A DNA stretch of 64,000 nt, taken from an uncultured Thermoplasmata archaeon. GTDB taxonomy: Archaea; Thermoplasmatota; Thermoplasmata; UBA10834. Shown in pieces: positions 1 to 64,000 of the stretch. A model generated the notes under the pieces. The model was not told the DNA's origin. It did not search any database and worked only from the letters and a program-made list of their open reading frames with translations. The stretch lies in NCBI GenBank assembly GCA_963719945.1, contig CAVRDX010000004.1, positions 160,001 through 224,000 of the forward strand, in the 5' to 3' direction. The stretch's first letter is position 1, and every line of letters begins with the position of its first letter. A program made the position numbers and the translations under genes.

Positions 1-2
1 CT

Positions 3-722
3 TCCAGGCTGGAGGAGATGCCCGGCGAAGAAGGATATCCTGCCTATCTCTCATCGAGGTTGTCAGAATTCTATGAGCGGTGCGGCCGTGTGAACACACT
101 CGCAGGACCGACCGGGTCTATATCGGTCATAGGCGCAGTGTCTCCATCTGGCGGAGATTTCAGTGAGCCAGTCACCCAGAGCACCCTGAGGATCGTGAAG
201 GTATTCTGGGCGCTCGATTCAAAGCTGAGGGAACGCAGACATTTCCCTGCAATCAACTGGCTGACTTCCTACAGCCTATACAGCCCCATCCTTGAAGAGT
301 GGTACAGCCGCAATGTCGCTGAAGACTGGAATCCACTCAGGCTATGGGCCATGGACAATCTCCAGAAGGAATCAGAATTGCAGGAGATAGTCCAGCTGGT
401 CGGATCGGATGCGCTGCCGGACGAGCAGAGACTGACGCTCGAGGTAGCGAGGATGATCCGAGAGTTCTTCCTCCAACAGAGTGCGTACCATGCGGTGGAC
501 ACTTACAGTCCGTTGAGACGCCAATACGATTACATGAACGCGATCCGAAGATATTCGGACCTCGCGAAGAAGGCGCTGTCTCTCGAAGTGCCTTTGGAGA
601 AGATCATCTCTCTCAAGGTCCGGTCGGACCTGGGCAAGCTGAAGTTCGAAGAGACGATCGACAAGGACCTGAAGTCGATCCTTGGTGAGATGGAAAAGCA
701 ATTCTCGGAGCTGGGGGTGTGA
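3..722 (+). CDS. atpA: A/V-type ATP synthase subunit A (5'-partial)
   Basis: [29 protein letters not shown] and [13 protein letters not shown] motifs; frame is open to the window edge. Confidence 0.97.
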
Positions 723-726
723 TGTA

Positions 727-2106
727 ATGGTCAAGGAATACCACACGATAAGTCAGATAGCAGGGCCGCTGGTCTTCGTCAAGAAGACCGAGCCCATATC
801 ATACGGTGAATTAGTTTCGATAAGCCTCCCGGACGGTTCTACCAAGAGGGGCCAGGTCCTCGACACATCGAACGAAGTGGTCGTCGTGCAGGTCTTCGAA
901 GGCACAGGCGGAATCGACCGCGCGTCCGGCGTCAAATTCCTGGGAGAAACCGTCAAGATGCCGGTCTCCAAGGATATGCTCGGTAGGATCCTATCTGGCT
1001 CGGGGGACCCATTGGACAAAGGTCCGCCTATCATCCCCGAGAAGCGGCTTGAGATCATCGGCGCTGCGATCAATCCATATGCCAGGGACAACCCTCAGGA
1101 GTTCATTCAGACCGGTATCTCATCTATCGATGGCATGAACACCCTGGTCCGGGGACAGAAGTTGCCTATCTTCTCTGGCTCGGGTCTCCCGCACAACGAT
1201 ATCGCCCTGCAGATCGCGAGACAGGCCAAAGTGCTGGGTGAGAAAGAGGAGTTCGCAGTCGTCTTCGCAGCAATGGGTATAACGAGCGAAGAGGCACAGT
1301 TCTTCATGAAGGATTTCGAGAGGACAGGCGCGCTCAAGCGAGCGGTCGTGTTCCTCAACCTCGCGGATGACCCGGCGATCGAGAGGCTGCTCACGCCGAA
1401 GCTGGCTCTGACGACCGCGGAGTACCTCGCATTCGATCTCGGAATGCATGTGCTCGTCATCCTAACTGATATCACGAACTACTGCGAAGCGCTCAGACAG
1501 ATCGGTGCGGCTAGGGAGGAGGTCCCTGCCCGGAGAGGCTATCCAGGATACATGTACACCGATCTCGCGGGCATGTACGAGCGTGCAGGCAGGATCAAGG
1601 ACAAGAAAGGTTCGATCACGCAGTTTCCCATACTATCCATGCCGGGTGACGATATCACCCATCCAATACCTGATCTGACTGGATACATCACGGAAGGGCA
1701 GATAGTGGCTTCCAGAGAGCTGCACAGGCAGGGCATATACCCGCCCGTCGCAGTGGAGCGGTCGTTGTCCCGTCTGATGGGTCAAGGTATCGGGCCTGGT
1801 CGGACGAGGGAGGACCACCGAGCCGTATCGGATCAGCTCTATGCCGCCTATGCAGAGGGCAGGGATCTGAGAGGGCTTGTCGCAATCGTGGGGAAGGAGG
1901 CGTTGTCCGATAGGGACAGAAAGTTCCTGAACTTCGCGGAATCCTTCGAGGACAGGTTCATTCGTCAGGCGAAGGACGAGGACAGGACCATAGACCAGAC
2001 TCTTGACCTCGGCTGGGAACTGCTTTCGGTGCTCCCTATAGATTCCCTCACGAAGATCGACAGGAAGTTCATCGAGAAGTATCACCCAACGCACAAGAAG
2101 AAGTGA
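727..2106 (+). CDS. atpB: A/V-type ATP synthase subunit B
   Basis: [45 protein letters not shown]; ATG at 727 follows GGGGGTG SD-like site. Confidence 0.97.
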
Positions 2107-2112
2107 GTCAAG

Positions 2113-2754
2113 ATGGCCGTCAGAGAGATACAGCCTACCAGGTCGGAACTGCTCGAGACAACGAGAAAGATCAGGCTGACCAAGAACGGGCACAAGATAC
2201 TCAAGCTGAAGAGGGACGGCCTTATCCTGGAGTTCTTCAACATACTCGATCAGGCGAAGGATCTGAGGCAGGAGATCGCGAAGCTTTACAAGGTTGCGAA
2301 TGAGAAGATCGCCATCGCATCCGCGGTGGATGGCGTGATCGCGGTCCGGTCGGCAGCCTATGCACTCACGGTGCATCCGGAGATCCAGCTCCGCAGCAGG
2401 AACCTGATGGGGGTCGTGGTCCCCGAGATAAGATCATCCCGCATAGTCGCTCCGCTGGACGAGCGGGGCTACGGCATCATAGGGACCTCGCCACGGATCG
2501 ACGAGGCTGCGGATGCGTATGAGAAGCTGGTCGAGACGGTGGTGAAGGCGGCCGAACTCGAGACCACGATGAAGAAGCTCCTCGAAGAGATCGAGAGGAC
2601 GAAGAGACGAGTCAACGCTCTTGAATTCAAGGTCTTGCCGGAGCTGGAGGAGATCGAACGCTTCATCAGATTCAGACTGGAAGAGTTGGAGCGGGACAAC
2701 ATATTCCGTCTGAAGCGGATCAAGAACAAGACCGCTGCGAAGACCGAGGCGTGA
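2113..2754 (+). CDS. atpD: A/V-type ATP synthase subunit D
   Basis: PTRSEL, GHKILKLKRDGL, RTKRRVNALE motifs; follows atpB. Confidence 0.96.
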   Translation: MAVREIQPTRSELLETTRKIRLTKNGHKILKLKRDGLILEFFNILDQAKDLRQEIAKLYKVANEKIAIASAVDGVIAVRSAAYALTVHPEIQLRSRNLMGVVVPEIRSSRIVAPLDERGYGIIGTSPRIDEAADAYEKLVETVVKAAELETTMKKLLEEIERTKRRVNALEFKVLPELEEIERFIRFRLEELERDNIFRLKRIKNKTAAKTEA

Positions 2755-2758
2755 GGAT

Positions 2759-2884
2759 TTGCGACTGTTCGATATATTACATGATAGGGCGAAACTCATC
2801 AAACTCTTCTACATCGCATTCTGGGTCAGTCTGGTGTTCCTGGGAATCGGTTACGGGATCATCATCATGGATCTGTTCGGCTAG
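2759..2884 (+). CDS. 41-aa single-pass membrane microprotein (MRLFDILHDRAKLIKLFYIAFWVSLVFLGIGYGIIIMDLFG)
   Basis: TTG start 4 nt after the atpD stop, GAGGCGTGAGG upstream, one clean hydrophobic helix, fills the atpD-glnA gap; below the ORF-track length cutoff. Confidence 0.7.
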   Translation: MRLFDILHDRAKLIKLFYIAFWVSLVFLGIGYGIIIMDLFG

Positions 2885-4215
2885 AGCACCTTGAGATAGT
2901 TCTCGATCTCCCATCGCGTGACCTGGGTCCTGTAAGTGTCCCACTCTCTCTGCTTAATCACTATGAAGTGGTTGAACGCGTGCTCCCCGAGAGTATCCAT
3001 CATCAGTTCGCTCTTCTCGAAATAGCTCAGGGCATGGCCAAGGTTCGCGGGAAGAGATTCTATTCCATTCTTGTCGCGGTCCTTCTGCGACATCCCGTAG
3101 AGGTCCTTCTCGACCGGGTCCGGCGGATCCAGACCCTTCTTCATGCCGTCAAGGCCAGATGCCAGCATCACGGCGAACTGCAGGTACGGATTACCTGCGG
3201 GGTCTGGATTCCTCACCTCTATCCTTGTAGCCGCACCTCGTCCTGCGGGGACGCGGACCAGGGCACTCCTGTTCCTGTTGGCCCATGATATGTAGACGGG
3301 GGCCTCGAATCCTGGGACTATCCTCTTGTATGAATTGACCCACGAATTCAGGATCGCGCAGTTCTCCTTCGCGTGGTTCAGTATTCCAGCTATGTAATGG
3401 ATCATCGTCTTCGAGAGCTCGTTCTTCGCTTTGGGGTCGTAGAACGCGTTCTCGCCTTCGGTGGTGAATAGCGACTGATGCACATGCATCCCGCTTCCAT
3501 TCACACCGTACACTGGTTTCGGCATGAATGTCGCCCAGAGGTTGTGCTGCAGTGCGACGGTCTTGATGGCGTGTTTGAGCATCAGTATCCTGTCCGCTAT
3601 CGAGAGCGCATTGTCATACCTCAGGTCTATCTCGTGCTGTCCGGGCGAAACCTCGTGAGTCGTTCTCTCCACGTTGAACTTGAGGTGATCCAGATAGAGC
3701 GCGGTCTCCTTTCTGACGCGTTCTGCCTGGTCCAAAGGCAGCAGGTCGAAATATCCGCCATGGTCGGTGGGTGTGGTCGTGGGCTCACCATGATCATCCA
3801 GTTTGAATAGGAAGAACTCGAATTCAGGGCCGGTGTTGAATTCGAACCCAAGCTCCTTGGCCTTGTCCATCTGTCGTTGGAGTATGTATCTCGGGTCTCC
3901 TCTGAACCTCTTACCATCTATCGTGAATATGTCGCATATCATCCTGGCAGTCTTCATCCGTCCTTCTGTCCACGGGAATATCAGGAATGTGTCATGGTCC
4001 GGATGCGCTCTCATGTCGGACTCGTCGATCGTCGCATAGCCAACTATGGACGATCCATCAAACAATATCCCTTCGTCGAGCGCCCGTTCCATCCTGGCGA
4101 CCGGCACGGACATGCACTTGACGGTGCCCAAGATGTCCATGAACTGGAACTCTATGAACTCGACGTCCTCCTTCTCGACAATGCCGAGAAGCTCCTCCTT
4201 GGTAGGTTTCGCCAT
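2881..4215 (-). CDS. glnA: Glutamine synthetase type I
   Basis: FDGSSI, HEVSPGQHEI, ATFMPKP, NGSGMHVHQSL, NRSALVRVP, RIEVRNPDP motifs. Confidence 0.97.
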   Translation of the reverse strand: MAKPTKEELLGIVEKEDVEFIEFQFMDILGTVKCMSVPVARMERALDEGILFDGSSIVGYATIDESDMRAHPDHDTFLIFPWTEGRMKTARMICDIFTIDGKRFRGDPRYILQRQMDKAKELGFEFNTGPEFEFFLFKLDDHGEPTTTPTDHGGYFDLLPLDQAERVRKETALYLDHLKFNVERTTHEVSPGQHEIDLRYDNALSIADRILMLKHAIKTVALQHNLWATFMPKPVYGVNGSGMHVHQSLFTTEGENAFYDPKAKNELSKTMIHYIAGILNHAKENCAILNSWVNSYKRIVPGFEAPVYISWANRNRSALVRVPAGRGAATRIEVRNPDPAGNPYLQFAVMLASGLDGMKKGLDPPDPVEKDLYGMSQKDRDKNGIESLPANLGHALSYFEKSELMMDTLGEHAFNHFIVIKQREWDTYRTQVTRWEIENYLKVL

Positions 4216-4251
4216 ACCATCTCCTCCTAGGCTGTTGATATTCCATGCATC

Positions 4252-5682
4252 CTACTTGGTTCTACCCCTGCCTCTCTCCGATCGTCGGCCGTTCTCTTTA
4301 GGCTCAGGGTGATCGATGCCCATCTTGTCGAGCCACTTTCCCCGCTCGGCGAGTGCATGCAATGCTGTGATCCCTCTCTCAGGGACAGACATGACCGGTA
4401 TCCCTCTCGAGTCGAGATACTGTTCCGACTCCTGGTCGAATATGCCGGCAAAACACGCAACCGTCGGCTTGCCGCTCAGCTTCGATGTGATGGATATCCA
4501 TTTGGCTATCTGGAACAGGTTCGTCGCGGCCTGTCTCGCAGCTATGACCATGATCGCCTTGACCTCTGGTGCCTTGCCGACCGCGGTCAGGACCTTCGCA
4601 TATCTGGAAGTATCAGCGTCACCTATGATGTCGATCGGATTCCCCCAGCTCCAGGTCGGTGGGCAGGCCTTTCCAATATCCTGGAGCGTCTCGTCGGAAA
4701 GCTCTGCGAGTTTGAGATTCATGTCGTAAGCGAAATCCGTGGCGATCACTCCCATCCCACCGGCATTCGTCACTATCGCGATCCCCTCTCCTTTCATGGG
4801 TGGTTGGTTGGCAAGCGCCTGAGCGGCATCGAACAGTTCGAACATGGTCTTGGCCCTGTACACGCCCGTCTGCCTGAACGCTCCATCGTATGCGGAGTCT
4901 GAACCGGCCAGGGCACCAGTGTGCGATCTGGCTGCTCTCGCCCCTCTCTCGGTCCTCCCTGCCTTGAGGATCACGATAGGCTTCTTCTTGGAAGCTTTTT
5001 TGAGCGAGTCGAAGAGCGCGGGGCCGTCCCTTGTCGATTCCATGTACGCCGCGATGCAGGTGGTCTTCTTGTCCGATGCGAAGTAATCCACCAGATCCGA
5101 ATCTCCAACATCTGCCTTGTTTCCGGAACTGACGAAAGCCGAGAACCCAAGCATCTCCCTTACAGAGTATTCTATAGCTGCTGTGCAGAATGCGCCGCTC
5201 TGCGAGAAGAATGCTATCGGCCCCTTCAAAGGCGAGGTCCTTGCGAATGATGCGTTCATCTTGTGATGTGGAGAGATCACACCGAGGGAGTTTGGTCCCA
5301 CTATCCTCATCTTGTGCTTCTTGGATATTTTTAGGATGAGATCCTCTCTATCTCGTCCTTCCTGGTCGCCTTCTGAGAAGCCCGCGGATATCACAACCGC
5401 TCCTTTGACCTTCTTCCTCCCCGCCTGCTCAAGAACGTCTGGGACTATCTTCGCTGGGACGACGACGATGGCGAGGTCCACTCCATCTGGGCAATCTGTT
5501 ATCTTCGGATAACACGGCATCCCAAGGATCTCGTCATAGTTCGGGTTCACGAAGTGTATCTTGCCATCGTATCCCTCTCCGTAGAGGTTCTCTATTACGA
5601 TGTTACCTACCTTTCCCGGGGTCGGGGTGGCACCTATCACCGCGACCGATTTCGGCTTGAAGAAAACCTCTAGCTCTCGCAT
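4252..5682 (-). CDS. acdA: ADP-forming acyl/acetyl-CoA synthetase alpha subunit
   Basis: PKSVAVIGA CoA-binding domain, RIVGPNSLG, SQSGA, phospho-His motif AARSHTGALAG, NPIDIIGDA. Confidence 0.88.
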   Translation of the reverse strand: MRELEVFFKPKSVAVIGATPTPGKVGNIVIENLYGEGYDGKIHFVNPNYDEILGMPCYPKITDCPDGVDLAIVVVPAKIVPDVLEQAGRKKVKGAVVISAGFSEGDQEGRDREDLILKISKKHKMRIVGPNSLGVISPHHKMNASFARTSPLKGPIAFFSQSGAFCTAAIEYSVREMLGFSAFVSSGNKADVGDSDLVDYFASDKKTTCIAAYMESTRDGPALFDSLKKASKKKPIVILKAGRTERGARAARSHTGALAGSDSAYDGAFRQTGVYRAKTMFELFDAAQALANQPPMKGEGIAIVTNAGGMGVIATDFAYDMNLKLAELSDETLQDIGKACPPTWSWGNPIDIIGDADTSRYAKVLTAVGKAPEVKAIMVIAARQAATNLFQIAKWISITSKLSGKPTVACFAGIFDQESEQYLDSRGIPVMSVPERGITALHALAERGKWLDKMGIDHPEPKENGRRSERGRGRTK

Positions 5683-5730
5683 GAGTCTCAATCCTGCTCA
5701 CACGATATCATATATGCTCTCATAAAAGGT

Positions 5731-7191
5731 TCAGTGCGAGAAATCTTCGATCCATGATTCCCCTGTACCTAGGTTTATCATGGGCACTCTGGCGGGATCA
5801 GGGATCACGTTGTGCATTCTCTGGAACTCCGTCTGTGATTGCCATGTGGATGCGTTGATGAGTTTGATCCCTCGGTACTCCGAGACTCCGCACGAATGCA
5901 CGTGACCGGTCACGAATATATTCGGCACCTGGTCGATCACCATGTAGTCCTTCTGCTCTGGCGCGATTGCGGTGCGCTCGCCGTACACAGGGGCGAGATG
6001 CCTCCTCTTCAGCATTTCCTTCATTGCATCCAAGGGTGCGGAATAGGATAGGTTGGGCACACTAGCTATGAAATCATCCATGCTTCTGCCATGATATGCC
6101 AGGATCAAACGTCCTTCTATCTCCAGGTAGCATGGGTTTCCGGCGAACATCACTCTGGAGTCGAAGATGCTCTGGATCTCCTTTGATAGAGCCGGCTGAG
6201 GTTCGGCGAGGCGGACTGCGTCGTGGTTGCCAGGCATCATCACGATCTTGATCCAGTCCGGAATCGGTTCGATCAATTTCGACAATGCCTCGTATTGCGC
6301 AAAAACATCTTCTATGAGGAGTTCGTCCTCCTGACCCGGGTATATCCCGATGCCGTCGACGAGGTCTCCTGGCATCAGCATGTATTTTATCTTCTTCGCC
6401 GACGGATCCTTGTTAAGCCATTCGAGGAACCTGTTCCATTTCTCTGGCAGGAAAGTATCGCTGCCGACGTGGATATCCGAAACGAAAGCAACGACCGAAT
6501 CGGAACCGTTCGGGATCATCGCACTGTTCATGGGGACGTCTGGTCTGATGATTTCCTTCGCGATTATTATCTCGCCATCTTTGCTGAACGAGCCGATAAC
6601 GCCGATCACCTCGTCCTTGAGGAAAGCTTCCCCAATCTTCCGAGAACCCTTCATGATGAGTATCTGGATCTTGTCCGCTTCATCTTCGAGTTCCAGGAGT
6701 GTGTGCCCGTTCTTGGTCGCCCTTATTTCGTTGACAATGCCCACTATCTTGATGTCCCTTTGAACCTTCTTCGCTCTGGATATCGAGACGATGCCTGCGA
6801 GCTCCCTTCTTCTATAGAGCATCTTACGTATTGCCGCATAACGGTCGTTGAACAGCTTAGCGAAGTCGATCACGTTGCCGACGCAAGTGGACTCCCCGGT
6901 TATGTCTCTGATAATGGTGACTTCTTCTCTCTTCACGTCTTTCTCGATTACTGCCGCTTTCTTCTTAGGTTCCGGCACCTTCTTCCCAGGTTCGATGATC
7001 GGTTTCTCGATCATGCATCGGGAATATTGCTCGACATCTTCCTTGGATAGTATGAGTGGTCTGTTATCCGGATCCTTCAAGATGTGCTTCGCGCAGCCAA
7101 TCGGATCAGACAATGTGCAGAGCAAATCCACAGCTGCAGGGTCGACAAGTATCCCGCCCTCCGTCAGCAGCTTCAGAATGCGCTTCTTCAT
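5731..7191 (-). CDS. polB: DNA polymerase D small (exonuclease) subunit DP1
   Basis: OB fold plus calcineurin-like motifs SDIHVGS, GDLVDG, PGNHD, YHGRS, RRHLAP, GHVH; start placed at MKKRILK. Confidence 0.93.
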   Translation of the reverse strand: MKKRILKLLTEGGILVDPAAVDLLCTLSDPIGCAKHILKDPDNRPLILSKEDVEQYSRCMIEKPIIEPGKKVPEPKKKAAVIEKDVKREEVTIIRDITGESTCVGNVIDFAKLFNDRYAAIRKMLYRRRELAGIVSISRAKKVQRDIKIVGIVNEIRATKNGHTLLELEDEADKIQILIMKGSRKIGEAFLKDEVIGVIGSFSKDGEIIIAKEIIRPDVPMNSAMIPNGSDSVVAFVSDIHVGSDTFLPEKWNRFLEWLNKDPSAKKIKYMLMPGDLVDGIGIYPGQEDELLIEDVFAQYEALSKLIEPIPDWIKIVMMPGNHDAVRLAEPQPALSKEIQSIFDSRVMFAGNPCYLEIEGRLILAYHGRSMDDFIASVPNLSYSAPLDAMKEMLKRRHLAPVYGERTAIAPEQKDYMVIDQVPNIFVTGHVHSCGVSEYRGIKLINASTWQSQTEFQRMHNVIPDPARVPMINLGTGESWIEDFSH

Positions 7192-7247
7192 CTCGGCAAA
7201 CCTAGCGCGGACGTCTTTAAATATCTTTTCGAGCATGGTCAGACATC

Positions 7248-7625
7248 ATGGATGCAAGGGTAGTGGCCAGATGCTATCCAACTGAGGACCGGTCGAAGGT
7301 GATTCAGGCCATTCTCTCCATATTCCCTGATGCAGTCATCGAAGGCGATGATGAGATCGTAGCGAGAACCTCTTCGCTGGAGCATTTCGCCGAATTGTTG
7401 CAGAAGCAGAGGATACGATCAGCCGCTCGGTCAGCACTAAGGCGGAGCATGATGCCCGGCTCCATTCAGTTCAATCTCAACAAGCAGGTTGCCACGGTCG
7501 GCAAGATATCATTCTCTGAAGAGAGTCGGCCATTAGGTGACATCGCGGTCGAGATATTGTGTGAGGATCCCGAAGGACTCATCGATTCTATCGCCCCGCT
7601 CCCTGCAAAGGAGGGGTCGGAATGA
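7248..7625 (+). CDS. UPF0201/DUF54 RNA-binding domain protein
   Basis: PTEDxxKV...IFP, QRIRSAAR, LNKQVA, PLGDI motifs. Confidence 0.85.
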   Translation: MDARVVARCYPTEDRSKVIQAILSIFPDAVIEGDDEIVARTSSLEHFAELLQKQRIRSAARSALRRSMMPGSIQFNLNKQVATVGKISFSEESRPLGDIAVEILCEDPEGLIDSIAPLPAKEGSE

Positions 7626-8380
7626 TCGGCATCGCCTCTCCGGCTTTCTGCGCAAAACCGTTCGATGAGATCTTGGCGGCTATCTCCGAACACTTCCAAC
7701 TCTGGGAGATACTCCCGGAAGGCGAGCATCATCTGAACCAGGTCATGAAAGGAATAGTGTACGGTAGAGATTCATTGGGTTTGAAGTTCCAGATCCATGC
7801 GCCAATGACCGATGTGAACATCGGTAGCGTCTATGAGCCGATGAGACAGGCGGCATTGAAGGAGATACGAAATGTCATATCGGCCTGCAGGGGACTGGAT
7901 ATTCGGCTCGTTACCATCCACCCTGGTTTTGTCAATGGCATCGCTTTCCTGGACCGATCGAAGGTGTTGGATGCCACAAAGAGGTCAGTCCGCGAGCTGG
8001 CCCCGTTCGCCGCGGATAATTCTGTTCAGCTGGCTCTCGAGAACATGCCTGCGAACATCAATGCGACGTGCACAAGCGCGTCAGACCTGATCGAAGCTGT
8101 CCAGGGGACCGGCGTCGGCCTGTGCTTCGACATGGGCCATGCGAACACCTCGAATCAGCTGGATGAGATGCTAAGCCACAAATCGGAATTCAAAAACATC
8201 CATCTCCACAATAACGAGGGACAGTGGGACCAACACAACAGGGTCGATGACGGCACCGCTGATCTGGATCGTGTTCTCAAAGCTTTGAAAGGTTCTTACG
8301 AAGGCAATCTGATCATCGAGGCGACCAGTCTTGATGAAGGGGTCGAGAGCAAGAGGATATTGGAGGATCGACTAGAGTAG
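7622..8380 (+). CDS. Sugar-phosphate isomerase/epimerase (AP endonuclease 2 TIM barrel) family protein
   Basis: HAP..DVN, TIHPG, LALENM, CFDMGHA, HLHNN..WDQH metal motifs. Confidence 0.85.
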   Translation: MIGIASPAFCAKPFDEILAAISEHFQLWEILPEGEHHLNQVMKGIVYGRDSLGLKFQIHAPMTDVNIGSVYEPMRQAALKEIRNVISACRGLDIRLVTIHPGFVNGIAFLDRSKVLDATKRSVRELAPFAADNSVQLALENMPANINATCTSASDLIEAVQGTGVGLCFDMGHANTSNQLDEMLSHKSEFKNIHLHNNEGQWDQHNRVDDGTADLDRVLKALKGSYEGNLIIEATSLDEGVESKRILEDRLE

Positions 8381-9733
8381 AGTCCCGCACCTGAGGCACT
8401 GGAACCGTCCATCGAGCCACCTCGCCTGCGTGTTGCCGCACACTGGGCATATGAACACTGCTCCGAACCCTGGCATTGCGTTCTGCGTCGCCGTCGGTTC
8501 TCTCTGCCCAAGTCCAAGATTTCCTGCTGCAGGAGGGATCTCCCTGGGTGGCTGCATGATATTCCCTCCATACGAATAGTTGTATTGCACCGGCTGTGGG
8601 GCGGGCCGATCCTCGAAGTACTTGCGTTTGGTGACGAATTCGATCATGCGCGTCAGATAGTATCCGAAGAATACGCTCCCCATCCCAACCCATAGGAGGA
8701 TCGCCACGGCGAGGAAAACGAGAATGCTCAGGGATGCTCCTGCGAAGACCTCGGATGGGAGCGAGAGGTAGTCGAATCCGAAATGGAGCATGATCGAGGC
8801 GGCTAGTCCATGCTTCAGGAACATGTATCCAAATGCAAGTCCCGCCACCGCGGCAGGGAACACCTTCCATGCGCCCCATCCTTCGTAGTGTCCCATGCCA
8901 AACATGACTGAGGAGAGTATCAGAAGGGCAGCCTCCGGGATCCCTATGCTTATCCCTCCGCCGAGGACATATTTGTATGACTTGTATGGTAGCGCTCTCC
9001 CGCTGAACGCGCGTCTGAGGAGATCGATGCCTATCAATGGCAGGCCGATCATGAGCACTCGCACTATGAGCTCTTCCCAGACAGATGCATTGGCCAGCAG
9101 GAAGAGGAGCTCCCATAGGTCCGTGTCCTCAACGGGCGAAGTCACCTCGCTGTCGAAGATCCCCATAACAATCACCACAGCCACGTTCAGGAAGAGTACT
9201 GCGAACATCAGTCCACAGAGATCGAATATCGCGCTGTGTTTCCTGGGCTCGGCTTTCATCCCTAGCTCCTTCTTGAACGATCTCGCACTGGTCAAGAACA
9301 GCCAGATGGCGCTCATCAAGATCGCCGCGACGATGAGCAGATAGTACGCTCCCAGCGCATCGCCGGATATTCGGCCTATCTCGACCAGCCTTGGTGTGAT
9401 GATTATCATTGAGAACGAATGTTTGACGATCTCTGGGAGCACGATCGTTATCCCATATATCAGGGCGGCGAGGGAGAGAATGAACTGAGCCAGCATCGTG
9501 ATCATAGAATATGCCGATCCAGTTTTGAAGAGCCTACGCCACGAAGGCCCCGTCCTTACGGGGACGGTTCTGACCCAGGGGAACGGTGACAGGTTGGGGT
9601 CGGAAGCCCTCAGAGACGCCCTTATCGCCCCACATCTCGGGCAGAAATTGCCTGTCGGTGGTATCAATGCACCGCAAAATGTGCAGTACTCGCCGGTCGT
9701 ATTCTGGCTTGCTGGCCGTGGCTCCTCTGACAC
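8372..9733 (-). CDS. CPBP (Abi/Rce1-like) intramembrane metalloprotease with N- and C-terminal zinc ribbons
   Basis: WEELIVR, FGMGH and SIMLHFGFD motifs; CxxC..CxxC at both ends; multiple TM segments. Confidence 0.85.
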   Translation of the reverse strand: MSEEPRPASQNTTGEYCTFCGALIPPTGNFCPRCGAIRASLRASDPNLSPFPWVRTVPVRTGPSWRRLFKTGSAYSMITMLAQFILSLAALIYGITIVLPEIVKHSFSMIIITPRLVEIGRISGDALGAYYLLIVAAILMSAIWLFLTSARSFKKELGMKAEPRKHSAIFDLCGLMFAVLFLNVAVVIVMGIFDSEVTSPVEDTDLWELLFLLANASVWEELIVRVLMIGLPLIGIDLLRRAFSGRALPYKSYKYVLGGGISIGIPEAALLILSSVMFGMGHYEGWGAWKVFPAAVAGLAFGYMFLKHGLAASIMLHFGFDYLSLPSEVFAGASLSILVFLAVAILLWVGMGSVFFGYYLTRMIEFVTKRKYFEDRPAPQPVQYNYSYGGNIMQPPREIPPAAGNLGLGQREPTATQNAMPGFGAVFICPVCGNTQARWLDGRFQCLRCGTLL

Positions 9734-9929
9734 GGTCGAACCAACTTGTTCGTCACTATATTATGATTTGTATATTCGATAATAGTAACGAATGTCGGGC
9801 AATCCTCGAGGATACGGAATTCGGACCATTTCATTATGCATAAACGTGTACGGCGTCCCACATCCTCCGCCAACGTTTATATGACTAGAACAGTGTTTTC
9901 ACTGCCGCCTACATCACGGAGGCAACCAA

Positions 9930-10178
9930 ATGGATGATGAGAAGGGAGCAAAGGTCCGTTTTGAGACGTTGAGCGCTGAGAAGATTCCTTTTGGAAAGAA
10001 CAATTTCTTGGAAGTCGCGCGAAAGAAGGCAATAACCGATGAGGGCGACAGTGAGTTCATCTCTGTGTCCAGGGGTTACTTCCTTCCGGATGGTAGCGAG
10101 AAATACAAGAAATCGATTACCATCCCGGACGAACCCGCGATTAAGACATTCGTGACGGAGAAGATCAACAAGCTCTGA
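9930..10178 (+). CDS. Small hypothetical protein, PC4/PUR-like pattern
   Basis: GGAGG SD, TTTATA box near 9875; beta-beta-beta-beta-alpha pattern with GYF..GSEKYKKSITIP. Confidence 0.75.
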   Translation: MDDEKGAKVRFETLSAEKIPFGKNNFLEVARKKAITDEGDSEFISVSRGYFLPDGSEKYKKSITIPDEPAIKTFVTEKINKL

Positions 10179-10222
10179 ATCCTCCGTCAATCGAACTAGT
10201 CCGCGACAATTCGTATTTGACC

Positions 10223-10243
10223 AACGAGGATAAAATCCTCGTT
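10223..10243. terminator. Perfect 9-bp hairpin between convergent genes
   Basis: AACGAGGAT-AAA-ATCCTCGTT, flanked by GAACTAG/CTAGTTC. Confidence 0.45.
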
Positions 10244-10262
10244 CCTAGTTCCACTAAGAGTT

Positions 10263-10790
10263 CTAGTCCTTGGCCTTCTGAAGCGTGAGCTCGAGATATG
10301 TCAGTGGCTCAAGCACCGATAGTGCCAGTTCGGACCGGAGTTGCTCTATCAATCTCTCCGCCCTCTTTGGCTCCTCGGTGATGAGCTCGAGCTCCACATA
10401 CTCCCCGAGCCCCTCGACATCGTCCACGGCGATCCTTATCTTGTCATAGATGTAGTTCACTCGCTTCTTGGTGATGATCATGAATTCTGCGAACCCGAGC
10501 CTTTCCACGATTCTCTGCATCTCGAGGGGGTTCTCCATCTTCATGGTGATCTCCTCCCTCGCCTTGCTGTGCTGCATATGCATCCTCGGGCCCTTGTACG
10601 TCAGTTCAGCGCACTCTCCAGTCTTCCGCAATCTGAGTGCTTCATCCGTCTTGCCGAAGTCCCTGACTGGGTGGCGATAGTAGATGTCCTCCATCTGCTC
10701 CTCGGAGATCCTGACCGCCCCGATCCTCTGAAGGGTCTTCTCTATCTTGTCATTGCCTGGTGACAAGTACTTGCTCTCTACTTCCAACAC
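10263..10790 (-). CDS. cyaB: CYTH-family class IV adenylate cyclase / triphosphate tunnel metalloenzyme
   Basis: ExExK (EVESK), DIYY, ALRLR, LTYKG, REE, KKR, DDVEGLGEYVELE, YLEL; GTG start inferred (ATG 10862 possible). Confidence 0.88.
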   Translation of the reverse strand: MLEVESKYLSPGNDKIEKTLQRIGAVRISEEQMEDIYYRHPVRDFGKTDEALRLRKTGECAELTYKGPRMHMQHSKAREEITMKMENPLEMQRIVERLGFAEFMIITKKRVNYIYDKIRIAVDDVEGLGEYVELELITEEPKRAERLIEQLRSELALSVLEPLTYLELTLQKAKD

Positions 10791-10926
10791 GACCCCTGAT
10801 ATCTTCTGGTGGTAGATTAACCTCTCCAGGAGTGAACGAAGCGTGTCATCGAGAGCTGGCATGGTCAACCAAAAGATATAAGTCCCGATGCAATGATAGA
10901 TGGGACCCCCGGTGTAGGTGAATATT

Positions 10927-11334
10927 ATGGAGCAACCAGACCGCGCTATAAAGATGCGTAAGGAGGAGCTCGTAGAGATCAAGCGACTTTACGAAACAGT
11001 CATGACTTTTGCATCCCACGGAATGTTCTACAGGAGCGGAAGGATAATGGGCAATCGCCTCGTCAAGACGACAGGCACTGACTTGGGCAGGATCCGAGAA
11101 ATCCTGATCAAGGAAGGTTGGGTGACCGACATCGTCTTTGAAGGTGATACCGTGTCCGCATCTGGCTCAATCGAGGTCCATAACTCCGACGTGCCTACCT
11201 GCCATATGCTAAGAGGCATACTTGCGAAGGTGTTCGAGGATCGTACAGGCAAGGATGTGTATTGCCACGAGAGGAAGTGCGTTTCAAAGGGAGACGAGAA
11301 ATGCGTCTTCATCATCGATACGGAGGTGATGTAG
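10927..11334 (+). CDS. V4R ligand-binding domain protein
   Basis: PTCHMLRGIL...HERKCVSKGDEKCVF three-Cys V4R signature; GTG 10918 is an alternative start. Confidence 0.85.
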   Translation: MEQPDRAIKMRKEELVEIKRLYETVMTFASHGMFYRSGRIMGNRLVKTTGTDLGRIREILIKEGWVTDIVFEGDTVSASGSIEVHNSDVPTCHMLRGILAKVFEDRTGKDVYCHERKCVSKGDEKCVFIIDTEVM

Positions 11335-12009
11335 GTGTCCAGGAAGACCTCTGGGATACCGGGTCTGGATGGGATGCTCCAGGGAGGCTTCCCGTTCCCA
11401 TCTGCAGTGCTCGTCGCTGGAGAGCCAGGTACCGGCAAGACCACACTAGCCGTTCAGAGCCTGTTCCACGGTGCTCGCGAGGGTGAGAAGGGTCTGTACA
11501 TAACCGCGATATCAGAACCACAATGGCTGGTGCAGAAGTTCCTTTCATCGTTCTCCTTCTACGACCAGCAACTGGTCGAGAAAGGTATCGTCAACTTCAT
11601 CGATATCGGGCCGACTCTCACGAAGAACCCGAGCGATATGTTGGGTACCATCAAGAAGCAGATCGAACTGCACCATCCAGCCAGGATAGTGATCGACCCT
11701 ATCACTCCGATGACCGACATGCTGCAATGGCGAGGGGAGACGAGGGAGTTCATGCACGAGCTGTTCGCATATCTGAAGGCGTTCGAATCGCTCGCGATCA
11801 TCACCGCAGAGCTGTCCTATGAAGACATCTCCCACAGCCAGGAATCTTACATGGTCGACGGGGTCGTGATGCTCTCCTATCCCGAGGAAGAGAAGGTCCG
11901 ACGGAAATTCCTCGAAGTCTTGAAGATGAGAGGGACCAAGCACACGACCGGGAGACAGTTGATCGACATCACCGATGAGGGATTGGCGGTCCAGGCAGGT
12001 CTGAGGTAA
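11335..12009 (+). CDS. Single-domain KaiC-like (RAD55/RecA superfamily) ATPase
   Basis: SGIPGLDGML.GG, Walker A GEPGTGKT, RIVIDPI, VDGVVML, EVLKMRGT.H. Confidence 0.92.
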   Translation: MSRKTSGIPGLDGMLQGGFPFPSAVLVAGEPGTGKTTLAVQSLFHGAREGEKGLYITAISEPQWLVQKFLSSFSFYDQQLVEKGIVNFIDIGPTLTKNPSDMLGTIKKQIELHHPARIVIDPITPMTDMLQWRGETREFMHELFAYLKAFESLAIITAELSYEDISHSQESYMVDGVVMLSYPEEEKVRRKFLEVLKMRGTKHTTGRQLIDITDEGLAVQAGLR

Positions 12010-12017
12010 GTCATTTC

Positions 12018-12527
12018 ATGAGCGGCGGATATGGCCCTGCTCTCATCAACGGGAACTCGTACCTGTTCACGAAGAAGGGCGTCGAACAGGCCTACGAAGC
12101 CATGAAGAAGATGCTCGCTGAGGGCAGGCGTGGACTTGTGATTACCCGCACCCATCCAAGTCGGGTGCAGCAGCTGTACGGCTTGGGTTGCCCCATCATG
12201 TGGATCGCCAAGAACATCAAGGCAAACACGACCACCAGTGGTGTGATAAACCTCGAGCCGACCAGATTGATGAAGATCCACAGCACTATCTCGGATTTCA
12301 TAAAGGCGAACCCAGGAGCGACAGTCCTCCTCGACGGCCTCGAGTACCTGATAACTGAGAACGGTTTCTCGACCGTCATGAAGGCGATACAACTCACGAA
12401 CGAAGAGGTGGCGATGTCCGGGGCACTCCTTCTCGTGCCAGTCGACCCGAGGACTCTGGAGACGCAACAGTTGGGATACCTCGAGCGCGAGTTCTCGCTG
12501 CCAGAGGACAATAACAGGAACCGATGA
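12018..12527 (+). CDS. Stand-alone DUF835 domain protein
   Basis: GLVITRTHP, IMW, EPTRL, VLLDGLEYLI.ENGF, LEREF. Confidence 0.88.
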   Translation: MSGGYGPALINGNSYLFTKKGVEQAYEAMKKMLAEGRRGLVITRTHPSRVQQLYGLGCPIMWIAKNIKANTTTSGVINLEPTRLMKIHSTISDFIKANPGATVLLDGLEYLITENGFSTVMKAIQLTNEEVAMSGALLLVPVDPRTLETQQLGYLEREFSLPEDNNRNR

Positions 12528-12571
12528 ATCAGTCCAAGCGATTTTCTAGTCGGATGTCACTCCCATGCTCG

Positions 12572-13102
12572 ATGTCTGAGGTAAAAGGCTTGGGCAAGGT
12601 CCACGTCATCACTGGACCTGGCAAGGGCAAGACGACCGCAGCTTTCGGACTAGCCATGCGTGCAGCTGGCCACGGCATCCGAGTCGGCATCGTGCAGTTC
12701 ATGAAGGCCGACGGCAGCGGAGAGGTCATCTCTGCTAGACATCTTGAGAACATCGAGGTAGTACAGTTCGGGACTGGCAATTTCATCGACCCTGGCCACG
12801 CTCGCGAACACGACACCGCGAAGGCAGTCGAGGGCTTGCGACAGGCCGAGAAATTCTTGACGTCAGGTGATTATGGTCTCGTGGTCCTTGATGAGATAAG
12901 CGTCGCGGTCGACTTCGGATTGATTAGTGCGGATGATGTGCTAGCCGCAATCCGATCGAGGAAAGGTGGTGTCGAGGTAATCCTGACGGGCAGGAACGTG
13001 CCGAAGTCCTTCGTGTCTGAAGCAGACTATGTCTCATTCATCCAAAGCGTCAAACATCCGTTCGATAAAGGTTGCGAGGCCAGACGGGGAATAGAATGGT
13101 AG
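12572..13102 (+). CDS. cobO: ATP:cob(I)alamin adenosyltransferase (CobO/BtuR type)
   Basis: TGPGKGKTTAAFG, VQFMK, VVLDEI, ILTGR, KHPF..G..ARRGIEW. Confidence 0.92.
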   Translation: MSEVKGLGKVHVITGPGKGKTTAAFGLAMRAAGHGIRVGIVQFMKADGSGEVISARHLENIEVVQFGTGNFIDPGHAREHDTAKAVEGLRQAEKFLTSGDYGLVVLDEISVAVDFGLISADDVLAAIRSRKGGVEVILTGRNVPKSFVSEADYVSFIQSVKHPFDKGCEARRGIEW

Positions 13103-13105
13103 CGG

Positions 13106-14239
13106 TCATCCTTCTTTATCTTTGAGAAACAGAAGATATCGTATCTCCTCTGTCGTGAAGACCGTGTTCTTCTTGAGCCCTTCATAATCGTCATCAGCGA
13201 GCATCCTCAGGATCATGGGCTGACCATGGCTCATCATCAATATCCTCCTGAACGCGTCCTTCTCTATCTTCTCGTTGCCCAAGAGTCTCCTGGCGCTCTC
13301 CTCATCGAGTCCTTTGACCCTGATCACCCTGACGGTCTCGTCATCGACATGCTTCTTGTGATAGAACCAATTGTACGCCGGCGTCTCCTCCCTCGCAGTC
13401 ACTATGATCTTCGTCCTCCCGTCGGATTCGATCATGGTCGTGAGGAATTCGACGATTTCATCAGCAACTGTGAAGAAATCGTCAAAGATCATGACGCTCT
13501 CCTCCAGATCAAGGGCACAGTCATCCTCTGTTGATTGCCCCGTCACCTTCTCGGCGAATCCACGCAGCCTGGTACGGATCTCTTCGAGAGAGGTCAGAGA
13601 ATCCAGAGGGATCCATAACGCATTGGTTTCGTCATGGGTCTGTATCAGCCTTCTTGCTATCGTGGATGTACCGGAACCGCGATTGCCCAAGATGATCATT
13701 GCTCGCGAATCTGACCTGAGGAAATCTTCCACGCTCCTGAGCTCTTCATCTCGTCCATAGAACTCTACAGGCTCAGGGGAATCGTCTATCATCCTGACGA
13801 TCTCGGCCTGCTTCTTTCCTATGTCGACGACCCCGTCTTTTATGCGTGATACCATGGCAAGAGCCTTCTTCTTGCCCACGAGCTCCTCGATCTGAGCACC
13901 TGTCATGGATTCTGCATGATCCCCGCTCTGGACATTGAGGGAGAAATTCGAGATATCCTTCCAGAGCTCCGAGGCGGTCTTGACCCCTTCAGCGGTCACC
14001 GCATAAACGCTCATCCTTCTCTCATGACCCGTGACTCGAGCCCTCGACTCATCGACAAGACCCTGCTTCATTAGACCCTTGACCGCCCTTGGGACATGGG
14101 TTCGTGATATGCCGATGGCCGCTGCTATTCCTGCTTGAGTGCACTCCGATGGGAATTCCGCGGGTGGTACATCGGCAGCGAACCTGAGCAGGTGTAGAAG
14201 CACCCTATCATTGACGCTGAGCTGGCCAGCTTCAGACAT
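13106..14239 (-). CDS. wHTH + truncated STAND/NB-ARC-like NTPase, putative regulator
   Basis: TQAGIA..IGISRTHV HTH; FYGRDEEL, GNRGSGTST, MIFDDF, IIVTARE, SHGQP. Confidence 0.8.
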   Translation of the reverse strand: MSEAGQLSVNDRVLLHLLRFAADVPPAEFPSECTQAGIAAAIGISRTHVPRAVKGLMKQGLVDESRARVTGHERRMSVYAVTAEGVKTASELWKDISNFSLNVQSGDHAESMTGAQIEELVGKKKALAMVSRIKDGVVDIGKKQAEIVRMIDDSPEPVEFYGRDEELRSVEDFLRSDSRAMIILGNRGSGTSTIARRLIQTHDETNALWIPLDSLTSLEEIRTRLRGFAEKVTGQSTEDDCALDLEESVMIFDDFFTVADEIVEFLTTMIESDGRTKIIVTAREETPAYNWFYHKKHVDDETVRVIRVKGLDEESARRLLGNEKIEKDAFRRILMMSHGQPMILRMLADDDYEGLKKNTVFTTEEIRYLLFLKDKEG

Positions 14240-14318
14240 CAATCCGCGAAATACCCCTGAGCTTATATAACCGTGCGGTCTCGGCAATCACCCGGCACAC
14301 GGGGACTGACCTCCCATA

Positions 14319-14352
14319 AGGTAATTGGTAATGACCTCAACACGTTTATATA
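14319..14352 (+). promoter_or_regulatory. Imperfect inverted repeat followed by TATA box upstream of the giant pilin gene
   Basis: AGGTAATT-ggt-AATGACCT (14319-14337), then TTTATATA (14345-14352). Confidence 0.45.
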
Positions 14353-14413
14353 CGCACTTATACGTTTGAAACCTTAGCTGGCAGGGCACTCCATCTCCCC
14401 GGAGGATGCATCG

Positions 14414-17400
14414 ATGAGTCATAAACTATTCAAGAAAAAGACCTGGTCTGATGAAAGCGGCGTTTCCGAAATTATCGGCAATATACTCATTCTAATGATA
14501 ACTGTGGTTTTGTTCAGCTCGATCATGGCATTCGTGAATCAGATGCCCATGCCAGAATTGGCCACGAAGACCGATTTCGTCGGGAGCGTTTCGTTCGATG
14601 CATCGGGAACGGAAGCGACCGTCACCCTCACTCACTCCGGAGGTGCAGTACTTCCTGCCACTGACACGACCGTTTTCATACTCATCGATGATGTAAGTTA
14701 CACATACAAACTCTCTGAGGATATAGGTTTCTCTCACGATAATTGGGTCACTGGTCTCGAGTGGACCAAGACCTTCACCGACACTTCATATTCAAGCATT
14801 ATAACCGCGACAGTCATCGACAATATCAAGCACTCTGCCGTCTGGGTCAGCCAGCTCAGCGGAGGGATGGGTGGCGGACCGCCGACCATCCTCCAGAGAT
14901 ATGTCGATTCCAATGTGAACACCCCGACTGCGGATTATGTCAAGGAAGGGGATGATTTCTCTCTATTCGTCAAGGTCGTAGACCTTGATGGCGATCTAGA
15001 CACTACCAAGACTGGTGTCTGGGTCGATGCGAGCAGTATAGGCGTCCTCGCTCCTGATGAGTATGATGAGTCAAGCGGAGGTTGGTTCCGATGGGATTAT
15101 GTCGACAAGGTCACCGACTCAGAAGATGTCGATGGTAAGGTTCTCATAATCCATGCCATGGATCTCGCGGGTCACGAATCCATATCGAATTTCAGAATCT
15201 CTGTTGTTGTGCTGCCTACTAATACTGTAGTCAACAACCAGGACACCGAAACTGGCGAAGGCGGTCTGCCATCATACCTCTCATTCACATCACCGATGCT
15301 AGGCGCGGGCTACGGTATCTATGGTGAGAACATATCTGTATATGGGCCCACTGGGAAGGCCAATATCAACGACGCAAGGACAATCTTCAACAAGGACGAG
15401 CGGATATTCGTCCGCGTCGGAAGCACCCAGATGACCAACATCCTGGGCAGGAACGAGTTGACTCTTACGGATACCCGAACCGGCCTCACTTACGAACCGA
15501 CCTACTTCAACGAGAGTGCCGCCACACCCGGTGCCCCATTCTATGTCTTCGGATCGTCAGGAGCAGCACAAATATATCAGGCCAAGTTCAACACATCTGG
15601 CCTGCCACCGAGCGCATACAACATGAATATCTATCTCAGGAGTGCAGGCACTAGTGAGGTCGTATTCCAGGCGGATATAACGCTCATAGTCCAGCAGGCT
15701 GGCTCTCCGATCACATTCATTCCACGAATCTATCTGTACTCCGATGTAACAATGACCACGCCCTTCGGTACGAAAGAGAATCCATACGAGGTCAACGGTG
15801 ACACGCATACCATTTACGCTGCCGTGAATGTGCAGGATGCCCAGAGCACCACCCCGCCATCGCCATACCCTGTAGTTGGCGAGATTAGGATAGAGGACCT
15901 GACTGGTGGTGCGGAGATCTATGGGACCCCGCCTGCCGGTGCGATGATCAGCAACTTCGTGCATGACGATACCAACTTGAGCAACGAGAGATACAGTTTC
16001 ACTATCGACCTGAGGATCAACAACGCTGATCAATGGCTCTCTGGGAAGAACACATACACCCTTCGCATATCCAGCTTCAGTGACCTTAATGAAGGAGTCT
16101 ATAGCCTCGCCAAACAAGTCTATATTAAGGCAAGTGTGAGCAAGATGGACTTCTTCACTGCGACGAACGGGATATATTCGACTAGGGGTGGAAGTACAAA
16201 CTTCATCAACCCTGAGTATGTGTATCACATCGAGAACAACAACTTCTTCACGACCAGGGTGCTGTATGACCAGTCGAATTCTCCAAGTGCCGCAGCGATG
16301 TACTACATGACTGCGATGGCCGTGGGAGATCTCGACGGTGACGCCGATGACGACCTCATAGCAGCCAAGTTCAAGCCATCTGGATCAGGCTACGTCGCAG
16401 AGGGACATTTGCTGTACTTCGAGAATTCGATGAACACTTACGGTACCTGGCAATCTCCATCGTACATCACTAGGGCAAGTACGGATGATACGACTATCCT
16501 AATCGAATGGATCGCTACTGGAGATACTAATGGTGATGGTGACATCGACATCGTATATTCAACAGCAGCACACAAATTGTTCATCTACAACAACACATAT
16601 GGCGCAGCCGCGGTGCAATTCACGAGTGGAAGTGGCACGGGTGGTGCATACCTCTCAACTAACGATGGCATCAGGAAACTGGATCTAGAGGACATGAACG
16701 ATGACGGCGCCGACGACCTCATTGTACTCGCGAACGGACTGGTGTATGTCTACGATATCAAGAATTGGAAGACTACTCCAATCGCCACAATTGGATTCAC
16801 CCCCTCGAATTCGAATATCGAGGACTTCGATGTTGCGGATGTCAATGGTGACGGGATGTATGATATCCTGACTGCGGACCCGAACACAGGCTCTCATGAC
16901 TCTATCGATGGTGTGTGGGTGAATTACTACAAAGAATCTGCATCCCCAAAGGTGAGGATTCCGGATGACGGGTTCACCCCGGTCGTGCCATATGGGTCGA
17001 TTTCCCCTAGCACGATGACGACTTGCGTGGATAATATCGAAGTCAATGATAGTGCTTATACAACAATTCAGGAAAGCTTGGGCGGCAATGTATCCGCGAC
17101 ATTCAAAATCAAACCATTATCGACTGACAAAGACCAGATATTGCATGTGGTTGCCCGAACGGTCGGAGATGGCGAATCCTTCTACATCTGGTATTCGATT
17201 GATTCGACAAATGGCATAAATGGAAGATTCACCCCCGTGATCGTGGTGACAAATGGCACCACCACTTGGGTGAACTACACGTTCAAACTACCGTCCAATG
17301 TCGCGGGCCATACCTTGTTCATCCGGGTGACGGATTCGATGAACACATTCGGTACTATCCAGGATTCTCTGGAGGTGAACTATGTTGTGGTCCTTTCGGG

Positions 17401-17902
17401 TGTGTTCGGTTCCTACATGGACACTAGAGGGAAGATCGTGAATGTGGGAACAACGGTCGCATTGTCATATTCATGTGTCCGAGCGGCGAACATCAATTCC
17501 ACGACGAGCTACCTCGAGATCGTGGCAGCGAGAAACGGGAATTGGTCGACATTCTTTGCAACAACATCGACGGCGCCAAACCCGGGTCTATATGTGAGCG
17601 GCTGGAGTGTCACGAATGCGTACCTCTACATCTATGGCCCTGGCGCGTACATGGCATTAGTATCACCGGCACTGTTCACCGTCGCAGACGTTAACGGCGA
17701 TGGCTACTCTGATGTTGTGGCAAGCTTCACGCGTAGCGATATCGGCAGTTCCTCTCAGATCACGGTGGTCGGCGTGTACGTCAATATCGATAGTTACTGG
17801 TACATTCAGATCAAAGACCATTATGCTGGCTACCTATCGGGGACTGAGCAGGGATCGATGATCGCTTTGCTGGTAGCCGATGTCATGCACGAGAATTCCT
17901 AG
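14414..17902 (+). CDS. Large archaeal type IV pilin-like surface protein with FG-GAP/VCBS repeats
   Basis: Class III signal peptide ...DESG|VSEIIGNILILMITVVLF; repeats GDLDGDADDDL, GDTNGDGDIDI, EDMNDDGADDL, ADVNGDGMYDI, ADVNGDGYSDV. Confidence 0.88.
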   Translation: MSHKLFKKKTWSDESGVSEIIGNILILMITVVLFSSIMAFVNQMPMPELATKTDFVGSVSFDASGTEATVTLTHSGGAVLPATDTTVFILIDDVSYTYKLSEDIGFSHDNWVTGLEWTKTFTDTSYSSIITATVIDNIKHSAVWVSQLSGGMGGGPPTILQRYVDSNVNTPTADYVKEGDDFSLFVKVVDLDGDLDTTKTGVWVDASSIGVLAPDEYDESSGGWFRWDYVDKVTDSEDVDGKVLIIHAMDLAGHESISNFRISVVVLPTNTVVNNQDTETGEGGLPSYLSFTSPMLGAGYGIYGENISVYGPTGKANINDARTIFNKDERIFVRVGSTQMTNILGRNELTLTDTRTGLTYEPTYFNESAATPGAPFYVFGSSGAAQIYQAKFNTSGLPPSAYNMNIYLRSAGTSEVVFQADITLIVQQAGSPITFIPRIYLYSDVTMTTPFGTKENPYEVNGDTHTIYAAVNVQDAQSTTPPSPYPVVGEIRIEDLTGGAEIYGTPPAGAMISNFVHDDTNLSNERYSFTIDLRINNADQWLSGKNTYTLRISSFSDLNEGVYSLAKQVYIKASVSKMDFFTATNGIYSTRGGSTNFINPEYVYHIENNNFFTTRVLYDQSNSPSAAAMYYMTAMAVGDLDGDADDDLIAAKFKPSGSGYVAEGHLLYFENSMNTYGTWQSPSYITRASTDDTTILIEWIATGDTNGDGDIDIVYSTAAHKLFIYNNTYGAAAVQFTSGSGTGGAYLSTNDGIRKLDLEDMNDDGADDLIVLANGLVYVYDIKNWKTTPIATIGFTPSNSNIEDFDVADVNGDGMYDILTADPNTGSHDSIDGVWVNYYKESASPKVRIPDDGFTPVVPYGSISPSTMTTCVDNIEVNDSAYTTIQESLGGNVSATFKIKPLSTDKDQILHVVARTVGDGESFYIWYSIDSTNGINGRFTPVIVVTNGTTTWVNYTFKLPSNVAGHTLFIRVTDSMNTFGTIQDSLEVNYVVVLSGVFGSYMDTRGKIVNVGTTVALSYSCVRAANINSTTSYLEIVAARNGNWSTFFATTSTAPNPGLYVSGWSVTNAYLYIYGPGAYMALVSPALFTVADVNGDGYSDVVASFTRSDIGSSSQITVVGVYVNIDSYWYIQIKDHYAGYLSGTEQGSMIALLVADVMHENS

Positions 17903-17952
17903 GGAACAAAACGCTCTAAAACCCTTTCTACTCGTTGTTTTCGAGTGATCGC

Positions 17953-18579
17953 CTAGAGCGATCCCTTGATCTGCTCGCTGACCTCTTGAGCCCTCTCGAG
18001 CTCGACGACCGCAAGGAGTTCCTTCGAGTCGGCCGATGCATCCAGTATGCCCTTGGCTATGACTTCGACCCGCTTGCTCTCTATGAGTCTGAAACCCTGC
18101 ATGCCGTTTATCACGCGGTCCCAGAGCATCACGAACTCCTCAGGTGTCTCCGCATCGAAACTCCTGTGTCTGAGTACCCAGGTCCTCGTGGAATGCCTGA
18201 AGAGCGCGGAACCCGTGACGGCCGCACAATAAAGATCGGTGTAGCTGGTTTCATCCAGATCGACTGGTACGAGGGGTATGCCGAAATGGTCCGATAGTTC
18301 CACGGTCGCCACATAGCACGGTGGCGGTGCGGCGACCTCTCCATATCTGCCCAATCTGGTGACATATATCTCGTCATATCTCGAGAGTTCAGGCTCGTAG
18401 TCATCGGGCAGGTTCCTCAGACCTTCTATCTCTTCCTTCGAGAGTGAGATCGCCACCTTGTTCGGCTGCACCTTCTCGAAGGCATCCTTGACCTTGTCCG
18501 TCTCGGATTTCAGCCCTTTTATCACGGGAAGGATGTGGATTCTGTGGCCATTCGCATTTATGCTGATCATCGCTGTCAT
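17953..18579 (-). CDS. Hypothetical protein, TraB-like fold pattern
   Basis: Translationally coupled to the upstream regulator; V..AFEKVQPNKVAISL and LLAVVEL resemble TraB blocks. Confidence 0.75.
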   Translation of the reverse strand: MTAMISINANGHRIHILPVIKGLKSETDKVKDAFEKVQPNKVAISLSKEEIEGLRNLPDDYEPELSRYDEIYVTRLGRYGEVAAPPPCYVATVELSDHFGIPLVPVDLDETSYTDLYCAAVTGSALFRHSTRTWVLRHRSFDAETPEEFVMLWDRVINGMQGFRLIESKRVEVIAKGILDASADSKELLAVVELERAQEVSEQIKGSL

Positions 18580-19583
18580 TGCATCGGCCTCTTCTCTCTT
18601 TTGAGTATGAGTTCCATCAGGTCATCGGAATGATCCACCCTTCTGAGCTCATCCTTGGTCACAAGTGGCGTGCCATCGATCTCTTCGATGCTCGTGCGCT
18701 TCTGTATGATTATGACGCTTTTCCTCTCAGTGACCCTCGCGAGGTTCCCGACGACCTTCGCCTTCTTCTCGGTCATCCGCGGATCCTCTCCTATGCCGGT
18801 GAGCAGGAGCAGCTCCTCTTCGCTAGCCAGGGCGTCGAAGGGCGCCTTCTTGGTGGGGATGACTGAATAGCCTATCTCCCTCAACATCTCGAATATGTCT
18901 TTGTTATGTCCTTCGAAATCTTCCAGGACTTTGAGGTTCTCGGCGACCTCTGCGATGTACGTGAACGGATCGAGCGGTACAAGCAATGGCACGTCAAGGA
19001 ACTCTTCGATCTTTGACGCTATGTCCATCATCGCACCCATTCCCGATTCGTACATCTGGATGGCCTTCCTGGACACGCCCGCAGCCTCGGCCAAGGTCCC
19101 TAATGATATGGCCCTCTCCTGCCTGAGCTGCTTGAGCATCTCGCCATCGAGTCGGACATACAGCCCACCCGGGGCGGCGTATACCAATGGTGGTACACCT
19201 TCGAGCATGAATTCCGCGAAGGTGCCCTCGGACACGATGGGTACGCCGAATCTGGTGTAGAGGATGCCATCCTCCAGCTCTGCGGAGCTGGAGTGCAACC
19301 CTATCACCGCAGGACTCGCGTTGAGCAGTCTGCCCAGCACCTTGAGCTCCTCGGCGTCCTCTGATGATAATGAATCTATGTTGCACAGGGCCTTCACTAT
19401 CAGCAGCTGCTTGTCTCTGCGCGCGACCAGATCGAAGCTTATGCTCCTCAGATTGTGCGGGTTAGACACGTAGAATCCGCACTTCGCGAGCGTCTCCCTG
19501 GTACGCCTGATCAACTGCTCCCTGTCACTGGCGACGGATCTCCCGTGCCTGACAGGTTTGGTCCTGTGTTCCTGCAAATCCAT
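18576..19583 (-). CDS. Archaeal HTH transcriptional regulator (COG1395 type)
   Basis: SFDLVAR, NIDS, YAAPGGLYV, SLGTLA.AAGVSRKAIQMYE.GM, KAPFDA; start uncertain. Confidence 0.88.
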   Translation of the reverse strand: MDLQEHRTKPVRHGRSVASDREQLIRRTRETLAKCGFYVSNPHNLRSISFDLVARRDKQLLIVKALCNIDSLSSEDAEELKVLGRLLNASPAVIGLHSSSAELEDGILYTRFGVPIVSEGTFAEFMLEGVPPLVYAAPGGLYVRLDGEMLKQLRQERAISLGTLAEAAGVSRKAIQMYESGMGAMMDIASKIEEFLDVPLLVPLDPFTYIAEVAENLKVLEDFEGHNKDIFEMLREIGYSVIPTKKAPFDALASEEELLLLTGIGEDPRMTEKKAKVVGNLARVTERKSVIIIQKRTSIEEIDGTPLVTKDELRRVDHSDDLMELILKREKRPMQ

Positions 19584-19597
19584 CCCAAGCCTCTGTT

Positions 19598-21778
19598 TCA
19601 TCTGTACATCGCATTCGGCGATAGTTTCTCGTATCTCCGGATCTCGTTCTCGGTCATAGGTTCCACGTTCTCCATGGCTGCCTCGAAGTACTTCATGCCG
19701 ACCTTGCGCCCCTTCATCTTCTCCTCGTCTAGGCCGCCACCTTCAAGGACGTAGTCCCTTATCGCTAGCATCACGGCTTCATTGCACACGGCCGCTATCT
19801 CGGCACCCGTGTAGTTGTCCATCTTTGAGGCCAGTTTGTCAAGGTCCACATCGTCGTCCAAAGGTTTACCCTTTGTGTGTATCCTCATTATATCCTTCCT
19901 GGCAGAAAGGTCCGGAGGTCCTATGTAGACCATCCTGTCGAACCTGCCCGGTCTCAGGAGCGCTGGATCGATTATATCTGGTCGGTTTGTCGCTGCGATG
20001 ACGACCACGTTATGGAGCGATTCCAGTCCGTCCATCTCCGTGAGCAACTGGCTGATGACCCTTTCGGTCACACCTGAGTCGCTGGAGTTGCCTCTCACAG
20101 GGGCTATCGCGTCTATCTCGTCCAGGAATATCACGCAGGGCGCGGCCTGCCTGGCCTTCCTGAAAGTCTCCCTGACAGCCTTCTCGCTCTCGCCGACCCA
20201 CTTGGATAGGAATTCCGGCCCCTTCACGCTTATGAAATTCGCCTCGCTCTCGCTCGCGACAGCTTTAGCAAGGAGCGTCTTGCCCGTGCCAGGGGGTCCG
20301 TAGAGCAACAACCCTTTCGGTGGTGTCGCGTTCATGTGCCTGTACAATGCAGAATACTTCAGAGGCCATTCGACGGACTCCATCAATTCCTGCTTCGGCT
20401 TCTCGAGGCCGCCGATCTCCTCCCATTTGACATTGGGCGATTCGACGAGGACCTCTCTGAGAGTGGAAGGTTGCATCTCACGGTATGCGTCCATGAAATC
20501 ATCCATTCGGGCGCGCAGACCGTTCAGCACTTCGACTGGTATCGATTCGGCCTCCATGTCTATTGTTGGAAGGATCTTCCTCAGTGACCGCATCGCAGCT
20601 TCCCTTGTCAGGGCCGCGAGATCGGCACCGACATAACCATGGGTCATAGACGCGAGCTTGTCCAAGTCGACATCGTCATCGAGAGGCATTCCACGGGTGT
20701 GTATCTGCAGTATCTGCAACCTACCCTCCTTGTTCGGTATGCCCATCTCGATCTCACGGTCGAACCTCCCAGGTCTTCTCAGAGCAGGGTCGAGCGCGTT
20801 CGGTCTGTTCGTGGCCCCTATGACCACGACCTTACCCCTGCCCTCGAGCCCGTCCATGAGTGCCAGGAGCTGCGCGACTACCCTTCGCTCCGTCTCTGCA
20901 GTCACCTCGTCCCTCTTCGGCGCGATGCTGTCTATCTCATCGATGAATATGATGCTAGGCGCGTTCTCAGCCGCCTCCTTGAATATGTCTCTGAGCCGCT
21001 CCTCGCTCTCTCCATAGAACTTGCTCATTATCTCGGGACCGCCGATCGATGAGAAGTTCGCGCTCGTCTCCGAGGCGACTGCCTTCGCGAGGAGAGTCTT
21101 CCCTGTCCCTGGCGGACCGTGCAAGAGCACTCCCTTTGGCGCGTCGACCCCCAGCTTCTCGAAGAGCTCTGGATGTCTGAGGGGTAGCTCTATCATCTCT
21201 CTGACCTTGTTCACTTCGTCCGAGAGGCCTCCGATGTCTTCGTAGGCGACCTTGGGTCCTTTCGCGACCTCCTCCTTCGCTGGCTTCTCACTGAGCTTGA
21301 CCTCGGTGAAATTCTGGATCACGACTGCCTCTGCCGAAGGCTGATAACTCTGGACCACGAGGTCGAATCTCCGTCCCATGACATTGACTTCCACGAGGTC
21401 GCCTTTGACCATCGGCCTGCCCTCGAGGGTCTGGACCAGATATTCTTCTCCTCCAAGGAGCTTCAACGGCTGGGTCGGCGCAAAAGTGGCCTTCGTAGCC
21501 GGCTTGGGCACGATCTTCCTTATGCCGACCTTCTCATCCAGGCTCGCGCCTGCGTTCTTCCTGGTGGTCCCATCGATCCTGATGGTACCTCTGTTCTCAT
21601 CCTCTGGGTATCCTTGGTAGACGGTCACTGCTGTATTCCTGGTCCCTTCTATCATGACCGTGTCTCCCTGGTCGAGCTTCAGAATCCGCATCAGTGCAGG
21701 ATCCACCCTGGCGATGCCCTTTCCGTCATCGCCGGTCTTGGCCTGCACCACCCTGAGTATCTTTTCCTTCTTTGTCAT
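19598..21778 (-). CDS. cdc48: Cdc48/VAT AAA+ ATPase
   Basis: Two AAA modules (GPPGTGKT twice, DEID, RPGRFDR); C-terminal HbYX (MYR). Confidence 0.97.
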
Positions 21779-21850
21779 ATTAAGCACCGATCATACCTGT
21801 GAATGTCTTTGAAAAAGGTGAGATGGAAGTGATTTCGTTTCCCTCGTTGA

Positions 21851-22354
21851 TCACTTTATCGCGACTTTCTTGGTCTTCTTCTCTGGAGGAGCGGCCTTCG
21901 GTAATCTCACGGATAGCACTCCGTCCTTCAGCTCCGCTTCGACCTTATCGGTCACTACGTTTTCTGGCAGAGGCACGGATCTGTAGAACTTGGAGTATCT
22001 GCGTTCCCTTCGGATGTAGCCAGTCTCCTTGTCCTCCTCTTTCTCCTCGGCCTGTGTCTCCCCAGATATCTCAAGACCACTTTCGGTGACCTCGATCTTG
22101 AGATCGTCTTTCTTGATGCCAGGGATCTCAGCCGTAACCAGGAACTCCTTCCCGTTGTCCACTAGGTCGATCAACGGCTGCCTGACCATCTCTGTCGTCA
22201 GCGCCTTGGGCGTGACGAACATCGTCTCCCATTCTGATTTGAAATCATCGAATATTCGGTCCATGTCACTGAGCAATGACCATGGGTTCACCATGCTGGG
22301 GCCCCAGTAGTCAGAGGGCACCAATCCTTCGCGTCTGTCCTTTCTTCTTATCAT
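21851..22354 (-). CDS. hsp20: Small heat shock protein (Hsp20)
   Basis: Alpha-crystallin domain: AEIPG, RERRYSKFYR, AELKDGVL.V.LPK, C-terminal VAI; ATG after GAGGTGA. Confidence 0.93.
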   Translation of the reverse strand: MIRRKDRREGLVPSDYWGPSMVNPWSLLSDMDRIFDDFKSEWETMFVTPKALTTEMVRQPLIDLVDNGKEFLVTAEIPGIKKDDLKIEVTESGLEISGETQAEEKEEDKETGYIRRERRYSKFYRSVPLPENVVTDKVEAELKDGVLSVRLPKAAPPEKKTKKVAIK

Positions 22355-22533
22355 CTCATTCACCTCTGAATTTCGATGAGGTCTTGGACCTCCGAGTCAA
22401 TTATGTTTGCACTTCTATATGAAACTTGTGACTTCTCTGTAAGGGCCCAGCGCATCGCTCTTTTCCTCGGACGAAGCTTCGCACCCCCCTCTTCTGGAAC
22501 ACTAATAATACCTGGTCATGATATCCTCGCTGA

Positions 22534-23589
22534 ATGCCTGGAGTGCTCAAAGGTCGAGAAGTCGTGGTGAATGACCAATCCGAGTCGAGTCAGGTCTACA
22601 ACAAAGGATACTATGGTGTCCCTCAGTCTGGCGGAAGCCTCAAGATGGACATCATGGAAGCCACCTACCTCGTCGAATGCGGGCGGTTGGAGGTCCTGTC
22701 CGAGGGAAAACCCGTTGGCGCTGGCGAACTTCTAAGGCTCGCCCACAAGACATCGGAAGGTTTCGAGGTCAGGTATCTGGTGTACAGGGAGCTGAGGCAG
22801 AGAGGGTATATCGTGAAGCTCAGCAGCCCCCCACTGGATTTTAGAGTGTTCCCCAGAGGTGGCTCGCCCAACAAGACCCCCAGCAAGTGGTGGGTCGCAG
22901 CCATATCCGAACGGTCCACATTCGACCTGGGCGACCTGTTGACCAATCTTGATCACACATCCGATGTCAGGAAGAAGTTGCTCCTGGCAGTCGTGGACGA
23001 GGAGAGCGATGTGACATACTATGATGTCAGGCGCATCACTCCAAAGGGCAGGCTGGGTGCTGTAGACGTCAGCGTTCCATCCGAAGGTTTGCTCATGGCG
23101 GACAGGGTCCTCGTGGATGATCAGGATTCGTTGAAGGCATTGCACGGAGGGCACTCCTTCGGCAAGATGATAGGTGCTGCGCTGCAACTGTCCCTGATCG
23201 AGGCGGTCTTCCTGACGGAGCTGGGCGCCCTGAAGCTCAGGGACGCGAAGACGAACCGTCCGCTCAGCCTCGCGACTCTCAAGAAACGTGCGCGAGCGGT
23301 GCAGCCGGATTTCGACCTGCGTCTCGATGCCTTCAAGGACCTGAAGGGGAAGGGATTGATTGTCAAGACTGGGTTCAAGTACGGTTCCCATTTCCGCGCA
23401 TATGAGGGCGACCCTGACAAGCAGCACGCGCGCTTCCTGATCCATGCCGTGCCAGAGAGCTATACCACCATGTGGCCGGAGGTCAGCAGGGCAGTGCGAT
23501 TAGCACACGGTGTCAAGAAGGAGATACTCCTGGGACGCGTGAAGAAGGATACGGTCGAATATGTCTGCCTTAACCGATTCAGACCGTGA
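22534..23589 (+). CDS. endA: tRNA-intron endonuclease (two-unit alpha2 type)
   Basis: Duplicated units; KTGFKYGSHFRAY, HA, RLAHGVKK catalytic Tyr/His/Lys. Confidence 0.94.
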   Translation: MPGVLKGREVVVNDQSESSQVYNKGYYGVPQSGGSLKMDIMEATYLVECGRLEVLSEGKPVGAGELLRLAHKTSEGFEVRYLVYRELRQRGYIVKLSSPPLDFRVFPRGGSPNKTPSKWWVAAISERSTFDLGDLLTNLDHTSDVRKKLLLAVVDEESDVTYYDVRRITPKGRLGAVDVSVPSEGLLMADRVLVDDQDSLKALHGGHSFGKMIGAALQLSLIEAVFLTELGALKLRDAKTNRPLSLATLKKRARAVQPDFDLRLDAFKDLKGKGLIVKTGFKYGSHFRAYEGDPDKQHARFLIHAVPESYTTMWPEVSRAVRLAHGVKKEILLGRVKKDTVEYVCLNRFRP

Positions 23590-23748
23590 TCATATCCTGG
23601 GACTTCCACCTGATTTGTAGAGCTGGTCTCTCCATGGGACCTGTTTGTAGCGTTTACAGTATTCGTCGATCCTGTCTCTGTACTCCATCGACGGCAAGAT
23701 TCCCTTGCACTCTATGCCGAAACGATCGCAGTCGTAGCAGGATACCAT
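23590..23748 (-). CDS. 52-aa four-Cys microprotein (MVSCYDCDRFGIECKGILPSMEYRDRIDEYCKRYKQVPWRDQLYKSGGSPRI)
   Basis: ATG..TGA fills the endA-gap gap; CxxC-x6-C-x16-C; TTATTA about 26-31 nt upstream. Confidence 0.65.
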   Translation of the reverse strand: MVSCYDCDRFGIECKGILPSMEYRDRIDEYCKRYKQVPWRDQLYKSGGSPRI

Positions 23749-23804
23749 GGCAATACTGCTAGCTCGCGCGGACTAATAATCATTGGCACGGCATCCCGGA
23801 AGTA

Positions 23805-24815
23805 TCACAGGAGCTTGCCAGTGAGTTCCACGAGTCTGTTCGCGTATCCCCACTCGTTGTCGTACCACGACATTATCTTCGCGGCATGGCCCTTGCCGCC
23901 TATGACCATCGTGGAGAGCGAGTCTATGACGCTCGAGTGCGGGTTGCCCACGACGTCCATGGAGACGATCGGTTCCTCGCAGAACTCCATCACGCCCTTC
24001 ATCGGTCCCTCGGCCGCCTGCTTCAACGCTACGTTGATCTCCTCGGCCGTGACCTCCGCCTTCGTAGTGAAGCTCAGGTCGGTCACTGAGCCGACTGGTG
24101 TCGGTACCCTGAGCGCCAGACCGTTCATCTTGCCCTTCAGCGCGGGAACCACCAATCCGATCGCCTTCGCGGCTCCGGTCGATGTCGGTATGATGGAGAG
24201 TGCGGCGGCCCTGCCCCTTCTCAGATCCTTGTGCGGCAGATCGATGAGCTTCTGGTCACCGGTGTATGCGTGTATCGTCGTCATCATGCCATGCTCGATG
24301 CCGAACGTGTCATTGATTATCTTCGCCGGAGGCGCCAGACTTCCCGTTGTGCAGGATGCCATGCTCACGACGTTGTGTATCGTCCTGTCATAGGTGTCCA
24401 TATTCACGCCGATGACCAGGGTCGCGTCCGCATCCTTGGATGGAGCGGATATTATGACCTTCCTCGCGCCGCCGACCATGTGCTTGGCCGCCTTCTCCTT
24501 GTCAGTGAACAATCCAGTGGATTCTATTACGACATCGACGCCGAACTTCTTCCACGGGATCTCCGAAGGCTCCTTGATCTGGGTGATCTCGAACCTGCTG
24601 CCTCCCACGGTGACTCCGGATGCATCCTTCTTTACCTCTTTGCCTATCTTGCCATAGACCGAGTCCCACTTGAGCAGGTATGCCAGCGAGTCTAGGGGTG
24701 CGATGTCGTTGACCGCGACGATCTCGAAGTCCTTGCCATAGCCTTCCTTCTCGACCGCAGCCCTGTAAACGTTCCTTCCGATTCTTCCGAATCCGTTGAT
24801 CCCTATCTTGATCAA
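23805..24815 (-). CDS. gap: Class I (bacterial-type) glyceraldehyde-3-phosphate dehydrogenase
   Basis: KIGINGFGRIGR, ASCTT, TTIHAYT, IIPTSTGAAKA, SWYDNEWGY; TTG start after GGGGAG. Confidence 0.95.
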   Translation of the reverse strand: MIKIGINGFGRIGRNVYRAAVEKEGYGKDFEIVAVNDIAPLDSLAYLLKWDSVYGKIGKEVKKDASGVTVGGSRFEITQIKEPSEIPWKKFGVDVVIESTGLFTDKEKAAKHMVGGARKVIISAPSKDADATLVIGVNMDTYDRTIHNVVSMASCTTGSLAPPAKIINDTFGIEHGMMTTIHAYTGDQKLIDLPHKDLRRGRAAALSIIPTSTGAAKAIGLVVPALKGKMNGLALRVPTPVGSVTDLSFTTKAEVTAEEINVALKQAAEGPMKGVMEFCEEPIVSMDVVGNPHSSVIDSLSTMVIGGKGHAAKIMSWYDNEWGYANRLVELTGKLL

Positions 24816-24994
24816 GGTGTTCTCCCCGTCATGCCTAAGGTCAGGACTGCATAAAAAGTTGTCCGTTTCACCACTCGGACAAAGCTCAGAAAGGCGCCAC
24901 AATGATTGGATCCTCTGACCTATGATGCCTCCTTGGTTCACAGTGAAATCCCTTGTCCGAAGGATTGGATCGAGAGTTGAGACGCACTCCCTTA

Positions 24995-25738
24995 TCACCA
25001 GGTATGGAACGTGGCCATGGCATACGGACCATCATCATCGAGCACTTCGATCGAGAGGATGCCTGGGGGAGCATCAAGGGCCATGTCCCCTTCCATGATC
25101 CAAGTCAGTAGATTCCCTGTATTATTCCCCCATGCGTTGTAGATCGAATATCCTGTTTCATTGGAGACCCAGACCTGTGCCCGATCACCATCCTGATCCG
25201 GGTCCTCGATCGTTATGGCATAGTGCCAGCAATCATCAGGTTCACTGTAAGTCAACATGATTCCAAGCACCTGAGGAAAGATCGGTCTATCCATTGGCAG
25301 ACTGATATTTGCACCTTCGAGATGCGCAGATCCAAAGGTTGTTGGAAGTTCAGTACCTCCAAATGTGCAATTCAGGTAGATCTCGATTCTATAATCGCCG
25401 GGTTCCATATTCTGCAGGTTCAGCTTCTCCTGCATCGAACTACCATAGATAATTGGCGAACGTCCCTGAGCGAATGCGCATTCGCCAGTTTCTTCGTAAT
25501 AGCCCTTCACCAATAGGGCAGAATATATCGGTGTCGAGGGCAAATCATCCGTGAGGTTGATCCATAACCACGGATAGTATGATCCAGATTCGATGCTCCA
25601 TGATTCTACGCTGATTACATTCTCCGAATCATCATTCACGTTTCTGCCTATGTCATAATTATAAGCGATTGCCACTGATAGCAAGATGGCCGTGACCGTC
25701 ACAATGGCGATAAACTGTTTGCGATTGATAGGTGCCAT
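24995..25738 (-). CDS. Hypothetical secreted/membrane-anchored protein
   Basis: N-terminal hydrophobic helix, then an acidic beta-rich domain. Confidence 0.7.
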   Translation of the reverse strand: MAPINRKQFIAIVTVTAILLSVAIAYNYDIGRNVNDDSENVISVESWSIESGSYYPWLWINLTDDLPSTPIYSALLVKGYYEETGECAFAQGRSPIIYGSSMQEKLNLQNMEPGDYRIEIYLNCTFGGTELPTTFGSAHLEGANISLPMDRPIFPQVLGIMLTYSEPDDCWHYAITIEDPDQDGDRAQVWVSNETGYSIYNAWGNNTGNLLTWIMEGDMALDAPPGILSIEVLDDDGPYAMATFHTW

Positions 25739-25901
25739 AATCGAATGCCCCGAATCTCGAATGGACCTCGTAGCCGTGAATCACGATATCAAACTATTCT
25801 CGGCTACTTGTCAGATATTGAAAAACGCCGAATGACTGTCCGTATCTCGCGAAATTGATGATGTTTGAGTTTGGGGAAAAGGTTTGATCCTTCGCAGAAT
25901 A

Positions 25902-26834
25902 TCAGAGCTGGACTTCGATACCGAGCTTCTCAGTGAGCTCCTTGTACCTGTTCCTGATGGTGACCTCAGTGACACCGGCTATGTCCGCCACCTCTCTCTG
26001 CGTCCTGCGCTCGTTGCACAGGATAGACGAGATGTAGATCGCGGCCGCGGCCACTCCAGTCGGTCCCCTTCCGGAGGTGAGTTCCTTCTTCGCAGCGTCC
26101 TTGAGTATCTCCGCTGCCTTCGCCTGGACCTCTCCGGAGAGTTTCAGCTCCGAGCAGAATCTGGACACATAGTCCTGAGGCTTGGTCGGCATGAGCTTCA
26201 GCTTGAGCTCCCTCGTCATGAACCTGTATGTCCTGCCGATCTCCTTGCGACCGACCCTGGACGAGTTAGCGACTTCATCTAGGGTCCTGGGCACATTGCA
26301 CTGCCTGCAGGCTGCGTACAACGATGCCGCAACGACTCCCTCGATGCTCCTGCCACGTATGAGGTTCTTGTTGACCGCCTTTCTGTAAGTCATCGCGGCG
26401 GTCTCCCTCACATTCCTCGGCAATCCCATCGACGAGGCCATGCGATCGAGTTCGCTCAGTGCGAACGCGAGGTTCCTCTCGGTAGCGTTCGATACACGTA
26501 TCCTGCGCTGCCACTTTCTCAATCTGTACAACTGGGCCCTGTTCCTCGTTGGGATGCTCTTCCCGTACGAGTCCTTGTTCTTCCAAGATATCTCCGTGGA
26601 GAGACCCTTGTCGTGGATGGTGTATGTCATCGGCGCGCCCGTCCTCGCCCTCTTCTCTCCCTGCTCCACATCGAAGGCCCTCCATTCGGGCCCTTGGTCT
26701 ATCAGCTGGTCGTCCAGGACTATTCCGCAGTCCTCGCAGACGAGTTCTCCACGCTCGTAGTCTCTCACAAGATGAGCGCTGTTGCATTCAGGGCATCTCT
26801 CGACCTGCTCAGTCTCTTCTCTTACCTTTGCCAT
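25902..26834 (-). CDS. tfb: Transcription initiation factor IIB
   Basis: Zn ribbon CPEC..CEDCG, GPEWRAF, HDKGLST, two cyclin repeats, [13 protein letters not shown]. Confidence 0.97.
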
Positions 26835-27069
26835 GGTCCCACTCCTGTTGAACGTAGACTTCCTTGCCGAGCACAGCAAGTGTCCTGAGTTCTCTTCGCG
26901 GTTCTATTGCCACATAAGGCGACCGGGTCGGACCAAAAACCTTCACCACTCTTCCGACCTCCCCCTTCAAGTTATCCCTCACGATGGTTCTTACATTCGG
27001 CGCGAACCGAGCTTTGACAATGAGCCTCCCGTCGTGGGAAATATCCTGAACCACTCCGAGAAGCTGCAA
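26809..27069 (-). CDS. gar1: Gar1/Naf1 H/ACA RNP protein
   Basis: G.V.KVFGP..SPYV motif; conserved gar1-tfb gene order. Confidence 0.85.
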
Positions 27070-27081
27070 AGTCTCACCGAA

Positions 27082-27166
27082 TTGTATATATAATTTGTGC
27101 TGAGCGCCCTATGTGTATAGTTATATATAATGTTTTTCTCAATGTATATAAGGTTTGAGCATATAT
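27082..27166. promoter_or_regulatory. Cluster of TATA-like boxes in the divergent gar1-tfb / pps intergenic region
   Basis: TATATATAA at 27085 and 27122, TATATAA at 27145, ATATAT at 27161. Confidence 0.55.
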
Positions 27167-27223
27167 CTGGATCATCCTGGAGCCGGTCCCGTTCACGAGG
27201 GAGCGGCCTTGAGAAGGTTTACC

Positions 27224-27970
27224 ATGACGAATATTCCCAAGAGTCATCCTCGATACGATTCCCTGATGCTCAGGGAGCGGCTAGTGGCAGGCTTTAACGA
27301 TGGTATAGTGGCCGCACAAGGGCTGATAGCACATGGACGGGGAGAGATGTTCTACTACCTCCTCGGGGAGAGGACGACAAAGGATGCAAGGGTCGCAGAA
27401 CGCGTCGCGGCCGCGCTCCTTCTGCGGTCGAAAAAAGCCGTCATATCCGTCAACGGGAATGTCGCTGCGCTTTGCCCCGACGAGGTCGTTCGCTTGGCAG
27501 AAGTGACCGGCGCGAGGATCGAGGTCGGCCTCTTCCATCGGTCGGATCAACGGGTCGCGAAGATACAGAAGGTTTTGGAGGATCATGGTGCAAAGGACGT
27601 TCTCGGCATGCTACCCGACGCCCATCTCGAAGGTGTCGATAGCATGCGGGGACTATGCTGCAGCGACGGCATCCACGCAGCGGACGTGGTGCTCATACCG
27701 CTCGAGGACGGGGACCGTGCCGAAGCCCTGTCGAGGATGGGAAAGAAGACAGTGGTGATCGACTTGAATCCATTGTCGCGGACTTCCCGGTCCGGAACGG
27801 TCACGATTGTCGATGAGGTCACGAAGGCGCTTCCAGAGATATCACTGTTCGCGGAGGAACTGGAGGACGATGAATCCGAACAGGAACGTATACTCGCGGC
27901 ATATGACCGCGACGCAAACCTCCGAGCAGTCATTAAAGCGATTCAGGGCAACCTTGACAAGCTAGGGTGA
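27224..27970 (+). CDS. pps: 4-phosphopantoate--beta-alanine ligase (archaeal phosphopantothenate synthetase)
   Basis: IPKSHPRY.SL..RE, GLIAHGRGE, VISVNGN, PLEDGDR, IDLNPLSRT. Confidence 0.92.
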   Translation: MTNIPKSHPRYDSLMLRERLVAGFNDGIVAAQGLIAHGRGEMFYYLLGERTTKDARVAERVAAALLLRSKKAVISVNGNVAALCPDEVVRLAEVTGARIEVGLFHRSDQRVAKIQKVLEDHGAKDVLGMLPDAHLEGVDSMRGLCCSDGIHAADVVLIPLEDGDRAEALSRMGKKTVVIDLNPLSRTSRSGTVTIVDEVTKALPEISLFAEELEDDESEQERILAAYDRDANLRAVIKAIQGNLDKLG

Positions 27971-28032
27971 CTCCCACACCTAGTGATTCAACAACAGTTA
28001 TCTACCAAACAACCGATGCGATTCATGATATC

Positions 28033-29277
28033 ATGGCCAAGAACGAGCTGGTCGAAAAGGGCGTACGCAGGATAGAATGGGCACGGACGCATATGCCGGT
28101 GCTCGCGAAGATACGCGATAGGATGGTCAAGGAGCAGATCTTCGAAGGACTCAAGGTCGGCATGGCCCTTCACACGGAGGCTAAGACGGCCGTGCTCGCA
28201 TTGACGATCCAAGAGGCGGGAGCGGAGGTCCGCCTGTCCAGCTGCAACCCACTTTCGACCGACGATTCCGTCGCCGTCGCACTGAACGAGAAGTACGGAC
28301 TCGAGACATATGCCAAGAAGGGGCAGAACAACAAGGACTACTACGCCTCTCTCAACGCAGTGTTGGATATGAAGCCGGATTATGTTATCGATGATGGAGC
28401 CGACCTCATATTCCTGCTCCATACCAAGCGCAAAGAGCTTCTTTCGAGGATCAAGGGCGCGAACGAGGAGACCACTACCGGAGTGCTCCGCCTGAGGGCA
28501 ATGGCACAGCAGGGCGCGCTCAAGTTCCCAGTGATGTCCGTCAATGATGCTTATATGAAGTATCTGTTCGACAACCGTTATGGCACAGGCCAGTCGACTA
28601 TGGACGGCTTCATGGCCGCGACGAACCTGGTGATCGCTGGCAAGAACTTCGTGATTGCTGGCTATGGATGGTGCGGCCGGGGCATAGCCATGCGCGCGAA
28701 GGGCATGGGTGCAGACGTCACCATCTGTGAGGTGGACCCGATCCGGGCAATAGAGGCGAAATTGGACGGCTTCGCAGTCATGCCGATGAGGGATGCAGTG
28801 AAGAATGCCGATATACTGGTCTCGGCCACTGGCTGCAAGGACGTCGTGACGACTCAGGATATGAAGGCCATGAAGAATGGCTGCATCCTCGCGAATTCCG
28901 GGCATTTCGACAACGAGATCTCGAAGACCGATCTGATGAAACTGGCCAAATCGAAGAAGAAGGTCAGAGATTCGGTGGACGAGTATGTGCTGAAGAACGG
29001 TAAGCGACTCTACCTCCTTGCAGATGGCCGCCTGGTCAACCTCGCAGCGGGGCAGGGTCATCCCGCGGAGATCATGGACATGAGCTTCGCCATCCAGGCG
29101 CTGTGTCTGGAGTATCTGGACTTCAGCGCTCAGACATTGGAACCCGCGGTCTACGATGTGCCTGACCACCTCGATGAGCTCGTCGCCCGACTGAAACTTC
29201 AGACGATGGGCATCAAGATCGACAAGCTGTCGAAGGAACAACAGCAATATGTCCGAAGCTGGAAGGAAGGTACATAA
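28033..29277 (+). CDS. ahcY: S-adenosylhomocysteine (or S-inosylhomocysteine) hydrolase
   Basis: SCNPLST, EETTTG, KYLFDNRYGTGQS, GYGWCGRG, GRLVNL..GQGHP. Confidence 0.96.
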   Translation: MAKNELVEKGVRRIEWARTHMPVLAKIRDRMVKEQIFEGLKVGMALHTEAKTAVLALTIQEAGAEVRLSSCNPLSTDDSVAVALNEKYGLETYAKKGQNNKDYYASLNAVLDMKPDYVIDDGADLIFLLHTKRKELLSRIKGANEETTTGVLRLRAMAQQGALKFPVMSVNDAYMKYLFDNRYGTGQSTMDGFMAATNLVIAGKNFVIAGYGWCGRGIAMRAKGMGADVTICEVDPIRAIEAKLDGFAVMPMRDAVKNADILVSATGCKDVVTTQDMKAMKNGCILANSGHFDNEISKTDLMKLAKSKKKVRDSVDEYVLKNGKRLYLLADGRLVNLAAGQGHPAEIMDMSFAIQALCLEYLDFSAQTLEPAVYDVPDHLDELVARLKLQTMGIKIDKLSKEQQQYVRSWKEGT

Positions 29278-29397
29278 TAGTACACCGAACCGATCCGCGC
29301 GGGCATTATCAGGGCACTTTTCGCCGTTAATCGGGCCCGTCCTATCCGATTTTTCAAGTATCAAGGACCCGATACAGGAAACTCGGAGGGGCGAATC

Positions 29398-30321
29398 TTG
29401 CGGAAGAACAACTTCCTTGGAGTCTACGGACACACCGCTATCGACATCATCTACTCCTCAGACGAATTTCCTCAGCCGAACACCTGTGTGGAACTGAAAG
29501 GCCGCAAGGAGTTGTACGGTGGTACTGGCGCGAATGTCGCCAGAATCGCAGCATCTCTGGGGGTCCCGACCGCACTCGCGAGTCACGTGGGAGCTGATTT
29601 TCCGAAAGAGTTTATGGAGTCGCTCCGAGCAGAAGGCGTCGACACAGTGGATGTCGTCAAGGTCCGAGGCCAGAGGACTCCGTTTGTGATCATGATCTCT
29701 GACAAGGAGCACAACCAGATCGGTTTCGTCGAACAAGGGGCCGTGCTCGAGTCGGAGAAGCTGCCGCTGCGGACGCATACAGTAGACACGTCGCGGTTCG
29801 TTCATGTGGGCACGGGCCGTCCAAACTATATGCTCAAAGTGGCAAAACGGGCGAAGCGTAAGAAACGGACCGTCTGCTTCGATCCGGCTCAAGAACTTCA
29901 TTACGTCTACAATCCAGAGACATTCAAGCTGGTGCTGGAGCAGAGCGACATCTTCTTCGCGAACTCCTCCGAATTGGAGCGGGCGAAGGAATATCTGAAT
30001 CTCAAAGAAGATCCGGAGCTCCTGTCATACGTCAAGATGGTCATCCATACGAAGGGTGCCGACGGTAGCAGGATACTCTCAGCCGACGACGATCTTATCG
30101 TGGGTGCGATACAGCCAGATAAAGTGATCGATACGACCGGTGCGGGAGATGCCTTCCGCGCAGGATTCTATGCAGGTCTCTTCAAATCTCTGCCTATCGA
30201 AGAATGTGCCTGGATCGGCGCATCCGTGGCTTCTTTTGTCGTCGAGAGCGTCGGTGCTCAGAGCGCGCTCCCCTCCTGGGATATGGTACAGAGAAGGGCT
30301 GCGCGGAGGAAGTACGTTTGA
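29398..30321 (+). CDS. PfkB-family carbohydrate/nucleoside kinase
   Basis: GGTGANVA, DPAQ, DTTGAGDAF. Confidence 0.9.
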   Translation: MRKNNFLGVYGHTAIDIIYSSDEFPQPNTCVELKGRKELYGGTGANVARIAASLGVPTALASHVGADFPKEFMESLRAEGVDTVDVVKVRGQRTPFVIMISDKEHNQIGFVEQGAVLESEKLPLRTHTVDTSRFVHVGTGRPNYMLKVAKRAKRKKRTVCFDPAQELHYVYNPETFKLVLEQSDIFFANSSELERAKEYLNLKEDPELLSYVKMVIHTKGADGSRILSADDDLIVGAIQPDKVIDTTGAGDAFRAGFYAGLFKSLPIEECAWIGASVASFVVESVGAQSALPSWDMVQRRAARRKYV

Positions 30322-30353
30322 GTGACGGGCCTGAGACAAGCACTGCCTCACAG

Positions 30354-31094
30354 ATGGGCGAAGGTATCCTCGAACTTCTGCGTACAGCGAAGAGAGTGAG
30401 TGTTCTCACCGGAGCGGGCGTTTCAGCGGAGAGTGGAATACCGACTTTCAGGGGTGCCGATGGCATCTGGGAGAAGTATGACTATAGAAAACTGGCGACT
30501 CCTGCGGGATTCGCCGAGGATCCAGAATTGGTGTGGGAATGGTACCAGCTTCGCCAGCGCGAGATAATGAAAGCGCATCCAAACCGCGCGCATGAGACGA
30601 TCTCGCTGATGGAACGATACTACTCCGAATTCACCCTGATCACTCAGAACATAGATGGTCTTCATCATCGTGCGGGGAATTCAACTGTCTTGGAGCTCCA
30701 TGGCAACATATGGCGGATGAGGTGTGATCGCGATCATACCATCATGGACCTCTCGGAGCCTCTGGATCATATCCCGCCTCTCTGTCAATGCGGCAACATA
30801 CTCCGACCGGATGTGGTATGGTTCGGCGAACAGTTGCCGACAGATGTCCTGGATGCCGCATCGAGGGCCGCATCCGAATGTGAAGTCATTTTCGTCGTGG
30901 GAACATCAGCTATGGTCTACCCGGCCGCAGCGCTTCCGATACTCACCAAGAATTCGGGAGGGTGCGTGATCGAGGTTAATCTTGAACCGACAGACGTGAC
31001 TACCTACGCGGACACGTCGTTACGCGGGCGCGCGGGTGATGTCTTGCCAGAAATCTGGACAGCGGTCACAAACCCCGAAAGCTTTATCAAATGA
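30354..31094 (+). CDS. cobB: Sirtuin NAD-dependent deacylase (class III, YxxR)
   Basis: TGAGVSAESGIPTFRG, WYQLR, TQNIDGLH, ELHG, RPDVVWFGE, VGTS; TTG 30318 is an alternative start. Confidence 0.93.
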   Translation: MGEGILELLRTAKRVSVLTGAGVSAESGIPTFRGADGIWEKYDYRKLATPAGFAEDPELVWEWYQLRQREIMKAHPNRAHETISLMERYYSEFTLITQNIDGLHHRAGNSTVLELHGNIWRMRCDRDHTIMDLSEPLDHIPPLCQCGNILRPDVVWFGEQLPTDVLDAASRAASECEVIFVVGTSAMVYPAAALPILTKNSGGCVIEVNLEPTDVTTYADTSLRGRAGDVLPEIWTAVTNPESFIK

Positions 31095-31125
31095 CAGCCC
31101 ATTATACCGCATTGGTGAGCACCAG

Positions 31126-31359
31126 ATGGCTGTGGGTTTTATACTGATAAGCACCGCGCCAGCAAAGGAGCACGAGGTTTACAACGAACTACTGAAGGTC
31201 AAGGAAGTGGTCGAGCTGCACCCTCTCTTCGGAGAGTACGACCTGATTGCCAAGATCGAGGCCGAGGATTTCAACCTGCTAGGGCAGGTTGTGGTCGATA
31301 AGGTCCGTTCGATCCCTGGCGTCATAGACACCAAGACCCTGACAGGTATTAAGTTCTGA
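31126..31359 (+). CDS. Stand-alone Lrp/AsnC ligand-binding (RAM) domain protein
   Basis: GFILI, LFGEYDLIAK, IPGV.DTKT. Confidence 0.9.
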   Translation: MAVGFILISTAPAKEHEVYNELLKVKEVVELHPLFGEYDLIAKIEAEDFNLLGQVVVDKVRSIPGVIDTKTLTGIKF

Positions 31360-31389
31360 ACTTCGATGCGGAATTCAAAGGTGAGCTAG

Positions 31390-31693
31390 ATGGAAAATGT
31401 ACTACTCGAGTTCTTGACGGTACTCATAATGATATTCAGCCTATTCATGCTGCTAGCGGGCGTGTTCACAGCATACTTCGGTAGCGGTAAGAGCAGGATC
31501 ATCGGTGTGGTGCTCCTCGTCATAGGTCTGATCGTCGGAGTATTGTGGGCGGTCATGTGCATCGACTCAATCGCAGTGATAGCCTGTCAACCTCAGCAGG
31601 GTCCTCGGGGACGCATTCTTGTATATCCTCGCGGCGTTGATTGGAGCCCTTGCAGCGGTTGGAGTGTTCCTTCTCGCGATAATGAAGTCGTAA
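31390..31693 (+). pseudogene. Small 3-TM membrane protein with a frameshift near 31582
   Basis: First two TM helices in one frame; third helix VNLSRVLGDAFLYILAALIGALAAVGVFLLAIMKS* in the +1 frame (31586-31693). Confidence 0.7.
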
Positions 31694-31734
31694 GAACGCA
31701 AACCTTTTTCTACAAACCATTCTTCTACCTTTTG

Positions 31735-32199
31735 ATGAGTGTCCAGATAGTTCTTGGTAGCAAGAGCGATATGAAAGTGGCCGAAAAGGCGGTCTCAGTC
31801 CTCAAGGAACTGGGAATACCCTATCGGATCGCTGTGGCCAGCGCGCACAGGACTCCAGAGCTGGTGGACCAGCTCGTGAACGAAGCAGATGCGGAAGTGT
31901 TTATCGCGATCGCGGGTCTGTCCGCGGCGCTGCCAGGTGTCATCGCATCGAAGACGGTGAGGCCAGTCATAGGCGTCCCCGTCAGCGGGGCGATCAACCT
32001 CGATGCCATACTCTCCGTCGTTCAGATGCCTCCAGGCATACCAGTGGCCGGTGTCGGTCTGGATAGGGGAGAGAACGCCGCATTGCTGGCAGCATCCATA
32101 CTCGCGCTGAAGGACGACAGGATTTTGACCGCGTTGAAGGCGTATCGTCAGAAGCTCAAGGACAAGGTCATCCAGGATTCCAAGGAAGTTGAGATCTAG
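31735..32199 (+). CDS. purE: AIR carboxylase / N5-CAIR mutase PurE
   Basis: GSKSD, VASAHRTP, AGLSAALPG, PVIGVP, VQMPPG.PVA. Confidence 0.95.
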   Translation: MSVQIVLGSKSDMKVAEKAVSVLKELGIPYRIAVASAHRTPELVDQLVNEADAEVFIAIAGLSAALPGVIASKTVRPVIGVPVSGAINLDAILSVVQMPPGIPVAGVGLDRGENAALLAASILALKDDRILTALKAYRQKLKDKVIQDSKEVEI

Positions 32200-33147
32200 A
32201 TGTTCGACTCACAGAAGTTCATCGATCAGCAGATCGCCAAATTGAAAGAGGAAGTGAAAGGCACAGCGATAATCGCAGCCTCCGGTGGAGTGGACAGCAC
32301 GGTATGTGCAGGCATCGTCGGCAAGGCGATTGGCGACAGGCTGCTCGCAGTCTATGTCGACACCGGGTTCATGCGCAAGGGTGAGAACGATTCGGTCGAC
32401 AAGATGCTCTCCCGCCTGGGTGTCAATCACATCATCGTGGATGCCAGTGACGAGTTCTATGAGGCGTTGAAAGGCGTCACGGACCCAGAGCGGAAGAGGA
32501 AGATCATCGGTGAGAAGTTCATACGTGTCTTCGAGCGCGAGGCGAAGAAGTTCGACGCGGAGTACCTCGTGCAGGGAACAATCGCACCTGACTGGATCGA
32601 GAGCGGTGGCGGTCTCAGGGACACCATCAAGTCTCATCATAATGTGGGTGGTCTCCCAGTCGATATGAACCTGAAATTGGTGGAGCCGCTCAGGGACCTC
32701 TACAAGGACGAGGTCAGGAAGGTCGCACGCGCACTCAAGATCGAGGTCGCGGAGAAGCAGCCTTTCCCGGGTCCAGCACTGGCGATAAGGGTTCTCGGCG
32801 AACCTACGCGCGAGTCCGTGGAGATCGTGCGCGAGGCATGCGCCATCACCGAGGAGGAGATCGAGAAAGCTGCGGCCGCTGGCAAGATGAAGTTGCCATG
32901 GCAGTACTTCGCGGTCCTCCTCCCGATCAGGAGTGTCGGAGTCCAGGGCGACATACGAGCATATGGGTACACGATAGCCGTACGCGCTGTGGATTCCGTG
33001 GATGCCATGTCTGCCGTCTACTGCAAGATACCGCACGAAGTCCTCGAGACGATATCCACCAGGATATCGAACAAGATGAAGGATAAGGTCAACAGGGTCG
33101 TCTATGATATAACGGACAAGCCACCAGGCACAATTGAATGGGAGTGA
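32200..33147 (+). CDS. guaAB: GMP synthase subunit B (ATP pyrophosphatase)
   Basis: [39 protein letters not shown]. Confidence 0.96.
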
Positions 33148-33297
33148 TTGTCCCAAAAGAGGTCGGCAAGTCCAGTACCCTCCCCTTCGTTCTTTAAATA
33201 CTCTTCATGATCCTTCTACAGCACTGGCTGCGGCCTAGTGAGCACATTCTCTCGTTCCTCAGCAGAGGCTATATATCCACTCCATGTTCCCTCCTTC

Positions 33298-33873
33298 ATG
33301 CGCATATTGGTCGTTGATAATGGCGGTCAATGGACACACCGGGAGTGGAGGGTGCTCAGGGATCTGGGCACAGAGTGCGAGATTATACCGAACACGACCC
33401 CGGTCGAGAACATCAATGCAGACGGCTTGGTCCTATCTGGTGGATCGCCTCGCGTCGGCCTGAATCAGGAGAGCATGGGGAAGTGCGGGGATTACATAGA
33501 GAAGGCAGGCATACCCGTGCTCGGAATATGCGCTGGTCATCAATTCATGGCGTGGTTCCTTGGAGGCAAGGCTGGACCATCCAAGGTCCCTGAGTTCGGC
33601 AAGACCATGGTCTCCATAGATGACGAGGACGACCTATTCAAGGGACTGCCCGACACCTTGGTCGCATGGGAGTCTCACAACGATGAGGTGACGGAACTTC
33701 CTCCTGACTTCATCGCGCTCGCTCACTCGGACAATTGCCAGATCCAGGCCATGAGGCACAAGACGAAGCCGCTGTTCGGCGTGCAGTTCCACCCCGAAGT
33801 GGAGCACACAGACAACGGATACGACATCTTCCAGGCTTTCGTGGATGTCTGTCAGGCACACAAGAAGGATTGA
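33298..33873 (+). CDS. guaAA: GMP synthase subunit A (glutamine amidotransferase)
   Basis: DNGGQWTHR, GICAGHQ, SHNDEV, QFHPEV. Confidence 0.95.
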   Translation: MRILVVDNGGQWTHREWRVLRDLGTECEIIPNTTPVENINADGLVLSGGSPRVGLNQESMGKCGDYIEKAGIPVLGICAGHQFMAWFLGGKAGPSKVPEFGKTMVSIDDEDDLFKGLPDTLVAWESHNDEVTELPPDFIALAHSDNCQIQAMRHKTKPLFGVQFHPEVEHTDNGYDIFQAFVDVCQAHKKD

Positions 33874-33876
33874 GCG

Positions 33877-34101
33877 ATGGATGAAGAGGCTCTCGATATT
33901 TTGAAGGAAGCCATCGAAACGAAGTTGAGGAGCGAATCGGTCGATCGTTCGATCGGTCGCACCGTCCGCAGGCGAGGCCTCGATTTTTCCGTATATATCG
34001 GAATGATGAGCGATATCAGAGACTTTGCAGGGTCCAGAAAACTCTCTCTGGATGACGCCGCCGAAACCTTACTGGAAGAAGAATATCAGGGTCGCGAGTA
34101 G
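33877..34101 (+). CDS. Hypothetical protein
   Basis: ATG 3 nt after the guaAA stop; helical 74-aa ORF. Confidence 0.65.
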   Translation: MDEEALDILKEAIETKLRSESVDRSIGRTVRRRGLDFSVYIGMMSDIRDFAGSRKLSLDDAAETLLEEEYQGRE

Positions 34102-34476
34102 GCAGCAGACTGCCAGGATCAAACCGATCAAGAACATCGCGAATGCCGTCTTTTTGTCAGATCCGAAGGCGATCGGAACTGGACCGATCATGACGACCCC
34201 TCCAAACTTCGTCTCCGCTGGGCGCGACGCGTTTTCCTCAACAGGATAGACACCTGGCTGCATGGTCTCCATCTGACTCCTTACCATCACGAAGAATCCA
34301 GTCATGAAGCTCATCACTATCAGCGCGGTTCCCAGCATGAACAGGCCACTGGAACCGGAGAATACCGGGAATATAAGGACGAGCGAGACCTCTCCTTCCC
34401 CAGACGCCACGGCTATGCCAATGACCACCAATCCCGTGACGAACATGAGCACAGGAATCATAATGCTCGTTCGCAT
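34069..34476 (-). CDS. DUF131 (TIGR00304) membrane protein
   Basis: GGVVMIGPVPIAFGSD signature. Confidence 0.85.
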   Translation of the reverse strand: MRTSIMIPVLMFVTGLVVIGIAVASGEGEVSLVLIFPVFSGSSGLFMLGTALIVMSFMTGFFVMVRSQMETMQPGVYPVEENASRPAETKFGGVVMIGPVPIAFGSDKKTAFAMFLIGLILAVCCLLATLIFFFQ

Positions 34477-34596
34477 CGTCGCTCCCTCGTCATTCTCTGG
34501 ATGGTCAAAGGTCCGCCCTGGACTATTTAACTTGCGTGAAGCCAGTCACGCAGAAGCCTTTTATTGACCCCTTGCGTTCCGGATTCGGGAACAGCA

Positions 34597-35544
34597 GTGG
34601 TCACACTAAGGGATCATCTCGTTGACATACTCAAATCGAAGGATTTCTCGGTCAGCGAGAAAGACGGATATCTCTACGGTTCGAGGGATGATATCTCGGT
34701 CGTGGTCCTCGCCGCCAGTGACATGTTGATGGAGGATGTCGAGGATTTCATCAATAATGTCTCAGATTTCCACGGTCGTAAGATAGTTGCATCTTTGTCG
34801 AAAGCGGATGACGGCGTTCAGGGATTCCTGCAGAAGAGAGGGGTCCATTATTGGGGGCGCGAGGAGCTCGAGCACGAGATAGGCAACCTGCAGCTCCAGA
34901 CAGTCAGTGGCGGTATCGGCAAGAGTCTCTTGGATGACATAATATCAGACGACTTCCCTCAGAGACTATCGGAACCGCCTGAGCAATCCGTCCCGATCAT
35001 TGTCGAGAGCGCCGGTGACCATGCAGAGCGGATTGTCAAACCGAACTTCATGCTAGAAGATATCAAACATCTGGCTCGACACGAGGTTCAGGGTTACAGG
35101 TTCGACCTGGACCTGGTTCCTCATTATCTGTTTCATTTTGTCCTGAACCTAGATGACGGTAAACAGCGCGCGGGTATCATCGCAGTCAACGCGTTGACGA
35201 GTCAGCTGGAGACCTGGCGTTGGGGCTTCGAACTCGTGGATTCGATCGATATACAGCACACGAAGCGGGAGCCCAAGATCGACCAGGAAATGGCAAATGA
35301 GCTGGCCCGAGAGGCGATTGCGAAGGAGTTCAGGTCGTTCACGGAAACGGTGAAGGATTACGGGCATTCTGAGATAATAGAACGCAAGAAATCCTCTAAG
35401 GACCCGATGATGATAGACCCCAAAGGACTCGTGTATCTTCCGGTCTGGTGCGTCGAAGGCAAGAACGGCGCGATGATCGTGAATTCGTCTAGTGGGAAGA
35501 TCATCAGCGAGCACTTGCACGGTGCGGAAACTAAGCAAGGTTGA
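34597..35544 (+). CDS. Hypothetical protein with a degenerate restriction-endonuclease-like N-terminal domain
   Basis: N-terminal alpha/beta pattern ending GVHYWGREEL; repeated 'LVP/YLP..VN..G' beta motifs. Confidence 0.7.
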   Translation: MVTLRDHLVDILKSKDFSVSEKDGYLYGSRDDISVVVLAASDMLMEDVEDFINNVSDFHGRKIVASLSKADDGVQGFLQKRGVHYWGREELEHEIGNLQLQTVSGGIGKSLLDDIISDDFPQRLSEPPEQSVPIIVESAGDHAERIVKPNFMLEDIKHLARHEVQGYRFDLDLVPHYLFHFVLNLDDGKQRAGIIAVNALTSQLETWRWGFELVDSIDIQHTKREPKIDQEMANELAREAIAKEFRSFTETVKDYGHSEIIERKKSSKDPMMIDPKGLVYLPVWCVEGKNGAMIVNSSSGKIISEHLHGAETKQG

Positions 35545-35995
35545 GCTTTCGGAATCGCTCCATTATGCCGAGCCAGTGGGACCCGCGCCAATACACCTTA
35601 CCGCAACCTCCGCACTTCCAGAACTTGTCGTTGCTCGCAAACGCCCCTTCGGGTACGGAATCCTTCGCCTCCTCCTTGGGGAGGCTGACCAGCTCTCCGT
35701 TGCACTGTGTGCACCTGATGGTATCTTCGCTGAACTTCAAACCGAACTTCTCGCGGACCGCTGTCAATTGCGCCTCGAGATCCTCGGTTTCTATCAGCAT
35801 GGCTCCAGGTTCCTTGGATAGTTCCTTGTCCCTGGTCAGGACGAATCGGTTATCAGCTTTCGCGGCTGCTGCAATCTGTTTATCATCCATCGTCTTGTCG
35901 TAAACTGTATCGTATCCTAACATCCGGAGCCATTTCGCCAGGGATCCAAGCATTTGATCCACAGCGAACATCGGCTTCGGCGCATCTTCGCTCAT
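35531..35995 (-). CDS. Mut7-C (PIN-like) RNase domain protein
   Basis: DQMLGSLAKWLRMLGYDT, LTRD, RCTQCN, C.GCGKVYW.GSH. Confidence 0.9.
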   Translation of the reverse strand: MSEDAPKPMFAVDQMLGSLAKWLRMLGYDTVYDKTMDDKQIAAAAKADNRFVLTRDKELSKEPGAMLIETEDLEAQLTAVREKFGLKFSEDTIRCTQCNGELVSLPKEEAKDSVPEGAFASNDKFWKCGGCGKVYWRGSHWLGIMERFRKLNLA

Positions 35996-36633
35996 TTGAC
36001 CACCTCATATCTCACGAGGACCCCGCTCCCGAGGACCTCTGCCCCCTTCAGTCTGAGCGGCACCATTTCCAATGTCTGAGAAGCGCCATCTCCTCCAGCG
36101 GGAGTCGGCGCCTGCTCACCTCCAATGACCATGCTTCCTATGAATATGTTTACCTCATCGGCTAGCTTACTTCTCAGGAATGACCATATGATGGTGGAGC
36201 CCCCCTCTACGAGCAGCTTCTCGATGCCCATCCTCTCCAGAATCGGAATAAGGCTTTGTATGTCCACTTCGTCTCTTCCGCATCGAATGATCTTTGCGTT
36301 GGGGAATGTCTTGGAGCAATTCTCATTCGTGACGATGATTGTCTCCGCCTTCCCGTCTAGGACCAACGAATCAGACGGCGTTCTCCCGTTGGAATCTAAC
36401 ACGATCCTGATCGGATGTCTGGGGTTCCTGACATACTTCTCCTTCACAGTCAGTTTAGGATCGTCCGAGATGACAGTCTCTACTCCGACGAGTATCGCGT
36501 CCGAGGAATTCCTCAACACGTGCACCCTCTTCTTGTCTTCCTCGTTGGAGATAGGGGTCTGCCTTCTGGTCTTCAATGCTATCTTGCCATCTGCAGACAT
36601 TGCGCAATTTATTGTTATCCGCAAGCGTACCAT
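35992..36633 (-). CDS. arfC: 2,5-diamino-6-ribosylamino-4(3H)-pyrimidinone 5'-phosphate reductase (RibD C-terminal domain)
   Basis: AMSADGKI, DAILVG..TV..DDP.LTV, RIVLDS, LLVEGG. Confidence 0.9.
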   Translation of the reverse strand: MVRLRITINCAMSADGKIALKTRRQTPISNEEDKKRVHVLRNSSDAILVGVETVISDDPKLTVKEKYVRNPRHPIRIVLDSNGRTPSDSLVLDGKAETIIVTNENCSKTFPNAKIIRCGRDEVDIQSLIPILERMGIEKLLVEGGSTIIWSFLRSKLADEVNIFIGSMVIGGEQAPTPAGGDGASQTLEMVPLRLKGAEVLGSGVLVRYEVVK

Positions 36634-36799
36634 CCAGAAGAACCGTTCGCACTGCTAATAACCTTTCGGAGCAGAGAGCCAGTGATCCCGAAGGCTATTC
36701 GTCGGGAAGCCATCAGTCTATCGGGTCAGTGCATGCATGGTTTCTGCCCAAGGCGATATTTCCCAACGCTTATATGCGGACTATCTCATCTGGGCACTG

Positions 36800-37570
36800 A
36801 TGGACGGAGACGATATCAAGATCTACGAGATCATGAAGAAGGACTTGCGAGGCGCAACCATCATAGATGGTTTTCCAAGCGTCGGCTTGGTGAGTTCCAT
36901 ATCTGCGAATTACCTGATCAAGGTGCTGAAGATGGAACATATCGGAATCATGGATTCACCTCAGTTCCCGACAGTCTCCCTGATACGCGACGCGCAACCG
37001 TTGAGCCCCGTCAGGATATATGCTGGCGATAAGGGCCCGCGCGGCGATCAGCTGGTGGCGTTCATCTCCGAGTTCCAGGCTCCCGCGAACCTCGTCCGAC
37101 CGATCTCAAGAGCGCTGGTGAATTGGGCCATCGAGCAACGATGCAAGATGATCGTGTCCCCTGAAGGGCTCGTGGTAGACCCCGAGATCCGGGACAGTGC
37201 GGATATCTCAGATGTCGTGTTTGGGATTGCCAGCACGTTGCGCTCGCGCGAAATGCTGAAAGAGCATGGCATACGCCCGTTCGAAGAAGGAGTCATATCC
37301 GGAGTCGCTGGAGTGCTCCTGAACGAAGGGAGGAAGAGGGATTTCGACGTAGTCACTCTTCTTGCAGAGGCTCATCCAGACTTTCCAGATGCAAAGGCAG
37401 CGGCACTCGTACTCGAAGCGATCGATGATATTCTCCTGGGCATTGATTTCGATGCAAAGCCGCTCTTCGAGGAAGCGCAGAGGATCGAAGCACATATACG
37501 GGAGATACAGAAGCAGGCTGTGGTCAAGAAGAGCGATAAGCCAGCTGCGAGACCGCCCATGTATGGCTAG
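36800..37570 (+). CDS. PAC2-family proteasome assembly chaperone/activator
   Basis: GFPSVGLVSSI, PVRIY, G.ISGVAGVLL, PDAKAAA; C-terminal HbYX (MYG). Confidence 0.9.
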   Translation: MDGDDIKIYEIMKKDLRGATIIDGFPSVGLVSSISANYLIKVLKMEHIGIMDSPQFPTVSLIRDAQPLSPVRIYAGDKGPRGDQLVAFISEFQAPANLVRPISRALVNWAIEQRCKMIVSPEGLVVDPEIRDSADISDVVFGIASTLRSREMLKEHGIRPFEEGVISGVAGVLLNEGRKRDFDVVTLLAEAHPDFPDAKAAALVLEAIDDILLGIDFDAKPLFEEAQRIEAHIREIQKQAVVKKSDKPAARPPMYG

Positions 37571-38583
37571 GCCGTAGCGATCCTGACGAGCCCACCATCC
37601 TCGGAAGTGACGAACCTCCTTCCCAGGAATTTCTCTATGACCCAGATGTTGGTCTTCGCGTGCTCCGTCAATTCCTCAGCCAATACGGTCGACTTCCCCT
37701 CAGCAAGAGCCATGTATGGTAGCAGCTGATCAAGGCAATGCTCATCTACCGTAGCTCCAGAATCGATGGTTTCCATCAGATCGATCGCGCAGGATTCGCC
37801 GATCGTCTCGGCCCGCACACCCTTCTCCCCGAGAGACGATTCCCCTAATATCGAGTGTTCATATCTTGCAGCGAGGACTATCCCTGCACCGGTACTACTG
37901 CCAGAAGTGATCTGCGATTCAACCTTGACTCGATTGAAATTCACGAGGAACTTGAGGGCGGAGTGCTTCATCCTCGTGACCACATGTTCTGGGAGATTCT
38001 GCGCGAAAGCGATTCCAACGATATCCTTCAACTCTCCTCTCGTGCCGAGGTCGACTGCGTGCAAGCCTCCAGATGGGGCGCAGGTGGCAATGATCGTTCC
38101 TCCACCTTCTGGGTAGAACCCTCTCGATTCAACATCGAGCTCGCAGGTGATTCCAATTTTCTCCAGTAGTGGGATATGGACTCGGGTAATGTACTCTATG
38201 GGTGGAGACCATCGGACATCCGTGCCACCTTTGATTTTCATCCTGACGTCAGATTTAGACATGGATGCTGGCAACAGGCATGTTTGAAGGACAAGGGATA
38301 CGCTACCTGCTGTGCCGACATCGAATTCGAAATCCCCTCCGGTCAGCTGACCTGGCTCGAACGCGATCTCCTTCGAACCTACGTATAATCCTTCCACCTC
38401 GGCATCGCAGAGTTCGGCGACTGCTTCTATGCTGGTGAGATGTTGTGGTGATAGACCCGGGCTTGGACGACCCGCTCGGATATTCGAGACATGAACGCTC
38501 TGGTGTAGGACTGAAGCGAGCGAGACGGCCGTCCGCAGAATCTGTCCTCCACCCTCTCCATACGATCCATCGATCTCGATCAT
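37567..38583 (-). CDS. rtcA: RNA 3'-terminal phosphate cyclase
   Basis: IDGSYGEGGGQILR, GGTDV.WSP, RGFYPEGGG, DEH..DQL, HAKTN. Confidence 0.95.
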   Translation of the reverse strand: MIEIDGSYGEGGGQILRTAVSLASVLHQSVHVSNIRAGRPSPGLSPQHLTSIEAVAELCDAEVEGLYVGSKEIAFEPGQLTGGDFEFDVGTAGSVSLVLQTCLLPASMSKSDVRMKIKGGTDVRWSPPIEYITRVHIPLLEKIGITCELDVESRGFYPEGGGTIIATCAPSGGLHAVDLGTRGELKDIVGIAFAQNLPEHVVTRMKHSALKFLVNFNRVKVESQITSGSSTGAGIVLAARYEHSILGESSLGEKGVRAETIGESCAIDLMETIDSGATVDEHCLDQLLPYMALAEGKSTVLAEELTEHAKTNIWVIEKFLGRRFVTSEDGGLVRIATA

Positions 38584-39854
38584 GAGATCTCAGCCTTCTT
38601 CTTCGAGAACCTCTTGACGATCAAGTTCACGAGGAAGAACCAAGTCATCATGACGACTGCCAACCCAATGAGGCCCGCTGCGAAATACAGTAACCACGCA
38701 GGAGCGGTCTCATCCCCGCTAGCCACGATGATTGCAAGGCCCAACCCCTCGGCTATGAATGCACCGAATCCAAGCGCGAAGGAATACAACCCCATCGTTG
38801 CTCCATAGCATGTGTCCTTGGACGAATCGGCCATCAATGCGAGAGCTGCAGGTACGAACGCGCCGACTCCAAGGCCCATGATACCTAAAGGAATCATGCC
38901 GAGCAACTTGAATTCGATCTGCCCATCGACCATTTCATAGGCGTAGTCTGAGAAGAACAACATCATCACGACGATTCCGAATATGCTGAAGACGCCGTAG
39001 GCCATGACGGGTATCCTCCCGATTTTATCGGAAACCCTGCCCCAGAATGGTTGCAGGAGACAGAGCGCGACGCCGGCAGCCGCGAACATTATGCCTATGG
39101 TCGCTCCGGAGACATCCTCACTCAGCATGATTCTCGGTAGGTAGGTGATTGCGAGACCTAGCAGAACAGCTATTATCAACCAGATCGGAAACATCAGCCG
39201 GATCTCACGAATCTTGAAGACGATCTTCAGGCTCTGGAAACCTCCCAAGTGATCGGTCTTCTTTATCGCTCGTTCCTTCTTGACAAGTGATTGTAGAAGA
39301 ATAGCTGAAGAGGCAAGTAGCAGTGCGACGATAATGAATCCTGGAATCGGTCCCGCATAATCGATCATGAATCCGCCGATCACTGCACCGACTATGTATC
39401 CGCTGAAAGTGGCGTAATCAAACCACCCCATCTGTCTACCGCGATCACAACTTTCCGCATGGTCCGCGATCATCGCAATTGCGGGTGCTACTGTGGCAGC
39501 AGCTCCGATCCCGTGGATCCCGTGCAAGGTCGCAAGGTACCAGACGTTGTTCGACAGAGTGTATAGGGTTACTATGATGGCTGCAAGCGCGGTCCCGAGG
39601 ACGATTATCTTCTTGCGTCCAGTCCTATCACTCAAAATGCCGAAGTAGTTGGCAGTCAGCATCTCTGCCAATGGATATGGGACTGCGATGATCGCCACAT
39701 TGAGAAGCGCTTCGTAATCATTCTGGTACGGGACGTAACTCGCGATCAGCAGAAGGAGGGCTCCGAAAGCCGTCCGAAGGAAGAAAGTGGATAGGTAGAG
39801 CACCCTCAGATGCCAGGGCGTTCGTATCCCCTTTCCATTGAATATGCCGAACAT
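38580..39854 (-). CDS. MFS transporter
   Basis: About 12 TM segments; motif A GILSDRTGRK and GRVSDKIGR. Confidence 0.9.
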   Translation of the reverse strand: MFGIFNGKGIRTPWHLRVLYLSTFFLRTAFGALLLLIASYVPYQNDYEALLNVAIIAVPYPLAEMLTANYFGILSDRTGRKKIIVLGTALAAIIVTLYTLSNNVWYLATLHGIHGIGAAATVAPAIAMIADHAESCDRGRQMGWFDYATFSGYIVGAVIGGFMIDYAGPIPGFIIVALLLASSAILLQSLVKKERAIKKTDHLGGFQSLKIVFKIREIRLMFPIWLIIAVLLGLAITYLPRIMLSEDVSGATIGIMFAAAGVALCLLQPFWGRVSDKIGRIPVMAYGVFSIFGIVVMMLFFSDYAYEMVDGQIEFKLLGMIPLGIMGLGVGAFVPAALALMADSSKDTCYGATMGLYSFALGFGAFIAEGLGLAIIVASGDETAPAWLLYFAAGLIGLAVVMMTWFFLVNLIVKRFSKKKAEIS

Positions 39855-39984
39855 CTGAACTGAGGTCAGCTGATGTAATTACTTAACACTTATGCAGAAC
39901 GATTGATGCAATATCCTTGTCGAAAGGGTTACCTCAGAATGGTTTAAGTAAACGCTGGACATAATCCTGCGTCGGGTCCAATAC

Positions 39985-41040
39985 ATGGCGGTCGAGGCAA
40001 TCGGCGTCCTGATACTCATAGCCTCTCTGATCGTGATTCTGATCAGCTGCGAGGTCTTCGTGAATGGCATCGAATGGCTCGGATGTCGGCTTGGACTCGC
40101 GGAGACCGCCACCGGTAGTGTTCTAGCTGCAATCGGAACCGCAATGCCCGAGACGATAATACCGATCATCGCAATCTTCTTTGGAAGTGAGGCGGCCGGC
40201 GAGGAGATCGGCGAAGGTGCGATTCTCGGGGCACCATTCATGCTCGGAACGCTCGCCATGTTCATTGGCGGAGTGACGATATGGTATGCCTGCAGACGAG
40301 GAAAACGTGACCGGTGCCTCGTTCTGAAGAAGGGACATGCAGAGCGAGACCTCAAATTCTTCATGTCGATGTACATGATCGCGCTTCTAACCGGTATCCT
40401 TGGCATGCAGGATTCCTTCGATACTAAATACATCAATTGGTGTGCCGCCGCAGCTCTTCTGCTCGCCTATGTGCTGTATCTTCAGCGCACATTGAAAGAT
40501 GAGGCGGACATGAGCGAATCATCGTGCCCTGCGCTTTACCTGGGGCGCGCAATACGAAAGACCCCTCCCTCCGGAATCGCCGGCATGTCGATGATCCTAT
40601 TTCAGGTCGTGGCTGCACTTCTCGGAATAATCGTTGGCGCCAAATTCTTTGTGGGTGAGGTGGACATGATCTCCGAATCGATAGGAATCTCACCGATAAT
40701 CCTCGCCTTCCTCATTGCACCTATCGCCACAGAATTGCCTGAGAAATTCAATAGCATCATATGGTATTGGCGCGAGAAGGACACGCTCGCCCTTGGGAAC
40801 ATAACTGGCGCCATGGTGTTCCAGAGCAGCATCCCCGTAAGCATCGGCCTTCTCTTCACCAAGTGGTCTCTCGAACCGATCAACATAGCGAGCATGGTCA
40901 TCGCTCTCGTGGCGGCGGGTTGGATATTCTATTCGGTGACGGTCAAGAAGCGCGTGGAGTACAGGACCCTGATCGCATCGGGGTCCCTTTACATTCTGTA
41001 CATCATACTCCTGCTGATGTTTCCCATTCATTCGTCTTAG
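39985..41040 (+). CDS. Na+/Ca2+ exchanger (CaCA family)
   Basis: Alpha repeats GTAMPE and ATELPE...GNITGA. Confidence 0.9.
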   Translation: MAVEAIGVLILIASLIVILISCEVFVNGIEWLGCRLGLAETATGSVLAAIGTAMPETIIPIIAIFFGSEAAGEEIGEGAILGAPFMLGTLAMFIGGVTIWYACRRGKRDRCLVLKKGHAERDLKFFMSMYMIALLTGILGMQDSFDTKYINWCAAAALLLAYVLYLQRTLKDEADMSESSCPALYLGRAIRKTPPSGIAGMSMILFQVVAALLGIIVGAKFFVGEVDMISESIGISPIILAFLIAPIATELPEKFNSIIWYWREKDTLALGNITGAMVFQSSIPVSIGLLFTKWSLEPINIASMVIALVAAGWIFYSVTVKKRVEYRTLIASGSLYILYIILLLMFPIHSS

Positions 41041-41193
41041 TAGCTAGGCTACTAAACGTTTGAACATCTGGCCATTCTGCGTTCCGGATAAGTTATAAGT
41101 ACGCACCAGGCATATCCACGCCCGGATGGGATGCAGACCGATTCACTATGAGTTAGTTGGCATCTTCTTCTCAAGACGAGAAGGGAAGACGGG

Positions 41194-42999
41194 ATGAGTG
41201 CGGAGTCCGAGCTGCTGTTCCAGATGGGCGCCATCATGCTGCTTGCGTTCGTGGCTGCCACGCTCGCTGGCAAGCTGAACCAGTCGGTCATGATCGGATA
41301 CATAGTGATAGGTATCCTAATCGGTCCGAAGATGAGCTTCGAAATCTTCGGGTTCGAATACCGCGGTTTCATAAGTGACACGAGCCTGATCGAGATACTG
41401 TCTTTCGTCGGCCTCGTAATGCTGATGTTCTTCGTAGGTCTGGAATTTTCATTCTCTAAATTAAAGAAGACGCGCACGCCTGCGATAATCCTGGCCATCA
41501 TCGACGTTAGCGTGGGGTTGTTTGTGGGGTTCATCTTCGCGTCCTACCTCGGGTGGCCATTGATCGATTCGATCTTTCTCGCTGGCGTCATAGCGATGAG
41601 CAGTTCGAGCATAGCCATGAAGGTGCTGTTCGATCTAAAGCGGATGTCCAGCCCGGAGGTGGAGTTCCTCATAGGCTTGGTCATAGTCGAGACTTTCATA
41701 GCGATGCTAATACTCGCTGTAGCGAGCGGGATGGTCGTCAGACCAGACAGCAACCCGATGGAATATGGACAGTTGCTCCTCGGCATGGCCGCGTTCTATG
41801 CCTTCTTCATATGGGTCGCTATGTGGGCCGTTCCCAAGGTCGTTTCGTTCTTCAACAGCATAGAGAATGACGAACTCTTCATTCTGTTCGCGCTCGGAAT
41901 AGTCTTCCTCACGGCTGGGTTCGCTGCTGCGATGAACGTGCCCCCCATCATAGGCGCATTCTTCATCGGGATGATACTCGCGGAGACGAATGTGTCCGTG
42001 CGTATTCGCTCGAAACTGGAATCATTCAAGGACGCGTTTGTGGCGATATTCTTCACTTCCTTCGGGATGATGATCGACCCTGCGATGTTCTCCGATGTGA
42101 TCTGGATGGTGGCCATCGCCATCCCGCTCGTGCTGTTCTACGAGATATTCGTCATATCTTCGGTCACATATTTCCTCGGATTCTCGGCGAAGGCTGCCAC
42201 AACGATCGGTACCAGTGCTACTGGAAGAGGCGTCGAGTCCATTCTGTTCGCTAGTGTGGGTAGCAATGTCCAAGGTGCGACCATGGGCTCTCTGCTCAAT
42301 CCGTTCGCGGGCGCCTTCTGCTTCGGCATGAGCGCGGTCACTTCAGTATTCGTCAAGCACTCGACGACTCTGGCAAACGCGCTCTCGAAGGTGATTCCGG
42401 CCCCATTGAAATTCTCAGGCTCAGTCATATCCAGAACGCTGGGAAAGGCTGTGATGCCATCATCTATTCGGATATTCAAGGGCGCGAAGATGACGGGAGC
42501 ACTACTGCTGTCATTCGTGATACTCTCCACAATAATCCTGATGGTGAAGCCACCGCTGCACCTGCTGTTCGTGGGCTGTGGCATCATAATGACGTTCGTG
42601 ATATACTTCGTGATAAGGTTCGAAGTGACAGAGATTGTAAAGCATGTGAACTACTCCAATCTCGGCGTGAGATCAGAGCGCAAGAGCGCTATCGTGGATT
42701 TGGTGACTTGGCTGATATTCGGCTCAGTTCTCTCAGTCCTCATAGTGGTCTCGATATGGACATACCTGTGGCAACTGTCTCTGATAGTGGCTATCTCTTA
42801 TCTGGTCGGTCTATGCTACCTCATGTTTGCGACGCACAAGCACCTGTATGCCGAACAGGCCGCCTTCGTCCCACCCATATACACGATGCCTCGACCCGAG
42901 GCCAATGAAGAAGATGATGGCGGCAATGGCCATGCAAAACCTTTGCCGAAAGCAGTGTATGGCGTCGTGAAGACGCTTCCAAAGAACATGCGACTGTAG
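41194..42999 (+). CDS. Cation:proton antiporter (CPA2) with extra C-terminal TM region
   Basis: GYIVIGILIGP, MFFVGLEF, SSSSI, GAFFIG, FVAIFF...GM. Confidence 0.88.
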   Translation: MSAESELLFQMGAIMLLAFVAATLAGKLNQSVMIGYIVIGILIGPKMSFEIFGFEYRGFISDTSLIEILSFVGLVMLMFFVGLEFSFSKLKKTRTPAIILAIIDVSVGLFVGFIFASYLGWPLIDSIFLAGVIAMSSSSIAMKVLFDLKRMSSPEVEFLIGLVIVETFIAMLILAVASGMVVRPDSNPMEYGQLLLGMAAFYAFFIWVAMWAVPKVVSFFNSIENDELFILFALGIVFLTAGFAAAMNVPPIIGAFFIGMILAETNVSVRIRSKLESFKDAFVAIFFTSFGMMIDPAMFSDVIWMVAIAIPLVLFYEIFVISSVTYFLGFSAKAATTIGTSATGRGVESILFASVGSNVQGATMGSLLNPFAGAFCFGMSAVTSVFVKHSTTLANALSKVIPAPLKFSGSVISRTLGKAVMPSSIRIFKGAKMTGALLLSFVILSTIILMVKPPLHLLFVGCGIIMTFVIYFVIRFEVTEIVKHVNYSNLGVRSERKSAIVDLVTWLIFGSVLSVLIVVSIWTYLWQLSLIVAISYLVGLCYLMFATHKHLYAEQAAFVPPIYTMPRPEANEEDDGGNGHAKPLPKAVYGVVKTLPKNMRL

Positions 43000-43131
43000 C
43001 GCTCGGAGCGATACGTGGATCGCTGTTCATCCATGATGAAAAGAGCCCTCCCAGGTTCGCACTTGACCATCAAGGGACGATTGGGTCGAGTATGATAATC
43101 ATCATATCATCTACTGACCAATCGCCCTTCA

Positions 43132-43743
43132 ATGACCGAGAAGCCAAAGGGCAGTTATGTCGTAGGGTTGTACAGCGGCGTTCTCGCAATCATCACTTTC
43201 TGCGTGCTGTATCCAATTGCAGCTTACCAGGATCCAAACTATAGATTTCTCGACGACTATCTGAGCGACCTGGGTGTGGGCCCAGGTGCGTGGGCTTTCA
43301 ACTCTGCACTTATCGTGACCGGTTCTCTCTTGACAGTGTTCGCAATATTTGGGGTGTATCAAGCAATCGGAATTGGCATATGGTCTAGGCTGAGCTCGTC
43401 TGCGCTAGCACTATCTGGAGCATTCCTGGTGTGCATTGGAATATTCACCGAGGATTTCGACGAGATACACACATTCTTCTCGTTCGCCTTTTTCATCACA
43501 TTATTGATCACACTTGGGCTGATGTCCATCGCTATGTTCAGGACCAAGGCACTCGGCTCAATTGGCACTGGAGTTTCGATAAGTGCCTTCGTAGCAGGAG
43601 CGGCGTTGATCCCGCTGGGAGCGAATCCATTCACAGAGACCATTGCTGTCTTGACCATACTGGCATGGGGCTCTGCGATTACGATTCTTATGCTTCTGAA
43701 GAACCGTGTCCGGGGCTCAAATGAATCACATCTACGCCGTTAA
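43132..43743 (+). CDS. DUF998 membrane protein
   Basis: YLSDLGV, FN..LIVTG, GIFTE, H..FS..FF. Confidence 0.8.
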   Translation: MTEKPKGSYVVGLYSGVLAIITFCVLYPIAAYQDPNYRFLDDYLSDLGVGPGAWAFNSALIVTGSLLTVFAIFGVYQAIGIGIWSRLSSSALALSGAFLVCIGIFTEDFDEIHTFFSFAFFITLLITLGLMSIAMFRTKALGSIGTGVSISAFVAGAALIPLGANPFTETIAVLTILAWGSAITILMLLKNRVRGSNESHLRR

Positions 43744-43831
43744 GTGTGCCCTACAATCATTTTAAAACCGTAGAGCAATCAGCATCGCTAAGCAGGCCTG
43801 CATTCGCAGGCTGGAATAGAGGTCGAACGAA

Positions 43832-45037
43832 ATGAAAGCCAACGAGTACAGGGAACTTGAGGGGAAATACGGGGCGCACAACTACCACCCGTTGCCAGTT
43901 GTACTGTCCAAGGCCAAGGGCGTTTGGGTCTGGGATGTCGACGGCAACAAGTACATCGACATGCTGAGCTCATACTCCGCAATCAACCAGGGGCATCTTC
44001 ACCCTAAGATTGTCGCTGCGGCAATCGAACAGCTCAACAGGATTTCCCTTTCATCGAGAGCGTTCTCGAACGACAGGATGGGACCGTACCTGAAGAAGCT
44101 CTGCGACATCAGCGGTATGGAGATGGCTCTGCCAATGAACACTGGTGCAGAGGCTGTGGAGACTGCGCTGAAGCTAGCTCGCAGGTGGGCGTACCAGAAG
44201 AAAGGCGTTCCTGAGAACAAGGGCGAGCTGATAGTCTGCGAGAACAACTTCCATGGGAGGACTACGACTATCATCAGCTTCTCATCGGACCCGGATTCCA
44301 AGAAGGGCTTCGGTCCATACACGCCGGGCTTCGTAACCATTCCATACAACGATATCAAGAGCTTCGAGAATGCTATCACCCCGAACACGATCGGTATCAT
44401 GGTCGAGCCGATCCAAGGTGAGGCCGGTATTAACGTGCCATCTCCTGGCTACTTGAAGGAACTCAGAAGGATATGCACTGAGAAAGGTATTCTGCTCATA
44501 ATCGATGAGATCCAGACAGGGTTCGCCAGAACCGGCAAGATGTTCGCCTTCGAGCACGACGGAATCAAGCCGGATATCCTCTGTGTCGGAAAGGCACTCG
44601 GCGGAGGGTTGTATCCAGTATCGGCAGCACTCTCGACCAGGGAGATCATGAGTGTGTTCACACCTGGCTCGCACGGCAGCACATTCGGTGGTAACCCCCT
44701 CGCATGCGCTATCGCAGAGGCCGCTCTGGACGTGCTGATTGATGAGGAACTGACTGAGAGGTCCACTGAAATGGGTGCATACTTCGTCAAGAGGTTGAAG
44801 GAAATCAAGACCCCTAAGATCAAGGAGATCAGGGCGAAGGGATTGCTCATCGGTGTCGAGTTCCACCTCGGTCCAAAGGAGACGGTCAGACCGATATGCG
44901 AGAAGCTCATGCAGAACGGAGTTCTTGCGAAGGACACCCATGAGAAGACCATCAGGTTCGCACCTCCGCTCACAATCACAACGGATGAGATCGACTGGGC
45001 GATGGAGCGGGTCAAGAAGGTCTTTGAAGACTATTGA
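43832..45037 (+). CDS. rocD: Ornithine aminotransferase
   Basis: GAHNYHPLPVV, YSAINQGH.HP, MNTGAEAVETA, EPIQGEAG, DEIQTG, GKALGGG, HGSTFGGNP. Confidence 0.95.
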   Translation: MKANEYRELEGKYGAHNYHPLPVVLSKAKGVWVWDVDGNKYIDMLSSYSAINQGHLHPKIVAAAIEQLNRISLSSRAFSNDRMGPYLKKLCDISGMEMALPMNTGAEAVETALKLARRWAYQKKGVPENKGELIVCENNFHGRTTTIISFSSDPDSKKGFGPYTPGFVTIPYNDIKSFENAITPNTIGIMVEPIQGEAGINVPSPGYLKELRRICTEKGILLIIDEIQTGFARTGKMFAFEHDGIKPDILCVGKALGGGLYPVSAALSTREIMSVFTPGSHGSTFGGNPLACAIAEAALDVLIDEELTERSTEMGAYFVKRLKEIKTPKIKEIRAKGLLIGVEFHLGPKETVRPICEKLMQNGVLAKDTHEKTIRFAPPLTITTDEIDWAMERVKKVFEDY

Positions 45038-45118
45038 TAAACATCACTGCACGGGGTTTTGAATCCCCGTGGCAATCTTATTTTTCTGAGTTGCATCATA
45101 TCCCTACTTGGAGTTTGT

Positions 45119-45535
45119 ATGGAAGTTGCGCGAAACGGCAACCTGATCTTTCTGCGTCTCGATCACGACGATGATATTCTGGCCAAGGTTCATGAAATCA
45201 TCGCATCTGAAAAGTCGACGATGGTCTTTACTACTGGACTGGGGATGATTCACGATTTCGAGTTGGGGTACTTCGATAAAGGACAATACCTGAAGAAACA
45301 CTACATTGAGCCACACGAGCTTCTCTCGGTCCAGGGTTCAGTGTCCTCCGATGGCGAATCGAGAATCCATATCCACATCACAGTAGCGGACAAGACACAT
45401 CAGGCCTTCGGAGGTCATCTGCTATCCGGACGGGTCTGGATGAGCAATGAGTTGGTGTTGTTGACGGTCGATGGTGTGCGGTCAAAGCGAGAAATCGATC
45501 CGGTCAAGAAAGTCGCAATCCTTCACTTCCAATGA
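45119..45535 (+). CDS. PPC/DUF296 domain protein
   Basis: ELLS..G, HIHI, AFGGHL motifs. Confidence 0.85.
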   Translation: MEVARNGNLIFLRLDHDDDILAKVHEIIASEKSTMVFTTGLGMIHDFELGYFDKGQYLKKHYIEPHELLSVQGSVSSDGESRIHIHITVADKTHQAFGGHLLSGRVWMSNELVLLTVDGVRSKREIDPVKKVAILHFQ

Positions 45536-45547
45536 CCTGGATCTTCG

Positions 45548-46501
45548 TTAGGGCAGATCCTTGACCATCAATACTTCCACCGATTCGACCTTGAATCCGG
45601 CTGACTTGTACATGCCAAGAGCCTTCTCGTTCTCAGCATCGACCATTAGCAGAATCCGTTCGGCTCCTTGAGACTTCAGCCAATTCACACTATCGAGAAG
45701 GAGATTCCTACCCAACCCAAGCCTGCGATGTGATTTGACGACTCCCAGGATGGCCACCCATCCTTCCCTCACACCTTCGCCTTCGACCTTGGGAGGTCTA
45801 TCCTCACTCATTACGAACCCAACCGTTTTCCCATCGTCCACCGCGAATGTGACTGCAAACACATCGTTTGTAGCCTCGAAAAAATTCTTGAACCTGTCCA
45901 TTGTGACGGGCGCGTAGTTGAAATGATCTACAAACGATTCGTTTCGAACATCAACGATTCTCGACGACAGGTTTTCGATGTCATCCTCGATGAGTATGCG
46001 CTCGACCCGGATGTCTTTCAGGAACGCAGCTTCCTCTGATTCGCAATTCTCGTTTCGAACCATTTCGTAATACTTGCGAACTTCATGGAAACCCGCACTC
46101 TCCAACAATCTCTTCTTCCAGGTGTCAATCTGGTAGCACGGGATCTGTGTCGCAGATACGCCGCGACCTGCGAGATACTCGAGGGACTTCTCCAGAAGTA
46201 TTTCTTCGATTCCGTCACATCTATGGTTCCGCATGACCTCGATGTCGAAATAAGAATCTCTCAATCCATAGGCCAGTCTTGCTCGATCAACAAGTCCATT
46301 TGCATAACCGACAGCTTCTCCATCGATGATTGCCAGCCAGGCACCTTTCGGATCGTAATCGCTATCGAGAAAAGTCTCTGCCCTCATCTCATCCGGGTTG
46401 ACTGTTCTTTGTGAGGGTAGACCTGCTCTTGAATCGTTTGAAACCTTCGCCATCGATTCGACATCATTCTCAGTTGGATGTCGGTACTCTATTCCAGGCA
46501 T
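45548..46501 (-). CDS. Tandem GNAT N-acetyltransferase
   Basis: Two GNAT folds; LGV...HRRLGLGR, NEKALGMYKSAGF. Confidence 0.85.
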   Translation of the reverse strand: MPGIEYRHPTENDVESMAKVSNDSRAGLPSQRTVNPDEMRAETFLDSDYDPKGAWLAIIDGEAVGYANGLVDRARLAYGLRDSYFDIEVMRNHRCDGIEEILLEKSLEYLAGRGVSATQIPCYQIDTWKKRLLESAGFHEVRKYYEMVRNENCESEEAAFLKDIRVERILIEDDIENLSSRIVDVRNESFVDHFNYAPVTMDRFKNFFEATNDVFAVTFAVDDGKTVGFVMSEDRPPKVEGEGVREGWVAILGVVKSHRRLGLGRNLLLDSVNWLKSQGAERILLMVDAENEKALGMYKSAGFKVESVEVLMVKDLP

Positions 46502-46632
46502 TATTCTCAACACGGATATGCTGGATCTTTTGGATATAGTCTTTGCAGGCATCTTGTTTGAATGATTAGGGATCCAATCTCGAAATCGGACTCTGTATCA
46601 ACAGCCATCGGTCCAGGCATCGTTATCATGGT

Positions 46633-47022
46633 TCATCTCTTGTTTCCGCATTTCAAACAAGTATCTCTATGAGCGCAAAGGATTCCTTCGCATTTGGGAC
46701 ATTTCCATCTTATTTTTTCATTCGCAACGAATTTTCTTATCCCATATTCTTGAATATTCTCAAGGTTCTCGATCATGCTCATCCCATATCTGGTCCTATA
46801 TCTCTTATCCAATTGTCTCATCCTTTTGCATGGGAACTCGTCGCATGAGAAACAGAATCTTGGGGTCTTCAGGTTCATGCACCTTCTAATAATGCATCTG
46901 GAATGATGAGGGGTTTTGTTCAGATTTTCATAGTTGCATCCCGGACATCTGTTTTTCACTCTCTGATGACCTAGGCAGATTGCACAATTCATTCCGCACG
47001 GAGCGATCAATTTCAGATTCAT
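46633..47022 (-). CDS. DUF3795 Cys-rich protein
   Basis: IAPCGMNC..C, CPGC, C.IRRC, CFSC.EFPC, YGMSMIENL. Confidence 0.82.
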   Translation of the reverse strand: MNLKLIAPCGMNCAICLGHQRVKNRCPGCNYENLNKTPHHSRCIIRRCMNLKTPRFCFSCDEFPCKRMRQLDKRYRTRYGMSMIENLENIQEYGIRKFVANEKIRWKCPKCEGILCAHRDTCLKCGNKR

Positions 47023-47316
47023 GGTAACTCCTCTAGAAATCTGGTCTGTCATTCCCCGCCCCTTTGACAGAGATATTCTCCTCATTGCTTGACTATTTAC
47101 TGGATATAATCGCTTTTCGATATGGCCGGCACCAGAAGTCATTCTTCCCGTTCAAGTTCTTGGCCAAGCCCGCATTGTCTTGTCGTGATGGCATTCAGGA
47201 GACGTGCGCGAATGGAATTCGGGCCAGTTCGAGAATCTGAAGGCTATCTGGAATGATATATGCAGAAGTCGTCAATAGCCTCGTCCTAGTGCAACTACTC
47301 CTCTGATAATTGAGAG

Positions 47317-47388
47317 TGCGGCTGCCGGGATTCGAACCCGGGCTTGAAGCTTGGGAAGCTTCAGTCCTAACCACTAGACTACAGCCGC
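47317..47388 (-). tRNA. tRNA-Gly(CCC), intronless, CCA not encoded
   Basis: GCGGCTG acceptor stem, TAGTCTAGTGG D arm, GAAGC-TTCCCAA-GCTTC anticodon arm, GGTTCGAATCC T loop; TTTAAA box about 28 nt upstream. Confidence 0.96.
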
Positions 47389-47442
47389 TTGTCAAGCACG
47401 AATGTGGCATTTTGATTTAAACATATCCGAATCGGAGACAAC

Positions 47443-48147
47443 CTATGGCGTCTCGATCACTGACAGGAAATGGTAACCGTCCCTCGAGACAATCTCCTTC
47501 GAATCCAATATTATGGGGTGTGCGAGCATCGGCCCGTCCGTCACCACTGTATGATACTCTCCGTTCTCTCCTGCCGCATCTATGCCCAAGGTTTCCATCT
47601 CTCTGACGATATCAGGTGTCAGAGTCTTCCCGAGATAACTCTTATCCAATACGCCGTCCTTGACGGATACGATCATGGCCTTGAAACCCCTTTCGAAGAA
47701 CTCGGCCATCAGCTCTCGTCTTCCCGTCTTCCAGAGTGGAAGAGCCGCCTTCATCCCCATCTCCGAACTGACCCTCTCGACCCATTCCCTGTGACCTTCG
47801 AGGTCTATGTCACCGAAGACTCCATGGGTTATCCCTTGCTTCTTCAGTTCCTCCAGCGCATCTTTGAATTGCTCTTCATACCCTTCCCAGGAGGCGTTCC
47901 TGGTCATCAGTGGGATCCCCATCGCTCTGGCCTGGCTATCGATCACAGAGACGGGCAATCCATGTCCTCGCGATCTATCGCCAGTCTCGATCAACATGGT
48001 CAGAAGATTTCTCGGCGATGCTCCAAGCTCGATTGCATGGAACAATGCGAGTGCGGAGTCCTTACCTCCGCTCCAAGAACAAAAGAATGGTGTTTCGGGA
48101 ACCAGCGTCTCTACTTCACATTTTCGAGCTGGCTTATGATGTTCCAT
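47443..48147 (-). CDS. Dph6/MJ0570-related PP-loop ATPase (diphthine-ammonia ligase family)
   Basis: SWSGGKDS, VFGDIDL..H, PLW, GENGEYHTVV.DGP; start uncertain. Confidence 0.85.
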   Translation of the reverse strand: MEHHKPARKCEVETLVPETPFFCSWSGGKDSALALFHAIELGASPRNLLTMLIETGDRSRGHGLPVSVIDSQARAMGIPLMTRNASWEGYEEQFKDALEELKKQGITHGVFGDIDLEGHREWVERVSSEMGMKAALPLWKTGRRELMAEFFERGFKAMIVSVKDGVLDKSYLGKTLTPDIVREMETLGIDAAGENGEYHTVVTDGPMLAHPIILDSKEIVSRDGYHFLSVIETP

Positions 48148-48365
48148 ATGAGCGTCCGCCCGTGGAGTGGTATGTTCGGATCATTGGCTAGTTCGTCGAG
48201 GATCATGATAGCGCTCGCGCTCCTGATGTCCAAAGCCTCCTCTTTGTGCGACAGTCTCTCCTTTGCTTGTGTCGCACCGCGCCGGATGTTCCTAGGGACC
48301 GAGTTGTCCTCGGCCAGCTGGTCCAACACCTCCATGATCTGTCTAAGCTTTGTTTCCATATCCAT
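48111..48365 (-). CDS. UPF0147 family protein
   Basis: D.SVPRNIRR, LDE..NDPN.P.H.RT.IW. Confidence 0.9.
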   Translation of the reverse strand: MDMETKLRQIMEVLDQLAEDNSVPRNIRRGATQAKERLSHKEEALDIRSASAIMILDELANDPNIPLHGRTLIWNIISQLENVK

Positions 48366-48411
48366 AACGCTCACCTTCGAAAGTGATTTTTAATGAGGAA
48401 AGCGGAGAAAA

Positions 48412-48756
48412 CTATTCCTTCGGCTCTTCCTCAACTTCGACCTTGATCTTGCCTCTTTCCTTGAACGTCGTGACGACCATGAAAGTCTTGGTCTCCTTCA
48501 CGCCGTTTATGTCTGCGACATTGTCGACTATGAACCTCTTGAGGGCTCCATAATTAGGGAACCTTGCTTTTGCGAAGATATCCGTGTCCCCGGTGACCAG
48601 GAACACATCCTCGATATGGTCGTAGGATGCGATCTTCTCCGCGACCTCGTCGGACCCCTTCGTATCAATCTTGAAGCTGATTAGGGCCGTGACTTGTTCC
48701 TCACCATAGTACGTCGAGATGATCTCCTCGTACTCCTTCTTGTCCTTATCTTCCAT
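48412..48756 (-). CDS. Lrp/AsnC ligand-binding domain protein
   Basis: EDVFLVTGDTDI, INGVKETKT. Confidence 0.85.
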   Translation of the reverse strand: MEDKDKKEYEEIISTYYGEEQVTALISFKIDTKGSDEVAEKIASYDHIEDVFLVTGDTDIFAKARFPNYGALKRFIVDNVADINGVKETKTFMVVTTFKERGKIKVEVEEEPKE

Positions 48757-48894
48757 GTCTTCGCCCCCTGATTGAGGATGCCTCTATCCGCGTCGCGCGG
48801 TTATCCAAGCTCAGGCGCCCCTAGGGTCAACAAGAGCCTTATCCTATGCATTCCCGGAAGGGACTGCTTGATAAGGTTCGGTACGAGCCCGATG

Positions 48895-49065
48895 TTACAG
48901 GCGTGCGCCTTCGAATTCTTCTTGGAGGTCTATGATCACTTGTTCAAGGATCTCCTCCAAGCTGGCGCTCCTGTACTCTCGCATTCCACCAAGGTCACTC
49001 TGAACTCTTGCAACATACGATGCGTTGCTCTTCAGAAACTCAACGTTGCACAAGGGCTCTTCCAT
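48895..49065 (-). CDS. 56-aa acidic microprotein (MEEPLCNVEFLKSNASYVARVQSDLGGMREYRSASLEEILEQVIIDLQEEFEGARL)
   Basis: GGGGTGA SD 6 nt before ATG; beta-beta-beta-alpha pattern; below the ORF-track cutoff. Confidence 0.75.
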   Translation of the reverse strand: MEEPLCNVEFLKSNASYVARVQSDLGGMREYRSASLEEILEQVIIDLQEEFEGARL

Positions 49066-49436
49066 CCGTGTTCACCCCATCTGGCCCAGGCACCACCCGA
49101 GGCCATGGTTAGCGCGCTGGTGCGCCATATATCCTCTATTATTTAGACCTTTCTTAAATTCCTTCCGGTGACCGGACGGGCCAGAATGCCGTCTGGCACG
49201 GGTCTGGGTCTGATGATGGGTGCCTTCAGGTCTGATCCATGCCCTCTAGCATACTCTACCTGACGGGTTTACAATGTTCAAGTTCGGCCAATGCCAGCGA
49301 CCAAGTATTATATATCGCAGCAACAGTAATCCCAGATCGATGAACTCGGCAGCCAATAGCCTTATCATAATTATAGGCTGATTCTTGCCCCCATTGCCGA
49401 GTTTGTATTAGAGGCCTTTTGGAGGGATTTGTTGTT

Positions 49437-52400
49437 ATGAAGAAGTACTACCGAGAACCTGCCGGCGAGACCTTCTCCGGCATAGAAGAGGAGGTTCTCT
49501 CTCTCTGGGGACAGGAGAGCATGCTGCTCAAGGTCAAGGAGCGGATGCGCGACGGTGCCCCTCTGTACTTCTGCGAAGGTCCCCCGACCGCTAAGAGCCC
49601 GCCCCATTTCGGTGACGCCCTCACGCGCGCGGTCAAGGATGCGTTCCTCAGGTTCCACATAATGAACGGTAGGCAGGTCCTGCCCTACATAGGCGGCTGG
49701 GACTGTCATGGGCTCCCAGTCGAGCTGGAGGTCGAGCGGTCTCTGGGACTGGGGAGCAAGGCCGATATCGAGCGATACGGGATCGAACCCTTCAATTCTC
49801 GATGCCGCGAGAGCGTCCTCCGCTACAAGGGAGATTGGGAGGAGATGAGCCGGAGGGTCGGCTACTGGATCGATTTCGAGAATGCCTACATGACCATGTC
49901 CAACGAGTACATCGAGAGCGTATGGTGGTCAGTCAAGCAATTGCATTCGAAGGGCTTGCTGGTAAAGGACAAGCAGGTCGTCCCTTACTGCCCAAGGTGT
50001 GGAACCACCCTGAGCACTCACGAAGTGGCATTAGGTTTCGGCGAGGTCGAGACCAGATACGTCGTCGCCCGTTTCCGGATCGACGAGCTGGATGCCAGCG
50101 CCCTGGTCTACACCGAGACGCCATGGACCCTGGTGGCGAACGCCCTGCTCGCGGTCGACGGAAACCAACGCTATGTGCTCATGGAATCATCCGGTGAGAG
50201 GTTGCTTCTCAGCGAACCTAGCTCGAAGGTATGGTTGCCTTCGTGCAAGGTGCTTCGCACCTTCTCCGGAACAGAGCTGGTCGGTCTATCTTATGTTCCA
50301 CCGTTCAATTACTCGGGACGGCCAGGCGATTCGTTCAAGATTGTTCATTCTGACGAGGTAACCAAGGAGGAAGGCACCGGGATAATGCACGTGTGCCCCG
50401 CATGCAGCTCGATAGATTTCGAGATAGCAGCGGCCGAGGGTCTCGAATTGTTCGATCCGATCGACGAGACCGCGAGTTTCACGCAGGAAATCCCCGAACT
50501 CGCCGGCAAGCTGGTCACAGACTCAAGCACTGATGTTATACGGATGCTAGAGGGCTCAGGGTCTTTGTTCAAATGGGGTCTGATGAAACGGTCATCACCA
50601 TTTTGCTGGAGGTGTCAAACCCCGCTCATCTACAAGCTAAGAGACGCCTGGCTCATAAAGGCTTCAGATGTGAAGGACGAGATGTCCAGATTGAACCAGA
50701 AGATCCGATGGGTGCCTGAGACCTTCCGGGACCTGAGGTTCGGAAACTTCATCGCGGACGCTAAGGATTGGGCAGTCAGCCGGAGTCGATACTGGGGGAC
50801 GCCGCTACCTATCTGGAGATGCACGGAGGGCCACGAATACTGTGTGGGTTCGGTCCAGGAGCTAAGGGATTCGTCCGAGTCCCCGGTTCCAGATGGATCG
50901 GACCTGCACCGTCCTTTCGTGGATGCCGTCACCCTCAGATGCCCACAATGTGGTAGGAGCATGAAGCGTGAGGAATTCGTCCTCGACTGCTGGTACGATT
51001 CCGGGTGCGCGCCATTCGCCCAATACCACTACCCGTTCGAGAACAAGGATGTGTTCGATTCACACAGGTCATTGGATTTCATATCGGAATCAGTGGAGCA
51101 GACTCGCGGATGGTTCTACACACAGCATGTGTTGAGCACCCTGCTATTCGATGCTCCAGCGTTCACTTCCGTCCTTGTGATGGGTAACGTGCTCGGTGCC
51201 GATGGGAAGAAGATGAGGAACGTGCACAAGAACACGGTTTCACCGTCCGAGGTGTTCTCGTCCGTCGGTGCGGATGCATCAAGACTCTATCTCCTTGGAA
51301 GCCCGACGTGGGAGTCTGTTCAATTCTCGGAGGAGGATGTGAGGAAGACGATGGTCGGCACGCTCAAGACGCTCCTCAATGTCTACGCATTCTACGCATC
51401 CAATGCCAACGCTTACGGTTATACTGGCCAGGAGGCTGGAACCAAGACTCACGACCTGGACACCTGGATCCTATCCCGATTGAACACGACCATCGTTGAG
51501 GCCAGGAACGGATTCGACGACCTCGAGGTCCACCGGGCAGTGAACTCGGTAAGGGAGTTCGTGGAGGATTTGAGCAACTGGTATGTTCGCAGGTCCAGGC
51601 GCAGGTTCTGGGTCGAGAGCGATCCACTCGACCGCTTCTCCGCACATTCCACGCTCCATGAATGCCTCACGATATTGTCCAGAATAATGGCTCCGATCAC
51701 ACCTTTCTTCGCGGACTGGCTCTATAGAAACCTGAAAGGGGCCAAGGGAAGCGTGCATCTCGAGGACTATCCAATCGCTAACGAGGAACATTCCAACAAA
51801 CCGCTTGAGCTGCAGATGGCCATTGTTCGGAGGGCAGTCGAAGCCGGCCGTCTGGCCCGTCAGAACGCAAACATAAAGTTGAGACAGCCGCTCGAAGAGG
51901 TAGTGATAGCCGCCAGCAATGACGATGTATGGACGCTTCGCAGATATGAGAAGATGATCTCCGAGGAGCTGAATGTCCGATCAGTGAAGTGCATCGAATC
52001 CAGGGAGAGCATGGTGGAGTATACCATATCGGCGAACCTCAGGACCCTCGGTCCGAGGTTCAAGGAAGGGGCCGAGGAGGTCTCGAAACTGCTCGAGATG
52101 GTCGATGGTAGCGAACTGGTTAGACACCTGAAGACGAAGGGAAGGCTGCGTCTGGGAGGCTACGACCTCTACGAGGAGGATGTCATCATCAGCGAGACGC
52201 AGAAATCAGGATACACCCACGCATCGATGGATGACATGCATGTCTACTTCTCGACCAAGATGAATGCGAAGCTCAAGATGGATGGCCTCGCTAGAGAAGT
52301 CATCAGACGAGTACAGCACATGCGAAAGGAGCAGGGTCTGGCTTTCGATGACCTCGTCGTCGTGGAGTATTCGGCCCATCCGGACATCGAGGCGGCCATC

Positions 52401-52529
52401 GTCGCCCATAAGTCCCGTCTGGAGACGGAAACGCATGCGAAAACCTACTCGAAGTCCACCTCGCTCCAAGATGCCAAGAAGTGGACGGTCAACAAGATGC
52501 CGCTCGAGCTTGTGGTCAGGAGACTCTGA
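49437..52529 (+). CDS. ileS: Isoleucyl-tRNA synthetase-like protein (archaeal/type 2) with degenerate HIGH and KMSKS motifs
   Basis: GPP, GWDCHGLPVE, CWRC.TPLIY, DWAVSR.RYWG, DCWYDSG, QTRGWF, SNWYVRRSRRRFW; HFGD and KMRNV replace HIGH and KMSKS. Confidence 0.9.
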   Translation: MKKYYREPAGETFSGIEEEVLSLWGQESMLLKVKERMRDGAPLYFCEGPPTAKSPPHFGDALTRAVKDAFLRFHIMNGRQVLPYIGGWDCHGLPVELEVERSLGLGSKADIERYGIEPFNSRCRESVLRYKGDWEEMSRRVGYWIDFENAYMTMSNEYIESVWWSVKQLHSKGLLVKDKQVVPYCPRCGTTLSTHEVALGFGEVETRYVVARFRIDELDASALVYTETPWTLVANALLAVDGNQRYVLMESSGERLLLSEPSSKVWLPSCKVLRTFSGTELVGLSYVPPFNYSGRPGDSFKIVHSDEVTKEEGTGIMHVCPACSSIDFEIAAAEGLELFDPIDETASFTQEIPELAGKLVTDSSTDVIRMLEGSGSLFKWGLMKRSSPFCWRCQTPLIYKLRDAWLIKASDVKDEMSRLNQKIRWVPETFRDLRFGNFIADAKDWAVSRSRYWGTPLPIWRCTEGHEYCVGSVQELRDSSESPVPDGSDLHRPFVDAVTLRCPQCGRSMKREEFVLDCWYDSGCAPFAQYHYPFENKDVFDSHRSLDFISESVEQTRGWFYTQHVLSTLLFDAPAFTSVLVMGNVLGADGKKMRNVHKNTVSPSEVFSSVGADASRLYLLGSPTWESVQFSEEDVRKTMVGTLKTLLNVYAFYASNANAYGYTGQEAGTKTHDLDTWILSRLNTTIVEARNGFDDLEVHRAVNSVREFVEDLSNWYVRRSRRRFWVESDPLDRFSAHSTLHECLTILSRIMAPITPFFADWLYRNLKGAKGSVHLEDYPIANEEHSNKPLELQMAIVRRAVEAGRLARQNANIKLRQPLEEVVIAASNDDVWTLRRYEKMISEELNVRSVKCIESRESMVEYTISANLRTLGPRFKEGAEEVSKLLEMVDGSELVRHLKTKGRLRLGGYDLYEEDVIISETQKSGYTHASMDDMHVYFSTKMNAKLKMDGLAREVIRRVQHMRKEQGLAFDDLVVVEYSAHPDIEAAIVAHKSRLETETHAKTYSKSTSLQDAKKWTVNKMPLELVVRRL

Positions 52530-52998
52530 CCTTCTTCTTCGGTCCCTTGGATATCGATTTCTCCATCAGGTATGCGTGCTTCTTGGCGCCGTAATAATCC
52601 TTCACCATGGTCTTCAGGACATACCCGTGTTTGAGGTATAGGTTGATGGCTGCGGTATTCTCTATGCCGACCTCGAGGCCACTCTTCCGAACCCCTAGGA
52701 TCGCCATCCTCTTCTCGCATTCAATCAAGAGGCGCGAACCAAGCCCCTTCTCGCGTCTGCCATCCATGACTGCTACGGAAGCTATGCGTCCTTCCCCGCA
52801 CCTCTTCGAGAACATGCACATGGCCGCCCCTATGATCGCCCGTTCGTCGACAGCGACCAACGCTATGGTATCGTTCCTGACGACGAATGCGGTGACGGTC
52901 TCCTGCTCGAACCGTCTCTCATCGAAACATTCCGCCTCCAAGCGCATGATGCCTGGCAGGTCCTTCATGGTGGCGACCCTAACCTTCACAGACGGCAT
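52516..52998 (-). CDS. RimI-like GNAT N-acetyltransferase
   Basis: IASVAV...R.KGLG, LEV...N..AI.LY.KHGY, DYY. Confidence 0.88.
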   Translation of the reverse strand: MPSVKVRVATMKDLPGIMRLEAECFDERRFEQETVTAFVVRNDTIALVAVDERAIIGAAMCMFSKRCGEGRIASVAVMDGRREKGLGSRLLIECEKRMAILGVRKSGLEVGIENTAAINLYLKHGYVLKTMVKDYYGAKKHAYLMEKSISKGPKKKVRVS

Positions 52999-53071
52999 AC
53001 GACGCCGCCATGATATGTTCGTTGCGCTTCATCCGAAGGGCTTATATTCGCCATGAGACTTCAGCATCTGG

Positions 53072-54361
53072 ATGGTCCCGATAAAGAACGCCGTCTCAAA
53101 AGAAATGGTGGGCAAGAACGTCCAGGTACGTGGATGGATCTACCGCACCAGGAGCAGCGGCGGAATAGCGTTCATAGTCATGCGCGATTCGACAGGCATA
53201 GTCCAGGTTACCGTCAAGAAGGGTTCTGTCCCGGACGAGGACTTCGTCTCAGCCACCGATAGCGGTATCGAATCCTCGGCAGTAGTCGAGGGCACAGTCG
53301 CGGAGGACAAGCGCGCACCAGGTGGTTACGAGATACGCGCGAGCCGATTCATTCTAGTGGGCAAGGCTGAACCATTCCCGATCACGGAATATCAAAGCAC
53401 CGAGCTTCTTCTGGATCTGAGACACCTATGGATAAGATCCAGGGAACAGACCGCGATCATGAGGATCAAGGATTCACTTCTAAGAGGGGCACGCAACTGG
53501 TTCCATGAGAACGATTACACTGAAGTAACGCCCCCTATCATCACAGGGGTCGCTCCGGAAGATAGTACCACCCTGTTCCAGATGAAATACTTCGACAGGA
53601 TAGCATATCTATCACAGAGTGCACAGTTCTACCTGGAATCGCTCATATTCTCGTGCGACAAGGTCTGGGCTCTCACTCCATCTTTCAGGGCGGAGAAGTC
53701 GAGGACTCCCAGACATCTGGCGGAATTTTGGCACCTTGAGATGGAAGCGGCCTGGCTTACAAACGAAGAGAACATGCAGGTGCAGGAGCAGATGGTGACC
53801 GCCATGCTGCACAATGCGGCTGATGAATGTCCCAGCGAGCTCGCGATGTTCAAGCGTGACCCCGCAGCCCTGAAGAAGATCGTGCCACCGTTCGAAAGAA
53901 TGCCCTATGGAGAGGCTATGCAGTACCTGCAGGGCAAAGGGTTCGACATGTCATGGGGAGACGACCTAGGCGCAGTCGAGGAGCGCGAGCTTACAAAGGA
54001 CCGCACCATCCCGATGTTCGTGGTGAACTATCCGAAGGAGCTCAAGCCGTTCTACATGAAGGAGAACCCGGACGACCCGCGCACATACAAGAATAGCGAC
54101 TTGCTGGCGCCGGAAGGCTTCGGCGAGATAATCGGCGGCAGCGAGAGGGAGACGGACAACGCACTCATTCTCGAGAGACTGCGCGAGAAGGGCGAGCCCT
54201 TGGAGAACTACAGTTGGTATCTGGATCTCAGAAGGTATGGGTCGGTCCCACACTCTGGGTTCGGTCTGGGAACGGAGAGGATCGTGACATGGATATGCGG
54301 TCTGGACCATATCCGCGACGCGATACCATTCCCGCGCACGGTCTCTAGGGTGTTCCCCTAG
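53072..54361 (+). CDS. asnS: Asparaginyl-tRNA synthetase
   Basis: OB fold (RGW..R), YLSQSAQ.YLE, FRAEKSRT.RHL.EFW, GGSERE, YGSVPHSGFGLG. Confidence 0.93.
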   Translation: MVPIKNAVSKEMVGKNVQVRGWIYRTRSSGGIAFIVMRDSTGIVQVTVKKGSVPDEDFVSATDSGIESSAVVEGTVAEDKRAPGGYEIRASRFILVGKAEPFPITEYQSTELLLDLRHLWIRSREQTAIMRIKDSLLRGARNWFHENDYTEVTPPIITGVAPEDSTTLFQMKYFDRIAYLSQSAQFYLESLIFSCDKVWALTPSFRAEKSRTPRHLAEFWHLEMEAAWLTNEENMQVQEQMVTAMLHNAADECPSELAMFKRDPAALKKIVPPFERMPYGEAMQYLQGKGFDMSWGDDLGAVEERELTKDRTIPMFVVNYPKELKPFYMKENPDDPRTYKNSDLLAPEGFGEIIGGSERETDNALILERLREKGEPLENYSWYLDLRRYGSVPHSGFGLGTERIVTWICGLDHIRDAIPFPRTVSRVFP

Positions 54362-54373
54362 GACACCCTCAGG

Positions 54374-55438
54374 TCAGAGTCCGGCCATCTTGGCACAGTA
54401 ATCTACATAGATCCTTGCAGCTTTCGCAACATCCTCGACCTTGATCCATTCATCCGGGATATGACACGATGTCGGGTCGCCGGGTCCACATATCATGAGC
54501 TTGTCATTCGCTGACTTGAACATCACCATCTCAGTGGCGTAGGGCACCGCGAGCACCTTCGTATCCGGCCCTATGATCTCCTTGAGGATCGTGACAGCTT
54601 CTATCGAGGGATCAGTTCCGACAGGGTCGAGTTCGTGAAGTATCTTGATCTGGTATCCGTCATCGCCTATCCTCTTACGTACCTCGCTGAGCACTGCCGA
54701 TGTGTTCATTTCCGGTGGATATCTGACATCCACCTCGACGGTGCACTCTGCCGGTATCACGTTCGTCGCCGTGCCTCCTCTTATGACGTCCACGGTGAGG
54801 GTCATGTGCTCGACCGGGTCCTCAGGGGGCACCTGGAGGTCCTTCATCTTGTGCAGCAGGTCAACCATCTTCACGATCGCATTCTCACCAAGAGCTGGCA
54901 TGCTCGCATGGGCAGACTTGCCAAGCGTGCTGATCTCGAACTGCACGAGCCCTTTCTCCCGGATTACGATGTCGAAGTCAGTGGCCTCGGTGACCACAAC
55001 CGCCGGAGCGTTCTTCACCGCGGGGTCGACCGAAGCAGCCGCCGCACCAGCCATCGAAGATTCCTCGTCCGTCGTAAAACACAGCGAGAACGGTATCTTC
55101 GCCTTGACCATCTCCTCTGCTGCTAGCAGCATGGCAACACAGCCACCCTTCATGTCTCCTGTGCCGCGACCGTAGAGGATGCCGTCGATCATCTCTCCCT
55201 GCTTCTTCGTCCATCCAGTGCCTATGGGGACGGTATCGAGATGTCCTGACAACATCACACCGTCCTCCATGAACTGGCCTATCATCGCAGGGGTGTCTTT
55301 GGAACCGTAGTTCCTGATATGCATCCCCAGCTCCTTCATCACCTTCGTCACATAGTCCGCGACGGGCTGTAGGGGCTCGTTCTCCGCTGATCTGATCAGT
55401 ACTAGTTCTGTGAGCATCTTCTCCGCTTTGCTTATCAA
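54374..55438 (-). CDS. M20 family metallopeptidase (ArgE/DapE-like)
   Basis: SGHLDTVP, GRGTGDMKG, DEE, G.SAHAS.P, CGPG, H..DE. Confidence 0.9.
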   Translation of the reverse strand: MISKAEKMLTELVLIRSAENEPLQPVADYVTKVMKELGMHIRNYGSKDTPAMIGQFMEDGVMLSGHLDTVPIGTGWTKKQGEMIDGILYGRGTGDMKGGCVAMLLAAEEMVKAKIPFSLCFTTDEESSMAGAAAASVDPAVKNAPAVVVTEATDFDIVIREKGLVQFEISTLGKSAHASMPALGENAIVKMVDLLHKMKDLQVPPEDPVEHMTLTVDVIRGGTATNVIPAECTVEVDVRYPPEMNTSAVLSEVRKRIGDDGYQIKILHELDPVGTDPSIEAVTILKEIIGPDTKVLAVPYATEMVMFKSANDKLMICGPGDPTSCHIPDEWIKVEDVAKAARIYVDYCAKMAGL

Positions 55439-55442
55439 AGTA

Positions 55443-56480
55443 TCACCGTGTCTTCTTGCCCGCAATCCGTTCGGATATCGCGACGATGAGTTTGGACAGG
55501 TTCTGCAGGTCCTTCAGGCTGGCGCACTCGGTCGGAGAATGCGTGTACCTCATCGGTATCCCCAGTGGCATCATGAGCGCGCCGAAATCCTGCATGACCG
55601 CACCATCCGTGGCCCCTCCACCCGTGCCGTATTGCAGGGGTATCTTCTTCTCCTTGGCGATCCCCTCTATCATCTTGCGCAACTTGGGGGATGCGATGGC
55701 CGCGTGGTCGAGCATCCTCAGCGCAGGTCCGCTTCCGAGCAATATCCTCTCATAGGCGTCGCCCTGCATCGGCCCGTCCGTGGTCGTCATCGTGTCGACG
55801 GCGAAGACATAGTCGGGCCTCATGGAGAAACCGACGACCTTGGCTCCCTTGAGCCCTATCTCCTCTTGCACGCTCCAGACGAATATGAGCTTGACTGGCA
55901 GCTTCCTCTTCCTGAGGATTTCTATCGCATCCAAGAGGACGGCGCAACCGGCGCGGTTGTCTATGCCGCGCGCGCAGACGATGTCGTTTCCGATATACGA
56001 GACGTCTTTCTTGAATACCATCGGGTCCAGGACCCTTATCCCGAGCTTCTCGGTCTCTTTCCTGCTCCTAGTGCCGACATCTACCCTTACCTCCTCCCAG
56101 CTGACGACCTTCTTCTTGTCGTCGCTCTCGGTCATCAGATGGGGCGGTTTCAGGCCCAGCACTCCGTTGACGGTCCCTTTCTCCGTCTTGATTTCGACTA
56201 CCCTGCCTACGAGCGTGCGGTCGTCTATCCCGCCCAGCTTGCGTATCCTGAGGGATCCGTCGTTCTCCAATTTGCTGACGATTAGCCCAAGTTCGTCCAT
56301 GTGCGCAATGAGCACTACCTTGGGACCGGTGTCCCCGACCGTGCAGATCAGGTTCCCTATGTTGTCCTCTTCGGTCTTCAGCCCCATAGCCTCGACCTTG
56401 GACCTGATGAACTCCCTTATCTCGTCCTCGAACCCGGACACTCCGGGCACATGGATCATCTCTTCCAGTAGCTCCTTCAT
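55443..56480 (-). CDS. M42 (TET) aminopeptidase
   Basis: AHMDE, DNRAG, QEEIG, G.TD, RYTHS. Confidence 0.93.
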   Translation of the reverse strand: MKELLEEMIHVPGVSGFEDEIREFIRSKVEAMGLKTEEDNIGNLICTVGDTGPKVVLIAHMDELGLIVSKLENDGSLRIRKLGGIDDRTLVGRVVEIKTEKGTVNGVLGLKPPHLMTESDDKKKVVSWEEVRVDVGTRSRKETEKLGIRVLDPMVFKKDVSYIGNDIVCARGIDNRAGCAVLLDAIEILRKRKLPVKLIFVWSVQEEIGLKGAKVVGFSMRPDYVFAVDTMTTTDGPMQGDAYERILLGSGPALRMLDHAAIASPKLRKMIEGIAKEKKIPLQYGTGGGATDGAVMQDFGALMMPLGIPMRYTHSPTECASLKDLQNLSKLIVAISERIAGKKTR

Positions 56481-56481
56481 T

Positions 56482-57633
56482 CTAAACCCCCTTGACGAAC
56501 GGTGGTCTGACCACCTCTGCGGGGACGAACGTGTCCCGCACCTTTATCTCGACCTTAGTGCCAATCTTGGACATTCCGACGGGCACATATCCCATGGCGA
56601 TGCCCTTCCTGAGCACCGGGGACATCGTGCCGCTCGTGACCTTGCCTACCTTGCTCCCATCAATCATGATGTCGTAACCGTGTCTGGGTATACCCTTGTC
56701 CGTGACCATCATGCAGACCAGCTTGTCATACTCCTTGGACGCTCGCTGCTCCTCCAGCACGTTCTTGCCAAGGAAATCGTGCTTCCAATCGACTACCCAG
56801 GATGGTCCAGTCTGGAGGCTCGTCTGAGTCCCCTCGAAATCAGTGCCAGACAACAACAGCGCCTTCTCGAGTCTGAGCGTGTCCCTCGCGCCCAGACCGA
56901 TCGGCTCGATGCCGAACGCCTTGCCCTTTTCGAGCACCGCTTTCCAGACATCGACGGCGTCCGCATTCTCGCATATTATCTCGAATCCGTCCTCTCCAGT
57001 GTAACCGGTCCTTGAGACGAGCGCCTTTATCCCGTCCCCTGGACCGTTGCGATAGACCCTCCCCTTCAGGAGTTCCGTCTTTGGCTCCGAGCCACGAGCC
57101 TTGATGCGGTCCAGCCGCGCGAAGGCCGCCCAGAAGAAGCCGACCTTCGACAGGTCGACAGTGGTCAAGCTCGCGAGCACATCCTTAGCAGTCGGTCCCT
57201 GGACGGCGATGGCTGCCAGGTCCATTGACATGTCGACGAGCTCCTGATTCCGGAGATGGCTCTCGACCCACTTCCTCATCTTCGAGGTCGTCGCAGCGTT
57301 CGGTACCATGAAATATTCATCAGGCCCCAGAGGCGAGGCGATCGTGTCGTCCAGGATGTGGCCATGTTCGTCCAGCAGATGTGAGTAGACGCATTTGCCC
57401 TGAGGCGCCCTTCGGACATCGTTCGTCATGAGGGTGTCGATGAGATCTCCGGCACCCTCACCTCTGATTATGAAATCCCCCATGTGGGACACATCGAATG
57501 CACCACATGCTTTTCGGACGGTCAAGTGCTCCTCGATGATCGACCTGTACTGGATGGGCATCTCCCATCCCGCGAACCAGACCATCTTCCCTCCGAGCGC
57601 GACATGTTCTCCGTGAAGAGGCGTCCTGTTCAT
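56482..57633 (-). CDS. gcvT: Glycine cleavage system aminomethyltransferase T
   Basis: FAGWEMP, FDVSHMG, SRTGYTGEDGFE, GLGARDTLRLE, VTSGTMSP. Confidence 0.95.
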   Translation of the reverse strand: MNRTPLHGEHVALGGKMVWFAGWEMPIQYRSIIEEHLTVRKACGAFDVSHMGDFIIRGEGAGDLIDTLMTNDVRRAPQGKCVYSHLLDEHGHILDDTIASPLGPDEYFMVPNAATTSKMRKWVESHLRNQELVDMSMDLAAIAVQGPTAKDVLASLTTVDLSKVGFFWAAFARLDRIKARGSEPKTELLKGRVYRNGPGDGIKALVSRTGYTGEDGFEIICENADAVDVWKAVLEKGKAFGIEPIGLGARDTLRLEKALLLSGTDFEGTQTSLQTGPSWVVDWKHDFLGKNVLEEQRASKEYDKLVCMMVTDKGIPRHGYDIMIDGSKVGKVTSGTMSPVLRKGIAMGYVPVGMSKIGTKVEIKVRDTFVPAEVVRPPFVKGV

Positions 57634-57701
57634 GCAACGGAATCGGACTAGTTATGCAAAAGCTTTGGGAACATAAGCAAAAGAATCGCCAGATAAACGG
57701 C

Positions 57702-58271
57702 TCAACGATACTGGTCGATCAGCTTCATCATATCCTTCTCGAGGCCGACGCTCATGGCTGGAGCCTCGATCACTTCCACGTTCCTCTCAAGAAGTGCCAG
57801 CTCCTTCTCGCTGAAGGCGTCTGGGCTTATCGGTATCAGGACCACTGACTTGCTCTGCATGACCTGCTCGTTTATGTGCTCGGCGAACCTGAGCACCTGC
57901 TGGAATCCGTTGTTGATCACCAGGTACTCGAGCCCGTCGATGATGACGACGCACTTCTCGTACCTCTCGATGAACGAGGAGATCATGGTCGCGAGCGTGC
58001 CTATGCTGGTCGGGTTGTGATGGTCCTTTCCCGGGGTGTGGCTCAACCACAGGATGCGCGTATCGCCCAGATCGAAAGCCTCTTTGACCTTCTCAGGGTA
58101 CTGACGGGTGACGCATAATCCCGGAATGCTGTCAGAAATCGCGTTCTCAAACAGTTTGTAGGATAGGAAAGGCTTCCGCTCCCTGACTACGTAACACATT
58201 CCCGCTTCGGGACGGATCAGCTCCATCTGGTTCGAGATCTTCTCTTCCGAACCGATGTCCTTATCCTCCAC
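57702..58271 (-). CDS. Stand-alone DUF835 domain protein
   Basis: GLCVTRQYP, LWLS, PT.I, IIDGLEYL...NGF, LALLER. Confidence 0.88.
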   Translation of the reverse strand: MEDKDIGSEEKISNQMELIRPEAGMCYVVRERKPFLSYKLFENAISDSIPGLCVTRQYPEKVKEAFDLGDTRILWLSHTPGKDHHNPTSIGTLATMISSFIERYEKCVVIIDGLEYLVINNGFQQVLRFAEHINEQVMQSKSVVLIPISPDAFSEKELALLERNVEVIEAPAMSVGLEKDMMKLIDQYR

Positions 58272-58348
58272 GATGTCTGTGACTGAAACGGCCCTATTTA
58301 TATATTGCCATTTCCCGTAATATAACTGTCCAGTAATCGTCAGATAGA

Positions 58349-59509
58349 TTAATCTAGCATTTGTGTGACTTTCTGCTGAAGAACCTTGGCCGGGATGTCT
58401 AGAAGTGTTATGACCGTGGTCTTTCCCGATATTCCTGGGCCGCTCTTCTTGGCGCTTACGATGCCTAGCGTATCAAGGTCCTTCATCAATGTCCAGAACG
58501 CGGTGTGTGCTCGCGGCTTCTCGTCGTACTCCTCGCACGCGACGCTGTAGGCGGATTCCGCATCCTTGGTGGTTATGTACGCTTTGCCCTTGGACGCCCT
58601 GGCTATCCCCAGGAGTGCGAGTTTCTGATGCTTCTCGAGGACGCTCAGCTTCGATTCTGTTATGGAGCTGTAAGCCTCGGCCTTCGCGCCTCTCACGTGC
58701 TCCACGTTGATCATGCCCTGCCCTTCCTCATCCGCCAGCATGCCAGCTTTCTCCAGGATCTCGATGGCGAATCTGGCATCACCCCATTCGGAGGACACCT
58801 CCGCCATGAGGTCAATGGAATCATCGTCCACCGAGCCTTCGTGCAGCGCGAGTTCGGTCCTCTGGGCTATTATGTCCCTCAGTTCCTCGCAGGAGTATTT
58901 CCCGAACTCGACCACATTGGTCCGCTTGAATGTGCTGGCAGATGCCGAATCGATCATATCGAAGATGTTCTTCTGCGATATCAGTATGACCGACACGAGC
59001 GGTCTCGAGTCGACCTTCTCCTCTCCGAACCGCGTGAGTTTGTAGATTATGTCTGGGCCAGCCTTCTTCAGAAGCACGTCCGCCTCATCGAGTGCCACGA
59101 CCAGGTGTACCTTGCGCTTCTCGAGGTCCTTCCTCAGGATCCTGAGCATCTCAGTTATGCTGAAACCTCTGTCGGGGAAGTTGGGCTGGAAGTGGTTGAC
59201 TATCTGTAGGACCACCGCGGATTCGCTGTTCCTCTGCCTGCAGTTGACGATGGTCCAATCGATCGCCACCTGCTTCTTCTCGCCATGCTCCTTGAGGTCC
59301 ATGCAGAATCTCTTGGCAGTGGCCGTCTTGCCAGTGCCAACGCTGCCCGTCAGCACGGCGTTCTGCGAGGAATTCTCCTCGATCACGGGCCTGAAGAGCA
59401 TGACCAGCTTCCGCATTTGCGTCTCTCTGTGCACGAGTTTGGGCGGGACGTAGTCGAACGACAGAGTACGTTGATCCTTGAAGACGCTCTTACCAATAGA
59501 TTCCCACAT
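58349..59509 (-). CDS. cdc6: Orc1/Cdc6 replication initiator
   Basis: LSFDYVP..L.HRE, GSVGTGKT, VNC, ALDEAD, GDARFA, C-terminal wHTH. Confidence 0.94.
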   Translation of the reverse strand: MWESIGKSVFKDQRTLSFDYVPPKLVHRETQMRKLVMLFRPVIEENSSQNAVLTGSVGTGKTATAKRFCMDLKEHGEKKQVAIDWTIVNCRQRNSESAVVLQIVNHFQPNFPDRGFSITEMLRILRKDLEKRKVHLVVALDEADVLLKKAGPDIIYKLTRFGEEKVDSRPLVSVILISQKNIFDMIDSASASTFKRTNVVEFGKYSCEELRDIIAQRTELALHEGSVDDDSIDLMAEVSSEWGDARFAIEILEKAGMLADEEGQGMINVEHVRGAKAEAYSSITESKLSVLEKHQKLALLGIARASKGKAYITTKDAESAYSVACEEYDEKPRAHTAFWTLMKDLDTLGIVSAKKSGPGISGKTTVITLLDIPAKVLQQKVTQMLD

Positions 59510-59627
59510 CTGACTCAGCCTGAGGACTTGGCTGGCTATCTACTTCGCCGTATTTTAAAGGATTCGCGTCCATGTCGCCCGGGGAAATGATTTTATGTCA
59601 TTACGCCGGTCGAAGGGCGGTGTGAGG

Positions 59628-59975
59628 ATGGCTTCGGAAGAGGATATCATCAGTTCGGTGTTGAAGAGCACGAAATCCCTGTTGCAGTCGGAGACGCTCA
59701 TCGTCGATGCTGTCCAGGAGCTCGTGAAGGACGAGATCAAGAGGCACATGAGGGAGAGGCTCGACGCGGACCCTGCCTTGAGGGCGGAGCTGAAGAAAGC
59801 CATCGAGGAGATGCTCGAGGCGAAGCTCCACGAGGCATACGCCCTGCTGAAGATCGGCAAGTGCGGTGCCAAGCTCGGCATCTCCATGGTGCCTCCCGAG
59901 ATGCGGAAGGAGATAGGGCACGAGCTGGCGTCGATATTCGAGAAGGAAATGTCGAAGATTCTCGAACAGGATTGA
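59628..59975 (+). CDS. Hypothetical helical protein
   Basis: GGTGTGAGG SD-like site; divergent from cdc6. Confidence 0.75.
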   Translation: MASEEDIISSVLKSTKSLLQSETLIVDAVQELVKDEIKRHMRERLDADPALRAELKKAIEEMLEAKLHEAYALLKIGKCGAKLGISMVPPEMRKEIGHELASIFEKEMSKILEQD

Positions 59976-60093
59976 GAAAATCAGACGTTCGCACAGCTGT
60001 GACTCTGCCTGATATAGGATAATGACCCATCCAAATTGGATGGATTAAGGGATTCAAATAAGAGGTTTGAAAGAACAGTGGTGAAGGGGGGTT

Positions 60094-60399
60094 TCAGCCG
60101 AAGAGCGCGCTAAGACCAGCTGCTGCCTCTTCCTCAGAGACTCCCTTTTCCTCTTTCTCTTCTTTCTTTTCTTCCTTCTTGTCGGCGGGTCCAGCAGCTG
60201 GTGCCGCAGCGGCCATTGGTGCAGCGACTGCAGTTGCGATCGCTTCGTCTATGTTGACACCATCGAGGGCCGCGGTCAATGCCTTGACGCGTGTCGCGTC
60301 TGGCGTGACACCGGCGGCCTTCAGGACGCTTGTTATGTTCTCTTCGGTCACCGGCTTCTTCGCCGCGTGCAGGACCATCGCGCTGTACACATACTCCAT
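60094..60399 (-). CDS. rpl12p: Ribosomal stalk protein P1/L12
   Basis: [10 protein letters not shown], Ala-rich hinge, GLSALFG. Confidence 0.97.
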
Positions 60400-60420
60400 T
60401 CTTCTGCCTCCTTACATCGA

Positions 60421-61428
60421 TTATCCGAATAGTGCCCCGAGGCCGGCCGCAGCCTCATCCTCAGAGACCTTCTCTTCCTTCTTGTCCTCTTTCTTCTCCT
60501 TCTTGCCATCATCGGACTTCGGCTCTGATGGCTTAGGGGCTGCGCTCAGTATGCCCTTGAGCTCGTCGTCCAACCCCTCAGTGGGGACCTTGGACGCGAG
60601 GGACAACATCTGGGCGTTCGCCTTCGACAACATGAGCTTGATAGTCTCCTCATTCGCTATGTTCGCGTTGACTGCGAGGTTCAACGCGTTCATATGTGCC
60701 TTCGAAAGCATCGGTCTGATAGATACCGTAGTCGGGAAGGATACGAAGACTGCCAGGTTGAGGGCGCCGGCCGCAGCCTGCTTCACCATTGAAAGGTATG
60801 CCTCATCATCGATCGCGAGGACGTCCTTGCCGTATACAATACCGTTCTCGAATGCTGCGTGGAGATCGAGGCCCACAGTCATTGGGTATATCTCCAGCTT
60901 CGAGAGGACGAGTGCGACATCCCTGGATATCGTCTCGCCCTTCTTCACCAGTACCTTGTCCTTCTTGATGACCACTTTCCCCTGCTCGATTGCCGCAGGA
61001 AGTCCTGCCTTCTGCAGGTCTCCCACGATCGGGCCGGGCTTGAATGGCGTGTCGCCAGCCTTGATCTCGATGTCCTCTGGGGATATCTCCCCTCCCTTCG
61101 CGGGCATCTTGGTCTTGGTGGCGTCCAACTGCTTGAACAATTTGAATGGATTGAGTGAGGATATGACTACCGCGCACTGTCCGTCGACAGCATCGGTGAG
61201 CTTTTCGACCCCCTTGATCTGCTTCCCCACATCCTGCAGGGCCAGCTTCATCAAGGAGTTCTTGAGCATCATTATCTCGGCCGAGTCACGCAGGTTCGCC
61301 CTGATCGTCTGGAAAGCAGGCGCGGGAACCCCGTGTATGTCGACCACGCCGATGACCTTGCCCTTTGCTATCCTGGCGGATAGTTCGGCGACGGCCTGCT
61401 TCTTCTGACCTGCAACGTGCGCCGTCAT
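60421..61428 (-). CDS. rplP0: Ribosomal protein uL10/P0
   Basis: NPFKLF, GDTPFKPGP, GLGALFG. Confidence 0.96.
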   Translation of the reverse strand: MTAHVAGQKKQAVAELSARIAKGKVIGVVDIHGVPAPAFQTIRANLRDSAEIMMLKNSLMKLALQDVGKQIKGVEKLTDAVDGQCAVVISSLNPFKLFKQLDATKTKMPAKGGEISPEDIEIKAGDTPFKPGPIVGDLQKAGLPAAIEQGKVVIKKDKVLVKKGETISRDVALVLSKLEIYPMTVGLDLHAAFENGIVYGKDVLAIDDEAYLSMVKQAAAGALNLAVFVSFPTTVSIRPMLSKAHMNALNLAVNANIANEETIKLMLSKANAQMLSLASKVPTEGLDDELKGILSAAPKPSEPKSDDGKKEKKEDKKEEKVSEDEAAAGLGALFG

Positions 61429-61429
61429 C

Positions 61430-62068
61430 TCATATCACCTTGAATGAAGGGCCCATGGTCGTTTTGACATAGGCCGATCGGATGTTCATCTTGCCTCTCT
61501 CCAGCTTGGATGTCAGCCTCTTGATCACCGCATCGAGGTTCTCAGCGAGCTGTTCTGGAGTCATCTCCTTCGTTCCGATTGGCAGGTGAAAGGTCTTCTT
61601 GTCCCTCGTCCTGACGGTGACGCTCACCTTCAGCTTCTCTATGACCGTCTTCGGGTCCGAGCCTGGCGGGATCGGCTTCGGCATCTTGCCCCTGGGGGCG
61701 AGGATTATACCTAGCCTCTTACCGATCGTGGGCATCAGAGGTGCTTCGGCTACGAAGAAATCGTTCGCCCTGGCGAACTTCTTCGCCTTCGTCTTGTCCT
61801 TGGCTATCTCCTCGATCTCCTCTGGTTGTACGATTGCATCGGCGACGCCTTTGGCCTTCACTGCCATCTCAGAACCGCCGAATACGCCGACCTTGACCTC
61901 TCTCCCACGTCCGTGCGGGAGCATGACCTCCTCTTGTATCCTGTTCTTCGGATTGCTGAGGTCAATGTCCTTCAGGTTTATCGCGAGCTCGACCGATTCT
62001 ACAAAATTCCTTTTCTTGGACTCGGCCTGAAGCTTCTTCATGATTTCAATCAGATGTTGGTCTACCAC
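61430..62068 (-). CDS. rpl1: Ribosomal protein uL1
   Basis: RNFVESVELAINL, LPHGRG, PRGKMP, KTTMGP. Confidence 0.97.
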   Translation of the reverse strand: MVDQHLIEIMKKLQAESKKRNFVESVELAINLKDIDLSNPKNRIQEEVMLPHGRGREVKVGVFGGSEMAVKAKGVADAIVQPEEIEEIAKDKTKAKKFARANDFFVAEAPLMPTIGKRLGIILAPRGKMPKPIPPGSDPKTVIEKLKVSVTVRTRDKKTFHLPIGTKEMTPEQLAENLDAVIKRLTSKLERGKMNIRSAYVKTTMGPSFKVI

Positions 62069-62082
62069 TGTGAACCCTCCGC

Positions 62083-62115
62083 TGTAGTCCCTGCGAGCAC
62101 GAAAGCTCTCCTACA
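62083..62115 (-). promoter_or_regulatory. Candidate uL1 autoregulatory leader hairpin
   Basis: UGUAG-GA-GAGC-UUUCGU-GCUC-GCAGGGA-CUACA directly before the GGAGG SD; TTATAAA box at about 62148-62154. Confidence 0.6.
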
Positions 62116-62281
62116 TGCCTAGGGAAATGAGCGAATGACGAATTGGTTTATAAGCCTTTCGTGTCCCCAATGTCGCCATCTGGCGACTGGCTAGAATCAG
62201 TCGGGGCTCTTCATGGCATCATCAGGCAAATGATTTAACGCTGCCGAGGCAATGCATAGCATGCCTTGGAGGGCGAGCAGG

Positions 62282-63685
62282 TTGGTTCGGAGGATAGTGA
62301 TAGTCGGCGCTGGTTGCGGCGGGGGTACGGCTGCCCAATTCGCGAGGAAGACGGACCGTGTGGCCGAGATTACAATGATAGAGCGAGAGAACTATCCACA
62401 GTATTCTCGTTGCGGTCTACCCTATGGCATATCCGGGGTCATACCGGAGCTTACGAACCTGATCGAGGCACCCGAGGAGCGATTGAAGAAGAACAGGATA
62501 GGTCTCATGCTCGGCACCGAGGTCACTTCCGTTGATCCAGGATCAAAAGTGGTCCACGCTAGGAAGTCCGATGGTGAGGGGGTCGAACTCCCTTACGACA
62601 GCCTGATCTTGGCGACGGGCGCGATGGCTTGGGTGCCAAACATCAAGGGCGCGTTCAAGGAAGGCAGCGAGGAGTTGAAGCAGGGCGTCTTCGTACTTCG
62701 GACGATCGAGGATGCCAGGGGGATACAATCCCTGGCGTCCAAAGGCAAGCGAGCAGTGGTCGTGGGTGCGGGCCTGGTCGGGTTGGAGGTGGCAGAGGCC
62801 CTCATGGTCCGCGGATGCAAGGTGACCATAATCGAGTACCTGTCAAACTGCATACTCGCGATGGTCGATGATGACATGGCCCAGATGATGGCCGATGCCA
62901 TCAGGCGACATGATGTGAAGATGTTCAACGAGTTCGAGGTCACCGAGATACTTGGCGATGACCACGCGAACTGTGTGGTCGCAGTCGACCGTAAGACCAA
63001 GGAGGAGCGGACGTTCTACGCCGATGTGATAGTCATAGCCACCGGCCAGAGGGGAGAGACCAAACTGGCCAAGCAGGTCGGGTGCGATGTCGGGGACACC
63101 AAGCAGATCGTCGTTGATGACAGGTGCGAGACATGCATGAAAGGCGTCTTCTCCGTTGGTGATTGCACGGAGTATCCTGATCTGATAACTGGAAAGCCGA
63201 CCGTGAGCGGATTGGGCACGATAGCCGTCAAGATGGCCATGGTGGCCGGCATCAACGCCGCGGGAGGGGACGAGAGGCTGCCGAAAGGTTTCCTGCAGAC
63301 TAGGGCAACGGAACCTTTCGGATGTCAGGTGGCTGCAGTTGGGCCAACATCCGCGCAGCTGGAGCAGCACGGCATCAAGCCGATCATCGGCAAGGTCCGA
63401 GGGTTCACGTTGCCAGACTACTATCCTGGCCGGAAGGAAATATACGTCAAAGTCCTCGCACACCCGGACGATGGGAAGATACTGGGCGCTCAGATAGTCG
63501 GGGAGGACAGGGTTCACATGCGGGTTAACGCGTACGCAGTCGCCCTACAGGCGGGCATGACGGTGCACGAGTTCGCGCAGCTGGAGACCGCATATTGTCC
63601 TCCCGCAGCGCCAACCATGGACGTGATCACGATCGCATGCGAGGCTGTCAGACTTAAGCTCGCCAGAGGCGCAGCTAAGAGTTGA
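62282..63685 (+). CDS. FAD-dependent NADH oxidase / CoA-disulfide reductase family protein
   Basis: GAGCGG, YSRCGLPY redox Cys, LATGA, GAGLVGLE, VGDC, ETAYCPP. Confidence 0.9.
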   Translation: MVRRIVIVGAGCGGGTAAQFARKTDRVAEITMIERENYPQYSRCGLPYGISGVIPELTNLIEAPEERLKKNRIGLMLGTEVTSVDPGSKVVHARKSDGEGVELPYDSLILATGAMAWVPNIKGAFKEGSEELKQGVFVLRTIEDARGIQSLASKGKRAVVVGAGLVGLEVAEALMVRGCKVTIIEYLSNCILAMVDDDMAQMMADAIRRHDVKMFNEFEVTEILGDDHANCVVAVDRKTKEERTFYADVIVIATGQRGETKLAKQVGCDVGDTKQIVVDDRCETCMKGVFSVGDCTEYPDLITGKPTVSGLGTIAVKMAMVAGINAAGGDERLPKGFLQTRATEPFGCQVAAVGPTSAQLEQHGIKPIIGKVRGFTLPDYYPGRKEIYVKVLAHPDDGKILGAQIVGEDRVHMRVNAYAVALQAGMTVHEFAQLETAYCPPAAPTMDVITIACEAVRLKLARGAAKS

Positions 63686-63710
63686 CACTCCCTACATGAG
63701 CCAGGTGGTC

Positions 63711-64000
63711 TTAGAAAACGCCCGCGTAGCCGCCAGCGTCCATTTCCTTAATGAGGTCCTTGGGGTCCTTGCCATCCACGGTCACTCCCATGGACACGCA
63801 TGTTCCGACGACCTCTCTGAACCTGGACTTCTTGTCCTTGCCCAGCATCGAGTCCTTCTTCATCTCTGCGATCTTCAGAGCCTGCTGGATGCTCAGGTTG
63901 CCGACCTTGGTCGACTTGGGGCTGCCGCTCCCCTTCTCGATCTTGATCTCCTTCAAGATCAGCGCGGTCGTGGGCGGCGTACCAACCTTGATCTCAAAAC
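63711..64000 (-). CDS. rpl11: Ribosomal protein uL11 (5'-partial)
   Basis: [31 protein letters not shown]. Confidence 0.95.

Follow-up and report, generated by a model that had tools for sequence, protein, structure and literature searches.

The window, that is, the whole stretch of 64,000 nucleotides of Thermoplasmata DNA analysed here, carries a gene for a full-length protein of the IleRS2 lineage with degenerate ATP signatures, which is real and conserved, and which is preceded by a previously unannotated leader of Ile codons with a covarying stem, the new element of this study. To judge from sequence, there is about an even chance that this degenerate IleRS2 is a synthetase with almost no activity left, regulated by Ile-tRNA, that still binds tRNA-Ile and isoleucine. 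What non-charging archaeal synthetase copies such as LeuRS2 and LeuRS-I do is a question of the field on which the protein bears. About 115 natural variants separate what was kept (the Ile pocket and the reading of tRNA-Ile) from what was dropped (the ATP loop and editing selectivity), and the leader, as part of the locus itself, hints at the conditions under which the protein is needed. Whether the protein proves to bind tRNA-Ile without charging it, under amino-acid control, or to be a class I synthetase that works without KMSKS, the answer would be informative.

Lineage and motifs of the degenerate IleRS2

The initial annotation had described an uninterrupted open reading frame of about 1030 aa, and positions 49437-52529 of the plus strand indeed encode 1030 aa with zero stops. 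The motifs it quoted are all found: HFGD (49605-49616), YTETPWT (50109-50129), the GTG..D editing peptide (50373-50417) and KMRNV (51210-51224). The features of the protein are as follows:

49437..52529, + strand: full-length IleRS2-clade protein, 1030 aa, degenerate ATP signatures
49605..49616, + strand: HIGH position, reads HFGD, fourth residue changed from His to Asp
49695..49718, + strand: GWDCHGLP of the Ile pocket (D89), invariant in 114/114 orthologs
50109..50129, + strand: Thr-rich editing peptide YTETPWT, T241/T243/T246 equivalents present, T242 equivalent is Glu
50373..50417, + strand: second editing peptide, H318 (H333; 19/115) and D327 (D342; 113/115)
51087..51116, + strand: ribose-/Ile-binding segment E551, E554, Q555, W559; E551 and Q555 to F560 invariant in 115/115
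51210..51224, + strand: KMSKS position, reads KMRNV, second Lys lost
51378..52340, + strand: anticodon readers N648, F652, S713, R721, Q960, R963, K964, L968, each in 110-115 of 115

The protein scores 747 bits with the ileS model, which is over the cut-off, and 168-187 bits with the leuS models. Its domain order is that of type 2 (HUP, editing, anticodon and type-2 C-terminal domains), the Zn-binding tail being absent, and its predicted structure (pLDDT 89.6) superimposes on P. megaterium IleRS2 (8C8V) over the whole length with a TM score of 0.93. In a quick tree calculated without bootstrap, the orthologs are monophyletic (SH-aLRT 100) within the Thermoplasmata IleRS2. Judged by these sequence data, the protein is of the IleRS2 lineage by descent and fails two catalytic features that define it, namely HxGH or G/AxHH and the second lysine of KMSKS.

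The host assembly (Thermoplasmata, 1.78 Mb) is 87% complete. The gene was matched in 24/24 family genomes in a first search and in 32/32 in a second one, most of them with two ileS copies, and about 115 full-length orthologs of 57-93% identity were gathered, the denominators given here varying from 112 to 115 by column. Named orthologs come from RBG_16_62_10 and RBG_19FT_COMBO_56_21, which are placed in the order UBA10834 (10.1101/2020.03.09.984617), so that the host probably belongs to this order too; databases label the orthologs as ordinary isoleucine--tRNA ligases. Whether the degeneration defines a clade had been posed as a check, and it does so family-wide. The gene order is conserved, with UPF0147, an AsnC-type gene and a 56-aa gene divergent upstream and with GNAT and asnS downstream; these neighbours have housekeeping functions and include no biosynthetic cluster.

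Both the binding of ATP and the transition state of activation depend on KMSKS and HIGH (PMC10485003). KMSKS is intact in 0/115 orthologs, compared with 28/28 intact Thermoplasmata IleRS2, and the columns of its loop (594-598) rank in the top 7% of the protein for variability. HxGH is retained in 66/112 orthologs and absent in 46/112 (41%); the fourth residue of the HIGH position is Asp in 28/112, which corresponds to about seven changes on the tree, and some members (e.g. L012, with DMSD) have lost both histidines yet retain the leader and an open frame. P49, D89, W519, E551, Q555, W559, the Zn cysteines and the eight anticodon readers are found in 110-115 of 115 orthologs or in all ungapped rows (96-100%), the residues of the Ile pocket being those which we take to be equivalent to the pocket of T. 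thermophilus IleRS. The roles of the anticodon readers are known from mutants of P. megaterium IleRS2, and all anticodon determinants tested in that study are present in the degenerate clade (PMC13752280).

As a reference for conservation, the 190 columns invariant in 42 intact IleRS2 were scored in 58 non-redundant orthologs, in which 135 of them stay at ≥95%. Lost columns are enriched in the KMSKS loop and in the editing domain (17/34 columns, vs 9/156 elsewhere; Fisher p 4e-9, with columns that are not fully independent). The earlier proposal that the loss targets the ATP motifs is thereby borne out, the loss being concentrated in the ATP loop. The changes ESVEQ and GPPTAKS, which had been quoted in its favour, are present in this protein but are not general: position 554, Glu here, is Asp in 107/115 orthologs including the three closest relatives, and Lys53 occurs in 7/112.

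The companion IleRS-A and the reversed pattern in other families

The search for a second, canonical ileS in the same genome, proposed with the initial annotation, yielded a gene on the minus strand of contig C1 (497616-501734), which also carries the gene for tRNA-Ile(GAU) (529039-529116). In the scheme of PMC13752280 this second ileS is an IleRS-A and the degenerate copy an IleRS2. Its signatures read HIGT and AMSKS, its editing site is complete, helix-hairpin-helix and DUF835 domains make up its tail, and it is 33% identical to the degenerate IleRS2. We take it as the working enzyme because near-identical signatures occur where this type is the sole IleRS found. The comparison marks the degenerate gene as an IleRS2-lineage gene beside IleRS-A and as no recent duplicate of the host enzyme. 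IleRS-A was intact in 19/19 family copies read. Three genomes seemingly with only the degenerate copy (G004, G007, G131) were rejected as exceptions since their IleRS-A is broken by contig ends. In the one 92%-complete genome apparently devoid of IleRS-A, a contig ends inside the IleRS-A tail.

The pattern is reversed in the two-copy genomes of seven other families (f9, f10, f12, f16, f24, f28 and f32), where IleRS2 is intact and IleRS-A is devoid of KMSKS. The damage to IleRS-A is mild in some cases and goes as far as an entirely lost Ile pocket in others; in f21 and f22 the changes in IleRS-A are at an early stage. In the single-copy genomes examined, the IleRS motifs are intact. The degenerate IleRS-A genes are under purifying selection too (pooled dN/dS 0.08), and they lost KMSKS first and pocket residues later, so that the conservation of the pocket in the degenerate IleRS2 may be in part structural. 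In a comparison by eye, the degenerate IleRS2 clade, unlike the degenerate IleRS-A, retains the ribose Asp and the QTRGWF segment in full, and its pocket is therefore more constrained than a simple lag would give. A division of tRNA recognition between the two copies was considered and found unsupported, as IleRS-A retains its own anticodon residues and TiaS is present.

A broader view, which we hold tentatively and with some doubt, is that Thermoplasmata have two ancient IleRS lineages of which the spare one was repeatedly turned into a non-charging tRNA-Ile binder, which in the family of the host would be a sensor or buffer of Ile/tRNA-Ile under a ribosome-stalling attenuator. If true, this would be a starvation circuit built on a synthetase scaffold, with an archaeal attenuator setting its synthesis.

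An Ile-codon leader upstream of the gene

The interpretation in the initial annotation was incomplete in that it missed an Ile-codon leader 55 nt upstream of the main start. The leader was found by aligning the upstream DNA, in which the conserved block is a short open reading frame. The elements of this region are:

49308..49315, + strand: TATA-like box, 32 nt 5' of the leader ATG
49340..49381, + strand: unannotated leader ORF of 13 codons, four Ile codons then Gly-stop, MNSAANSLIIIIG, in 33/33 loci
49342..49404, + strand: stem P1, leader codons 1-4 (49342-49350) pair with 49396-49404
49405..49435, + strand: stem P2 of 13 pairs over the ribosome-binding site (GGAGG 49421-49425)

In 33/33 family loci the TATA-like box lies 30-35 nt from the ATG. 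Translation of the leader is therefore probably of the leaderless kind, beginning at the 5' end of a transcript whose start site we infer. Across these loci the leader has 11-15 codons, its length changes by whole codons, and its stop lies 54-57 nt before the main start. The last six codons comprise 118 Ile codons, vs 20 in base shuffles (maximum 33 in 1000), and all three Ile codons are used (46/42/31); the leader is a short ORF, conserved across the family, in which cognate codons cluster and selection acts on the amino acid. In P1, 95% of cells are paired, with both-sided changes at 4/9 pairs; in P2, 82% of cells are paired over the 13 pairs, and this stem is weak in the host genome itself.

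Searched with a covariance model, each family genome yields a single copy, in every case at the degenerate IleRS2, and one further copy stands before an intact IleRS2 of f16; no Rfam family matched the leader. Intact IleRS2 genes of f16 (9/9), f9 (4/5), f18 (2/2) and f21 (3/3) likewise have an Ile leader upstream, which indicates that the leader is older than the loss of KMSKS and was retained after it. In the upstream regions of IleRS-A no consistent Ile leader was found. Two other candidates were dropped: a mimic of the tRNA-Ile anticodon arm, since the same bases are the last codons of the conserved ORF, and a C/D-box-like element at 49208-49268, which is not conserved and has no specific target.

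The pheM-pheST operon of E. coli is controlled by a leader-peptide attenuator. In mycobacteria, stalling at leaderless poly-Cys short ORFs frees the downstream gene (10.1101/834739). The putative attenuator described here resembles both in having a short ORF at the transcript start, a run of cognate codons and structures that cover the downstream ribosome-binding site, and it differs from both in being archaeal and in that the controlled gene encodes a crippled enzyme. By this analogy, stalling at the leader Ile codons is likely to raise expression, and the leader putatively ties the expression of the degenerate IleRS2 to the supply of Ile-tRNA. Alternative helices exist in the leader region according to folding predictions. 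When folding was constrained by ribosome masks at four positions, access to the ribosome-binding site was unchanged and no switch was reproduced; that the footprint masks left the site closed in these models weakens the case for this direction of control. The literature searched, with few subscription journals among it, contained no published archaeal leader attenuator of this kind and no archaeal ileS leader, and the element is a small candidate for leader-peptide attenuation in archaea.

Proposed function, alternatives and known relatives

The simplest account is that the synthetase body would dock tRNA-Ile and isoleucine, handle ATP poorly and serve as a buffer or sensor for uncharged tRNA-Ile. 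The IleRS2 of the lineage, redundant for charging given an intact IleRS-A, would have been retained as an auxiliary protein binding tRNA-Ile and isoleucine, with little or no ATP-dependent activation. When Ile-tRNA is scarce, ribosomes would stall at the leader Ile codons and more degenerate IleRS2 would be made, which could then hold surplus uncharged tRNA-Ile via the anticodon and the 3' end, the Ile pocket tuning its grip; the held tRNA-Ile would be shielded, and Val mischarging and futile ATP cycling at IleRS-A would be limited until isoleucine returns. This account is favoured by the intact second synthetase, the clade-wide loss of KMSKS, the retained residues of the pocket, ribose site, acceptor end and anticodon contacts, the purifying selection and the leader within RNA structure. 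Against a buffer, all requirements of the transfer step are conserved, as a slow synthetase would need, and a protein holding tRNA-Ile in shortage could compete with IleRS-A.

That the gene is a decaying pseudogene or an assembly artefact is highly improbable. Its non-synonymous distance is about 1.8 times that of IleRS-A, it is split in one family genome (G019) and three genomes of the sister family (86-89% complete) yielded no copy of it, but this reading is contradicted by the full-length orthologs, which reach down to 57% identity, and by dN/dS ratios of 0.08-0.22, far under 1, with synteny and leader conserved as well; pairwise values (Nei-Gojobori) go from 0.08-0.10 for the closest species to 0.22 at most for more divergent pairs (pooled 0.15), the comparison set of IleRS-A giving 0.04-0.17. 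An assembly error is ruled out by the occurrence of both HFGD and KMRNV in three other species at 92-93% identity. The initial annotation had favoured a repurposed paralog over decay, which agrees with the selective loss in the ATP loop and the purifying selection, but the trans-editing function it named as an option finds no support as the main one. Such a factor would remove Val, or, with the selectivity residues lost, also Ile, from tRNA-Ile via CP1; Val mischarging rises under Ile shortage. The editing Thr and Asp are present as had been claimed (T226, T228, T231, H318 and D327, corresponding to E. coli T241, T243, T246, H333 and D342), and the equivalents of T241 and D342, which drive hydrolysis in E. 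coli IleRS, are kept in about 108/115 and 113/115 orthologs, while H333/T246 mutants of that enzyme edit in trans and hydrolyse correct Ile-tRNA (PMC9023258). All five key residues, however, are present in just 18/115 orthologs, the host protein included; the selectivity residues H333/T246 are mostly lost (H333 equivalent in 19/115), the T242 equivalent is found in 9/115, and several members have no Thr-rich peptide. Within the protein, dN/dS peaks in the editing domain (0.21, vs 0.08-0.12 in active enzymes), and the editing site is the second most relaxed part across the clade. The Asp may be structural, as its equivalent persists even in the wholly dead IleRS-A copies of f10, and the invariant synthetic Ile pocket would be left unexplained. 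Editing by the clade is thus possible, but because of the relaxed domain and the Asp kept even in dead IleRS-A it is not the common function, and a trans-editing or deacylating factor is improbable. The free-standing trans-editing factors AlaX, YbaK/ProX and ThrRS-ed are isolated editing domains with conserved hydrolytic sites, whereas the degenerate IleRS2 retains the whole synthetase body with a relaxed editing site.

An enzyme that uses charged Ile-tRNA as Ile donor for some other acceptor, for which SbzA provides a precedent (PMC9437257), or a decoy for Ile-AMP-like inhibitors would need no pyrophosphate binding, and the pocket and tRNA contacts are retained; given the housekeeping neighbours without a biosynthetic cluster and, for a decoy, anticodon readers that would be unneeded, we consider either very unlikely. 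A slow inducible back-up enzyme that charges tRNA-Ile when IleRS-A is inhibited, e.g. by Ile-AMP mimics, and in which the part of the KMSKS lysine is to some extent taken over by a basic residue just ahead of HIGH, deserves more weight and is still rather unlikely. A compensating lysine in the HIGH loop is known from ArgRS. Lys or Arg is found at positions 53-55 in 98/112 orthologs, vs 2/28 intact Thermoplasmata IleRS2, but it may represent one ancestral change, occurs in 5/14 intact bacterial IleRS2 as well and is missing from 14 orthologs. Sensitivity to mupirocin tends to go with IleRS-A and resistance with IleRS2 (PMC13752280), altered HIGH motifs are tolerated in IleRS2 (PMC10485003), and full-length LeuRS signature mutants are not dead, retaining residual activity about 3 kcal/mol below wild type (PMC10450160); the same kind of leader, moreover, precedes the intact IleRS2 of f16, f9, f18 and f21. 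Selection for charging, however, should retain the rate-giving lysine, yet the loop is among the most variable parts, and HxGH is frequently absent as well, some members having neither His. A residual back-up role is kept in consideration because the leader would tie expression to the Ile-tRNA supply.

With P. megaterium IleRS2 (8C8V; PMC10485003, PMC13752280) the degenerate IleRS2 shares clade, domain order, fold, Ile pocket, Zn sites and anticodon readers; unlike it, it has lost KMSKS in all orthologs and HIGH in 41%, has relaxed editing selectivity and always stands beside an intact IleRS-A. The absence of a described archaeal IleRS equivalent, noted in the initial annotation, agrees with the literature searched (few subscription journals covered), and the review PMC9437257 lists no IleRS of this kind. 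According to that review, LeuRS-I of Sulfolobaceae still activates its amino acid. Halobacterial LeuRS2 and LeuRS-I, the latter as summarised there, resemble the degenerate IleRS2 in being a second full-length archaeal class Ia synthetase beside an intact cognate enzyme. It differs from them in belonging to the isoleucine system, in that two ancient lineages, IleRS-A and IleRS2, lie behind it instead of a LeuRS pair, and in having an amino-acid-codon leader. By analogy it would work most like these proteins, being alike at most and no member of their group, as it is no LeuRS homolog. NmLeuRS2 is a precedent for the favoured account, as a Ser there replaces the KMSKS lysine and activity is very low with tRNA affinity retained (PMC4005665); the lysine is likewise replaced in the degenerate IleRS2, for which tRNA binding is predicted from its residues.

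Genes around ileS2 in the window

The surroundings of ileS2, the gene of the IleRS2-clade protein with degenerate ATP signatures, comprise the following features of the window:

47317-47388 (-), tRNA-Gly(CCC) gene
48895-49065 (-), unannotated 56-aa protein
52516-52998 (-), RimI-like GNAT
57702-58271 (-), stand-alone DUF835-type gene before cdc6

The 56-aa protein is near-invariant across four genomes of the host's family; no Pfam family was found for it, and its Atlas neighbours are hypothetical proteins of Thermoplasmatota. With its 3' end, the RimI-like GNAT gene reaches 14 nt into the end of ileS2, stop codon included, and this convergent layout is kept within the family, as is the DUF835-type gene ahead of cdc6. 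In one family genome, the ileS2 ortholog (L025, G019:C1:584601-587686) spans two frames (residues 1-689 and 689-1029), which reflects either a frameshift or an assembly error.

Host IleRS-A and a second candidate leader peptide

Two features lie on contig C1 of the host genome:

G000:C1:497616-501734 (L001:5617-9735), minus, IleRS-A, the working enzyme of the host
G000:C1:553807 (+), Leu/Ile/Val-rich short ORF of 26 codons, downstream of a TATA-like box

The host IleRS-A has a 320-aa tail in which a DUF835 domain accompanies a pair of helix-hairpin-helix regions; DUF835 is also the domain of the stand-alone gene before cdc6. The first Lys of KMSKS in IleRS-A is replaced family-wide by Ala or Thr. 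The short ORF, 24 nt beyond which an acetolactate-synthase-like gene starts, is another candidate leader peptide of the host genome.

IleRS pairs in other Thermoplasmata families

Genomes from at least seven further families of Thermoplasmata combine an intact IleRS2 with a full-length IleRS-A whose catalytic site is degenerate (L032, L033, L111, L196, L200-L204); one of these IleRS-A copies is 2335 aa long and contains an extended acidic insert N-terminal to DUF835. Family f21 (IleRS loci L217, L218, L225) possesses a distant-branch IleRS2 with a GVHH motif of the hyper-resistance type; this IleRS2 is preceded by a five-Ile leader and accompanied by an IleRS-A in early decay.
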